Assembly (NCBI GenBank): GCA_049700455.1
Contig: JBNAVJ010000007.1
Coordinates: 70,397-94,396 of the forward strand
Source of the DNA: Ignavibacteria bacterium
Lineage (GTDB): Bacteria; Bacteroidota; Ignavibacteria; Tepidaquicellales; Tepidaquicellaceae
Direction: 5' to 3'
DNA: 24,000 nt
Made by a program: the position numbers and the translations under genes. The notes under the pieces were generated by a model that saw only the letters and a list, made by a program, of their open reading frames with translations, was not told where the DNA came from and ran no database searches. This document shows positions 1 to 24,000 of this stretch, one piece after another; the stretch's first letter is position 1, and each line of letters begins with the position of its first letter.

Positions 1-171
1 CCACGGGGTAAAAACGGATTTGGGTATGATCCTATTTTTATACCGCAGGGGGAGGCACAAACTTATGCTGAAATGAGTGTGGAACAGAAAAACTTAATTT
101 CTCATCGTAATAAAGCCTTTAGTAAATTCAATGACTATCTTTATAATTTAAAACATAAACATACTTTTTAA
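1..171 (+). CDS. rdgB: 3' end of non-canonical purine NTP (dITP/XTP) pyrophosphatase, RdgB/HAM1 family (partial; N-terminus lies outside the window)
   Basis: Frame 1 reads [56 protein letters not shown] and ends at TAA 169-171. The [11 protein letters not shown]...T.AEM....KN..SHR..A block is the conserved C-terminal signature of RdgB/Ham1. It is absent from the ORF track because the window edge truncates it. Confidence 0.8.
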
Positions 172-910
172 TAAAATCAAAAATAAGTCCTCCAATATAT
201 TTTTGTTCATTCCTATTAAAAGTATGATGTGCATCAGGAAGAATCTGGACATAAGCTTTTTCTATATTTCTACGAATATGTTCTATATGATCTATGGTGG
301 CAAACTCATCACTATCCCCTTGAATAATCAGCACCGGACATTTAATTAAATGCAACAACTCTGTAATATTCCACTTCGTGAACCTATCAGATAACCAGAT
401 ATCTTTCCAGTTAGAAAATAACTTATCAATATTTTGATGATACCTTGCAAGCTTCCGGCGTAGCGTTCCTTTTACATATTCTTCTACTAAATTTTTAATA
501 CCGTTAATCATTTTTTCTTCAACAAAAATATGAGGGGCTATTGCTATAACTCCGCTCACTGATAAAGTATGATATGCTGCATATATCAACGAGATGGTAG
601 CTCCGTCACTGTGGCCTACTAAAACAAGTTTTTTGTTAAGGTTATGTGAAGTGAGTAAATAAGGTAAGACTTCATTAGCTTCCCTTTCAAGAAAATTAGT
701 GTTCCAAAAAGTATCGTCATTTTCAGACTTACCATAATTTACTCTATCATAAGCAAACCCTGGCATATTCAAACTCTCGCAAATAATAGATGGAAAAGCA
801 CCCCACTGTGCCACACTTCCAAGACCATTATGAAGAAACACTAACAGATATTCTGATGAATTCAGAAATTTCTCATTTATAAAATGAATGTATATTTTTC
901 GTTTTTTCAA
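128..910 (-). CDS. Alpha/beta-fold serine hydrolase (esterase/lipase-type), specific substrate unknown
   Basis: 260-aa ORF. It has an [10 protein letters not shown] block near the N-terminus and a nucleophile elbow G-H-S-D-G ([12 protein letters not shown]). Late acidic (IIQGDSDEF) and His (PDAHHTF) positions occur in the order expected for a Ser-Asp-His triad. The start codon is TTG at 908-910. The 3' end overlaps rdgB convergently by 44 nt. Confidence 0.8.
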
Positions 911-994
911 TTGAATAAAAAATTTAAACTATACCCCACAACGATAGGGGACACCAAAAGACAGGAGAATCTTTTTTTTTTGTCCAATAGGAAC

Positions 995-1354
995 TTATAG
1001 TTTATCCAGTATTCTTGGGGTGAGTTCACTACTTACATTTCCTGTATTCAAAGTTGTTACAGGTTCAAACACCATTACCCATACTTCTTCTTCTGCTGAA
1101 GATTTATGTTCTGTACCACGTGGGACTATAAGCATCTCACCTTCCTTAATTTCAACAACTTTATTCCTGAAATTCATTGTAAACTTGCCTTTAATAACAT
1201 AAAAAAGTTCATCTTCATTCTCGTGGATATGCCAGATAAATTCCCCTTTGAACTTCACAAGTTTCACATACTGTCCATTTAACTCAGCAATAACTTTAGG
1301 ATCCCAATATGTATTAAACAATTCAAATTTTTCGAGAATTTTGATTGGTTCCAT
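995..1354 (-). CDS. Cupin-domain protein (cupin_2 type small beta-barrel)
   Basis: 119-aa ORF with the two cupin motifs: G(x)5HxH(x)3-4E(x)6G-like (GEFIWHIHENEDELFYVIKG) and G(x)5PxG(x)2H (GEMLIVPRGTEHK). It starts 36 nt downstream of tRNA-Arg(CCG) on the same strand. Confidence 0.75.
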   Translation of the reverse strand: MEPIKILEKFELFNTYWDPKVIAELNGQYVKLVKFKGEFIWHIHENEDELFYVIKGKFTMNFRNKVVEIKEGEMLIVPRGTEHKSSAEEEVWVMVFEPVTTLNTGNVSSELTPRILDKL

Positions 1355-1390
1355 ATTCTTTTTATTAATTATAAAAGATAAGAGTAATAG

Positions 1391-1462
1391 TGCTCCGTAG
1401 AGGATTCGAACCTCTAAAAGCAGAACCGGAATCTGCTGGTTTATCCATTAGCCTAACGGAGC
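1391..1462 (-). tRNA. tRNA-Arg (anticodon CCG)
   Basis: The reverse complement folds as a cloverleaf: GCTCCGT TA GGCT AATGGATA AACC A GCAGA TTCCGGT TCTGC TTTT AGAGG TTCGAAT CCTCT ACGGAGC A. The acceptor stem has 7 bp. The T-loop is TTCGAAT, GG is present in the D-loop, and the anticodon loop is TT-CCG-GT. CCA is not encoded. Confidence 0.85.
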
Positions 1463-1702
1463 GGTTTTCTTCAACCAATCCGAATAAAACTATATTTACC
1501 CTCTTCCAATAAGTTAAATTTAATAACAAATGAAACAATATTTAAGACAAAAAACGGTTATTATTTTTTTCTTACTTTTAGCAACTGGAAATGATAGGAA
1601 AACAACTCACTTCAAGAAATGTTTTAAATTGATATTCCAAAATGAACAGAATTTTTAAAAATTTATTCCTAATTTTTATTACTTAAAAAACTAACTAAAA
1701 CT

Positions 1703-2530
1703 ATGAAAAAACTTATTTGTATTATAATTTTATTTTTAATTCCAACATTGAGTATATCTCAGACAGCAGAGGAATTTTATGAAAAAGGAAACGATGCCCT
1801 CCTCAGCAAAGACTATGACAAAGCAATAGAATTTTTCAGAAAGTCTCTTACTCTAAATCCCTCAAACAATAGAGTAATTTTAGCGATTGGAACTGCTTTT
1901 ATAAGTAAAAAGTTACCAGATTCTGCTTTTTACTATTTTGACCTTGCTACTAAAATAGACCCCAATAATGCAACTGCTTTTGCAAGCAGAGGTGCTATTT
2001 ACCTTATGAGAAAACAGTTTGATCTTTCCTACAAAGACTTAAAGCAGTCGATTTTTCTCGACTCAACTCTAATAATAGCATATAACTCTCTGGCAACTTA
2101 TTACGTATTGATGAATAAGGCAGATTCTGCACTTCTAATTCTCAATCGAGCAATAGAAATAGCCCCTTCCAGTACCGATGCATATTATAACAGAGCCACA
2201 TTTTATGGAGCCTTTGACGAATTTGAAAAAGCACTTGAAGACATAAATAAAGTGATTGAATTAGCACCTACTGTCGCCAAAGGTTATTATACAAGAGGAA
2301 CAATTAACAGATATCTTGGTAAATTTGATGAAGCTCTTAAAGATTTCGATTATGCTATTCAGCTTGACCCAAAAGATGGGGAAGCTTATGTAAGACGTGC
2401 TGTGTGCTTATTAAAAATAGGTAAGATTAAAGAAGCACTGGTAGATTTCGAATACGGATATCTACTAGAACCTGACCTTAAAGAACAAACAAAAGAATAT
2501 TATGAAGAGGCTCTAAAAAAACGCAATTGA
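1703..2530 (+). CDS. Secreted tetratricopeptide-repeat (TPR) protein
   Basis: 275-aa ORF. The N-terminal signal peptide is MKKLICIIILFLIPTLSISQ. It is followed by about 7 tandem 34-residue TPR units (recurring A..Y...G......Y..A...F..A....P patterns, e.g. AEEFYEKGNDALLSKDYDKAIEFFRKSLTLNPSN). Confidence 0.85.
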   Translation: MKKLICIIILFLIPTLSISQTAEEFYEKGNDALLSKDYDKAIEFFRKSLTLNPSNNRVILAIGTAFISKKLPDSAFYYFDLATKIDPNNATAFASRGAIYLMRKQFDLSYKDLKQSIFLDSTLIIAYNSLATYYVLMNKADSALLILNRAIEIAPSSTDAYYNRATFYGAFDEFEKALEDINKVIELAPTVAKGYYTRGTINRYLGKFDEALKDFDYAIQLDPKDGEAYVRRAVCLLKIGKIKEALVDFEYGYLLEPDLKEQTKEYYEEALKKRN

Positions 2531-2549
2531 AGATTCTCAAAATACTGTT

Positions 2550-2621
2550 CTTTTCACAGAAGGTTCAAACCTCTAAAAGCAGAACTGGGATTTTTTGATT
2601 TATCTATTAACCTAACGTAAC
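2550..2621 (-). pseudogene. Decayed copy of tRNA-Arg(CCG) (tRNA relic, not foldable as a functional tRNA)
   Basis: It is collinear over the full 72 nt with the tRNA at 1391-1462, in the same orientation and with no indels. Blocks such as ctctaaaagcagaac and cctaacg are identical. The T-arm region keeps most positions (gaaggttcaaacctct versus gaggattcgaacctct). The anticodon stem-loop (tgggattttttg versus cggaatctgctg) and the acceptor pairing are destroyed. Confidence 0.6.
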
Positions 2622-2628
2622 ATCTAAC

Positions 2629-4698
2629 TTACCAAATCGAAACTCTCTCTTCAGGTTTTTTGTACATCTTATCTGTCGGTTGAATTTTAAATGCATCGTA
2701 AAATTCTTGAATATTGTAGACAATCCCATTTACTCTTGCAATAGAAGGCGAATGAACATCTTCCTTAAGTCTTCTCATAAGCTCTTTGAGTCTTATATCA
2801 CCACGCCATATCTGTGCATAGGAAAGGAAAAATCTCTGAAGAGGCGTAAACCCATCAATAATTTCAGGAGGGGGGTTTTTCTTCCACACTTTTTGTAGAG
2901 CATGCAATGCTATTGTAATTCCTCCTAAATCTGAAATATTCTCTCCAAGAGTAAGTTTACCATCTACTTTTAAAGAATCATTTATATAGAAATTATTAAA
3001 CTGCTCCTCTAATTTAGAAGTAATTTTCTTGTAGTTTTCAGCATCAGTTTCAGTCCACCAGTCATTAAGGTTACCATCTTTATCATATTTTCTCCCCTGA
3101 TCATCAAAACCGTGTGTCATTTCGTGACCTATCACAACCCCTATCCCACCATAATTCACAGCATCATCACCTTCCGCAAAGAAAAAGGGCGGTTGAAGTA
3201 TACCTGCCGGAAAAACTATCTCATTCATATTTGAACTATAATATGCATTCACAGTTTGAGGAGACATCCCCCATCTTTGTCTGTCAACAGGTTTGCCAAC
3301 CTGAGATAAATTGTAAAGATAGTTAAATCTATTAGTATTTATGCAGTTATCAAAATAAGAATCTTTTGTTATTTGTAATTCGGAAAAATCCCTCCATTTA
3401 TCTGGATATCCAACCTTTATGTTCATACTTTCCAATTTAGCAAGGGCAGCTTTCTTTGTAGCATCACTCATCCAGCTCAGTGCCTGTATCCTATCATAAA
3501 AAGCATCTTTCAAATTCAAAACCAGATCATAAATTCTCTCTTTTGCCTGTGGGGGGAAATACTTCTCAACATATAATTGACCTAAAACTTCTCCAAGTGA
3601 GCCATTAACAGTTTCCAGTACTCGTTTCCAGCGTGGCTTCTGCTCTTTTTGTCCACTGAGAAACTTACCCCAAAACTCAAAACCAGCCTCAACAAACTCA
3701 TCTGAAAGATAACCTGACGTCGAACGAACTAAATTCCATTCAAAATATGTCTTCAAATCCTCCAGCGAAATTGCTGAAAGTACACCTCCGAGCTTTTCAA
3801 AATAGGGCTTTTGAGTAACATTTATCTCAAAATTATTATCACCGAAACCAAGACCATTGAAATAGCTCTTCCAATTGAAATAAGGACAAATATTTATCAA
3901 TTCTGATACTGCCATTTTATGATAATTCTTTTCCGGCTCTCTTAGTTCATATCTTGAATAAGAAATTTCCGCAAGTTTTGTCTCAATTGACATTACTATT
4001 TGAGCCATCTGTTCAGCCTGACTGGTTTCCTTACCAATCAAACGGAACATTTTGCTTACAAACTCAATATATTTCTGACGAATTTCCTTCATTCTCGGCT
4101 CTTCACTAAGATAGTAATCCCTATCTCTTAATCCTAACCCACCCTGTCCTAGGTGTAAAATTACCATAGAACTATTTTTGTCATCCTGCGCACCATAGGT
4201 AACAAAGAATGGAAAAATTCTAAACATATGAAAATATGCAAGTTCTTTGATTAACTCTTCCTGGCTATAGATTTTATTAATTCTCTCAAGGTAAGGCAAG
4301 AGAGGTTTGGCACCTAAAGTTTCAATCCGTATACTATCCATTCCACTCTCATAAAAATCTCCTATTTTCTGTTTATTTGAACCTGGGAGTTTCGTTTTAT
4401 CTTTTACAGATGATTCAACAATTTCCTTTATTTGTAGCAGATTGTTTTCTGTCAACTCATCAAAAGCCCCATAACGTGTTTTATCTGGGGGAATAGGATT
4501 ATTCTTTATCCAGTTCCCGTTTGCGTAATGGAAAAAATCATCACCCGGTTTAATATTTAAATCCATATTCTTGCTATCGATAGGTAGTAATTGTTGAGCT
4601 AAGATAATTCTTGAGACAATCAGTAAAATAAAAACGAAAAATAAAAACTTAAATTTTTTCATCACCGTTTTATTAATTATTTTTTTAAAATTACTCAA
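2629..4698 (-). CDS. M13-family zinc metalloendopeptidase (neprilysin/endothelin-converting-enzyme/PepO-like), secreted or membrane-anchored
   Basis: 689-aa ORF. It has the zinc site HExxH (VIGHEMTHGFD) and the downstream third-ligand motif E-N-x-x-D-x-G-G (GENISDLGG). The conserved NAYY (VNAYYSS) and C-terminal VNG...N..EF..AF blocks are present. The hydrophobic N-terminal anchor/signal is MKKFKFLFFVFILLIVSRIIL. An alternative, more likely start is the ATG at 4662, which removes 12 aa. Confidence 0.9.
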   Translation of the reverse strand: MSNFKKIINKTVMKKFKFLFFVFILLIVSRIILAQQLLPIDSKNMDLNIKPGDDFFHYANGNWIKNNPIPPDKTRYGAFDELTENNLLQIKEIVESSVKDKTKLPGSNKQKIGDFYESGMDSIRIETLGAKPLLPYLERINKIYSQEELIKELAYFHMFRIFPFFVTYGAQDDKNSSMVILHLGQGGLGLRDRDYYLSEEPRMKEIRQKYIEFVSKMFRLIGKETSQAEQMAQIVMSIETKLAEISYSRYELREPEKNYHKMAVSELINICPYFNWKSYFNGLGFGDNNFEINVTQKPYFEKLGGVLSAISLEDLKTYFEWNLVRSTSGYLSDEFVEAGFEFWGKFLSGQKEQKPRWKRVLETVNGSLGEVLGQLYVEKYFPPQAKERIYDLVLNLKDAFYDRIQALSWMSDATKKAALAKLESMNIKVGYPDKWRDFSELQITKDSYFDNCINTNRFNYLYNLSQVGKPVDRQRWGMSPQTVNAYYSSNMNEIVFPAGILQPPFFFAEGDDAVNYGGIGVVIGHEMTHGFDDQGRKYDKDGNLNDWWTETDAENYKKITSKLEEQFNNFYINDSLKVDGKLTLGENISDLGGITIALHALQKVWKKNPPPEIIDGFTPLQRFFLSYAQIWRGDIRLKELMRRLKEDVHSPSIARVNGIVYNIQEFYDAFKIQPTDKMYKKPEERVSIW

Positions 4699-4761
4699 AG
4701 AGGAAATAGATTGAAATGAGATATTTCTTACCTAAATTATAAGAACCCGGTAGTATAAAAT

Positions 4762-5688
4762 TTATTTTCGTTTTATTCTTGAATAAAGTCCTATTGTAGG
4801 ATCGACAACAAACTTTAAAAGAACTTTAAGCCATGATTTATGATAGTAAAGTGAGTCATAATATTCAGGAGCAAGTTTTTTAAGTTTAGGCAACCTCGTT
4901 CGAGGTATACTCGGAAAATCATGATGTTCATTGTGATAACCAACATTAAATGTTAACTTATTGAGTGGCCCATAATATGAATATGTTTCCTGTTCATCGT
5001 AAAAGACATAATGTTCAGAAATAAAATGTCCTGCTAATGGGTGCAAGCTGCCTGCAATAAAATCACATACTATTAAGTAAACAATACCCTGCCACCCAAA
5101 CATTAAAACATATCCTACCATTACAAGCAACTGAAAGATAATGTTTATAATCTGCCATTTCTTCAATTTCAAAGGATACACGAACATAGGCCTGAAAGCA
5201 TAAAATAATATCTGAAAAACTGCCCAGAAAAATTTACCAATACTACCTCGAAACACTTTTACTTCCAGTTGTGAGGGAATATCAACATCTGTATTGTGTT
5301 TTCCCTGTTCTTTATGGTGTATCGTATGATAGAGTTTAAAGGACATTGCATATGGGAATACAATTGGAATGTTAGCAATTAATGCCAACCAATTATTATA
5401 AACCTGCTTTTTAAAAGCAAGATTATGAGTAATTTCATGAATTGCAAGAAATAGTACATGATTAATGGTAGCACCTATAAAATATGCATATAATATATAC
5501 CAGACAAAATTCAACTTCGGAATGATAAGAGACGATATGATTTGAACCACTACAAGAAAAATAGTTATAATAGCGAGTCTGATATCAGGACCGAATAATT
5601 TCCGTACTTCCGGATATTTACTCAAAATTTCCTGTCGTCGTTTACTATGCGGTTGTGGAATATTTGTCCAGAAAAAATCGCGTTTCAT
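4762..5688 (-). CDS. Sphingolipid delta-4 desaturase / dihydroceramide desaturase-like membrane desaturase (DEGS/Des1 family)
   Basis: 308-aa ORF with three histidine boxes: HEITHN, HTIHHKEQG and HNEHHDFP. The N-terminal block DFFWTNIPQPHSKRRQEILSKYPEVRKLFGPD matches the Lipid_DES N-terminal domain. By recollection the protein is collinear along its whole length with animal DEGS1 (e.g. ETYSYYGPLN.LTFNVGYHNEHHDFP..P...LP....APEYYD). The ATG lies 3 nt after the end of tRNA-Arg(ACG). Confidence 0.85.
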   Translation of the reverse strand: MKRDFFWTNIPQPHSKRRQEILSKYPEVRKLFGPDIRLAIITIFLVVVQIISSLIIPKLNFVWYILYAYFIGATINHVLFLAIHEITHNLAFKKQVYNNWLALIANIPIVFPYAMSFKLYHTIHHKEQGKHNTDVDIPSQLEVKVFRGSIGKFFWAVFQILFYAFRPMFVYPLKLKKWQIINIIFQLLVMVGYVLMFGWQGIVYLIVCDFIAGSLHPLAGHFISEHYVFYDEQETYSYYGPLNKLTFNVGYHNEHHDFPSIPRTRLPKLKKLAPEYYDSLYYHKSWLKVLLKFVVDPTIGLYSRIKRK

Positions 5689-5691
5689 TTG

Positions 5692-5763
5692 TACCCCGTA
5701 GAGGATTCGAACCTCTAAAGACAGATCCGTAGTCTGCCGGTTTATCCATTAGCCTAACGGGGC
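5692..5763 (-). tRNA. tRNA-Arg (anticodon ACG)
   Basis: The reverse complement folds as GCCCCGT TA GGCT AATGGATA AACC G GCAGA CTACGGA TCTGT CTTT AGAGG TTCGAAT CCTCT ACGGGGT A. The anticodon loop is CT-ACG-GA. The acceptor stem has a G1-U72 wobble pair. The D- and T-arms are identical to those of the CCG isoacceptor at 1391-1462. Confidence 0.85.
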
Positions 5764-5900
5764 AAACTGATTAATAATAACAATTTTTTTAACAATTATA
5801 AAGGAAAAAATAGTGAGAGATATTACAGTATGGTTGTAATGAAACAGCAGTTCTTATATCCCAACACAATTTAAAATAAAAAAGAATTTTAAAATGTATA

Positions 5901-5947
5901 AAAAAACATAAGCAGAACACTTTTATAATGTTCCGCTTATGTTTTTT
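5901..5947 (-). terminator. Rho-independent (bidirectional-looking) terminator downstream of rpoD
   Basis: Stem 5906-5918 (acataagcagaac) pairs with 5930-5942 (gttccgcttatgt) at 12 of 13 positions. The loop is 11 nt. An A-run (5901-5905) and a T-run (5943-5947) flank the stem, so either strand reads hairpin plus U-tract. It lies 41 nt after the rpoD stop. Confidence 0.7.
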
Positions 5948-5987
5948 AAAAAATACTATTGTTAAATTGACACTGAACTATTTCAGT

Positions 5988-6845
5988 TCATCTACCAAGG
6001 TACTGTTTTAAATTTTTACACCTTGAAGATTGACGTAGTTTTCTAATTGCTTTTTCCTTTATTTGACGAACCCTCTCGCGAGTTAGTTTATACTTATCTC
6101 CAATTTCCTCAAGTGTTAATGGATTTTCTTTTCCCAGTCCATAATATAACATTACCACTTCCTTTTCTCTTTGTGTAAGTGTATCAAGAGACCTCTTGAT
6201 TTCTATATTAAGAGAATCTCTTTCAAGTTTGTTATCCGGCATTGTCTCAACTTTGTCTGGCATTATATCAATAAGCTTGGTATCTTCTCCGTGAACACTT
6301 GGAGCATCAATTGATACATGTCCTCCTGAGTTTTTCAAAGTTTCCAGCACATCGTAAATACTTATATCTAATTCTCCAGCAATTTCCATTGCATTAGGAC
6401 TTCTCTCATGCTTTTGTTCTAACTCCCCAATAACCTTCTGAATTTTGCTCTTTTGCTGTACAATATTAAGGGGCAATCTTACAACACGAGATTGTTCAGC
6501 AAGCGCTTGAAGAATAGACTGTCTAATCCACCACACCGCATAAGAAATAAATTTAAATCCTCGCGTTTCATCAAATTTCTTAGCAGCCTTAATTAACCCC
6601 AGATTCCCCTCATTGATAAGATCATTGAGAGAAAGTCCCTGATTCTGATATTGCTTTGCTACACTGACAACAAACCTCAAATTAGCTTTAACAAGTTTGT
6701 CTAAAGCTTCCTTATCACCTTTTTTAATTCTTTTGGCACATTCAATTTCTTCTTCAACACTTAAAGGGACAGTCTTACTAATTTCTTTTAAGTATATATC
6801 AGTAGACTGATTTTCCCTGCTGGTATATTGTTTTCCTAATTTCAT
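5988..6845 (-). CDS. rpoD: Primary (housekeeping) RNA polymerase sigma factor, short FCB/Bacteroides-type sigma-70 family
   Basis: 285-aa ORF with all the expected regions. Region 1.2/2 is [61 protein letters not shown]. Region 3 is present. Region 4.2 is [29 protein letters not shown]. By recollection the core is nearly identical to the ~286-aa sigma-A of Bacteroides. It lacks the long region 1.1 and the non-conserved insert of proteobacterial RpoD. Confidence 0.9.
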
Positions 6846-6869
6846 ACTCTTCTGAATAAGATTTTATCC

Positions 6870-6898
6870 AAGATACTTAAACTAACACTTAATCGCAA
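6870..6898 (-). promoter_or_regulatory. Candidate promoter for rpoD (sigma-70-like hexamers)
   Basis: The minus strand reads TTGCGA (6898-6893), a 17-nt spacer, then TATCTT (6875-6870), about 25 nt upstream of the rpoD ATG. Each hexamer matches the consensus at only 4 of 6 positions. FCB-type sigma-A may prefer a different (-7 TAnnTTTG) consensus, and I could not find a clean example of that here. Confidence 0.25.
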
Positions 6899-6938
6899 AA
6901 GTTCCTTATTAAATAATAGAGCAATACTTGACCTTTCA

Positions 6939-7238
6939 TTATTCAACAGTACCAATTAAATCAATCTTATCTTCTTTGTGAAGGGTAACAATAGCCTTCT
7001 TTCTGTCAGGTCTATAACCGGTAAATCTACCCCGTCGGGTAAATTGAGTTTTTTGTTTGCCTTTGATTATTGCAGTTCGAACACTTAAAACCCTCACATT
7101 GAACTTCTTTTCAATAGCCCTGGCTATTTCAATCTTATTCGCATTCTTGTCTACTTCAAAAGCATACTGATTGTGAGCTTCCTGAAGAAGAGTATTTTTC
7201 TCTGTTATTATTGGTCTTATTAATATTCTTTTCATCAC
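6939..7238 (-). CDS. rplW: 50S ribosomal protein L23
   Basis: 99-aa ORF with the typical L23 sequence (IIRPIITEK...YAFEVDKNANKIEIARAIEKKFNVRV..V.T). It sits immediately downstream of rplD as in the S10 operon. Confidence 0.95.
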   Translation of the reverse strand: MMKRILIRPIITEKNTLLQEAHNQYAFEVDKNANKIEIARAIEKKFNVRVLSVRTAIIKGKQKTQFTRRGRFTGYRPDRKKAIVTLHKEDKIDLIGTVE

Positions 7239-7251
7239 AGTTTAATTAAAA

Positions 7252-7878
7252 TTACAGGAGACTCTTACACAAATTTCCTACTGCTGATTTTTGAATAAGT
7301 ACTGTTTTATTATTCAATATATCATAAGTAGCTACCTTATCAGAAATCATAATATTGAGGTTGCTAATATTTCTACCAGCTTTGTACAAATTGTCATTCT
7401 TTTCCGGAACTAATAACAATGTCTTGATTTTGTCAAGATTAAGAGCTTTCAAAATCTGAACCATATTTCTTGTTTTTGGCTCATCAAATGAAAAGTCCTC
7501 AACAATTTTTATTTCATTAGCCTTTGCTTTAAGACTCAAAGCGCTTTTTCTTGCCAGTCGAGCTGCTTTTTTAGGTAACCCCAGTGTATATTTATGAGGA
7601 CGCGGTCCAAAAATTGTTCCACCTCCTACCATCAGGGGAGATCTATTTGTTCCTCTTCTCGCATAACCTGTACCCTTTTGTCTATAAGGTTTTTTTCCAC
7701 CACCGCGGACTTCACCACGTTCTTTGGTTTTATGAGTCCCCTGTCTCTGGTTAGCAAGATATACCCTTACAGCCTGATAAATTAAATGATCATTTGGTTC
7801 AACAGCAAACACTTCATCAGGTAAGTTTACTGTTTCTCCACTTTCTGTTCCGTCAATCCTATATACTTTTAGTTCCAT
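7252..7878 (-). CDS. rplD: 50S ribosomal protein L4
   Basis: 208-aa ORF with the L4 signature RQGTHKTKERGEVRGGGKKPYRQKGTGYARRGTNRSPLMVGGGTIFGP. Position is the conserved rplC-rplD-rplW order. Confidence 0.95.
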   Translation of the reverse strand: MELKVYRIDGTESGETVNLPDEVFAVEPNDHLIYQAVRVYLANQRQGTHKTKERGEVRGGGKKPYRQKGTGYARRGTNRSPLMVGGGTIFGPRPHKYTLGLPKKAARLARKSALSLKAKANEIKIVEDFSFDEPKTRNMVQILKALNLDKIKTLLLVPEKNDNLYKAGRNISNLNIMISDKVATYDILNNKTVLIQKSAVGNLCKSLL

Positions 7879-7884
7879 TTCACA

Positions 7885-8502
7885 TTATTTATATATTTCA
7901 ATAATACCGGAATTTGGTCCGGGAACCGCACCTTTTACCAGTAATAAGTTAGAATCAGGAAAGACTTTTATTACTTTGAGATTCCTTACAGAAACATTCA
8001 CATTTCCCATTCTACCTGCCATACGCTGTCCTTTCCACACTCTTGAGGGATAGGAACTTGCTCCAATTGAACCGGGCGCTCGTTCTCTATCGCTTTGACC
8101 ATGGGTTCTCACTCCACCACCAAATCCATGACGTTTTACTACCCCCTGAAATCCTCTCCCTTTGGATTTCCCTCTGACTTTAACTTTATCACCAACTTGA
8201 AATATATCCACTTTTAACATATCACCAACTTTAACTGTCTCAACAGGAAAATCTCTGATTTCTTTTAAGTGTTTCACGGGAGTAATTTTCAACTTTTTAA
8301 ATACCGACATTTGAGCCTTATTAACTTTCTTGGGCTTCTGTTCACCAAAACCTATTTGAATTGCATTGTAACCATCGGTATCTTTAGTCTTGACCCGAGT
8401 TACAATACAGGGACCGGCTTCTATCACAGTGCAAGGAATTGCTTCTCCGGAATCCTCAAAATATGTAGTCATTCCGATTTTTCGACCTATAATGCCTAAC
8501 AT
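7885..8502 (-). CDS. rplC: 50S ribosomal protein L3
   Basis: 205-aa ORF: MLGIIGRKIGMT...GKSKGRGFQGVVKRHGFGGG..THGQSDRERAPGSIG. This is classical L3. Confidence 0.95.
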   Translation of the reverse strand: MLGIIGRKIGMTTYFEDSGEAIPCTVIEAGPCIVTRVKTKDTDGYNAIQIGFGEQKPKKVNKAQMSVFKKLKITPVKHLKEIRDFPVETVKVGDMLKVDIFQVGDKVKVRGKSKGRGFQGVVKRHGFGGGVRTHGQSDRERAPGSIGASSYPSRVWKGQRMAGRMGNVNVSVRNLKVIKVFPDSNLLLVKGAVPGPNSGIIEIYK

Positions 8503-8529
8503 TTGATAATCTGTTTAAGTTTTTACGTT

Positions 8530-8844
8530 CTAATTGTTTGCTTTCACCTCAATGTCAACACCACCGGGTGCTTCTAACTTTGTCAATGCCTCTATCATCT
8601 TATTCGAAGCATTTAGAATGTCAATCAAGCGTTTGTGATATCGCATCTCAAATTGTTCACGTGACTTCTTGTCCACGTGCGGAGACCGTAAAACAGTATA
8701 AACTGTTTTTTTTGTTGGTAGCGGAATTGGTCCGCTAACTATCCCATCATTTAGCTTGATTGTCTTTATAATCTTCTCAGTCCATTTGTCCAACAGCTGA
8801 TGGTCAAACGATTTTAGTTTTATTCTAATCTTTTGTGTTGCCAC
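8530..8844 (-). CDS. rpsJ: 30S ribosomal protein S10
   Basis: 104-aa ORF: [14 protein letters not shown]...[39 protein letters not shown]. The start codon is GTG at 8842-8844. Confidence 0.95.
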
Positions 8845-8873
8845 TATTTATTCTTTTAAATTAAATATTTTTC

Positions 8874-10082
8874 TTATTCAAGTATCTCCGTAACAACACC
8901 AGCTCCAACCGTTCTACCACCTTCACGAATTGCAAACTTCAACCCTTTTTCCATAGCAATTGGTGCAATCAATTCTACTTTTAATTTGTCAACATTATCG
9001 CCAGGCATAACCATATCAACTCCTTCAGGCAAAGTAACCACTCCTGTAACATCTGTGGTACGGAAATAGAACTGAGGCCTATAGTTTGATGAGAACGGAG
9101 TGTGACGACCACCTTCATCCTTTGACAAAACGTAAACCTGACACAAGAACTTAGTATGCGGTGTTATTGAACCTGGTTTTGCAAGAACCATTCCTCTTTC
9201 TACTTCTTTTTTATCCACACCTCTGAGAAGTATTCCACAGTTATAACCAGCAACGGCTTCTTTTACCGTCTTGTTAAACATTTCAGTACCAGTCACAACT
9301 GTTTTCTTGTGTTGACCAAGCCCAATAATCTCTACTTCATCACCTACTTTTGTCTTACCTCTTTCAACTCTACCGGTAGCTACAGTTCCACGGCCAGTAA
9401 TTGAAAACACATCTTCAATTGACATCAAGAATGGTTGGTCTATATCTCTTTGAGGTTCTGGAATATAGTTGTCAACCGCATCCATCAATTCCCAGATACA
9501 TTTGAATCTTTCATCTTCAGCAGGAACATTTTCATCAAGACCGGCTTCCATAGCTTTTAATGCTGAACCACGAATAATTGGGATTTCATCACCGGGAAAT
9601 TCATATTTAGTGAGAAGTTCTCTGATTTCCATTTCAACCAATTCAAGAAGTTCTGGATCAGCTGCATCTACTTTATTCAGAAATACAACAATTCTGGGGA
9701 CTCCTACTTGACGCGCAAGCAATATATGTTCTCTTGTTTGTGGCATAGGACCGTCTGTTGCAGCAACAACAAGAATAGCACCATCCATCTGAGCAGCACC
9801 AGTAATCATATTTTTAATATAGTCAGCGTGTCCGGGACAGTCTACGTGGGCATAGTGTCTTTTCTCTGTTTCATACTCAACGTGGGCTGTTGCAATCGTA
9901 ATACCACGAGCTTTTTCTTCCGGTGCTTTGTCAATTTCATCAAATTTTTTGACCTTGGCTTTACCTTTCCTCGCCAATGCCATCGTAATTGCAGCGGTTA
10001 ACGTAGTTTTTCCATGGTCAACGTGACCAATCGTTCCTATGTTAACATGCGGTTTGGTTAGAACCAGTTCTTCTTTTGCCAT
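8874..10082 (-). CDS. tuf: Translation elongation factor Tu
   Basis: 402-aa ORF with GTPase motifs [14 protein letters not shown] and NKVD, plus the full EF-Tu domain II/III sequence. An AGGAG Shine-Dalgarno-like element lies upstream. Confidence 0.97.
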
Positions 10083-10141
10083 TGTACTGTTTCTCCTATA
10101 TAGTTTATAGTTTATTATTAAAAAATTCTGTTGCCTTTCAG

Positions 10142-10215
10142 TGGGTCAGGGAGGAATCGAACCTCCCACCTCGTGCTTATAAGGCACGCGCTCTAACCGT
10201 CTGAGCTACTGACCC
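10142..10215 (-). tRNA. tRNA-Ile with genomically encoded anticodon UAU (TAT)
   Basis: The reverse complement folds as GGGTCAG TA GCTC AGACGGTT AGAGC G CGTGC CTTATAA GCACG AGGTG GGAGG TTCGATT CCTCC CTGACCC A, with all four stems perfect. The body (GTAGCTCAG..GGTTAGAGCGC..GCCT.ATAAGC..GAGGT) is that of bacterial tRNA-Ile. Positions 34-36 read TAT. Confidence 0.8.
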
Positions 10216-10242
10216 AGACTTCCCGATGACGGGGGAAAGCTA

Positions 10243-10273
10243 TTGTTACAAAAAGCCAATGTTTTTGTAACAA
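10243..10273. repeat. Perfect 12-bp inverted repeat (AT-rich hairpin) between fusA and tRNA-Ile
   Basis: ttgttacaaaaa (10243-10254), a 7-nt loop (gccaatg), then tttttgtaacaa (10262-10273). No U-tract follows on the minus (transcribed) strand, so it is not a canonical terminator. It could be a processing site or an operator, or it could overlap an internal promoter for tRNA-Ile and tuf (minus strand TTGTTA-17 nt-TGTAAC). Confidence 0.5.
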
Positions 10274-10354
10274 CAACTTTTATAGAGCCGCTATTTGTGC
10301 CTGATACGACAAGGCTAACACCAGCCTAACCCTTTTAAAATATATTTTAATGAA

Positions 10355-12442
10355 CTATTTTTCTTTACCCCTGACTTTCTCTACAATTTGTTCAGAGATA
10401 TTTGTGGGAGTTTCATCATAATGTGAAAACTGCATTGTATAAATCGCACGCCCCTGAGTAATAGACCTCAATGCTGTTGCATATCCAAACATCTCTGCAA
10501 GTGGAACAAGAGCCCTAATAACCTGAGCATCTGCTCTTTGAAAAATTCCTTCAATACGTCCTCTTCTTGAATTCAAATCTCCCATAACTTCTCCCATATA
10601 CTCATCTGGAGTAACTACTTCAACTTCCATAATAGGTTCTAATAGCACAGGATCAGCTTTCTTTGCAGCTTCTTTAAAAGCAATAGAACCCGCTATTTTA
10701 AAAGCCATCTCCGAAGAATCTACTTCGTGTGTTGAACCATCAAATAATTTTGCTTTTATATCTTCCATCGGGTATCCAGCAAGCACCCCATTTTTCATTG
10801 CCTCCTGAATACCTTGAGATACCGCTGGGATGTATTCCTTAGGAATAACCCCTCCAACCACTGCATTTTCAAAAATAAAACCTTTTCCTTTTTCATTTGG
10901 TTCAATCTCTATCCACACATGACCATATTGACCTCGCCCACCTGATTGACGGATAAATTTTCCTTCCTGTTGAACTTTTTTTCGTATCGTTTCTTTATAA
11001 GCAACTTGGGGTTTACCAACATTAGCATCAACTTTGAACTCTCGTTTTAACCTGTCAACAATAATCTCAAGATGAAGTTCTCCCATTCCAGAAATAAGGG
11101 TCTGACCGGTTTCTTCATCAGTACTTACTTTGAACGTTGGATCTTCATCTGACAACTTAGATAGAGATTCACTTAATCTATCACTATCTGCCTTTGTTTT
11201 AGGCTCAATTGCAATTTGAATAACAGGCTCTGGAAAAGTTATTTTTTCAAGCACAATCGGATCGTCCTCTGAGCACAAAGTATCACCCGTTTTTGTATGT
11301 TTTAAACCAACTGCGGCAGCAATATCTCCACAATAAACTTCTTTAAGGTCTTCTCTGTGATTAGCATGCATCTCAAGAATTCTGCCAATTCTTTCCCGCT
11401 TACCTGTGTTTGAATTAAAAACATAACTCCCAGCAGATAATTTACCAGCATATACTCTAAAAAAACATAATTTACCTACATAAGGATCAGTCATTATCTT
11501 AAACGCAAGAGCAGTAAACTTTTCGTCATCACTTATCTGACGCGTTATATGGTCATCTGTATGTAAGTGATGTCCCCATACTTCTCCTATATCAAGAGGT
11601 GACGGCAAAAGTTCTACTACCTTATCAAGGAGATTTTGAACCCCTTTGTTCTTAAATGATGAACCACATAACACAGGGATAATTTTTACCTCTAAGGTAG
11701 CTTGACGTAAAACCCTTATTATCTCCTGGTTCGTTATTTCTTTACCTTCCAAAAATTTTTCCAATAATGTGTCATCTATATCTGAAACAGCTTCAAGTAG
11801 TTTTTGTCTGTATTCATTTGCCTGGTTAATGTAAGATTTGGGAATCTCAATATCATCATATTTTGCACCAAGTGTGTCATCTCTGAAAATCCTTGCTTTC
11901 ATTGTAATCAAGTCAATAATACCGGCAAACATCTCTCCCTGTCCTACTGGTAATTGAATAGGGACGGCATTGGCTTTTAACCTTTCTTTCATCATTTCCA
12001 CAACATTCAAGAAATTCGCGCCTGTTCTATCCATTTTATTTACAAAAGCAATTCTTGGGACCTTATATTTATCAGCCTGACGCCATACTGTTTCAGACTG
12101 AGGTTCCACTCCACCTACTGCACAAAATAATGCAATGGAGCCATCCAGTACTCTTAAAGAACGTTCAACTTCAGCGGTAAAATCTACGTGCCCTGGGGTA
12201 TCAATAATATTTATTCTATGATCATTCCAGAAACAAGTAGTTGCTGCACTTGTAATAGTAATACCACGCTCTTTTTCCTGCTCCATCCAATCCATTGTTG
12301 CTGCACCTTCGTGGACTTCACCCATTCTATGAACCTTACCAGTATAATACAAAATACGTTCGGTTGTAGTAGTTTTCCCCGCATCAATATGCGCCATTAT
12401 TCCAATGTTTCGAACTTTCTCTATAGGTACACTACGTGGCAT
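10355..12442 (-). CDS. fusA: Translation elongation factor G
   Basis: 695-aa ORF with motifs [17 protein letters not shown] and NKMD, and the full five-domain EF-G sequence. It lies between rpsG and tuf as in the str operon. Confidence 0.97.
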
Positions 12443-12469
12443 AAAGTCTTAACCTTCTCCCCTAAAAAA

Positions 12470-12937
12470 TTAAAATTTAAAATGTGCAAATGCCTTGTTT
12501 GCTTCAGCCATTCTGTGCACATCTTCTTTTTTCTTAACAGCATTACCTTCGCCAACCGAAGCCGCCATAATTTCATTCGCTAACTTCTGAGACATTGTCT
12601 TTTCACCTCGTTGACGCGAATAAGTAATTAACCATTTGATAGCAAGTGCAATCTTTCGGTCGGGACGAATCTCTGTTGGAATTTGATAGTTTGATCCACC
12701 TACCCGACGTGAACGAACCTCAATTGAAGGCTGTACATTGTTAATTGCTTTTGTAAAAACTTCCAATGGATCGCCCTTTGTTTTTTCTGCAATAATATCA
12801 AATGCCCTGTACACTATTTTTTCGGCAACTTGTTTCTTGCCTTTTTTCATAATGTTGTTTATAAACCGACCAACAAGCACATCATTGTACTTTACATCGG
12901 GCATTCTGATTCGTTTTTCAGCTCTTTTTCTTCTCAT
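12470..12937 (-). CDS. rpsG: 30S ribosomal protein S7
   Basis: 155-aa ORF: PDVKYNDVLVGRFINNIMKKGKK..AEKIVY...VEVRSRRVGGSNYQIP.E. This is classical S7. Confidence 0.95.
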   Translation of the reverse strand: MRRKRAEKRIRMPDVKYNDVLVGRFINNIMKKGKKQVAEKIVYRAFDIIAEKTKGDPLEVFTKAINNVQPSIEVRSRRVGGSNYQIPTEIRPDRKIALAIKWLITYSRQRGEKTMSQKLANEIMAASVGEGNAVKKKEDVHRMAEANKAFAHFKF

Positions 12938-12956
12938 TACTACACTGATTGTTTAA

Positions 12957-13352
12957 TTATTGACTTTTCGGAACAGCTACTGCTTTTGCTTTCTTTGTTC
13001 CGTATTTAGAACGTCCTTTCTTACGATTTTCAACTCCTGAAGTATCGTGTGCACCTCTGATAATGTGATACCTGACCCCAGGCAAATCTTTTACTCTTCC
13101 ACCTCTAATCAGGACAATTGAGTGTTCTTGCAAATTGTGCCCTTCGCCTGGAATGTATGCTGTAACCTCCATCTGGTTGGTCAACCTAACCCGAGCCACT
13201 TTTCTTAAAGCGGAATTAGGTTTCTTTGGAGTCGTTGTATAAACTCTTGTGCATACTCCTCTCTTCTGAGGACAGGCATCCATTGCAGGGGCTTTGCTCT
13301 TGTAAACTTTTTCTTGTCGCCCTTTTCGAATAAGTTGATTTATTGTTGGCAA
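12957..13352 (-). CDS. rpsL: 30S ribosomal protein S12
   Basis: 131-aa ORF: [11 protein letters not shown]...[67 protein letters not shown]. The start codon is TTG at 13350-13352, and there is no in-frame ATG upstream. Confidence 0.95.
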
Positions 13353-13395
13353 ATGTAACTGTTTTTAGTTTTTAAAATTTCTTTTAGAAACATTA

Positions 13396-13424
13396 AAATT
13401 ACAAAATTTACTCTTTTTAGTCAA
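13396..13424 (-). promoter_or_regulatory. Candidate promoter of the str/S10 cluster upstream of rpsL
   Basis: The minus strand reads TTGACT (13424-13419), a 17-nt spacer, then TAATTT (13401-13396), about 45 nt upstream of the rpsL start. It lies in a 218-nt AT-rich intergenic region. The -10 match is weak (3 of 6), so this is only a pointer. Confidence 0.25.
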
Positions 13425-13570
13425 GGTTATTAACTATCGTATTGCAAAAAGAATTTTTACTCTCCCTATTTTCCTATAACAGGAAGAACAAAAATAGAAA
13501 TACAATACGTTTACTGAAAAATAAACTTTGTGGAATATTATTGAATTTTATCCCAAATCCTATTTATCCT

Positions 13571-14206
13571 TTAATCTAACACTCCTTCCCAATTTAAGTT
13601 GCCTTTAAAAACGTTAATAAGCTTATTTTTTAATATCTCAACAGCCGATAATCGAACTTCAATTATAAGCGAAACAATATCAGAATAATCACTTTTTAAG
13701 ATAGTACCACTTACTGAGTTCAAAGCCCTTCTGACTGATTCTAATTGTTTATAGTCACAGGTCAGTTTAATTTTTTGTGTAATGTATTTTTCTACAATGT
13801 TACTTACTGTTACACTTGCTTCCGCAGCCTCTGAGTATGCTTTAATCAAGCCACTTGTCCCCAGTTTGATACCTCCAAAATATCTTGTTACTACAATTAT
13901 AACGTTTGTTATATTATGTTTTTTTATTACCTCCATTATTGGACGTCCTGCTGTTCCAGATGGTTCTCCATCGTCGTAGATTCTTATTTCGCGGTCATTA
14001 ATTCCAAGACTATAAGCGTAACAATTATGATGAGCAGAATGATGAACTTTACACACCTCCTTATATCGCGTGATGGCTTCAATCCTATTCCGGACAGGAT
14101 AGATAACCCCTATAAATTTTGATTTCTTAATTACTACTTCGGCAGTTCCAGATGAAACCACAGTACGATATCTATCTTCATTTATTCCGTCCATCCATTT
14201 TTCCAT
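13571..14206 (-). CDS. yigZ: IMPACT/YigZ-family protein (UPF0029)
   Basis: 211-aa ORF with the family signature HHNCYAYSL......YDDGEPSGTAGRPI and VVVTRYFGGIKLGTSGL. Its 5' end overlaps the pcm 3' end by 25 nt, or by 13 nt if the second Met is the start. Confidence 0.8.
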   Translation of the reverse strand: MEKWMDGINEDRYRTVVSSGTAEVVIKKSKFIGVIYPVRNRIEAITRYKEVCKVHHSAHHNCYAYSLGINDREIRIYDDGEPSGTAGRPIMEVIKKHNITNVIIVVTRYFGGIKLGTSGLIKAYSEAAEASVTVSNIVEKYITQKIKLTCDYKQLESVRRALNSVSGTILKSDYSDIVSLIIEVRLSAVEILKNKLINVFKGNLNWEGVLD

Positions 14207-14838
14207 ACCAAAGGGACAAATCGAAAAGAGTCAAATTTATTTATCTTTAATTGATAGCCATCTTTTTCAGACTTAACTTTCCTGACCTGCCAGATTTGTT
14301 GCGAAATTCTATCCCCAACGGGAATTACAAGAATCCCTTCATAATCAAGTTGTTGTATCAGAGGTTCAGGAATTTTAGGGGTTGCCGCCGTAACAATAAT
14401 ACCTTTATAAGGAGCATATTCTTCCCACCCAAAAGTTCCATCACCACATCGAAGCTTTATGCTGTATCCAAGTTTTTGTAGAGTGTTAAGTGCTTTTACA
14501 TACAGCTCTTTAATTCTCTCAACTGAATATACTTCAGCTCCCATTTCTTCAAGAATTGCAGCCTGGTAGCCAGAACCAGTACCTATTTCCAATACTTTTG
14601 CTCCAGGTACAACCTGTAATTTCTCTGTCATAAAAGCAACTGTATAGGGCTGTGATATTGTTTGATTACAATCAATGGGTAATGCATTGTTTTGATAAGC
14701 ATACTTTTTGAACTCTTCTTTCACAAAATATTCTCTCTTTACTTTCTTTATAGCATTTAAAACATTTTCATCACAAATACCCATTTTTATTAATTCATCT
14801 ATTAAGTCTTTCTTCTTCAAGTCATTCATAGTCATCAT
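14182..14838 (-). CDS. pcm: Protein-L-isoaspartate (D-aspartate) O-methyltransferase
   Basis: 218-aa ORF with the PCMT motifs QTISQPYTVAFMTE, the SAM motif I VLEIGTGSGYQAAILEEMG, and the post-motif IIVTAA...P..L..QL..GG.LV.PVG. Confidence 0.9.
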   Translation of the reverse strand: MMTMNDLKKKDLIDELIKMGICDENVLNAIKKVKREYFVKEEFKKYAYQNNALPIDCNQTISQPYTVAFMTEKLQVVPGAKVLEIGTGSGYQAAILEEMGAEVYSVERIKELYVKALNTLQKLGYSIKLRCGDGTFGWEEYAPYKGIIVTAATPKIPEPLIQQLDYEGILVIPVGDRISQQIWQVRKVKSEKDGYQLKINKFDSFRFVPLVWKNGWTE

Positions 14839-14844
14839 ACAGTA

Positions 14845-15666
14845 CTAACTCCCCACCCCTTCTGATGAATCAAGTATAGATTTGAGAGACTTCGTAACAC
14901 TCTGGTTACTCATAGCATCTCTTAATTTTGACTTAAACTCATTCAGATCCTGTAAGAGATACAATTTCCCGTCCTCTGCAATTGAGATATTGCCTGTCTC
15001 TTCTGATATGATAATTGCAATAGCATCTGACTGTTCACTAATCCCAAGTCCAGCTCTGTGTCGCGTACCCAAATTACGATTATTTACCAATTGAACTTCC
15101 GAAAGTGGTAAGACACATCTTGCGGCTTCAATCTTATTTCCATTAATAATAACAGCCCCATCGTGTAGAGGTGATTTAGGATAAAAAATACTTACAAGCA
15201 ATTCTTTATTTATTCTTGAATCAAGTTTTTCTCCGGTTTCTACTATATTTTGTAATCCTGTTGTCCTGGTTATCACTATCAGAGCACCCCAACCGTTACT
15301 CTGTATTTCAAGACAGGCATCGACAACTTCAGTAACATTTTCGTTAAGGTCGATTCTTAAAAATAAACGTGCAAATTTTGACCTTCCTATTAATAACAAA
15401 ATTCTTCTAATCTCAGGTTGGAAAAGTATTATCATTGCAATTACCCAGATATCTGTAACTTTTCCAAGAATCCAACTCATTACCTGTAAGTTTAATGCCT
15501 GCGCAATAAATGATATACTCAATATCAAAATTATAGCAGTAAAAATTTGAAATGCCATTGTACCTCTCATTACCTTGTACAGTTTATAAAATACATAGGT
15601 AATAATAAGTACATCTATAATATCAACGAGCTTTATTGTTAGAAAGCCAATTTTAAATAGTTCCAT
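14845..15666 (-). CDS. cdaA: Membrane-anchored diadenylate cyclase (c-di-AMP synthase), CdaA/DacA type
   Basis: 273-aa ORF with three N-terminal hydrophobic helices followed by a DAC (DisA_N) domain. Motifs are GALIVI, LHDGAVII and GTRHRAGLGISEQSDAIAIIISEETG (the catalytic DGA and RHR motifs). Confidence 0.9.
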   Translation of the reverse strand: MELFKIGFLTIKLVDIIDVLIITYVFYKLYKVMRGTMAFQIFTAIILILSISFIAQALNLQVMSWILGKVTDIWVIAMIILFQPEIRRILLLIGRSKFARLFLRIDLNENVTEVVDACLEIQSNGWGALIVITRTTGLQNIVETGEKLDSRINKELLVSIFYPKSPLHDGAVIINGNKIEAARCVLPLSEVQLVNNRNLGTRHRAGLGISEQSDAIAIIISEETGNISIAEDGKLYLLQDLNEFKSKLRDAMSNQSVTKSLKSILDSSEGVGS

Positions 15667-15697
15667 TTATGTTCTCCCTATCATCTGCTCACTTCAA

Positions 15698-17074
15698 TTA
15701 ATGTGCTGACCTGCCTTTGGGCAGAGTATTCCATAATCTACTCATAACCAGCGCTCCAATAATAGCAAAGGGGATAGGCCAGAGTTGCCATGCCTGCCAG
15801 CCTAACGGGAAAATGAAAACACTCAAGAAAAATGGATTCAGCGCACTGGTCAAGTATTGAAATCCATCAATTAATCCTGCTGCGGTAGCTGCTGCTTTTC
15901 TTCCTCCAAAATCCATCGAAGCGGCTCCCCCTACCATCCCGTGGGCGCCATTTACGAAAAATGATAACAACATTATTAAAGCTGATGCAGCATATGGTCC
16001 GAATTTAAAATAATCAGAAAGAAAAAATAATAGAAGGCTAACTACCATTCCAATAAATCCAAAAACAATCACCGGAGCTCTCCTGCCACCATAAATCCTA
16101 TCCGAAGTAATTCCAAAAGCAAATCCCCCTAAAATACCTAATATTGCAATTCCCCATGCTGTTACCTGATAAGCGGTATCAATTGTTGATACACTATATA
16201 CCTCTTTAAAATATAAGGGATACCATGCATCAACAACGCTACGTCTTACAAAACCAATCATCATAGAACTAACACCTATCATCCACATTACAGGACTTGC
16301 AAAAACTTTTGTTAAAACTTCCTTCAGACTGACTTTTTCATTACTCATATCATCACCATCCCCGGTATCTCTTCCCTCATAACCGGCTTCTTTAGGAGAA
16401 TCCTTCACAAAAAAAATCGTGAGTAAAAATACAACTGTCGTTAAAGCTGCCGGTCCCCAAAATGCCCATTGCCAGCCAAACCAATATGCGAATAAAGGAG
16501 TACCTGAAAAAGCAAGAATTAATCCAAAACGAATTAGAATACCAAATATAGCAGCAAATGTTCCTCTCTCTCGTATATGAAACCATTGAGCATTGATTTT
16601 CACAATTGACAATGCGCCAAACGCCTGAAAATACCCATTTAAGGACCAACAAATTGCAAGCAATACCAATAAAAGTTTTTTATCTCCCCACGCAAGAACA
16701 CTCGGCTTTATAAGATTTGAATCCTGCCAAACAGCAGGTTGTAAAACAGCAAATCCTGCAGCGCCAAAAATAAAATTCATTAAAATAACACCAACAGAAC
16801 CGATTAGAAAAGCTTTTTTCCCACCTATCTTATCTGCAATAGGTCCATTTAGCACGACTGCAAGTCCATACACAAGGGGCAAGAGAGTTTCAAATATGCC
16901 AAGATCACTTTTAGTCCATCCGAACACCTGCTGCAAAGTCGGGGCATTTGCAGCAAAATTGTATCTTGTCATATAAAAAAGCGAGTATAAAAACCCTATA
17001 ATAATCCAGTTCTGAAAACGACGGGCTCGATAGGCAGGTTCTCTGAAATTTGCAGGAATTACCACTTCTGTCAT
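15698..17074 (-). CDS. MFS transporter, organophosphate:Pi antiporter (OPA; GlpT/UhpC-like) family
   Basis: 458-aa ORF with about 12 predicted hydrophobic helices. The N-terminal region YRARRFQNWIIIGFLYSLFYMTRYNFAANAP......W.KSDLG.......L.YG......G.IADK resembles GlpT/UhpT (YRRLRWQIF.G.F.GYAAYYLVRKNFALA) by recollection. The substrate cannot be called. Confidence 0.65.
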   Translation of the reverse strand: MTEVVIPANFREPAYRARRFQNWIIIGFLYSLFYMTRYNFAANAPTLQQVFGWTKSDLGIFETLLPLVYGLAVVLNGPIADKIGGKKAFLIGSVGVILMNFIFGAAGFAVLQPAVWQDSNLIKPSVLAWGDKKLLLVLLAICWSLNGYFQAFGALSIVKINAQWFHIRERGTFAAIFGILIRFGLILAFSGTPLFAYWFGWQWAFWGPAALTTVVFLLTIFFVKDSPKEAGYEGRDTGDGDDMSNEKVSLKEVLTKVFASPVMWMIGVSSMMIGFVRRSVVDAWYPLYFKEVYSVSTIDTAYQVTAWGIAILGILGGFAFGITSDRIYGGRRAPVIVFGFIGMVVSLLLFFLSDYFKFGPYAASALIMLLSFFVNGAHGMVGGAASMDFGGRKAAATAAGLIDGFQYLTSALNPFFLSVFIFPLGWQAWQLWPIPFAIIGALVMSRLWNTLPKGRSAH

Positions 17075-17290
17075 CTGATTTTTTTATTTTAAAATATTAA
17101 AATAACAATTATCCACCTTTTTTGTTACTCAAAAGTTAAAGTATTACTATAGACAATAACTTTACAAATTATCTTAATCTATTAAAATGAAAACTATATT
17201 TTTTTCAGAAACATAGTTATACACCTTGTGTGGGGGGAATCTTATACTTCAAAAAGAAACTTTTCAGGACGTCATCTGGAGGATTAGCAT

Positions 17291-17620
17291 TTAATAAGAT
17301 TCTCGATCATCAGAAAATCTTGCCACAATCTTTTCTCTTATAAATGCAGGTGAAGGAATACCTTCTGGATAGTAACGACAGGAGAGTGTTGGATATACCG
17401 GTGATTCTACCCCTATTAGGTCTTCATTATTTATTAACAAAGTAGGGGATCCTCTAAATTTATATTTGACCGCATCTTCCTGGTCTTTAATAAGCCGATA
17501 AATAACATCAATAAAATCTTCAAGCCCTTTAATAGCTTCTTTTAAATTATCCATCATAATCTGATAGTTAGGGCATCCTTCAAAATATTGAAATTCCACT
17601 TTTAGTTTTGGCTGTACCAT
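17291..17620 (-). CDS. Small thioredoxin-fold protein with a single-Cys C-P-N-Y active-site-like motif
   Basis: 109-aa ORF. The pattern is beta-strand + GCPNY (FQYFEGCPNYQIMMDNLKEAI), then F.GSPTLLINNEDL (cis-Pro-like SPT), then LSCRYYPEG.PS. This recurring Y..GCPN...GSPT...CR.Y arrangement is a small Trx-like family that I recall being vaguely or wrongly annotated. It is the last gene of the 4-gene operon, 18 nt after the previous stop. Confidence 0.5.
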   Translation of the reverse strand: MVQPKLKVEFQYFEGCPNYQIMMDNLKEAIKGLEDFIDVIYRLIKDQEDAVKYKFRGSPTLLINNEDLIGVESPVYPTLSCRYYPEGIPSPAFIREKIVARFSDDRESY

Positions 17621-17638
17621 ATATTTATTTTTATATTT

Positions 17639-18985
17639 TTACGGTTTATTAATGTCTGTTCTCCCTATCCAATTATAATCATCAAATGAACTAAAAAGTT
17701 CCTGAAATATCTTATAGTAATAATATTCCTCTTTTGAATTAATTTCCCATCCGTTTTTCAATACACGATTTTTTCTAAAATCTTCATCTTTAATTATCTC
17801 GTTACAGTAATATTCAAGTTTATTCTCAACTCCACTACCCTGCCACAATTTCTGCTTTGGTCGCTTAATAATATAGATTGGTAATATGTGTTTAAGGGTC
17901 TCTTTTAAAATCCATTTCTCGGTTTTATTCTTAATTTTAAGTTGAGGACTAATATTTTTTACATAATCTACTACTTCCCTGCATAAAAAAGGGACATAAG
18001 TTCTCACACCAAAAGCTGCCGAACATCTATCAACCCGTTGCAATGCGGTATTGTGTAAATTATAAAATATCAATTGAAGTTCTTTTTCTAACTTTTTGTA
18101 TGTAAGTTTCTGTAAGTAATAATATCCTGCAAAAAGTTCGTCAGCACCTTCACCAGAAAGGATTGCCTCAACATATTCAGCAGCCTTACGTACTGCAAGA
18201 TAATGTATCAGACTTGATCTTATAAGCCTCGCATCGAAAGACTCAAGGTGATAAATTACCTGAGGTAAAATCTTTACAACTTCATTAATTTCAGCTTTAA
18301 TTGGGTAATAAGTAATTTCAAACTCTTTTGCAAGTCTTTTACTATACTCCAGATCGCTTGCTCCAGCAAAACCGCACGAAAATCCATAAATTTTATCTGT
18401 AAATTTGCGAGCAAATGCTACTATTGTGCTTGAATCAAGTCCCCGCGATAATAAAATTCCTATTGGTTTTTCATTAGTAATACATTTCCTTATTGAATCT
18501 TCAAGCAAGCTATAGAGTCGGCTTTTTATCTGTTCAATATCTTCCTGGTTATATTTTAATGTCCTGAATATATCTAACAGCTTTTTAACTTTGCCCTTAA
18601 CAATTACCCCGCCCGGCGGGACGGGTCTAACATTTTTAACAAAGCCCATCAACCCTTTAACTTCAGACGCAAAATAAAGGTTATTTTCCTCATCATATCC
18701 AAAATATATGGGCACAACCCCAGCAAAGTCACGATTTAGATTAATCGTACCATCGATTTCTTCTGCTTTAGCATAATGTTCTCCGGGCAAGAGTTCATCA
18801 ATAACTTTATATTTGTTTGTTGGGTTTTCTCGAATGCTGTTTTCTGCCGTATTAACTGATACACCCAGTGTGGAGTGAGAAGTAGAAAATACTTCAATTT
18901 TGTTCCACCGATGTTTCATTTTGGTTAACATTGAACTAACAAGTTCTCCTCTATCAGGAAGTGAAACACCCGCTATTGCACCCAT
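17639..18985 (-). CDS. Asparagine-synthetase-B-family adenylating enzyme (beta-lactam-synthetase-like paralogue); glutaminase nucleophile absent
   Basis: 448-aa ORF. The C-terminal synthetase domain has a PP-loop region ILLSRGLDSST (canonical SGGLDSS), plus LSGEGADELFAGY and later blocks. The N-terminal Ntn domain is shortened. It begins MGAIAG instead of MCGIxG and keeps RDFAGVVPIYFGYDEENNLYFASEVKGL. The start lies 2 nt after the stop of the upstream gene. Confidence 0.8.
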   Translation of the reverse strand: MGAIAGVSLPDRGELVSSMLTKMKHRWNKIEVFSTSHSTLGVSVNTAENSIRENPTNKYKVIDELLPGEHYAKAEEIDGTINLNRDFAGVVPIYFGYDEENNLYFASEVKGLMGFVKNVRPVPPGGVIVKGKVKKLLDIFRTLKYNQEDIEQIKSRLYSLLEDSIRKCITNEKPIGILLSRGLDSSTIVAFARKFTDKIYGFSCGFAGASDLEYSKRLAKEFEITYYPIKAEINEVVKILPQVIYHLESFDARLIRSSLIHYLAVRKAAEYVEAILSGEGADELFAGYYYLQKLTYKKLEKELQLIFYNLHNTALQRVDRCSAAFGVRTYVPFLCREVVDYVKNISPQLKIKNKTEKWILKETLKHILPIYIIKRPKQKLWQGSGVENKLEYYCNEIIKDEDFRKNRVLKNGWEINSKEEYYYYKIFQELFSSFDDYNWIGRTDINKP

Positions 18986-18987
18986 AG

Positions 18988-20631
18988 TTATTTATTGATG
19001 ATTATTTGTTTAAGACGTTTTTCTTCAGAGAGTATTTCTCCTGTTTCAGGATCGATAGCGTACCAGGCACCATTGATAAGATTTGTTTTGATATTGCCAC
19101 ATAAATGTTCGTTGCCACGAAAATGTGGCGTGTCAAGTATACCTATTTTAATAGCATCAGCAAGAACCCCTGCATCAGTTAAGGGATCTTCAGCTCTTCC
19201 ATCTCCCAATTTTACAATAGCCTCAATTAAGGTCTCGGCTTCAGATATTAATTCATTTTTTCTATTTATTATTAATTTGTCATCTTTAATATCAGGTAGA
19301 TCTCTCGCAACATTTTTAATAACTCCATAAACAATATTGCAACTTTCTATAAGTTCCTCCGGATAAACAGCATGGTCGCCTTCACAATAAGCTACTACAT
19401 GTAATATGTGCGGTTTCAACCATAGACTTACCATTGCTGATGCTGCAAGTTGCCCCTTTGCGATTTCCGGATTCGGTGAAAAATGAGCGATTCCAGCTCT
19501 AACTTCTCTAAAAACTTCAAAATCATTACTGCTTAGTCGATTTATCATTTCATCCTTTGCCTTCATCTTAGCAAGGTCCATTCTTGGAGAAGTTCCTGGA
19601 GGAGTGTTAAACATATATTGTGAGACATAGTGTTTAACTCCCACTTTCTTTGCATTATAAGCAGCTATGTAAGCCATTGCAACAGCCAGCGAATCATGGG
19701 CATCTCTCAAACTCCACTGATGAGACTCATTAACTTCAACCGGAATTCTTCGTTCAGCATAATATTTCATTACTCGTTGGTTCTCAGAAATAGCTTCTTT
19801 AAGTAACCTCTCAGAACGTTTATCCATTACGCTATACCAGGTTAGAGGTATAGCAGCCCAGGCATTATTTATTGTTTCAATACTCATTTTCGCCCATTTC
19901 ATCAGGTCGTTTGTGCCACTATAGCATCTCATTAAAGGGAAATTTCCTGTTCGTGATTCTTCATAGATTCTCTTTAAATCCTCTGGTGTTCGTACAGGTA
20001 CTCCTCCAGCCCCATCAAGTTCCTTTCTCATCCGTTCAGGTTTGAAGAAAAATTCCTGTGCATTTTGATCAGTTCCAAGTGAAATTACATCAAGGACTTT
20101 TGCTTCAGCAATTTTTTTGACACCTTCTATTGTTTCTCTTAAAGAGGGTCTTCCAAAATGATGCCTTAAAATCGGGAGTGGATAGCGGTTGCGTATTCTT
20201 TCTACCAATGTTTGAGGATAAGTTTGACTGACATCTTTTCCAGTGGTGCCCCTAAGATATTCCCTTATAGAATCAATGCTTTCGGTTCCATCAAATACTT
20301 TCTCAAAGAAGGATTTTTTTCCTGCTACTTTTGCTACTGATGGCGTCCCTCCAAATATAAATTTAATATTGTTAATGCTTCTTTTCTTAACCTCCTTTAT
20401 CAATTCATCAAAGAGTGTTTCAGCAACTGAAGGAGTAAGGCGATAACTAATTGCTACAATTGCTGGTTGTAATTTTTCAACTTCTAAAACTAACCTACTA
20501 ACTTTCACAGCCGGACCAAGAGAGTACGTCCTAAAACCTTCTTCTTCAGCAATCGAAAGAAAATGATTTAAACCCCCTATATGGACACAGTTACCCAGTG
20601 CACATCCAAGTATTAGTTTGTTACCTTTCAT
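18988..20631 (-). CDS. Fusion protein: N-terminal cobalamin(B12)-binding domain + C-terminal glutamate-mutase epsilon (methylaspartate mutase E)-like barrel; putative B12-dependent carbon-skeleton mutase of unknown substrate
   Basis: 547-aa ORF. Residues 1-~130 match the MutS/GlmS B12-binding domain motif for motif and with almost the same spacing: xxHxxG (CVHIGG, His17), S-x-L (ISYRL, ~62) and GG (IFGGT, 94-95). In my recollection of Clostridium MutS these fall at His16, SSL 61-63 and GG 91-92. The remainder shows collinear blocks with GlmE: ILRHHFGRPSLRETIEGVKKI~QPRAGVALLDEHIELLRYL, VLDVISLGTDQNAQE~GADFLPSTIDAYTRQ and FPLMRCYSGTND~LPLQARHGTPD. There is no CxxxCxxC motif, so it is not a B12-radical-SAM enzyme. 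Confidence 0.6.
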   Translation of the reverse strand: MKGNKLILGCALGNCVHIGGLNHFLSIAEEEGFRTYSLGPAVKVSRLVLEVEKLQPAIVAISYRLTPSVAETLFDELIKEVKKRSINNIKFIFGGTPSVAKVAGKKSFFEKVFDGTESIDSIREYLRGTTGKDVSQTYPQTLVERIRNRYPLPILRHHFGRPSLRETIEGVKKIAEAKVLDVISLGTDQNAQEFFFKPERMRKELDGAGGVPVRTPEDLKRIYEESRTGNFPLMRCYSGTNDLMKWAKMSIETINNAWAAIPLTWYSVMDKRSERLLKEAISENQRVMKYYAERRIPVEVNESHQWSLRDAHDSLAVAMAYIAAYNAKKVGVKHYVSQYMFNTPPGTSPRMDLAKMKAKDEMINRLSSNDFEVFREVRAGIAHFSPNPEIAKGQLAASAMVSLWLKPHILHVVAYCEGDHAVYPEELIESCNIVYGVIKNVARDLPDIKDDKLIINRKNELISEAETLIEAIVKLGDGRAEDPLTDAGVLADAIKIGILDTPHFRGNEHLCGNIKTNLINGAWYAIDPETGEILSEEKRLKQIIINK

Positions 20632-20642
20632 TTTTGTATAAA

Positions 20643-21752
20643 TTATATTTCCCCAATAGCTAATAGCCTTAATTGTTTCAAACTCAATTTATTGATATTA
20701 AGTCTTTCCACTGTCCTGCCTTCTTTCCAATAATCAGTCTGAGTTAAACAGGATGCCAGATTAATTATAGAATCAATAATTGGTGTCTCAACATTAAACT
20801 TCCTCCCAACAGAAGAAATCGGTATCAAACTTGTCGGGACATCTTCCGTAATAAATCTCATATTTAACCTTGTAGGAGCTTTTATATCCCTATATCCTGG
20901 ATTTGCTTGCATTGCCTCGTATAAGTGTTCTCCTGCTGCATTATAAGCAAGATATAACCATTCCCGGGCTGTCAGAGCTCTAATACCAAGCGCCTCAGCA
21001 ACTTTGACTCTTTCTTCATCAATCTTTTCCAGGACTTTAGCAACAGACCTTGATACACCCTGAACATAAAATTGAAATTCAGCATCGTCTTCAATCCATC
21101 CTGCATTCAAGACGCACAAAGCAGGATGAAAAACAGCTCCAATATTATCAAAACTTGTTTTAAAAATATTATCACCCGCCACAAACTGAGGGTATGCAAT
21201 TCTGATTCTCTTTAGAACTTCAGGAATCAAATGCGCCCGAACAGAAGCAACAGGAATACTGTTTTTTATACGAAAAATCTTTGCTTGAGCAGGACCAATT
21301 ACGCGGGAAGCGTAAATAAATGTTTGTGCCTCAGCAACTATCACATTCCTGTCAACATTATGAGAATTTAACACTTGTTGAAATTCTAAAGCACCAAATG
21401 TTCTCCCTGGATTTAATATTATAATTTGTCCATCCTCTAAATAAGGATAACATAGCTCTGCAATATCTCGATGCCCCGTTGCAGGAACAGCAACCATTAT
21501 AATATCTACACCAGTAATAGCCTCCTCTATATTTGTTGTAGCAACAGGAATTTTACCAAAACCTTCAAGCCCAAAATCACTTTCAATTCTCACACCCCCC
21601 ATTGAAATTACACCCCACAACCGTTCACTGGTTCGGTTAAAAAGATGCACCTCAAACCCCATTAAAGCTATGTGACCTGCCATAGCTAACCCCCCATGCC
21701 CAGCACCTATAACAGCAAATTTAGGTTTCTTTTTTGATGAGACTCTCTCCAT
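20643..21752 (-). CDS. Opine dehydrogenase-family NAD(P)H oxidoreductase (octopine/nopaline DH family; N-(1-carboxyalkyl)-amino-acid forming)
   Basis: 369-aa ORF with an N-terminal Rossmann motif FAVIGAGHGGLAMAGHIALMG. By recollection it is collinear with Arthrobacter N-(1-D-carboxyethyl)-L-norvaline dehydrogenase: IIILNPG..GALEF, the conserved catalytic-region His in NIGAVFHPA, and the C-terminal block NPGYRDIKAP.RLN.RF..EDVPT.L.P.S..GR...V.TP.ID....L.S......D...EGRT.E.L. A strong SD GGGAGG lies 4 nt before the ATG. Confidence 0.85.
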   Translation of the reverse strand: MERVSSKKKPKFAVIGAGHGGLAMAGHIALMGFEVHLFNRTSERLWGVISMGGVRIESDFGLEGFGKIPVATTNIEEAITGVDIIMVAVPATGHRDIAELCYPYLEDGQIIILNPGRTFGALEFQQVLNSHNVDRNVIVAEAQTFIYASRVIGPAQAKIFRIKNSIPVASVRAHLIPEVLKRIRIAYPQFVAGDNIFKTSFDNIGAVFHPALCVLNAGWIEDDAEFQFYVQGVSRSVAKVLEKIDEERVKVAEALGIRALTAREWLYLAYNAAGEHLYEAMQANPGYRDIKAPTRLNMRFITEDVPTSLIPISSVGRKFNVETPIIDSIINLASCLTQTDYWKEGRTVERLNINKLSLKQLRLLAIGEI

Positions 21753-21774
21753 ATTCCCTCCCGTAATTTATCAT

Positions 21775-21803
21775 AATCTAAAATAATTTTATTAAAATGG
21801 CAA
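21775..21803 (-). promoter_or_regulatory. Candidate promoter of the opine-DH/mutase/AsnB-like/Trx-like operon
   Basis: The minus strand reads TTGCCA (21803-21798; 5 of 6 match to TTGACA), a 17-nt spacer, then TAGATT (21780-21775; 4 of 6). This lies about 22 nt upstream of the ATG and just before the GGGAGG SD. It sits in the 273-nt divergent region shared with scpA. Confidence 0.35.
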
Positions 21804-22025
21804 GAATAAGAAGAGAAGTTTTTTATAAAGTCTCTGTACCCTAATATGTTAATTCAAATCAATAAACTTTATTTATAACTTATATATTAGATTACTTGAA
21901 CAAAATTAGCATAAGGCTATGTTTAGATACAACAACTTAAATATTTCAATAAATAAAACTAAAATTTTGTCTGATATGCTTTTCTGAATTTAAATTGTAG
22001 TCTGCATTTGTTATCTTAATACTTT

Positions 22026-22814
22026 ATGGATTTAGGAGACAACAACATTAAGGAAGTGCTTGAGGAGTCAACACAAAAATCAAGCCCAAAAGATTATTGG
22101 GCACAACTTGATGAATTTCAGGGCCCTCTCGATATACTTTTACATTTTGTAAAAGAGGAAGAACTTAACATTTATGATATACCAATTGCAAAAATTACAA
22201 AAGATTTTCTGGATTATATTGATTATATGCATTCTCTCGACATTGAGGTTGCTGGCGAATTTTTGCTTATGGCTTCTGAACTAATGAAAATCAAGGCACG
22301 AATGCTTTTACCACGCGAAGAGGAAGGCGACAAAGAAATCGAAGAAGATCCAAGATTAACTCTGGTTCGTAAGTTGTTAGAATATAAGAGATTCAAGGAT
22401 GTAAGTCTTGAGTTATCATTATTGGAAGATAATGCACGAAAACAATATTTTCGAGGGTTTTATAAATACGACGAAAAATTTTATGAATATAATGTAACCG
22501 AAGATTATAGTCTAAAAAATCTTACTATTTATAATCTCATTTCTAATCTTAAGCAAACTCTTCTAAATCTTAAACCGGGAACCATACACCCCATTGAACT
22601 ACTTACTGTTACCCCTGACATTCAGAGAGAATTCCTGATAGAATTCTTGCAGAAAAGAAGTGAAATAGATTTTTCAGAACTTATAGCCCAAATGGATGAA
22701 AAACTTTTGATTATTTGTACTTTTCTTGCAATACTGCAACTTGCTCTTGATGGGTTCTTGAAAATTGAGATTCTTGATAAACCAACAAACTTTAAAATAG
22801 TACGTTTTACCTGA
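22026..22814 (+). CDS. scpA: Segregation and condensation protein A (SMC kleisin)
   Basis: 262-aa ORF. The hallmark N-terminus is LDEFQGPLDILLHFVKEEELNIYDIPIAKIT..FL.Y, followed by GEFLLMASELMKIKARMLLP. The C-terminal winged-helix region is present. Confidence 0.9.
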   Translation: MDLGDNNIKEVLEESTQKSSPKDYWAQLDEFQGPLDILLHFVKEEELNIYDIPIAKITKDFLDYIDYMHSLDIEVAGEFLLMASELMKIKARMLLPREEEGDKEIEEDPRLTLVRKLLEYKRFKDVSLELSLLEDNARKQYFRGFYKYDEKFYEYNVTEDYSLKNLTIYNLISNLKQTLLNLKPGTIHPIELLTVTPDIQREFLIEFLQKRSEIDFSELIAQMDEKLLIICTFLAILQLALDGFLKIEILDKPTNFKIVRFT

Positions 22815-23648
22815 TTGGAAACGCCAGGAATAAAAAATATAGTCGAAGCTATTTTGTTTGCATCAGAAAATGAAATGACACTCAAAGAGATTAAAGATAT
22901 TCTTGATGCAATGAAAATTGATATTACCCTGACTGAAATTGAACAATATATTAACATATTAAATCAGGAGTACGATAAAAACAATAATGCATTTCATATT
23001 ATCGATATTGCGGGAGGATATCAGTTTGCCACAAGGAAACAATATGCAGGTTTTATAGGTAAACTACATACAGAAGCGCATAGGAAAAAACTTTCACCAT
23101 CAGCACTTGAGACTCTGGCAATAATAGCTTACAAGCAACCAATAACTCGTGCTGAAATTGAATTTATTCGGGGAGTTAATGTTGATTATATTGTAAACTC
23201 CCTTCTTGAAAGGGACTTGATAACAATAAAAGGGCGCGCACAGGGACCTGGCAGGCCTATACTTTATGGTACTACAAATAACTTTCTGAAAGTACTTGGT
23301 TTAAACTCCCTTGATGACTTACCTCGTCTACGTGAAATAAATGAAATTCTTAAGGAAGATAAAATTGAAGGCATTACCGAAGAAGATATTGATTTATTTA
23401 ATTCAATAAATTACCCTAAGGTAACTGAACCAGAGGATTTACTAAATAAAGAATCTAATGAAAGTCAGACACAGGAAAGGACAGGTGCAACATTACTTAC
23501 TCTATCATACGAAGAGGAAAACGCCATTAATGCTACAAGTACCACCTCGGAACAGAACAATCAACCATCAGGAACTAATAATAATATAACAGAAGAAAAA
23601 AACAACTTAGAAAATATCTCTGGAGAATCTAACAGAAAGGATGAATAG
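22815..23648 (+). CDS. scpB: Segregation and condensation protein B, with a long low-complexity C-terminal tail
   Basis: 277-aa ORF with IVEAILFASENEMTLKEI and S.SALETLAIIAYKQPITRAEIEFIRGVNVDYIVNSLLERDLI. The start is TTG at 22815, directly abutting the scpA TGA (TGATTG). The last ~90 aa are Asn/Ser/Thr/Glu-rich. Confidence 0.88.
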   Translation: METPGIKNIVEAILFASENEMTLKEIKDILDAMKIDITLTEIEQYINILNQEYDKNNNAFHIIDIAGGYQFATRKQYAGFIGKLHTEAHRKKLSPSALETLAIIAYKQPITRAEIEFIRGVNVDYIVNSLLERDLITIKGRAQGPGRPILYGTTNNFLKVLGLNSLDDLPRLREINEILKEDKIEGITEEDIDLFNSINYPKVTEPEDLLNKESNESQTQERTGATLLTLSYEEENAINATSTTSEQNNQPSGTNNNITEEKNNLENISGESNRKDE

Positions 23649-23650
23649 TT

Positions 23651-24000
23651 ATGGCACAGCAATCCAATAACTCAAATTTGATGAGACTAAACAGGTTTAT
23701 TAGCAATTACACAAAATTAAGTAGGCGCAAAGCTGATGAATATATAAGAGAAGGAAGAATAACTATTAATAATATTACTGTTTCTGACTTTGGGATTAAG
23801 ATTGACCCCAAAAAAGATGTGGTGGCAGTGGATGGTGAAGTAATCAAAGCTAAAAGGAGAAAAAATATATATATTGTTCTTTACAAACCCGAGAAAACCC
23901 TCACTACTGTAAAAGACAATAAAGGTCGAACAACAGTCCTTGATTTTATCGATATTAAAGAAAAAATTTTCCCTATTGGGAGACTTGATTATGAGACAAC
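23651..24000 (+). CDS. rluB: Pseudouridine synthase, RsuA/RluB family (partial; C-terminus lies outside the window)
   Basis: The ATG at 23651 opens MAQQSNNSNLMRLNRFISNYTKLSRRKADEYIREGRITINN (S4 RNA-binding domain). It continues to YIVLYKPEKTLTTVKDNKGRTTVLDFI and the catalytic-Asp motif PIGRLDYET. scpA-scpB-rluB synteny is common. It is absent from the ORF track because it is truncated. Confidence 0.75.
   Translation, partial: MAQQSNNSNLMRLNRFISNYTKLSRRKADEYIREGRITINNITVSDFGIKIDPKKDVVAVDGEVIKAKRRKNIYIVLYKPEKTLTTVKDNKGRTTVLDFIDIKEKIFPIGRLDYET

Follow-up and report, generated by a model that had tools for sequence, protein, structure and literature searches.

The window analysed here, a stretch of 24,000 nucleotides from an Ignavibacteria bacterium (GCA_049700455.1 JBNAVJ010000007.1:70397-94396), contains a gene set that is real, widely conserved and uncharacterised. 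It joins an opine dehydrogenase (ODH), a B12-type mutase and an enzyme resembling AsnB. The first-pass annotation, made from the sequence, knew of no characterised pathway with this combination, and no description of it was found in the literature that we searched. Our leading proposal, a tentative one to which we give somewhat less than an even chance, is that ODH, B12 mutase and AsnB-like amidation together yield an opine-type molecule that serves as a compatible solute or as counter-ion to K+, under the control of c-di-AMP.

The genes and context features are as follows, in coordinates of the window:

21752..20643, minus strand: ODH-like gene, ORF of 369 aa.
20631..18988, minus strand: gene for the 547-aa protein, a fused B12-binding/glutamate-mutase-like protein.
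18985..17639, minus strand: AsnB-like gene, ORF of 448 aa.
17620..17291, minus strand: Trx-like gene, ORF of 109 aa.
21757..21762, minus strand: Shine-Dalgarno sequence GGGAGG, read from the sequence, 4 nt before the ODH ATG.
15698..17074, minus strand: MFS transporter of the organophosphate/anion (GlpT/PgtP-like) family, a context gene 216 nt downstream.
14845..15666, minus strand: cdaA, diadenylate cyclase (c-di-AMP synthase), a context gene 31 nt past the MFS gene.

The four ORFs lie where the first-pass annotation had placed them, co-directional and all on the minus strand, and their coordinates give the gaps of 11, 2 and 18 nt that it had reported. The GGGAGG that it named was confirmed upstream of the ODH start codon, and its picture of a tight co-directional unit surrounded by housekeeping genes is correct. 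As to the promoter that it had called plausible, a sigma-70 scan gave 22 sites, fewer than the 28 in shuffled sequence. The MFS gene product matches MFS_1 (E 3.9e-37) and scores 156 bits with TIGR00881, below cutoff. The cdaA product scores 234.8 bits with TIGR00159 (cutoff 188.8) and has DAC and CdaA_N domains; within the window its gene is two genes away from the module.

Synteny was evaluated across at least 10 phyla, using 82 loci that contain relatives of the 547-aa protein. ODH adjoins the mutase in 75 of these, an arrangement far beyond chance, and the remaining seven are cut by contig ends; an AsnB-like gene is present in 54/82. The loci span Ignavibacteria, Bacteroidales, Acidobacteriota/Aminicenantes, Clostridia, Armatimonadota, Planctomycetota, Nitrospirota, Hydrogenedentota, Desantisbacteria, one archaeon and Anaerolinea. 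The conserved unit is thus ODH plus mutase, with the amide-forming enzyme added in approximately two thirds of loci. None of the 82 loci has the Trx-like gene next to the module, and in none is the MFS gene conserved with it. The Trx-like gene accompanies the module in the close relatives L087 and L088, and only there is the complete four-gene unit conserved. Both genes are lineage-specific, being confined to near relatives, and the Trx-like gene is a passenger outside the conserved module. The trio of ODH, B12 mutase-like and AsnB-like genes from the first-pass annotation is syntenic across phyla.

The Trx-like protein scores 51.9 with the NCBIfam DF family (seleno)protein model (cutoff 70, E 5.8e-14) and 18.1 with Thioredoxin_3 (cutoff 24.8). 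Its PDB matches, 1ilo (E 0.04) and 1fo5, are weak, and a single-sequence AF2 model was unusable (pLDDT 41). It had been called a monothiol Trx-fold protein; its CxxC site reads CPNY, and for the fold all family matches are sub-threshold.

The opine dehydrogenase call was sound: Pfam Octopine_DH (PF02317) scores 154.2 bits, far above its cutoff of 30 (E 3.3e-45), PDB 1bg6 (CENDH) is matched at E 4.8e-74, and the residues indicate a true opine synthase type. The protein has an N-terminal NAD(P)-binding fold and the Octopine_DH helical domain, and its GxGxxG glycines G16, G18 and G21 are invariant among mutase-linked ODHs. H209 and D304 are equivalent to the catalytic His-Asp pair of ArODH and R299 to its catalytic, 2-oxo-acid-binding Arg; none of the three varies among 74 mutase-linked ODHs. 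R117, G205 and the NADPH residue R40 (ArODH R111, G198 and R35) are shared by the window ODH and every member of the same group (74/74). The mODHs from hot springs couple L-Asp or L-Glu to pyruvate, mostly with NADPH; this preference is set by R111 and G198 (ArODH numbering), and the assayed enzymes are slow, with kcat ~1 per second and Km for Asp of 0.5-25 mM (PMC10787698). In catalytic and specificity residues the window ODH is like this subclass (Telek et al. 2024, PMC10787698) and like the Arthrobacter CENDH/ArODH (PDB 1BG6). By sequence it belongs to the NADPH-type acidic L-amino acid:pyruvate (mODH) subclass, in which activity was measured on homologues (mODH-45, mODH-47 and mODH-48) that are 46-52% identical to it.

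For one of these assayed enzymes, mODH-45, the source is the same pairing of ODH and mutase genes in Anaerolinea: in Anaerolinea thermophila, a mutase 45% identical to that of the window adjoins a protein that shares 92% identity with the mODH-45 sequence as transcribed, and the identity of mODH-45 to its closest UniProt entry is given as 93% (PMC10787698). That paper handled the enzymes as biocatalysts, without genomic context or physiological role, and 3-methylaspartate is absent from its supplement (PMC10787698). The native amino-acid substrate of the window ODH probably lies outside the panel used there.

The 547-aa protein has a B12-binding domain at approximately residues 1-130, followed by a glutamate-mutase-E-like TIM barrel at approximately 140-547. 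PF02310 (B12-binding) scores 31.5 bits, just below its cutoff of 32.1, and Pfam Met_asp_mut_E (PF06368) gave no match to the window mutase at E <= 0.01; the relative P0137 scores 27.5 bits with PF06368 (cutoff 26.6). The AF2 model (pLDDT 91.6) has the GlmE structures 6h9e_B and 1cb7_B as top Foldseek matches (E 1e-16; TM 0.58/0.65 to 6h9e_B), and hhalign aligns the 547-aa family with the GlmE family at a probability of 81% (E 1.2e-5). The earlier call of a fused B12/glutamate-mutase-like enzyme is therefore borne out by the modelled fold, despite the sub-cutoff domain score. Like glutamate mutase GlmS/GlmE (+GlmL/MutL) of Clostridium cochlearium and E. coli O157, the protein combines a B12 Rossmann domain with a TIM barrel, and it keeps the His ligand, SxL/GG, D89/D96, the G-T-x-D motif, W167, Y177 and E330. 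Unlike GlmS/GlmE, it has both subunits in one chain, B12 domain first.

Its B12 motif reads C15-V-H17-I-G-G20, that is CxHxxG and not DxHxxG, with C15, H17 and G20 near-invariant and with His17, Ser62 and G94-G95 kept; subfamily-B relatives have DxHxxG in the same alignment columns. The adenosyl-ribose residue E330 of GlmE is E417 in the window protein, conserved in 22/24 sequences, while K326 is not kept. In the hhalign alignment GlmE R66, R100, R149, E171 and Y181 become H158, Q192, Y237, P262 and K271, assignments that, at this alignment probability, could each be misplaced by one or two residues; the whole E171 region holds no Glu. Since all four glutamate-binding residues of GlmE are gone and CxHxxG takes the place of DxHxxG, the protein represents a new family of presumed adenosylcobalamin-dependent mutases. 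The conversion of Glu to 3-methylaspartate that had been suggested finds no residue-level support, with R66, R100, R149 and E171 all replaced. Free glutamate bound in the manner of GlmE was considered as the mutase substrate and rejected, all GlmE substrate residues being replaced.

MutL reactivase is fused to the mutase in distant relatives only, and there is no MutL in the window. At E. coli O157 the genes glmS-glmL-glmE adjoin methylaspartate ammonia-lyase; unlike in such glutamate mutase loci, the partner of the new mutase is always an opine dehydrogenase and never that lyase.

The AsnB-like protein matches Asn_synthase (188 bits, E 5.2e-55) and PDB 1ct9 (AsnB, E 4.8e-47), and beta-lactam synthetase and CarA at E 6.4e-12 and 2.3e-11. 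It had been described as a glutaminase-dead AsnB paralogue, and indeed it lacks the Cys2 nucleophile, since its N-terminus reads MGAIAG; GATase_7 scores 20.8 (cutoff 25) and the N-terminal domain is shortened. An MCGI or MCGL start, containing the glutaminase nucleophile, is found in 9/53 AsnB-like orthologues, and the N-terminal Cys is absent in the other 44. AsnB, like AsnO from the pathway for the osmolyte NAGGN, has the Asn_synthase domain with a PP-loop and the synthetase residues E348, D351, E352, Y357, R387 and K449, which are all kept in the window protein; both enzymes perform ATP-dependent carboxylate amidation, the function that we propose for the window protein. It differs from AsnB not only in its N-terminus but also in the Asp-binding residues (K376 to I, D384 to A) and in scoring 286 with the AsnB equivalog NF006949, far below the cutoff of 499; there is a weak NCBIfam match to the NAGGN amidotransferase TIGR03104. 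The PP-loop of the window protein reads SRGLDS (G181R), unique among the 53 orthologues, of which 52 have SGGLDS, and this aberrant loop may impair the enzyme.

Gene replacement also bears on the third step. At locus L086 the ODH gene is accompanied by a mutase::ATP-grasp fusion and a Peptidase_C26/class I GATase, the ATP-grasp and GATase taking the place of the AsnB-like gene; the Firmicutes operons L065 and L076 contain a Ddl-like ATP-grasp gene. Because nine orthologues keep the glutaminase Cys, and because of the ATP-grasp/GATase swap at L086, the third step appears to be simple amidation, and the beta-lactam-type ring closure entertained in the first-pass annotation is unlikely.

Regulation was read from the flanks of the related loci. 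The c-di-AMP riboswitch RF00379 lies directly 5′ of the module in nine loci at 96-116 bits (gathering score 38), and these nine are all the RF00379 matches in the 282 kb scanned; nhmmer finds a c-di-AMP riboswitch upstream of the module in two further loci. The 11 loci are from Firmicutes, Armatimonadota and unclassified organisms. A terminator lies downstream of the aptamer. Neither a T-box nor an amino-acid riboswitch was found at module loci. The window and seven other FCB-group loci have no RF00379 aptamer, so for the window the riboswitch link is transferred from other phyla. Ion-homeostasis genes are found at several loci: a CBS protein and Na+/H+ exchanger within the module (L066), a CitMHS transporter after the mutase (L055), and MscS, CLC and a large AA_permease nearby in Bacteroidales, the last not being independent observations because the genomes are related.

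The osmolyte mutase gene ablA is under c-di-AMP riboswitch control, as are cell-wall genes, including those for cell-wall remodelling (PMC9337991). In the ablA system, as in the proposed module, a radical mutase isomerises a common amino acid, another enzyme masks one of the charged groups, and c-di-AMP shuts transcription via RF00379, as predicted for the riboswitch-bearing module loci. Unlike the radical-SAM/PLP aminomutase of that system, the module mutase has the B12-dependent glutamate-mutase fold, and the proposed capping would be reductive carboxyethylation and amidation, not acetylation, of a product that is itself a prediction.

In the proposed pathway, ODH would use NADPH to join pyruvate reductively to an acidic L-amino acid (glutamate/aspartate type) at its amino group, and an N-(1-carboxyethyl) opine would result; close homologues have been shown to have this activity. 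The mutase, judging from its fold and relatives, would use adenosylcobalamin radical chemistry to rearrange the carbon skeleton of the moiety that comes from glutamate; acting before or after ODH, it would yield the same branched product, e.g. N-(1-carboxyethyl)-3-methylaspartate. The AsnB-like enzyme would adenylate one carboxylate for conversion by ammonia to the carboxamide, as suggested by its synthetase residues, the Cys-bearing orthologues and the ATP-grasp plus GATase replacement. The product would be a small solute, free in the cell and metabolically inert. Osmotic or ion homeostasis is the role that we consider most likely for it, since riboswitch control in related bacteria, the neighbouring ion-homeostasis genes and, in the window, the nearby cdaA point to it. 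A drop in c-di-AMP would turn the module on.

Counting against a solute are the low kcat of mODHs, the cell-wall genes that are also under c-di-AMP riboswitches, and certain gene neighbourhoods. The last two favour a cell-envelope block, in which the opine-type acid would be amide-linked to peptidoglycan, surface polysaccharide or a lipid head group; we consider this unlikely, though a serious alternative and the strongest of the competing accounts. N-(1-carboxyethyl) amino acids are known in some enterobacterial O-antigens. At L090 a subfamily-B mutase, an ATP-grasp ligase and ODH lie inside a surface-polysaccharide cluster (Bac_transf, GT1, DegT aminotransferase, FdtA), a Bac_transf gene precedes the Anaerolinea ODH-mutase pair, and in Firmicutes, where L065 and L076 have the Ddl-like ATP-grasp, neighbours include Ddl, a PBP5-type carboxypeptidase and Lgt. 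However, no glycosyltransferase or Mur-type gene is near most subfamily-A loci, and many genomes have only ODH and mutase, with nothing for attaching the product; the Cys-bearing orthologues and the GATase variant point to an ammonia nucleophile and hence a free carboxamide, and at L055 and L066 it is ion-transport genes that lie inside the operon. A fermentative redox sink in which ODH regenerates NAD(P)+, or a branched-chain (isoleucine-type) biosynthesis or glutamate fermentation via a methylaspartate-like intermediate, would suit hosts that are all anaerobes or fermenters by their record titles. Marine invertebrate opine dehydrogenases are reported to be terminal pyruvate reductases in anaerobiosis, and glutamate mutase catalyses the first step of the methylaspartate route by which glutamate is fermented. 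We rate this as improbable: module loci have no adjacent methylaspartase, mesaconase or citramalate genes, the riboswitch found senses c-di-AMP and is of neither the T-box nor the amino-acid type, the glutamate-binding residues are missing from the mutase, kcat ~1 per second is too slow for a main fermentation route, and an ATP-consuming amidation makes no sense in a redox sink.

A secreted small molecule, such as an opine-type metallophore for metal acquisition, is a long shot. Amide-bearing opines do exist in crown gall (heliopine/vitopine, succinamopine), but the module has no Ti-plasmid context and includes a B12 mutase. The predicted aminopolycarboxylate would be a good chelator, the CitMHS transporter of L055 is of the metal-citrate type, and an MFS gene is downstream in the window. 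CntM, of the ODH family, is reported to complete the synthesis of staphylopine-type metallophores (bioRxiv 10.1101/641969, PMC7438024). CntL/CntM synthesis shares with the module an Octopine_DH-family enzyme that makes an N-(1-carboxyalkyl) amino acid; unlike it, the module has the B12 mutase and no CntL-like, metal-uptake ABC, TonB or exporter genes conserved with it, is controlled by c-di-AMP instead of a metal regulator, and sits among housekeeping genes across many phyla. Least probable of all, and hardly credible, is the original reading, a pathway to a lactam or beta-lactam through cyclisation of the opine by the AsnB-like enzyme, in the manner of beta-lactam synthetase, or else catabolism of an imported opine. 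The enzyme does lack Cys2, as do beta-lactam synthetase and CarA, to both of which it has weak similarity, and an N-substituted aspartate could in principle cyclise to a beta-lactam. Yet the protein is much nearer AsnB than either, nine orthologues retain the glutaminase nucleophile, L086 has swapped the gene for ATP-grasp plus GATase, and the module, conserved vertically across at least 10 phyla and surrounded by housekeeping genes, comes without resistance, export or uptake genes. The catabolic version fits poorly with the NADPH preference of the assayed homologues, the ATP-consuming amidation and an OFF-type c-di-AMP riboswitch.

The riboswitch in related loci is the key functional clue to the module; it was invisible to the first-pass annotation, and the new lead that it provides is regulatory. 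Related bacteria switch the module through the RNA sensor that also governs their salt-stress response, and the product is probably an unusual small acidic amino-acid derivative, made using a vitamin B12 enzyme.

The genes discussed here lie in the window as follows:

21752..20643, minus strand, gene for the opine dehydrogenase (ODH)-like protein, 369 aa
20631..18988, minus strand, gene for the B12/mutase-like protein, 547 aa
18985..17639, minus strand, gene for the asparagine-synthetase (AsnB)-like protein, 448 aa
17620..17291, minus strand, gene for the thioredoxin (Trx)-like protein, 109 aa
14845-17074, directly downstream of the module, gene for an OPA-family MFS transporter, then cdaA after 31 nt
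1391-1462, 5692-5763 and 10142-10215, minus strand, three tRNA genes amid ribosomal-protein and elongation-factor genes

The four ORFs of the run are separated by 11, 2 and 18 nt, with the sequence GGGAGG at 21757-21762, 4 nt ahead of the first ATG. They are flanked by the divergent scpA/scpB genes on one side and by an MFS-cdaA-PCMT-rpsL-rpsG-fusA-tuf block on the other. ORF calls, profile searches and reading of the sequence agreed with the coordinates, gaps, GGGAGG site and family calls of the first-pass annotation; on the promoter that it also claimed, a sigma-70 promoter scan of the window was uninformative, finding fewer sites than in shuffled sequence. Compared with the close relatives L087 and L088, the scpA-ODH leader (21753-22025) carries a 68-nt insertion (alignment columns 137-204), while about 55 nt of leader beside scpA are near-identical in all three.

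Related genomic loci (L0xx) were fetched for 82 relatives of the 547-aa protein. An ODH gene immediately adjoins the mutase gene in 75 of them, often with overlap; where no ODH gene is visible, the mutase gene stands at a contig start (six loci) or the contig stops 110 nt past it (L054). The AsnB-like gene is present in 54 of the 82 loci, and neither the Trx-like gene nor the MFS gene was found next to the module in any of them. The full order scpBA / ODH-mutase-AsnB-109aa-MFS-cdaA occurs only in L087 and L088 (mutase 87% identical), and Rosettibacter firmus retains the ODH/mutase/AsnB-like trio alone. From these counts and close relatives, the conserved core consists of the ODH and mutase genes, often joined by a third. 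The four-gene operon first proposed holds across genomes for the pair and, in part, for the AsnB-like gene, while inclusion of the Trx-like gene is confined to close relatives.

The 547-aa family is large, with thousands of members: the candidates scored form upwards of 6,500 clusters at 90% identity, and at 50% there are 695. P0001 is 100% identical to the protein of the window, itself part of an Ignavibacteria MAG. Relatives are encoded in at least 590 species genomes, and family members carry only the annotation ‘methionine synthase’ or ‘cobalamin-binding protein’. Hosts include Ignavibacteria, many Bacteroidales, Acidobacteriota/Aminicenantes, Clostridia (Thermoanaerobacter, Tepidanaerobacter, Fervidicola, Maledivibacter), Armatimonadota, Planctomycetota, Nitrospirota, Hydrogenedentota, Desantisbacteria and Anaerolinea, and among archaea one Methanomicrobia MAG. 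Judging by record titles, the hosts appear to be anaerobes.

Two further genes recur sparsely. A DUF2202 gene lies beside the module in Anaerolinea (L083 8320-9093) and beside a MutL-fused mutase relative (L091 7827-8699); its presence in two unrelated contigs may be coincidence or mark a shared accessory protein. A gene for a thioredoxin-like protein follows the module twice, independently: in the window (17291-17620), where it is a CPNY monothiol protein resembling the ‘DF family’, and in L064 from Armatimonadota (4937-5326), where it is a canonical thioredoxin under a riboswitch. These two cases may represent a redox link to the Cys-containing B12 motif described below.

The probable chemistry of the dehydrogenase is indicated by assayed homologues. 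The window ODH matches Octopine_DH (E 3e-45) and the Arthrobacter enzyme ArODH/CENDH (PDB 1bg6; E 5e-74). Telek et al. 2024 (PMC10787698) characterised six hot-spring enzymes (mODHs) that, unlike all earlier ODHs, prefer acidic amino acids, coupling L-aspartate or L-glutamate (and sulfonate analogues) with pyruvate, mostly with NADPH. Specificity depends on an Arg at ArODH position 111 and a Gly at 198, and NADPH use on an Arg at 35 (PMC10787698). The window ODH is 46-52% identical to mODH-45, mODH-47 and mODH-48, as measured on copied sequences that carry OCR errors, and has R117, G205 and R40 at the three positions. The same residues are found in all 74 mutase-linked ODHs, and also in ODHs linked to more distant mutase relatives. 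P0272 from Anaerolinea thermophila shares 92% identity with mODH-45 as transcribed; for this enzyme the closest UniProt entry was given as E8MYZ6, at 93% (PMC10787698). The P0272 gene lies 72 nt from a gene for a 546-aa protein 45% identical to the window mutase; therefore the assayed mODH-45 stems from this module. With a kcat of about 1 per second and a Km for aspartate in the mM range (PMC10787698), the mODHs may have a native substrate outside the tested panel, as these values suggest. The substrate tests in the supplement of PMC10787698 do not include 3-methylaspartate, and the paper makes no mention of genomic context or physiological role for the mODHs.

For the 547-aa protein, searches of Pfam, NCBIfam and the PDB, with the single sequence or a 22-sequence profile, found only an N-terminal B12-binding domain. 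An AlphaFold model from 22 homologues (pLDDT 91.6) gave as best PDB matches the E chain of glutamate mutase (6h9e_B and 1cb7_B; E 1e-16, TM 0.58/0.65), followed by lysine 5,6- and ornithine 4,5-aminomutases and acyl-CoA mutases. References for the glutamate mutase subunits were glmS/glmL/glmE of Escherichia coli O157 Sakai, the Clostridium cochlearium sequence from the PDB alignment and the GlmE family alignment. With subfamily-B relatives (distant relatives of the window-type subfamily A) added to the mutase profile, hhalign aligned it to the GlmE family over 421 columns at 81% probability (E 1.2e-5); probability was 6% for a 24-sequence profile against the family and 3% against a single GlmE sequence, and pairwise phmmer of mutase relatives against GlmE gave nothing useful.

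Residues of GlmE that are kept include D89/D96, the G-T-x-D motif after beta-3, W167, Y177 and the adenosyl-ribose ligand E330 (= E417). All three glutamate-binding arginines are replaced (GlmE to window: R66 to H158, R100 to Q192, R149 to Y237), as is the amino-group base (E171 to P262); basic residues invariant in the mutase family are R145, R156, R214, R235, R272, R378 and R457. The cobalamin motif reads C-x-H-x-x-G (window residues 14-20, N-C-V-H-I-G-G), and the Cys in place of the Asp of DxHxxG is near-invariant (22 of 24 sequences); in subfamily B and in E. coli GlmS this column holds the canonical Asp. We conclude from model and alignments that the protein appears to be a B12 mutase of the glutamate-mutase fold and not a glutamate mutase. 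Its cofactor is most likely adenosylcobalamin and its substrate probably a polycarboxylate, candidates being glutamate bound differently and the tricarboxylic opine N-(1-carboxyethyl)glutamate.

Subfamily-B proteins are 33-38% identical to the window mutase and fused to a MutL/GlmL reactivase domain; their source names indicate no function. They too are paired with Octopine_DH genes bearing the R/G specificity residues (L090 2450-11706; L092 2766-5744). Assignment of subfamily B as 2-methyleneglutarate mutase was considered and dropped, the B12 domain of that enzyme being at the C-terminus. One mutase relative, fused to an ATP-grasp ligase, matches Pfam Met_asp_mut_E.

By E-value the AsnB-like protein resembles AsnB (5e-47) far more than it does beta-lactam synthetase or CarA (both about 1e-11). 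Among 53 orthologues R324, E348, D351, E352, Y357, R387 and K449 are invariant (AsnB index, which runs one lower than the literature, where R324 is R325), as is the PP-loop apart from G181R in the window. K376, D384 and T322, aspartate-binding residues in AsnB, are replaced, which fits an N-substituted substrate. The start M[AS]G implies a dead glutaminase in 44 orthologues; the other nine start MCGI or MCGL and are 40-60 residues longer, features predicting real glutamine amidotransferases. In L086 the place of the AsnB-like gene is taken by two elements, an ATP-grasp domain on the mutase chain and a Peptidase_C26/class-I GATase; the operons of L065 and L076 include a short gene for a Ddl-like ATP-grasp protein. 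Such non-orthologous replacements suggest that a carboxylate is amidated with ammonia at the expense of ATP and, together with the closeness to AsnB and the MCGI/MCGL orthologues, argue against the lactam closure raised in the first-pass annotation. The window copy (17639-18985) is aberrant: its PP-loop is S-R-G-L-D-S (G181R; SGGLDSS in the nearest relative), it has HRW for HRG (G27W), it departs from 8 of 76 highly conserved columns, the most among the 53 orthologues, and it is 69% identical to its closest relative versus 87% for the neighbouring mutase. These oddities could reflect relaxed selection, altered function or sequence error.

Regulation ties the module to c-di-AMP in several lineages. 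A scan of leaders in eight Firmicutes loci found no T-box or amino-acid riboswitch; six had the c-di-AMP riboswitch RF00379 directly 5′ of the ODH gene, at 100-111 bits (gathering score 38). With nhmmer and a second Rfam scan further aptamers were found in L078, L082, L076, L055 and L064 (Armatimonadota). RF00379 matches in the 282 kb scanned number nine, at 96-116 bits, all at the 5′ position of the module:

L077 8665-8796, RF00379
L057 7313-7487, RF00379
L073 8577-8749, RF00379
L079 2118-2282, RF00379
L063 8616-8750, RF00379
L081 8601-8768, RF00379
L055 7349-7480, RF00379
L076 8766-8902, RF00379
L064 250-382, RF00379

Riboswitch loci belong to Firmicutes, Armatimonadota and genomes without classification; L055 and L064 have the aptamer ahead of the gene order AsnB-ODH-mutase. 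The L077 leader runs from a promoter-like site through the aptamer and a terminator hairpin with T-run to the ATG, and similar terminators follow the aptamer in other loci. No known riboswitch or Rfam family was found in the leader of the window or of seven other FCB-group loci with long leaders. Ion-related neighbours point the same way as the riboswitch, to ion homeostasis: genes for a CBS-domain protein and for a Na+/H+ exchanger that separate the mutase gene from the AsnB-like gene in a Desantisbacteria MAG (L066 11622-13291), a CitMHS transporter starting 3 nt past the mutase (L055 11653-12942), MscS, CLC and a 741-aa AA_permease nearby in Bacteroidales, and, in the window, cdaA (diadenylate cyclase) two genes downstream of the module, an MFS-cdaA order kept in L087 and L088.

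The best-supported model has three steps. The ODH would couple an acidic amino acid to pyruvate, yielding an opine, the mutase would rearrange the carbon skeleton by radical chemistry, and the AsnB-like enzyme would amidate one carboxylate; the first two could act in either order, and the resulting branched opine would be identical. At low c-di-AMP the pathway would deliver a solute that stays free and metabolically inert. Demonstrated so far are the synteny, the subclass residues of the ODH and the activity of its homologues, the mutase fold, and the occurrence of the riboswitch in related loci; the form of the cofactor, what the mutase converts and into what, the site of amidation and the role in physiology are inferred. 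In Dehalobacter a c-di-AMP riboswitch in tandem with a Na+ riboswitch controls ablA, encoding the aminomutase for the osmolyte N-acetyl-beta-lysine (PMC9337991). The module design parallels AblA/AblB, a mutase that produces an uncommon isomer and a partner enzyme that caps a charge. Our tentative reading, possible rather than probable, is that in anaerobic bacteria of more than 10 phyla an ODH, a B12-dependent mutase of a new family and an enzyme for amidation jointly produce a novel opine-type compatible solute or organic K+ counter-ion within the c-di-AMP osmotic regulon; the compound would be a branched acidic amino acid, amidated and bearing an N-(1-carboxyethyl) group.

A product destined for the cell envelope is a serious but less probable rival. 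Wall genes are also under c-di-AMP riboswitches, the Firmicutes neighbourhoods include Ddl, PBP5 and Lgt, in Anaerolinea the pair is preceded by a Bac_transf gene, and in L090 the subfamily-B mutase, ODH and ATP-grasp ligase lie inside a surface-polysaccharide cluster (Bac_transf, GT1, SDR, DegT, FdtA); the subfamily-B mutase of L092 has just an ODH as its partner. On the other side, an attachment enzyme is missing from most subfamily-A loci, and ammonia seems to serve as the nucleophile. Less likely still to account for the module are a metallophore, a fermentative redox sink or amino-acid pathway, a lactam antibiotic, and opine catabolism: transport, CntL, methylaspartase or resistance genes are not conserved with it, amidation costs ATP, assayed homologues mostly prefer NADPH, and control is by c-di-AMP.

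The searched literature contained nothing relevant on the gene combination, opine osmolytes or ydaO-linked opine dehydrogenases, nor did it report a riboswitch-module association, a Cys-His-motif mutase family with altered pocket, a biological role for mODHs or the link to c-di-AMP. The enzyme superfamilies are individually known, and we classify the module as putative radical-mutase-based small-solute biosynthesis. The 547-aa family is probably a new B12-dependent carbon-skeleton mutase, a class for which, to our knowledge, very few reactions are known; its obligatory partner is an ODH subclass of known chemistry. Through the riboswitch the module gains a concrete physiological setting, the osmotic or potassium homeostasis of anaerobes, and we know of no described osmolyte synthesis in many such hosts (Ignavibacteria, uncultured Bacteroidales, Anaerolineae, Aminicenantes). 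If the model holds, adenosylcobalamin mutases would gain a new reaction, carried out by an enzyme that binds cobalamin through an unusual Cys-His motif; bacterial osmolytes would gain a new class, and opine dehydrogenases of bacteria a role in physiology. Both the B12 reaction and the possible osmolyte are directly testable; confirmation would bring a new metabolite, enzyme reaction and c-di-AMP regulon member, and would correct the annotation of two large protein families.

Follow-up and report, generated by a model that had tools for sequence, protein, structure and literature searches.

AsnB homologues that do not hydrolyze glutamine are known mainly as cyclases of antibiotic and peptide biosynthesis. 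The window analyzed here (the whole 24,000-nucleotide stretch of DNA) encodes an AsnB-like protein that has neither the N-terminal cysteine nor a normal PP-loop, and whose gene lies directly downstream of genes for an opine dehydrogenase (ODH) and a B12 mutase-like protein. The question raised by this locus is what such an enzyme does, and whether it is still an enzyme at all. The reading that we favor, and which we hold to be somewhat better than an even bet, is that it is a glutaminase-dead, AsnB-type enzyme of the ODH–B12 cassette that would adenylate an aspartate-like carboxylate and amidate it with free ammonia, in a form probably weakened or altered by an arginine in its PP-loop.

Gene location, reading frame, and neighbors

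The AsnB-like gene, its domains, and its neighbors are listed in Table 1. An intact 448-aa frame had been reported in the initial annotation with the strand omitted; the length and integrity of the frame stand, and the gene is on the minus strand, the plus-strand reading of the same interval being riddled with stops. The translation begins M-G-A-I-A-G-V-S and thus has the previously noted start with no Cys. The upstream gene ends with TAA, followed by 'ct' and then the AsnB-like ATG, and a TAA in the frame of the AsnB-like gene itself lies 9 nt before this ATG. Because of this in-frame stop, and because the frame is only 450 codons from stop to stop, there is no possible upstream start that could restore M-C-G, in agreement with what had been supposed.

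Table 1. Features of the AsnB-like locus, in window coordinates.
Feature	Coordinates	Strand	Basis or remark
AsnB-like gene (P0001), 448 aa	17639..18985	minus	translation, Pfam, PDB match, AF2 model
Reduced N-terminal domain, ~residues 1-135	18581..18985	minus	Ntn glutaminase remnant, from alignments and model
Synthetase domain, ~residues 147-448	17642..18547	minus	alignments; HNTALQRVDR clade signature present
PP-loop S-R-G-L-D-S, residues 180-185	18431..18448	minus	maps to S234-S239 of E. coli AsnB
Arg181 codon CGG	18443..18445	minus	position of AsnB Gly235; species-private substitution
Fused B12-binding / mutase-like protein, 547 aa	18988..20631	minus	stop 2 nt before AsnB-like ATG
Opine dehydrogenase (Octopine_DH family), lead gene	20643..21752	minus	Pfam 3e-45
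Thioredoxin-fold / DF-family-like protein, 109 aa	17291..17620	minus	downstream gene

The thioredoxin-fold protein encoded downstream is a doubtful member of the module; this operon layout is common to the window and one other locus (L082) only, and no homologue was found in 80 related loci. A scan for sigma-70 promoters and terminators gave nothing beyond shuffled expectation, and an Rfam search for RNAs and riboswitches in positions 15000–24000 of the window returned one chance miRNA match only. Recent horizontal import was also considered and is unsupported, GC3 being uniform over 13 syntenic genes.

A remnant glutaminase domain

The N-terminal domain had been described as shortened and lacking the NGEIYN block, and alignment with canonical AsnB bears this out: a gap of about 48 residues removes the N74–D98 region, with N74-G75-E76 and D98 all falling inside it. 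There are several further departures. First, R49 of AsnB is replaced. Second, E398 and R400, which sit at the domain interface beside the glutamine pocket (PMC6748925), are absent, a loss confined to the Cys-less clade within the cassette-linked comparison. Third, the Pfam GATase_7 profile finds a sub-threshold remnant at residues 78–113 (20.8 bits, the cut-off being 25), and the AF2 model has a low-confidence scar loop at residues 47–59. The reduced domain does retain HRx and RDxxGxxPxYxG / FASEVKxL in the alignments. Of the residues that define a glutamine-hydrolyzing asparagine synthetase (AsnB, a class II Ntn amidotransferase), Cys1 and R49/N74/G75/E76/D98 are missing and those of the synthetase site are present. 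Glutamine hydrolysis had been judged very unlikely; with no Cys1, the glutamine-binding block deleted, and E398/R400 lost, it is ruled out on sequence grounds.

A synthetase domain of the AsnB type

The synthetase half presents a different picture. The Pfam Asn_synthase match is strong (5e-55), and the closest known protein by both sequence and fold is E. coli AsnB rather than beta-lactam synthetase (BLS) or carbapenam synthetase (CarA): the E-value is 5e-47 to AsnB (PDB 1ct9), compared to 6e-12 for BLS and 2e-11 for CarA, and 1ct9 is also the top fold match (TM 0.86) to the AF2 model (pLDDT 87.5). The two-domain fold is shared with AsnB (1CT9) and human ASNS (6GQ3; EC 6.3.5.4), with TM scores of 0.83–0.86, and the C-terminal SKEExxYYxIF segment is shared with AsnB. 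The residues known in these enzymes to hold ATP and beta-aspartyl-AMP are all kept, with E279, D282, E283, Y288, R317, K357, R375, and K377 corresponding to catalytic or nucleotide-binding residues of AsnB. Across all of the aligned AsnB-like proteins the conserved positions are S234, G236, D238, S239, S346, G347, E348, D351, E352, Y357, R387, K429, R447, and K449 (AsnB numbering). When beta-aspartyl-AMP is bound by human ASNS, its alpha-amino and alpha-carboxylate groups are held by the residues matching D351 and E348; the residue matching K449 is essential (PMC6748925).

Beyond the glutaminase losses, the protein differs from AsnB in three ways. First, D384 is replaced by Ala throughout the Cys-less clade and K376 by Ile, and the substrate pocket is therefore not identical to that of AsnB. 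Second, the PP-loop Gly235 is Arg. Third, the gene is tied to the ODH–B12 cassette and not to asparagine supply.

A Cys-less family found in many phyla

The initial annotation asked whether orthologues also lack the M-C-G start, and they do: loss of Cys1 is common to a whole family represented in many phyla. The protein belongs to a large cross-phylum clade of approximately 447-aa proteins annotated as 'asparagine synthase-related', with 119 relatives of about 445–450 aa that start M-[A/S/T/G]-[G/A]-I-[A/V]-G and have no Cys. The start motif, the N-domain deletion, and HNTALQRVDR are all present in the window protein, and a quick tree places it inside the Cys-less clade with SH-aLRT support of 97–99%. 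Literature searches found no characterized member of this clade or of the three-gene cassette.

The stem branch of the window sub-clade is very long in the same quick tree (1.59 changes per site), and identity to the homologue falls to 41% in a genome whose ODH matches that of the window at 80%; these observations suggest that the function of the sub-clade may have shifted. Because the sub-clade is a long branch, the window protein recovers few members of the clade in Anaerolineae, with four matches where the family profile finds eight. The cassette-linked AsnB-like proteins as a whole are not monophyletic, the Cys-bearing group falling weakly with ordinary 500-aa AsnBs in the quick tree, and we therefore make no claim of orthology across all cassette versions.

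Linkage to the ODH–B12 pair

About 20 of some 40 family loci have the ODH gene, the B12 protein gene, or both next to the family gene, the B12 mutase-like gene being beside the AsnB-like gene in many of them, and this adjacency is seen in Ignavibacteriota, Bacteroidota, Chloroflexota, Bacillota, Planctomycetota, Thermodesulfobacteriota, and Asgard archaea. Family loci with no ODH–B12 genes nearby have no recurrent neighbors, and the link is at the level of the genome instead. First, all five genomes examined with stand-alone family copies have the ODH–B12 pair elsewhere. Second, in a 151-genome sample of the phylum, the family and the pair co-occur in the same two genomes. Third, among 121 Anaerolineae genomes, all eight that are positive for the family are among the 56 with a match to the B12 protein (E<=1e-40, with about 47 of the 56 appearing to be true orthologues). 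In all three comparisons (5/5, 2/2, and 8/8), then, the Cys-less family is restricted to genomes with the ODH and B12 mutase-like pair. The pair itself occurs without the AsnB-like enzyme in about 39 of 47 Anaerolineae genomes and in 17 of 20 inspected loci, and since most pair-carrying genomes are without it, the enzyme is dispensable for the core pathway.

The association of the gene pair has been in the literature since 2009. An 'asparagine synthase (glutamine-hydrolyzing)' was reported in the vicinity of the B12 family for a number of organisms, with D-Ala-D-Ala ligase as an alternative neighbor (Zhang, Rodionov, Gelfand, and Gladyshev 2009, PMC2667541), and a two-gene operon was described in thermophilic anaerobes (Mavromatis et al. 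2009, PMC2626281); the same pair is directly upstream of the AsnB-like gene in the window. These papers do not say that the linked asparagine-synthase homologue is mostly Cys-less and truncated. Nor do they mention the restriction of the Cys-less form to pair-carrying genomes, or the way in which it and the Cys-bearing form stand in for each other from one phylum to another. An aspartate-type amidating third enzyme would narrow the candidate substrates for the whole pathway.

The window ODH has Arg117 and Gly205 at the positions of ArODH residues 111 and 198 (alignment to 1BG6), and mutagenesis has shown that Arg and Gly at these positions switch the preference to L-aspartate (Telek et al. 2024, PMC10787698). 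The likeness to the L-aspartate-preferring mODHs of that study (mODH-45, -582, and others) is in these two positions, and bears on the neighboring ODH rather than on the AsnB-like gene itself. Because the dehydrogenase of the window carries this residue pair, an aspartate-type substrate for the AsnB-like enzyme is probable. We propose that the enzyme is an accessory third member of the cassette and follows the AsnB scheme. It would adenylate the side-chain carboxylate of a substrate resembling aspartate, which is probably aspartate itself, a branched form of it, or an opine of the N-carboxyethyl-aspartate type. The resulting beta-aspartyl-AMP-type intermediate would be converted to the amide with free ammonia replacing ammonia derived from glutamine. 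An amidating enzyme would also offer a cheap first assay.

Could the protein simply be an ammonia-dependent housekeeping asparagine synthetase, functionally unrelated to its neighbors? True AsnB is its nearest relative in sequence and fold, the aspartate-holding residues D351, E348, and E352 are retained together with R387, and roughly half of the family copies have no ODH–B12 genes beside them. However, the restriction of the family to pair-carrying genomes argues against this, and a search of 30 relatives from the same taxonomic family and order did not find it. The same genome moreover encodes five further full-length AsnB paralogues, of which at least four start MCG and all have an intact PP-loop. 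The protein also scores under both NCBIfam asparagine-synthase equivalog cut-offs (NF006949, 286 vs 499 bits; TIGR01536, 193 vs 267 bits) and has Ala at the conserved D384. We consider a housekeeping role quite improbable.

Graded loss of the glutaminase and the question of cyclization

An alignment table of the AsnB-like proteins adjoining the same cassette reveals three grades of glutaminase loss. In the first (L046 and L040), C1, R49, N74, G75, E76, and D98 are all retained, and the GATase_7 match of L046 is 2e-42. In the second (L041, L029, and L032–L036), the domain is of full length but these same residues are lost. The third is the short clade with the deletion, to which the window protein belongs. 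The module homologues of Bacillota and Armatimonadota still have a complete glutaminase domain, and this points to amide-nitrogen transfer, rather than cyclization, as the likely cassette step.

BLS (1JGT/1MBZ) and CarA (1Q15), to which the protein had been likened, are similarly AsnB-derived, have no N-terminal Cys, and do not hydrolyze glutamine, and the two-domain fold is shared (TM 0.70–0.78). Nonetheless, the likeness is weak. First, identity in the fold match is about 16%, with E-values of ~1e-11. Second, the N-terminal domain of BLS and CarA is full-length, in contrast to the deletion in the Cys-less clade. Third, the position of AsnB E348 is Glu279 in the window protein and is invariant in the clade; in BLS and CarA this position is Tyr, part of a Tyr-Glu dyad for intramolecular amide closure. 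The protein is also far under the cut-offs of the lasso-peptide and macrolactam cyclase profiles (NF033535, 53.8 vs 525 bits; NF033561, 37.6 vs 300 bits).

An enzyme acting in the manner of BLS and CarA would form a lactam ring from an N-substituted aspartate such as an opine, or would couple some amine in place of ammonia. On this view, the secondary amine of an N-carboxyalkyl-aspartate supplied by the ODH would lie beta to the activated carboxylate, and the D384 to Ala change could give room for the N-substituent; the missing Cys1 and the occurrence of D-Ala-D-Ala ligase as an alternative neighbor of the B12 family are likewise in keeping with it. But the retained AsnB-type Glu, the remote similarity, and the cassette-linked homologues with Cys1 and a complete glutaminase, which imply ammonia transfer there, favor amidation, and we regard cyclization or ligation of another amine as very unlikely. 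The Cys-less clade differs from the known cyclases in that the whole asparagine-synthetase residue set is kept, and its cassette-linked relatives in various phyla display every grade of glutaminase loss.

An arginine in the PP-loop

Five of the six positions of the SGGxDS motif are kept, and at the second Gly is replaced by Arg; the SRGLDS loop and CGG codon reported in the initial annotation are seen in the minus-strand translation, where residues 178–186 are L-L-S-R-G-L-D-S-S and the codon context is TCG CGG GGA. The residue at this position is Gly in 119 of 120 family proteins and in 86 of 87 AsnB-superfamily ORFs from the fetched loci, the window protein being the sole exception in each. 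In a more diverse set, where the PP-loop was readable by pattern search in 133 of 148 representatives, Gly is present in 132, Ala in one, and Arg in none. The three closest full-length orthologues (77, 71, and 69% identity) are all SGGxDS, one of the outcomes that had been named beforehand as refuting the initial interpretation. The loss of Cys1 and the arginine thus do not form a single package, the former being a cross-phylum family trait and the latter private to this species. CGG had been placed one substitution from GGG; the closest orthologue has GGA, from which it is two changes away.

A sequencing or assembly error at the Arg codon, with SGGLDS as the true loop, is extremely unlikely. 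The codon is within a G-rich run, and CGG is a minor Arg codon in the window genes (20 of 362 Arg codons), but the change is a substitution and not a homopolymer-length error, and a second assembly (GCA_049969535.1), the contig of which differs in length from that of the window, encodes the identical protein including the Arg. As this second assembly is one synonymous base apart over 7347 bases and carries the same codon, Arg181 is not assembly noise; it is a real change found only in this species and is not a family trait. JGI metagenome contigs were also scanned for an exact match to the codon context, the variable base being set to N, and none was found.

Arg181 probably lowers the handling of ATP and PPi, resulting in a weakened or altered enzyme, and because Gly is otherwise almost invariant at position 2 of the PP-loop, it may abolish the predicted activity.

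Decay or constraint

Apart from Arg181, the AsnB-like gene is without signs of decay. The initial annotation argued against decay, and the comparisons concur: the reading frame is unbroken and dN/dS is 0.20; of 93 highly conserved family columns, only four deviate, three of them in common with the clade; and there is no rate excess over the Gly-bearing sister (Tajima relative-rate counts of 38 vs 30 and 37 vs 32, neither significant).

That the protein is nonetheless catalytically dead or dying, with Arg181 blocking pyrophosphate binding and the gene either a very young pseudogene-to-be or kept for a non-catalytic role, is rather unlikely. Along with the near-invariance of Gly in all three sets of homologues, the dN/dS of the gene is the highest of the 13 syntenic genes (0.05 for the ODH and 0.10 for the B12 protein). 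In a near relative (L027), whose ODH and B12 genes are undamaged, the AsnB-like copy has an in-frame stop and a frame change. Elsewhere in the family, one sub-clade persists despite loss of the whole synthetase site, so that non-catalytic roles exist among relatives, and the majority of ODH–B12 carriers are without the enzyme. Against this, the start of the intact frame agrees with the family start, every other catalytic residue is retained, there is a single private deviation in the 93 conserved columns, lineage-specific changes are not in excess over the sister, and translational coupling to the upstream gene is preserved. A very recent inactivation would leave no such traces of decay, so that death keeps a modest probability.

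A broader and speculative proposal, which we think unlikely, is that the Cys-less clade would catalyze the amide-forming last step of an undescribed B12-dependent opine pathway in stress or osmotic adaptation of anaerobes, making or breaking down an amidated, possibly branched, N-carboxyethyl-aspartate-type opine. In this lineage the enzyme would then have been retooled, and not damaged, to suit a different substrate or nucleotide, an idea prompted by its long stem branch and by the possibility that the PP-loop Arg touches phosphate directly. Of narrower interest, Arg181 is a natural test of the tolerance of the PP-loop to change at an almost invariant glycine.

A Cys-less asparagine synthetase-like gene in the window

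The asparagine synthetase (AsnB)-like protein P0001 is encoded by the third gene of a minus-strand row that begins with an opine dehydrogenase (ODH) gene and a gene for a B12-binding protein. Translation shows its interval to be open on the minus strand only. The initial annotation left the strand unstated but described the protein correctly, with its M-G-A-I-A-G start and SRGLDS loop, and its interpretation is supported in part. The product begins M-G-A-I-A-G-V-S, residues 178–186 are L-L-S-R-G-L-D-S-S, and Arg181 is encoded by CGG at 18445-18443 (context TCG CGG GGA). The upstream gene ends with TAA, followed by 'ct' and the ATG of the AsnB-like gene. An in-frame TAA lies 9 nt upstream of this ATG in a stop-to-stop frame of 450 codons, so an upstream start yielding M-C-G is impossible; the initial annotation had seen none. 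Pfam reports only a sub-threshold remnant of GATase_7, and the protein is nearest to AsnB in NCBIfam, yet under both asparagine-synthase cut-offs.

Locations of the AsnB-like gene, its neighbours and related AsnB loci
Feature	Location	Strand	Basis
Opine dehydrogenase family, first in row	20643-21752	minus	Pfam/NCBIfam
B12-binding / mutase-like protein, 547 aa, second in row	18988-20631	minus	
AsnB-like gene, 448 aa (P0001), third in row	17639-18985	minus	translation; Pfam Asn_synthase 5e-55
Small thioredoxin-fold protein, after AsnB-like gene		minus	
MFS transporter, after thioredoxin-fold protein		minus	
P0162-type loci	L110 8001-9392; L111 8001-9407; L112 8001-9398		
Other AsnB paralogues, window genome (G000; L083-L087)	C1 129996-148004, C2 38748-67376		

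A search of 5.8 billion proteins places P0001 in a dense family of about 445–450 aa, with named members called 'asparagine synthase-related protein' and hosts among Anaerolineae, Ignavibacteria/Melioribacteraceae, Bacteroidales, Atribacterota, Aminicenantes and Asgard archaea. Nearly all members start M-[A/S/T/G]-[G/A]-I-[A/V]-G, and residue 2 varies (Ala ~58%, Ser 25%, Thr 9%, Gly 2%), so that no conserved nucleophile takes the place of the Cys. Family members were aligned with canonical AsnBs from the fetched loci, whose numbering agrees with E. coli AsnB at landmark motifs. The short family lacks C1 and R49, and a gap of ~48 residues takes out N74-G75-E76 and D98. E398 and R400 are lost in the Cys-less clade only, as expected of an abandoned glutaminase site; in human ASNS their equivalents sit where the two domains meet, next to the glutamine pocket (PMC6748925). 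Glutamine hydrolysis, initially judged very unlikely, is thus impossible on sequence grounds, with C1 missing and the block deleted, but the loss of Cys1 is an old trait of the whole family and not an oddity of this protein.

The synthetase half retains S234, G236, D238, S239, S346, G347, E348, D351, E352, Y357, R387, K429, R447 and K449 in every aligned sequence. In human ASNS, the residues matching D351 and E348 bind the alpha-amino and alpha-carboxylate groups of beta-aspartyl-AMP, and the one matching K449 is essential (PMC6748925). All of the Cys-less clade has Ala in place of D384; at K376 the short clade, with P0001 among it, has Ile, and its full-length relatives vary. An AlphaFold model of P0001 built on the family alignment (pLDDT 87.5) has a single disordered stretch, residues 47–59, at the deletion scar. 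Its best matches among solved structures are E. coli AsnB (TM 0.86) and human ASNS, followed by beta-lactam synthetase (BLS), carbapenam synthetase (CarA) and TsnB9 at ~16% identity, and sequence searches give the same order (AsnB 5e-47, BLS 6e-12, CarA 2e-11). P0001 is therefore nearer to real asparagine synthetase than to the cyclising paralogues, and the likeness to BLS and CarA proposed at first is not borne out.

Association with the ODH-B12 gene pair

When the window neighbours were compared by tblastn with 80 related loci, ODH was found beside the AsnB-like gene in 21 and the B12 protein in 18. The linked loci belong to Ignavibacteriota, Bacteroidota, Chloroflexota, Bacillota (including cultured Caldanaerobacter subterraneus), Planctomycetota, Thermodesulfobacteriota, Armatimonadota and an Asgard archaeon, and in each of five genomes with a stand-alone AsnB-like gene ODH and the B12 protein lie side by side at another place. 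An even sample covering 151 genomes from the window's phylum has the B12 protein in only two (the window's genome and one other); the same two carry the Cys-less AsnB-like gene, adjacent to it in both. In Anaerolineae, a B12-protein match at E<=1e-40 occurs in 56 of 121 genomes and is orthologue-strength in about 47; the family profile finds the AsnB-like clade in eight, all with an orthologue-strength B12 protein, adjacent in four. The converse fails: most pair-carrying genomes are without the AsnB-like enzyme, which is absent as a neighbour at 17 of the 20 pair loci inspected. The core of the cassette is the pair, to which the AsnB-like enzyme is an accessory. The gene was found in none of 30 genomes from the window organism's own family or order. 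Also recurring nearby are CitMHS-type anion transporters, CLC channels, DUF5698/DUF2179 membrane proteins and MarC; the transporters and channels could hint at a link to salt. No riboswitch was found in 15000-24000 of the window. The B12-binding family was predicted by Zhang et al. 2009 (PMC2667541), whose list of genes near that family in several organisms includes 'asparagine synthase (glutamine-hydrolyzing)', and the two-gene operon was described in Halothermothrix and other thermophilic anaerobes by Mavromatis et al. 2009 (PMC2626281). The cassette association is thus in print; our search found no paper characterising the AsnB-like clade or the cassette.

Several Anaerolineae genomes (G173, G247, G216, G265, G189, G260, G178 and G174) have open frames of ~1220-1390 aa in which one segment matches residues about 105-465 of the B12 mutase-like protein at 37-40% identity; they are much larger relatives of its barrel part.

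A possible reaction

AsnB-like proteins encoded directly after ODH and the B12 protein show three grades of glutaminase site. First, those of L046 (Bacillota; GATase_7 2e-42) and L040 (Fimbriimonadaceae) have an M-C-G/A start and retain R49, N74-G75-E76 and D98. Second, those of L041, L029 and L032-L036 have the full domain length with the glutaminase residues lost. Third, in the short clade the block is deleted entirely. The Cys-bearing versions cluster in a quick tree, with weak support, with ordinary 500-aa AsnBs and not with the Cys-less clade, and we treat them as functional counterparts, with no claim of orthology. Cys-bearing versions at the cassette position argue for amide-nitrogen transfer and against a BLS-like ring closure; the nitrogen donor would be glutamine in versions with an intact glutaminase and free ammonia in the others.

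The window ODH can be aligned over its full length with the Arthrobacter enzyme (ArODH, 1BG6), with Arg117 and Gly205 at ArODH positions 111 and 198, an Arg/Gly pair that switches preference to L-aspartate in reciprocal double mutants (Telek et al. 2024, PMC10787698). We predict that this ODH forms or oxidises an aspartate-type opine with pyruvate, and a pathway containing such a moiety agrees with the AsnB-like enzyme having kept its aspartate-holding residues. We lean towards P0001 being an ammonia-dependent amide synthetase whose substrate is an aspartate-derived intermediate of the ODH-B12 pathway and whose activity may be weakened in this species.

The PP-loop arginine and the question of decay

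The PP-loop reads SGG[L/I]DS in 119 of the 120 best family proteins, including orthologues at 77, 71 and 69% identity, and SGGxDS in 86 of 87 AsnB-superfamily ORFs from the fetched loci. It could be read by pattern search in 133 of 148 representatives at the 50% level, and 132 have Gly-Gly. The remaining one, the 455-aa Cys-less relative P0146, has SAGLDS, the only other position-2 variant among several hundred homologues. Of the two features to be sought in orthologues, the Cys-less start is family-wide and SRGLDS is absent from those read; the latter is among the outcomes that the initial annotation had named as a refutation. An identical 448-aa protein is present in a second public assembly, GCA_049969535.1 (39.6-kb contig), whose DNA matches the window at all but one synonymous position out of 7347; because it carries the same CGG, a random assembly error is unlikely and Arg181 is real. 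The closest orthologue, in the syntenic region L082, has TCA GGA GGA here. CGG is a minor Arg codon (20 of 362 in the window's genes), consistent with a recent point change. No further copies of the codon context, searched with its variable base left open, turned up in a pattern scan of metagenome contigs. The Arg is a recent substitution private to this species.

Against L082 the AsnB-like gene has a dN/dS of 0.20, the highest of 13 genes and far under neutrality (ODH 0.05, B12 protein 0.10). P0001 departs from the family at four of 93 columns with conservation of 95% or more; H226Y, R361K and F380L are common to its clade, and only G181R is private. Tajima relative-rate tests with two outgroups are not significant (38 vs 30 and 37 vs 32), and GC3 is uniform over the region. 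The low dN/dS, single private deviation and lack of rate excess therefore show no decay apart from the Arg, which bears on the initial alternative of a specialised or decaying enzyme, although a very recent inactivation would leave no trace. The main rival to an active amide synthetase, that Arg181 has inactivated the enzyme, is in our view unlikely.

The window's sub-clade (P0001-P0004) has a very long stem branch in a quick tree (1.59 changes per site), and it is only 41% identical to the Melioribacteraceae homologue (L027), compared with 80% for ODH and 72% for the B12 protein between the same genomes. L027 comes from the named genome with the most similar ODH and B12 protein, both intact there; its AsnB-like copy (10001-11312, MAG JBBFLD010000001.1) is interrupted by an in-frame TAA near codon 343, changes frame close to the 3′ end, and is probably a pseudogene, or an assembly error. 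The AsnB-like gene thus evolves faster than its partners and is sometimes lost.

Other AsnB relatives

The 2.39-Mb window genome has no AsnA homologue and encodes five other full-length AsnB paralogues (612-662 aa), three of them inside 20 kb of one contig. An M-C-G start is seen in at least four and SGGxDS in all five. Loci L043, L049, L051, L058 and L076 have tandem full-length paralogues, one M-C-G and the other Cys-less (M-S/G/T/A-G). The Cys-less partners fall outside the P0001 family, in two distinct clades with good support, and the pairs may be heteromeric amidotransferases.

Within the Cys-less family, a sub-clade of about 29 clusters (P0162, P0271-P0298; roughly 463 aa, 63-87% identical to P0162) has also lost the synthetase site, with a PP-loop of SG[N/D/S]L[N/T/A/S]S, FDEGAxE in place of SGEGxDE, and no equivalent of K449. 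Its neighbours in three contigs are stress genes (Usp, cold-shock, CarD, PadR, CitMHS, DUF5698/DUF2179), joined in two of these by trehalose genes (Glyco_transf_20, MGH1-like hydrolase; Trehalose_PPase in one). The sub-clade resembles a conserved pseudoenzyme set among osmolyte or stress genes.

Follow-up and report, generated by a model that had tools for sequence, protein, structure and literature searches.

A single-chain glutamate-mutase-like protein whose cobalamin motif has Cys instead of Asp, encoded between opine dehydrogenase and asparagine-synthetase-like genes

Glutamate mutase (EC 5.4.99.1; structures 1CB7, 1CCW, 1I9C, and 6H9E) is assembled from two subunits, the B12-binding GlmS/MutS (sigma) and the barrel subunit GlmE/MutE (epsilon), whose genes are accompanied by mutL/glmL and usually by methylaspartate ammonia-lyase. 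Other AdoCbl isomerases of class I, the base-off/His-on group (lysine 5,6-aminomutase KamDE, ornithine 4,5-aminomutase OraSE, methylmalonyl-CoA mutase, 2-hydroxyisobutyryl-CoA mutase, and IcmF), share the combination of a barrel and a Rossmann domain, and MCM, OraE, and IcmF are single chains with the B12 domain at the C-terminus. Rossmann-type B12 domains also occur in the corrinoid proteins MtgC, MttC, and MtaC (4JGI, 1Y80, and 7XCN). The known isomerase reactions that depend on AdoCbl number only about a dozen, and additions to the list are infrequent.

The protein analyzed here is encoded in a 24,000-nucleotide stretch of an Ignavibacteria contig (the window). It contains the same two modules as glutamate mutase, a Rossmann B12 domain of about 130 residues and a TIM barrel best matched by GlmE, but carries both on a single chain, with the sigma-like part ahead of the epsilon-like part. 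Unlike in MCM, OraE, and IcmF, its B12 domain is N-terminal. The features of the locus are as follows.

17291..17620, minus strand: small ORF of 109 aa, tightly packed after the AsnB-like gene (NF049942, 51.9 bits, cut-off 70)
17639..18985, minus strand: AsnB-like amide synthetase of 448 aa, downstream of the mutase-like gene (Pfam Asn_synthase, E 5e-55)
18988..20631, minus strand: mutase-like ORF of 547 aa with an ATG start (ORF call)
18991..20178, minus strand: GlmE-like TIM-barrel domain, residues 152-547 (Foldseek, hhalign, and conservation)
20179..20247, minus strand: interdomain linker, residues 129-151, about 25 residues (AF2 confidence and translation)
20248..20631, minus strand: N-terminal Rossmann-type B12-binding domain, residues 1 to ~128 (PF02310, PDB, and Foldseek)
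20572..20595, minus strand: variant lower-ligand motif G13-N-C15-V-H17-I-G-G20 (translation GNCVHIGG)
20643..21752, minus strand: CENDH-like opine dehydrogenase of 369 aa, upstream of the mutase-like gene (Pfam Octopine_DH, E 3e-45)

The original prediction had described a B12 domain of the sigma type and an epsilon-like barrel joined in one chain, and the fusion is natural, with the ORF lying exactly at 18988..20631. A 100% identical protein (P0001) was already recorded from an Ignavibacteria MAG. The AF2 model of the 547-aa protein, built with an alignment of 68 sequences, reached a pLDDT of 94.1 and a pTM of 0.84, and its sole low-confidence stretch was residues 131-136 in the linker; single-sequence AlphaFold gave a pLDDT of 36.6 and was useless.

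The match of the N-terminal domain to B12-binding domains exceeds chance. PF02310 matched residues 11-97 (E 1.8e-7) with 31.5 bits, just under the cut-off of 32.1, and was matched by 54 of the 68 aligned relatives. Among PDB sequences, the domain was matched by the corrinoid proteins 4jgi (E 5e-6), 1y80 (E 1.6e-4), and 7xcn, and Foldseek superposed it on 1y80 with a TM score of 0.82 and an rmsd of 2.2 over 124 columns. The family profile also retrieved small subunits of B12 mutases from the PDB (2yxb, HcmB 4r3u_C, and MutS 1be1), with profile positions 4-97 aligning to residues 2-93 of 1be1_A (E 0.0016). The GlmS sequence of 1cb7_A carries D14-C15-H16..G19, S61-x-L63, and G91-G92, for which the counterparts are H17, S62..L65, and G94-G95; the prediction that the His, SxL, and GG motifs fall at nearly the same residue numbers as in MutS/GlmS was thus correct.

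The motif itself reads C15-x-H17-x-x-G20, so a DxHxxG motif with the complete Asp-His pair is absent. Cys in place of the Asp corresponding to GlmS Asp14, also noted originally, was present in all 45 members of the clade, which reaches down to ~37% identity, and the Asp was present in all 17 members of a sister clade; H17 and G20 were constant in both. The alternative suggestion that Asn14 acts as an Asp one residue out of register did not hold, because position 14 varies among the relatives (N/D/S/E/Q/T/G/P). With the Asp of the His-Asp pair missing and no CxHxxG B12 enzyme found in a literature search, both cofactor binding and its mode are putative. The 547-aa protein would bind AdoCbl in the base-off/His-on form, with the Cys probably taking the place of the Asp as the hydrogen-bond partner of the ligand His, which would change cofactor tuning or redox sensitivity. 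An invariant Cys replacing the Asp that tunes the cobalt-ligating His amounts to an experiment by nature on a motif familiar from textbooks.

The barrel was most similar to GlmE. The best Foldseek match in the PDB was GlmE 6h9e_B (E 4e-16, TM 0.59/0.66, 440 columns), and GlmE 1cb7_B also aligned over 440 columns (E 1.2e-15), so that GlmE is the closest solved fold to the AlphaFold model, in a comparison that had been proposed as a check. The matches that followed were KamD, OraE, MCM, and HCM, all AdoCbl isomerases (E 1e-10 to 1e-6); their scores were clearly weaker than those of GlmE, and unlike in the other class I isomerases, no CoA- or PLP-binding signature was detected in the protein. Among the best 50 Foldseek matches, all barrel-length ones were AdoCbl isomerases and the short matches were B12 domains. 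The protein thus has the class I AdoCbl isomerase architecture, a barrel and a Rossmann domain with a conserved His ligand.

The sequence relationship to GlmE was weaker, with an identity of ~15%. In an hhalign comparison of the family and GlmE alignments, residues 152-528 of the query were collinear with GlmE 60-432 over 343 columns (E 1.2e-4, probability 55%). The collinear GlmE-like blocks predicted to follow the B12 domain are therefore real, though weak in sequence, and include GGAD/LD, STID/GTD, GFPG/GVPV, NLPL/NFPL, and HGTPD/SGTND. Because the alignment starts at GlmE 60, the first ~59 residues of GlmE have no counterpart, which agrees with the ~60 originally reported as missing. The HMMER search that had been proposed as a check gave a split result: PF02310 matched just under its cut-off, and Met_asp_mut_E (PF06368, Pfam) matched relatives only, with no match to the 547-aa protein itself at E<=1. 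Met_asp_mut_E matched nine of the 68 aligned relatives, one of them above the gathering score (P0137, 27.5 vs 26.6 bits), and was the sole recurrent family besides B12-binding among them. The family profile retrieved B12 domains and no GlmE chain from the PDB sequences, and a narrow GlmE HMM gave weak matches to the family, which were C-terminal and confined to the Asp clade.

The invariant barrel residues of the family are R156, H158, D181, S184, Q192, R235, Y237, W265, D270, R272, E299, N301, R309, D313, Q338, K355, R378, H411, and E417. The substrate-binding residues of GlmE (1CCW/1I9C) are Arg66, Arg100, Arg149, Glu171, and Tyr181. In the hhalign comparison, a low-confidence, twilight-zone alignment, Arg66 corresponds to His158, Arg100 to Gln192, and Arg149 to Tyr237, while the loop carrying Glu171 and Tyr181 is unaligned. 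The originally proposed pairing of Arg66 and Arg100 with His and Gln was reproduced, and that of the ARHG Arg with the Arg of MRCYSG was approximate only: the residue aligned with Arg149 is Tyr237, and Arg235 precedes it by two positions. R156 is likewise two residues upstream of the position aligned with Arg66. Glu330 of GlmE, which contacts the adenosyl ribose, corresponds to E417 by two independent routes (hhalign, and hmmsearch with the GlmE profile via the D-clade), and this Glu is found throughout the C-clade (45 of 45 members) and in 16 of the 17 members of the D-clade.

The original prediction had also read the sequence differences as signs of a different chemistry or substrate. The substrate part is plausible, since the arginine claw is lost at the aligned positions and the gene's constant companion encodes an opine dehydrogenase rather than a methylaspartate ammonia-lyase. 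The family's own invariant barrel set, including R156, R235, R272, R309, and R378, also supports a substrate unlike glutamate.

The three-gene context is the strongest clue to function, and it was not part of the original prediction. The opine dehydrogenase gene ends 11 nt from the start codon of the mutase-like gene. Its product is a full-length CENDH homologue, matched end to end by PDB 1bg6 (E 4.8e-74), and the catalytic His, Arg, and Asp columns are conserved in it. In related loci, which were gathered with a narrower family alignment, the opine dehydrogenase was immediately upstream in all 78 with room to tell. In most loci the AsnB-like gene came next on the downstream side (63 of 80 by clustering), and ~15% had no adjacent copy. 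The AsnB-like protein of the window scored 286 bits against the NCBIfam AsnB cut-off of 499 and matched PDB 1ct9 (E 5e-47); its N-terminal domain is shortened and starts with MGAIAG, and thus lacks the Cys nucleophile. In some cassettes the AsnB-like partner still begins with the glutaminase sequence MCGI, an indication that the nucleophile is ammonia. At 43% identity the trio of opine dehydrogenase, mutase-like protein, and AsnB-like enzyme was still together, with its genes in another order. One relative of 46% identity stood alone.

ORF clustering of the 80 loci revealed no further conserved neighbor, be it an adenosyltransferase, reactivase, transporter, or regulator, and neither a MutL nor a methylaspartate ammonia-lyase gene was recurrent in them. 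No adenosyltransferase, reactivase, or B12 riboswitch was found in the window, and no cobalamin riboswitch or other Rfam element was found near the operon. In the literature, nothing relevant was found on opine dehydrogenase, or on asparagine synthetase, in combination with cobalamin or glutamate mutase. The 109-aa ORF that follows the AsnB-like gene resembles a DF-family (seleno)protein and is absent from the 80 related loci.

At 90% identity the family falls into more than 6,500 sequence clusters, and a collection with one genome per species contains at least 535 of its loci; conservation across phyla is 60-90%. Its carriers are mostly uncultured, MAG-derived members of Ignavibacteriota, Bacteroidota, Acidobacteriota, and others. 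The family was originally presented as one without an assigned function, and no previous assignment was found. As it is large and conserved, B12 use in these mostly uncultured bacteria has probably been under-counted. A MutL/GlmL reactivase-type domain is fused to the CxH-clade members P0152 and P0155 and also to P0158, in which the N-terminal motif was not seen. The fusion, which is confined to some distant relatives, fits the reactivation of a radical enzyme, and the MutL/GlmL accessory domain of these relatives and the conserved adenosyl-ribose Glu are further links to glutamate mutase.

We consider the protein to be an AdoCbl-dependent carbon-skeleton isomerase that acts within a three-enzyme module on a substrate other than free glutamate, with a probability of roughly 55%. 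Homolysis of the Co-C bond would be followed by a radical reaction like that of glutamate mutase, a 1,2 rearrangement of the carbon skeleton. The substrate may be a related amino-(poly)carboxylate rather than free L-glutamate, possibly an N-(carboxyalkyl) amino acid. The upstream opine dehydrogenase might make or consume this compound, and the AsnB-like enzyme might then amidate one of its carboxylates with ammonia. Together, the three genes might make up a self-contained module for the biosynthesis of a small amino-acid derivative that is branched and amidated; both the substrate and the order in which the enzymes act are conjecture. The family probably marks a B12-dependent pathway of a new kind, and its constant association with opine dehydrogenase and asparagine-synthetase-like genes suggests a small molecule of a new kind. 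The isomerase reading is weakened by the lack of a Met_asp_mut_E match in the protein itself, the low identity to GlmE and the modest hhalign probability, by the missing Asp, by the many invariant His, Cys, Asp, and Glu residues of the barrel, which could form a metal site instead, by the N-terminal domain scoring best with corrinoid proteins of methyltransferase systems, and by the window holding no adenosyltransferase, reactivase, or B12 riboswitch. The loci with no AsnB-like neighbor and the stand-alone relative count against the three-enzyme module. We suggest only tentatively that the family forms an unrecognized class of AdoCbl carbon-skeleton mutases, with a Cys-His dyad, an opine-type substrate (or the amino acid feeding it), an obligate opine dehydrogenase, and a three-enzyme pathway; if true, such a B12-dependent pathway would extend across hundreds of species.

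The same data bear on other explanations. A true fused glutamate mutase would convert L-glutamate into 3-methylaspartate for amidation by the AsnB-like enzyme and for condensation with a keto acid by the opine dehydrogenase. The structural match to GlmE, the Met_asp_mut_E matches of relatives, and a downstream enzyme nearest to AsnB, whose substrate is aspartate, speak for it, and the conserved R156 and R235 could still point into the barrel. We nevertheless regard it as unlikely, because Arg is missing at the positions aligned with the glutamate-binding R66, R100, and R149, the E171/Y181 region is unaligned, identity to GlmE is low, no methylaspartate ammonia-lyase gene lies nearby, and no coupling of opine dehydrogenase with glutamate mutase was found in the literature. 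A corrinoid enzyme that transfers methyl or alkyl groups by Co(I)/methyl-Co(III) chemistry, with the barrel as the transferase module, is quite unlikely. It would explain why MtgC, MttC, and other corrinoid proteins are the best sequence matches of the N-terminal domain (residues 4-115) and why some members are named 'methionine synthase' by NCBI, and the many invariant His and Cys residues of the barrel could bind zinc. However, Pfam and NCBIfam detected no methyltransferase, pterin-binding, homocysteine-binding, or activation domain; the NCBIfam scores were far under the cut-offs of the MtgC/TIGR02370 models (29.7 vs 370 and 22.3 vs 215), with the Rossmann half alone aligning out of a ~210-aa architecture of helical cap plus Rossmann domain; and, unlike the corrinoid proteins, the protein lacks both the N-terminal helical cap and a partner methyltransferase, the rest of it being a mutase-type barrel. 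The best 50 Foldseek matches included no methyltransferase barrel, the lone methionine-synthase entry (8ssd_A) matched the cobalamin domain, and the MutL/GlmL fusions of relatives also argue against a transferase.

Very improbable is a degenerate B12 domain in an enzyme that works without cobalamin, or in a regulator or sensor. The missing Asp, the additional loss of the His in two relatives (P0135 and P0150), and the Pfam score slightly below the gathering threshold would be in line with degeneration. Against this, H17, G20, S62, G95, and the rest of the B12 domain are nearly invariant in two clades and hundreds of species, in favor of a cofactor site that functions; Cys15, too, is invariant and shows no drift, and the ribose-binding Glu is retained.

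Several other assignments were set aside. The source label 'methionine synthase' is unsupported, as PF02310 was the only domain found, with no homocysteine-binding, pterin-binding, B12 cap, or AdoMet-activation domains; MetH chains in the PDB matched the family profile only at positions ~7-66 (E ~1e-3). A ring closure of the rearranged opine by the Cys-less AsnB-like enzyme, in the manner of a beta-lactam synthetase, was weakened by the AsnB-like versions with an MCGI start, which imply ammonia. A compatible-solute role rested only on a lineage-specific neighborhood, seen in 12 loci, that holds an AA_permease and a channel of the MscS type, which was insufficient. P0141 and P0194, which appeared to be in-frame fusions of opine dehydrogenase and mutase, contained frame changes within the genes and were left unused as assembly or pseudogene artefacts.

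The more distant sister clade (600-635 aa; e.g., P0161/P0272 and P0212) has the same architecture and is likewise uncharacterized. It shares R156, H158, D181, Q192, Y237, D270, R272, E299, R309, D313, R378, H411, and E417 of the barrel but differs in keeping the canonical Asp (DAHTLG or DPHTxG) and in a longer interdomain region. Its sole context examined was a capsule/polysaccharide locus that again carries an Octopine_DH gene and has amide ligases of the ATP-grasp type rather than AsnB. One relative was fused to a GSH-S/RimK ATP-grasp domain.

Starting with ATG and spanning 547 codons at the coordinates of the original prediction, the mutase-like ORF is a genuine gene, and an identical protein has been recorded in a metagenome-assembled genome of Ignavibacteria. 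In the window, it belongs to a tight minus-strand run containing the following genes.

17639..18985, minus strand: AsnB-like gene, 2 nt after the mutase-like gene
18988..20631, minus strand: mutase-like ORF
20643..21752, minus strand: opine dehydrogenase, ending 11 nt before the mutase-like start

More than 6,500 database clusters matched the protein, the best 120 of which were 61-100% identical over the full length. Among 1.84 billion representatives scanned in full, 695 related clusters were retrieved, and when one genome was scanned for each species, a relative turned up at 535 loci or more. The carriers were mostly metagenome-assembled genomes (Ignavibacteriota, Bacteroidales/Rikenellaceae/Lentimicrobiaceae, Acidobacteriota, and Aminicenantes), and cultured carriers included Rosettibacter species. 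No model for the family was found in NCBIfam. The public names of its members are generic or wrong ('methionine synthase', 'methylmalonyl-CoA mutase cobalamin-binding subunit', and 'cobalamin-dependent protein'), the first two being unsupported by the domain content of the members.

The protein is a fusion of a B12-binding domain and a GlmE-like barrel. PF02310 (B12-binding) was its sole Pfam match (residues 11-97, E 1.8e-7; 31.5 bits, slightly below the gathering score of 32.1) and was matched by 54 of the 68 full-length members aligned (best E 6e-14). The N-terminal domain matched the solved corrinoid proteins 4jgi, 1y80, and 7xcn, and the family profile also matched small subunits of B12 mutases (2yxb, HcmB 4r3u_C, MutS 1be1, KamE, and OraE). 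As predicted, the His, SxL, and GG motifs fall at almost the residue numbers of MutS: D14-C15-H16-A-V-G19, S61-x-L63, and G91-G92 in the GlmS reference (PDB 1cb7_A) correspond to C15-V16-H17-I-G-G20, S62..L65, and G94-G95.

Residues 13-20 read G-N-C-V-H-I-G-G in translation, and with His as the anchor, the Asp position is occupied by Cys15, as proposed. The proposed alternative, in which Asn one residue out of register stands in for Asp, was abandoned because position 14 varies freely among the relatives. C-x-H was present in 45/45 aligned members of the clade of the protein, which reaches approximately 37% identity and includes MutL-fused members, versus a canonical D-x-H-T-x-G throughout a more distant clade (17/17; proteins of 600-635 aa); therefore, the cysteine is not a product of drift but a fixed replacement that defines the clade. 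The His was also lost in P0135 (549 aa, 41% identical, GDPKYTNE) and P0150 (516 aa, 37%, GDGPRTGA), which have neither Cys nor Asp and may be cobalamin-independent or His-off variants.

The barrel assignment rests on profiles of relatives and on structure. Of the two profiles proposed for checking the fusion, PF02310 matched the protein itself and Met_asp_mut_E did not, the latter being matched by 9 of the 68 members at E<=0.1, including P0137 (27.5 bits, residues 153-517, exceeding the gathering score of 26.6) and P0126 (25.1 bits). No other Pfam family recurred among the 68 members. AlphaFold gave a useless model from the single sequence, and the 68-sequence alignment was used as input instead (pLDDT 94.1, pTM 0.84). 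The first Foldseek matches in the PDB were glutamate mutase epsilon, as anticipated (6h9e_B, E 4e-16; 1cb7_B, E 1.2e-15; TM 0.59/0.66 over ~440 columns), followed by KamD, OraE, methylmalonyl-CoA mutase, HCM, and IcmF; every match of barrel length among the top ones was to an AdoCbl isomerase. When the family alignment was compared by hhalign with a GlmE alignment built around 1cb7_B, residues 152-528 paired with GlmE 60-432 in 343 collinear columns (E 1.2e-4, probability 55%), which agrees with the predicted collinear blocks and leaves ~59 N-terminal GlmE residues without a counterpart, close to the ~60 expected to be missing.

Counterparts of GlmE residues in the fused protein, mapped by a low-confidence hhalign alignment.
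Arg66: His158, with conserved R156 two residues upstream
Arg100: Gln192
Arg149: Tyr237, with conserved R235 two residues upstream
Glu171/Tyr181 loop: no aligned counterpart
Lys326: Val413
Glu330: Glu417, nearly invariant in the family

The predicted replacements of Arg66 by His and Arg100 by Gln were thus recovered, whereas the Arg of the ARHG block (Arg149) did not fall on an Arg. The Glu417 mapping was reproduced independently by hmmsearch with a GlmE profile via the Asp clade; in the alignments, the protein conserves this glutamate, which in GlmE holds the adenosyl ribose. Barrel residues invariant in both clades were R156, H158, D181, S184, Q192, R/K235, Y237, W265, D270, R272, E299, N301, R309, D313, Q338, K355, R378, H411, and E417. 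The pocket seems related to, but distinct from, the one in glutamate mutase, and it appears to retain several arginines, as expected with a carboxylate substrate.

Three relatives (P0152, P0155, and P0158) have a MutL/GlmL domain at the C-terminus (PF13941, lowest E 2e-82), with the CxH motif visible in two. GlmL is an accessory or reactivase-type protein whose gene lies between glmS and glmE in clostridia, and these fusions are additional evidence for radical-mutase biology. The gene of P0152 (1226 aa, CxH clade; locus L007, 3908-7588) is preceded by two oligopeptide-type ABC ATPase genes and an AAT-family gene (acyl-CoA:6-APA acyltransferase, peptidase C45-like), a context different from the opine dehydrogenase cassette. 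In P0137, the fusion partner is a GSH-S/RimK ATP-grasp domain. Apparent dehydrogenase–mutase fusions (P0141 and P0194; L093 1-1589 and L094 4281-7016) were rejected, as the loci were frameshifted with several reading-frame changes within genes; faulty assembly or pseudogenes probably account for them.

Gene context was counted in the 80 best of the loci found. The opine dehydrogenase neighbor is obligate: each of the 78 loci with room to tell has it immediately upstream and on the mutase strand (56-82% identity). Among more distant relatives of the mutase-like protein, the dehydrogenase gene remains upstream at 47% identity; at 43%, the trio is kept in changed order. The upstream protein in the window gave a full-length alignment to Arthrobacter N-(1-D-carboxyethyl)-L-norvaline dehydrogenase (1bg6, E 4.8e-74), in which the catalytic His, Arg, and Asp columns are conserved. 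The downstream protein is nearest to asparagine synthetase B (1ct9, E 5e-47), and an AsnB-like gene lies directly downstream in most loci (63/80 by clustering). Its N-terminal domain is shortened in the window and starts with MGAIAG, and hence lacks the Cys nucleophile; most loci likewise encode ~445-aa forms starting with M-[A/S/G]-G-I-A-G, without the glutaminase Cys. A 493-aa form with a normal MCGI start occurs in 8-9 loci of Ignavibacteria, Kapaibacterium, and Chlorobi (L017-L020, L039, L048, L061, and L082, where detected similarity starts ~400 nt downstream of the mutase-like gene). Because some copies keep this start, the sequences suggest ammonia as the nucleophile. No further conserved gene surrounded the cassette among the 80 loci.

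We infer that the protein would bind AdoCbl His-on and carry out a glutamate-mutase-type radical 1,2-rearrangement; the substrate would be an amino-(poly)carboxylate, possibly an opine, and not free glutamate, and dehydrogenase, mutase, and amidation would work as one module. If the protein were a true glutamate mutase that supplies its neighboring enzymes with 3-methylaspartate, it would share the fold; this is unlikely given a pocket that looks altered. The database name would make the protein a corrinoid methyl-transfer enzyme, which we regard as improbable, since neither Pfam nor NCBIfam found a methyltransferase domain and no methyltransferase barrel appeared among the first 50 Foldseek matches. 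That the B12 domain is degenerate or non-catalytic, as the lost Asp might imply, is very doubtful, the site being near-invariant across the family. The family is AdoCbl isomerase-like, with a new order of the architecture and a new ligand motif; a literature search of incomplete coverage found neither this family, nor the pairing of an opine dehydrogenase with a B12 enzyme, nor a CxHxxG motif, which is absence of evidence only.

Beside the 43%-identical cassette (L092; order AsnS-like, mutase, opine dehydrogenase), convergent genes at 9885-13214 encode two HGD-D subunits and a BcrAD/BadFG activator, a 2-hydroxyacyl-CoA dehydratase system; this is a possible clue to glutamate or 2-hydroxyglutarate metabolism, unless it is coincidence. 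For the Asp clade, the context is a capsule/polysaccharide locus of Rikenellaceae (L004/L005/L006, 7001-8863), where the gene of the 620-aa paralogue P0272 has as neighbors two genes for ATP-grasp ligases (one PylC-like) and genes for an aldo-keto reductase, PGA_cap, another Octopine_DH, and a DegT aminotransferase. The mutase-like family is thereby linked a second time, and independently, to an opine-dehydrogenase-type gene and amide ligases.

In 12 loci (L001 11114-14198 and 11 similar Bacteroidales), a ~740-aa AA_permease-family transporter and an MscS-type mechanosensitive channel are convergent to the cassette; the synteny is lineage-specific and could point to osmoregulation. Beyond the AsnB-like gene in the window, a small 109-aa ORF (17291-17620, minus strand) is packed before an MFS transporter gene; its product is similar to the 'DF family (seleno)protein' of NCBIfam (51.9 bits versus a cut-off of 70) and was not found beside the cassette in the other 80 loci. 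Elsewhere in the window, the gene at 4762-5688 (minus strand) combines Lipid_DES (sphingolipid delta-4 desaturase N-terminal) and FA_desaturase domains, suggesting that the Ignavibacteria genome encodes desaturation of sphingolipids or ceramides.
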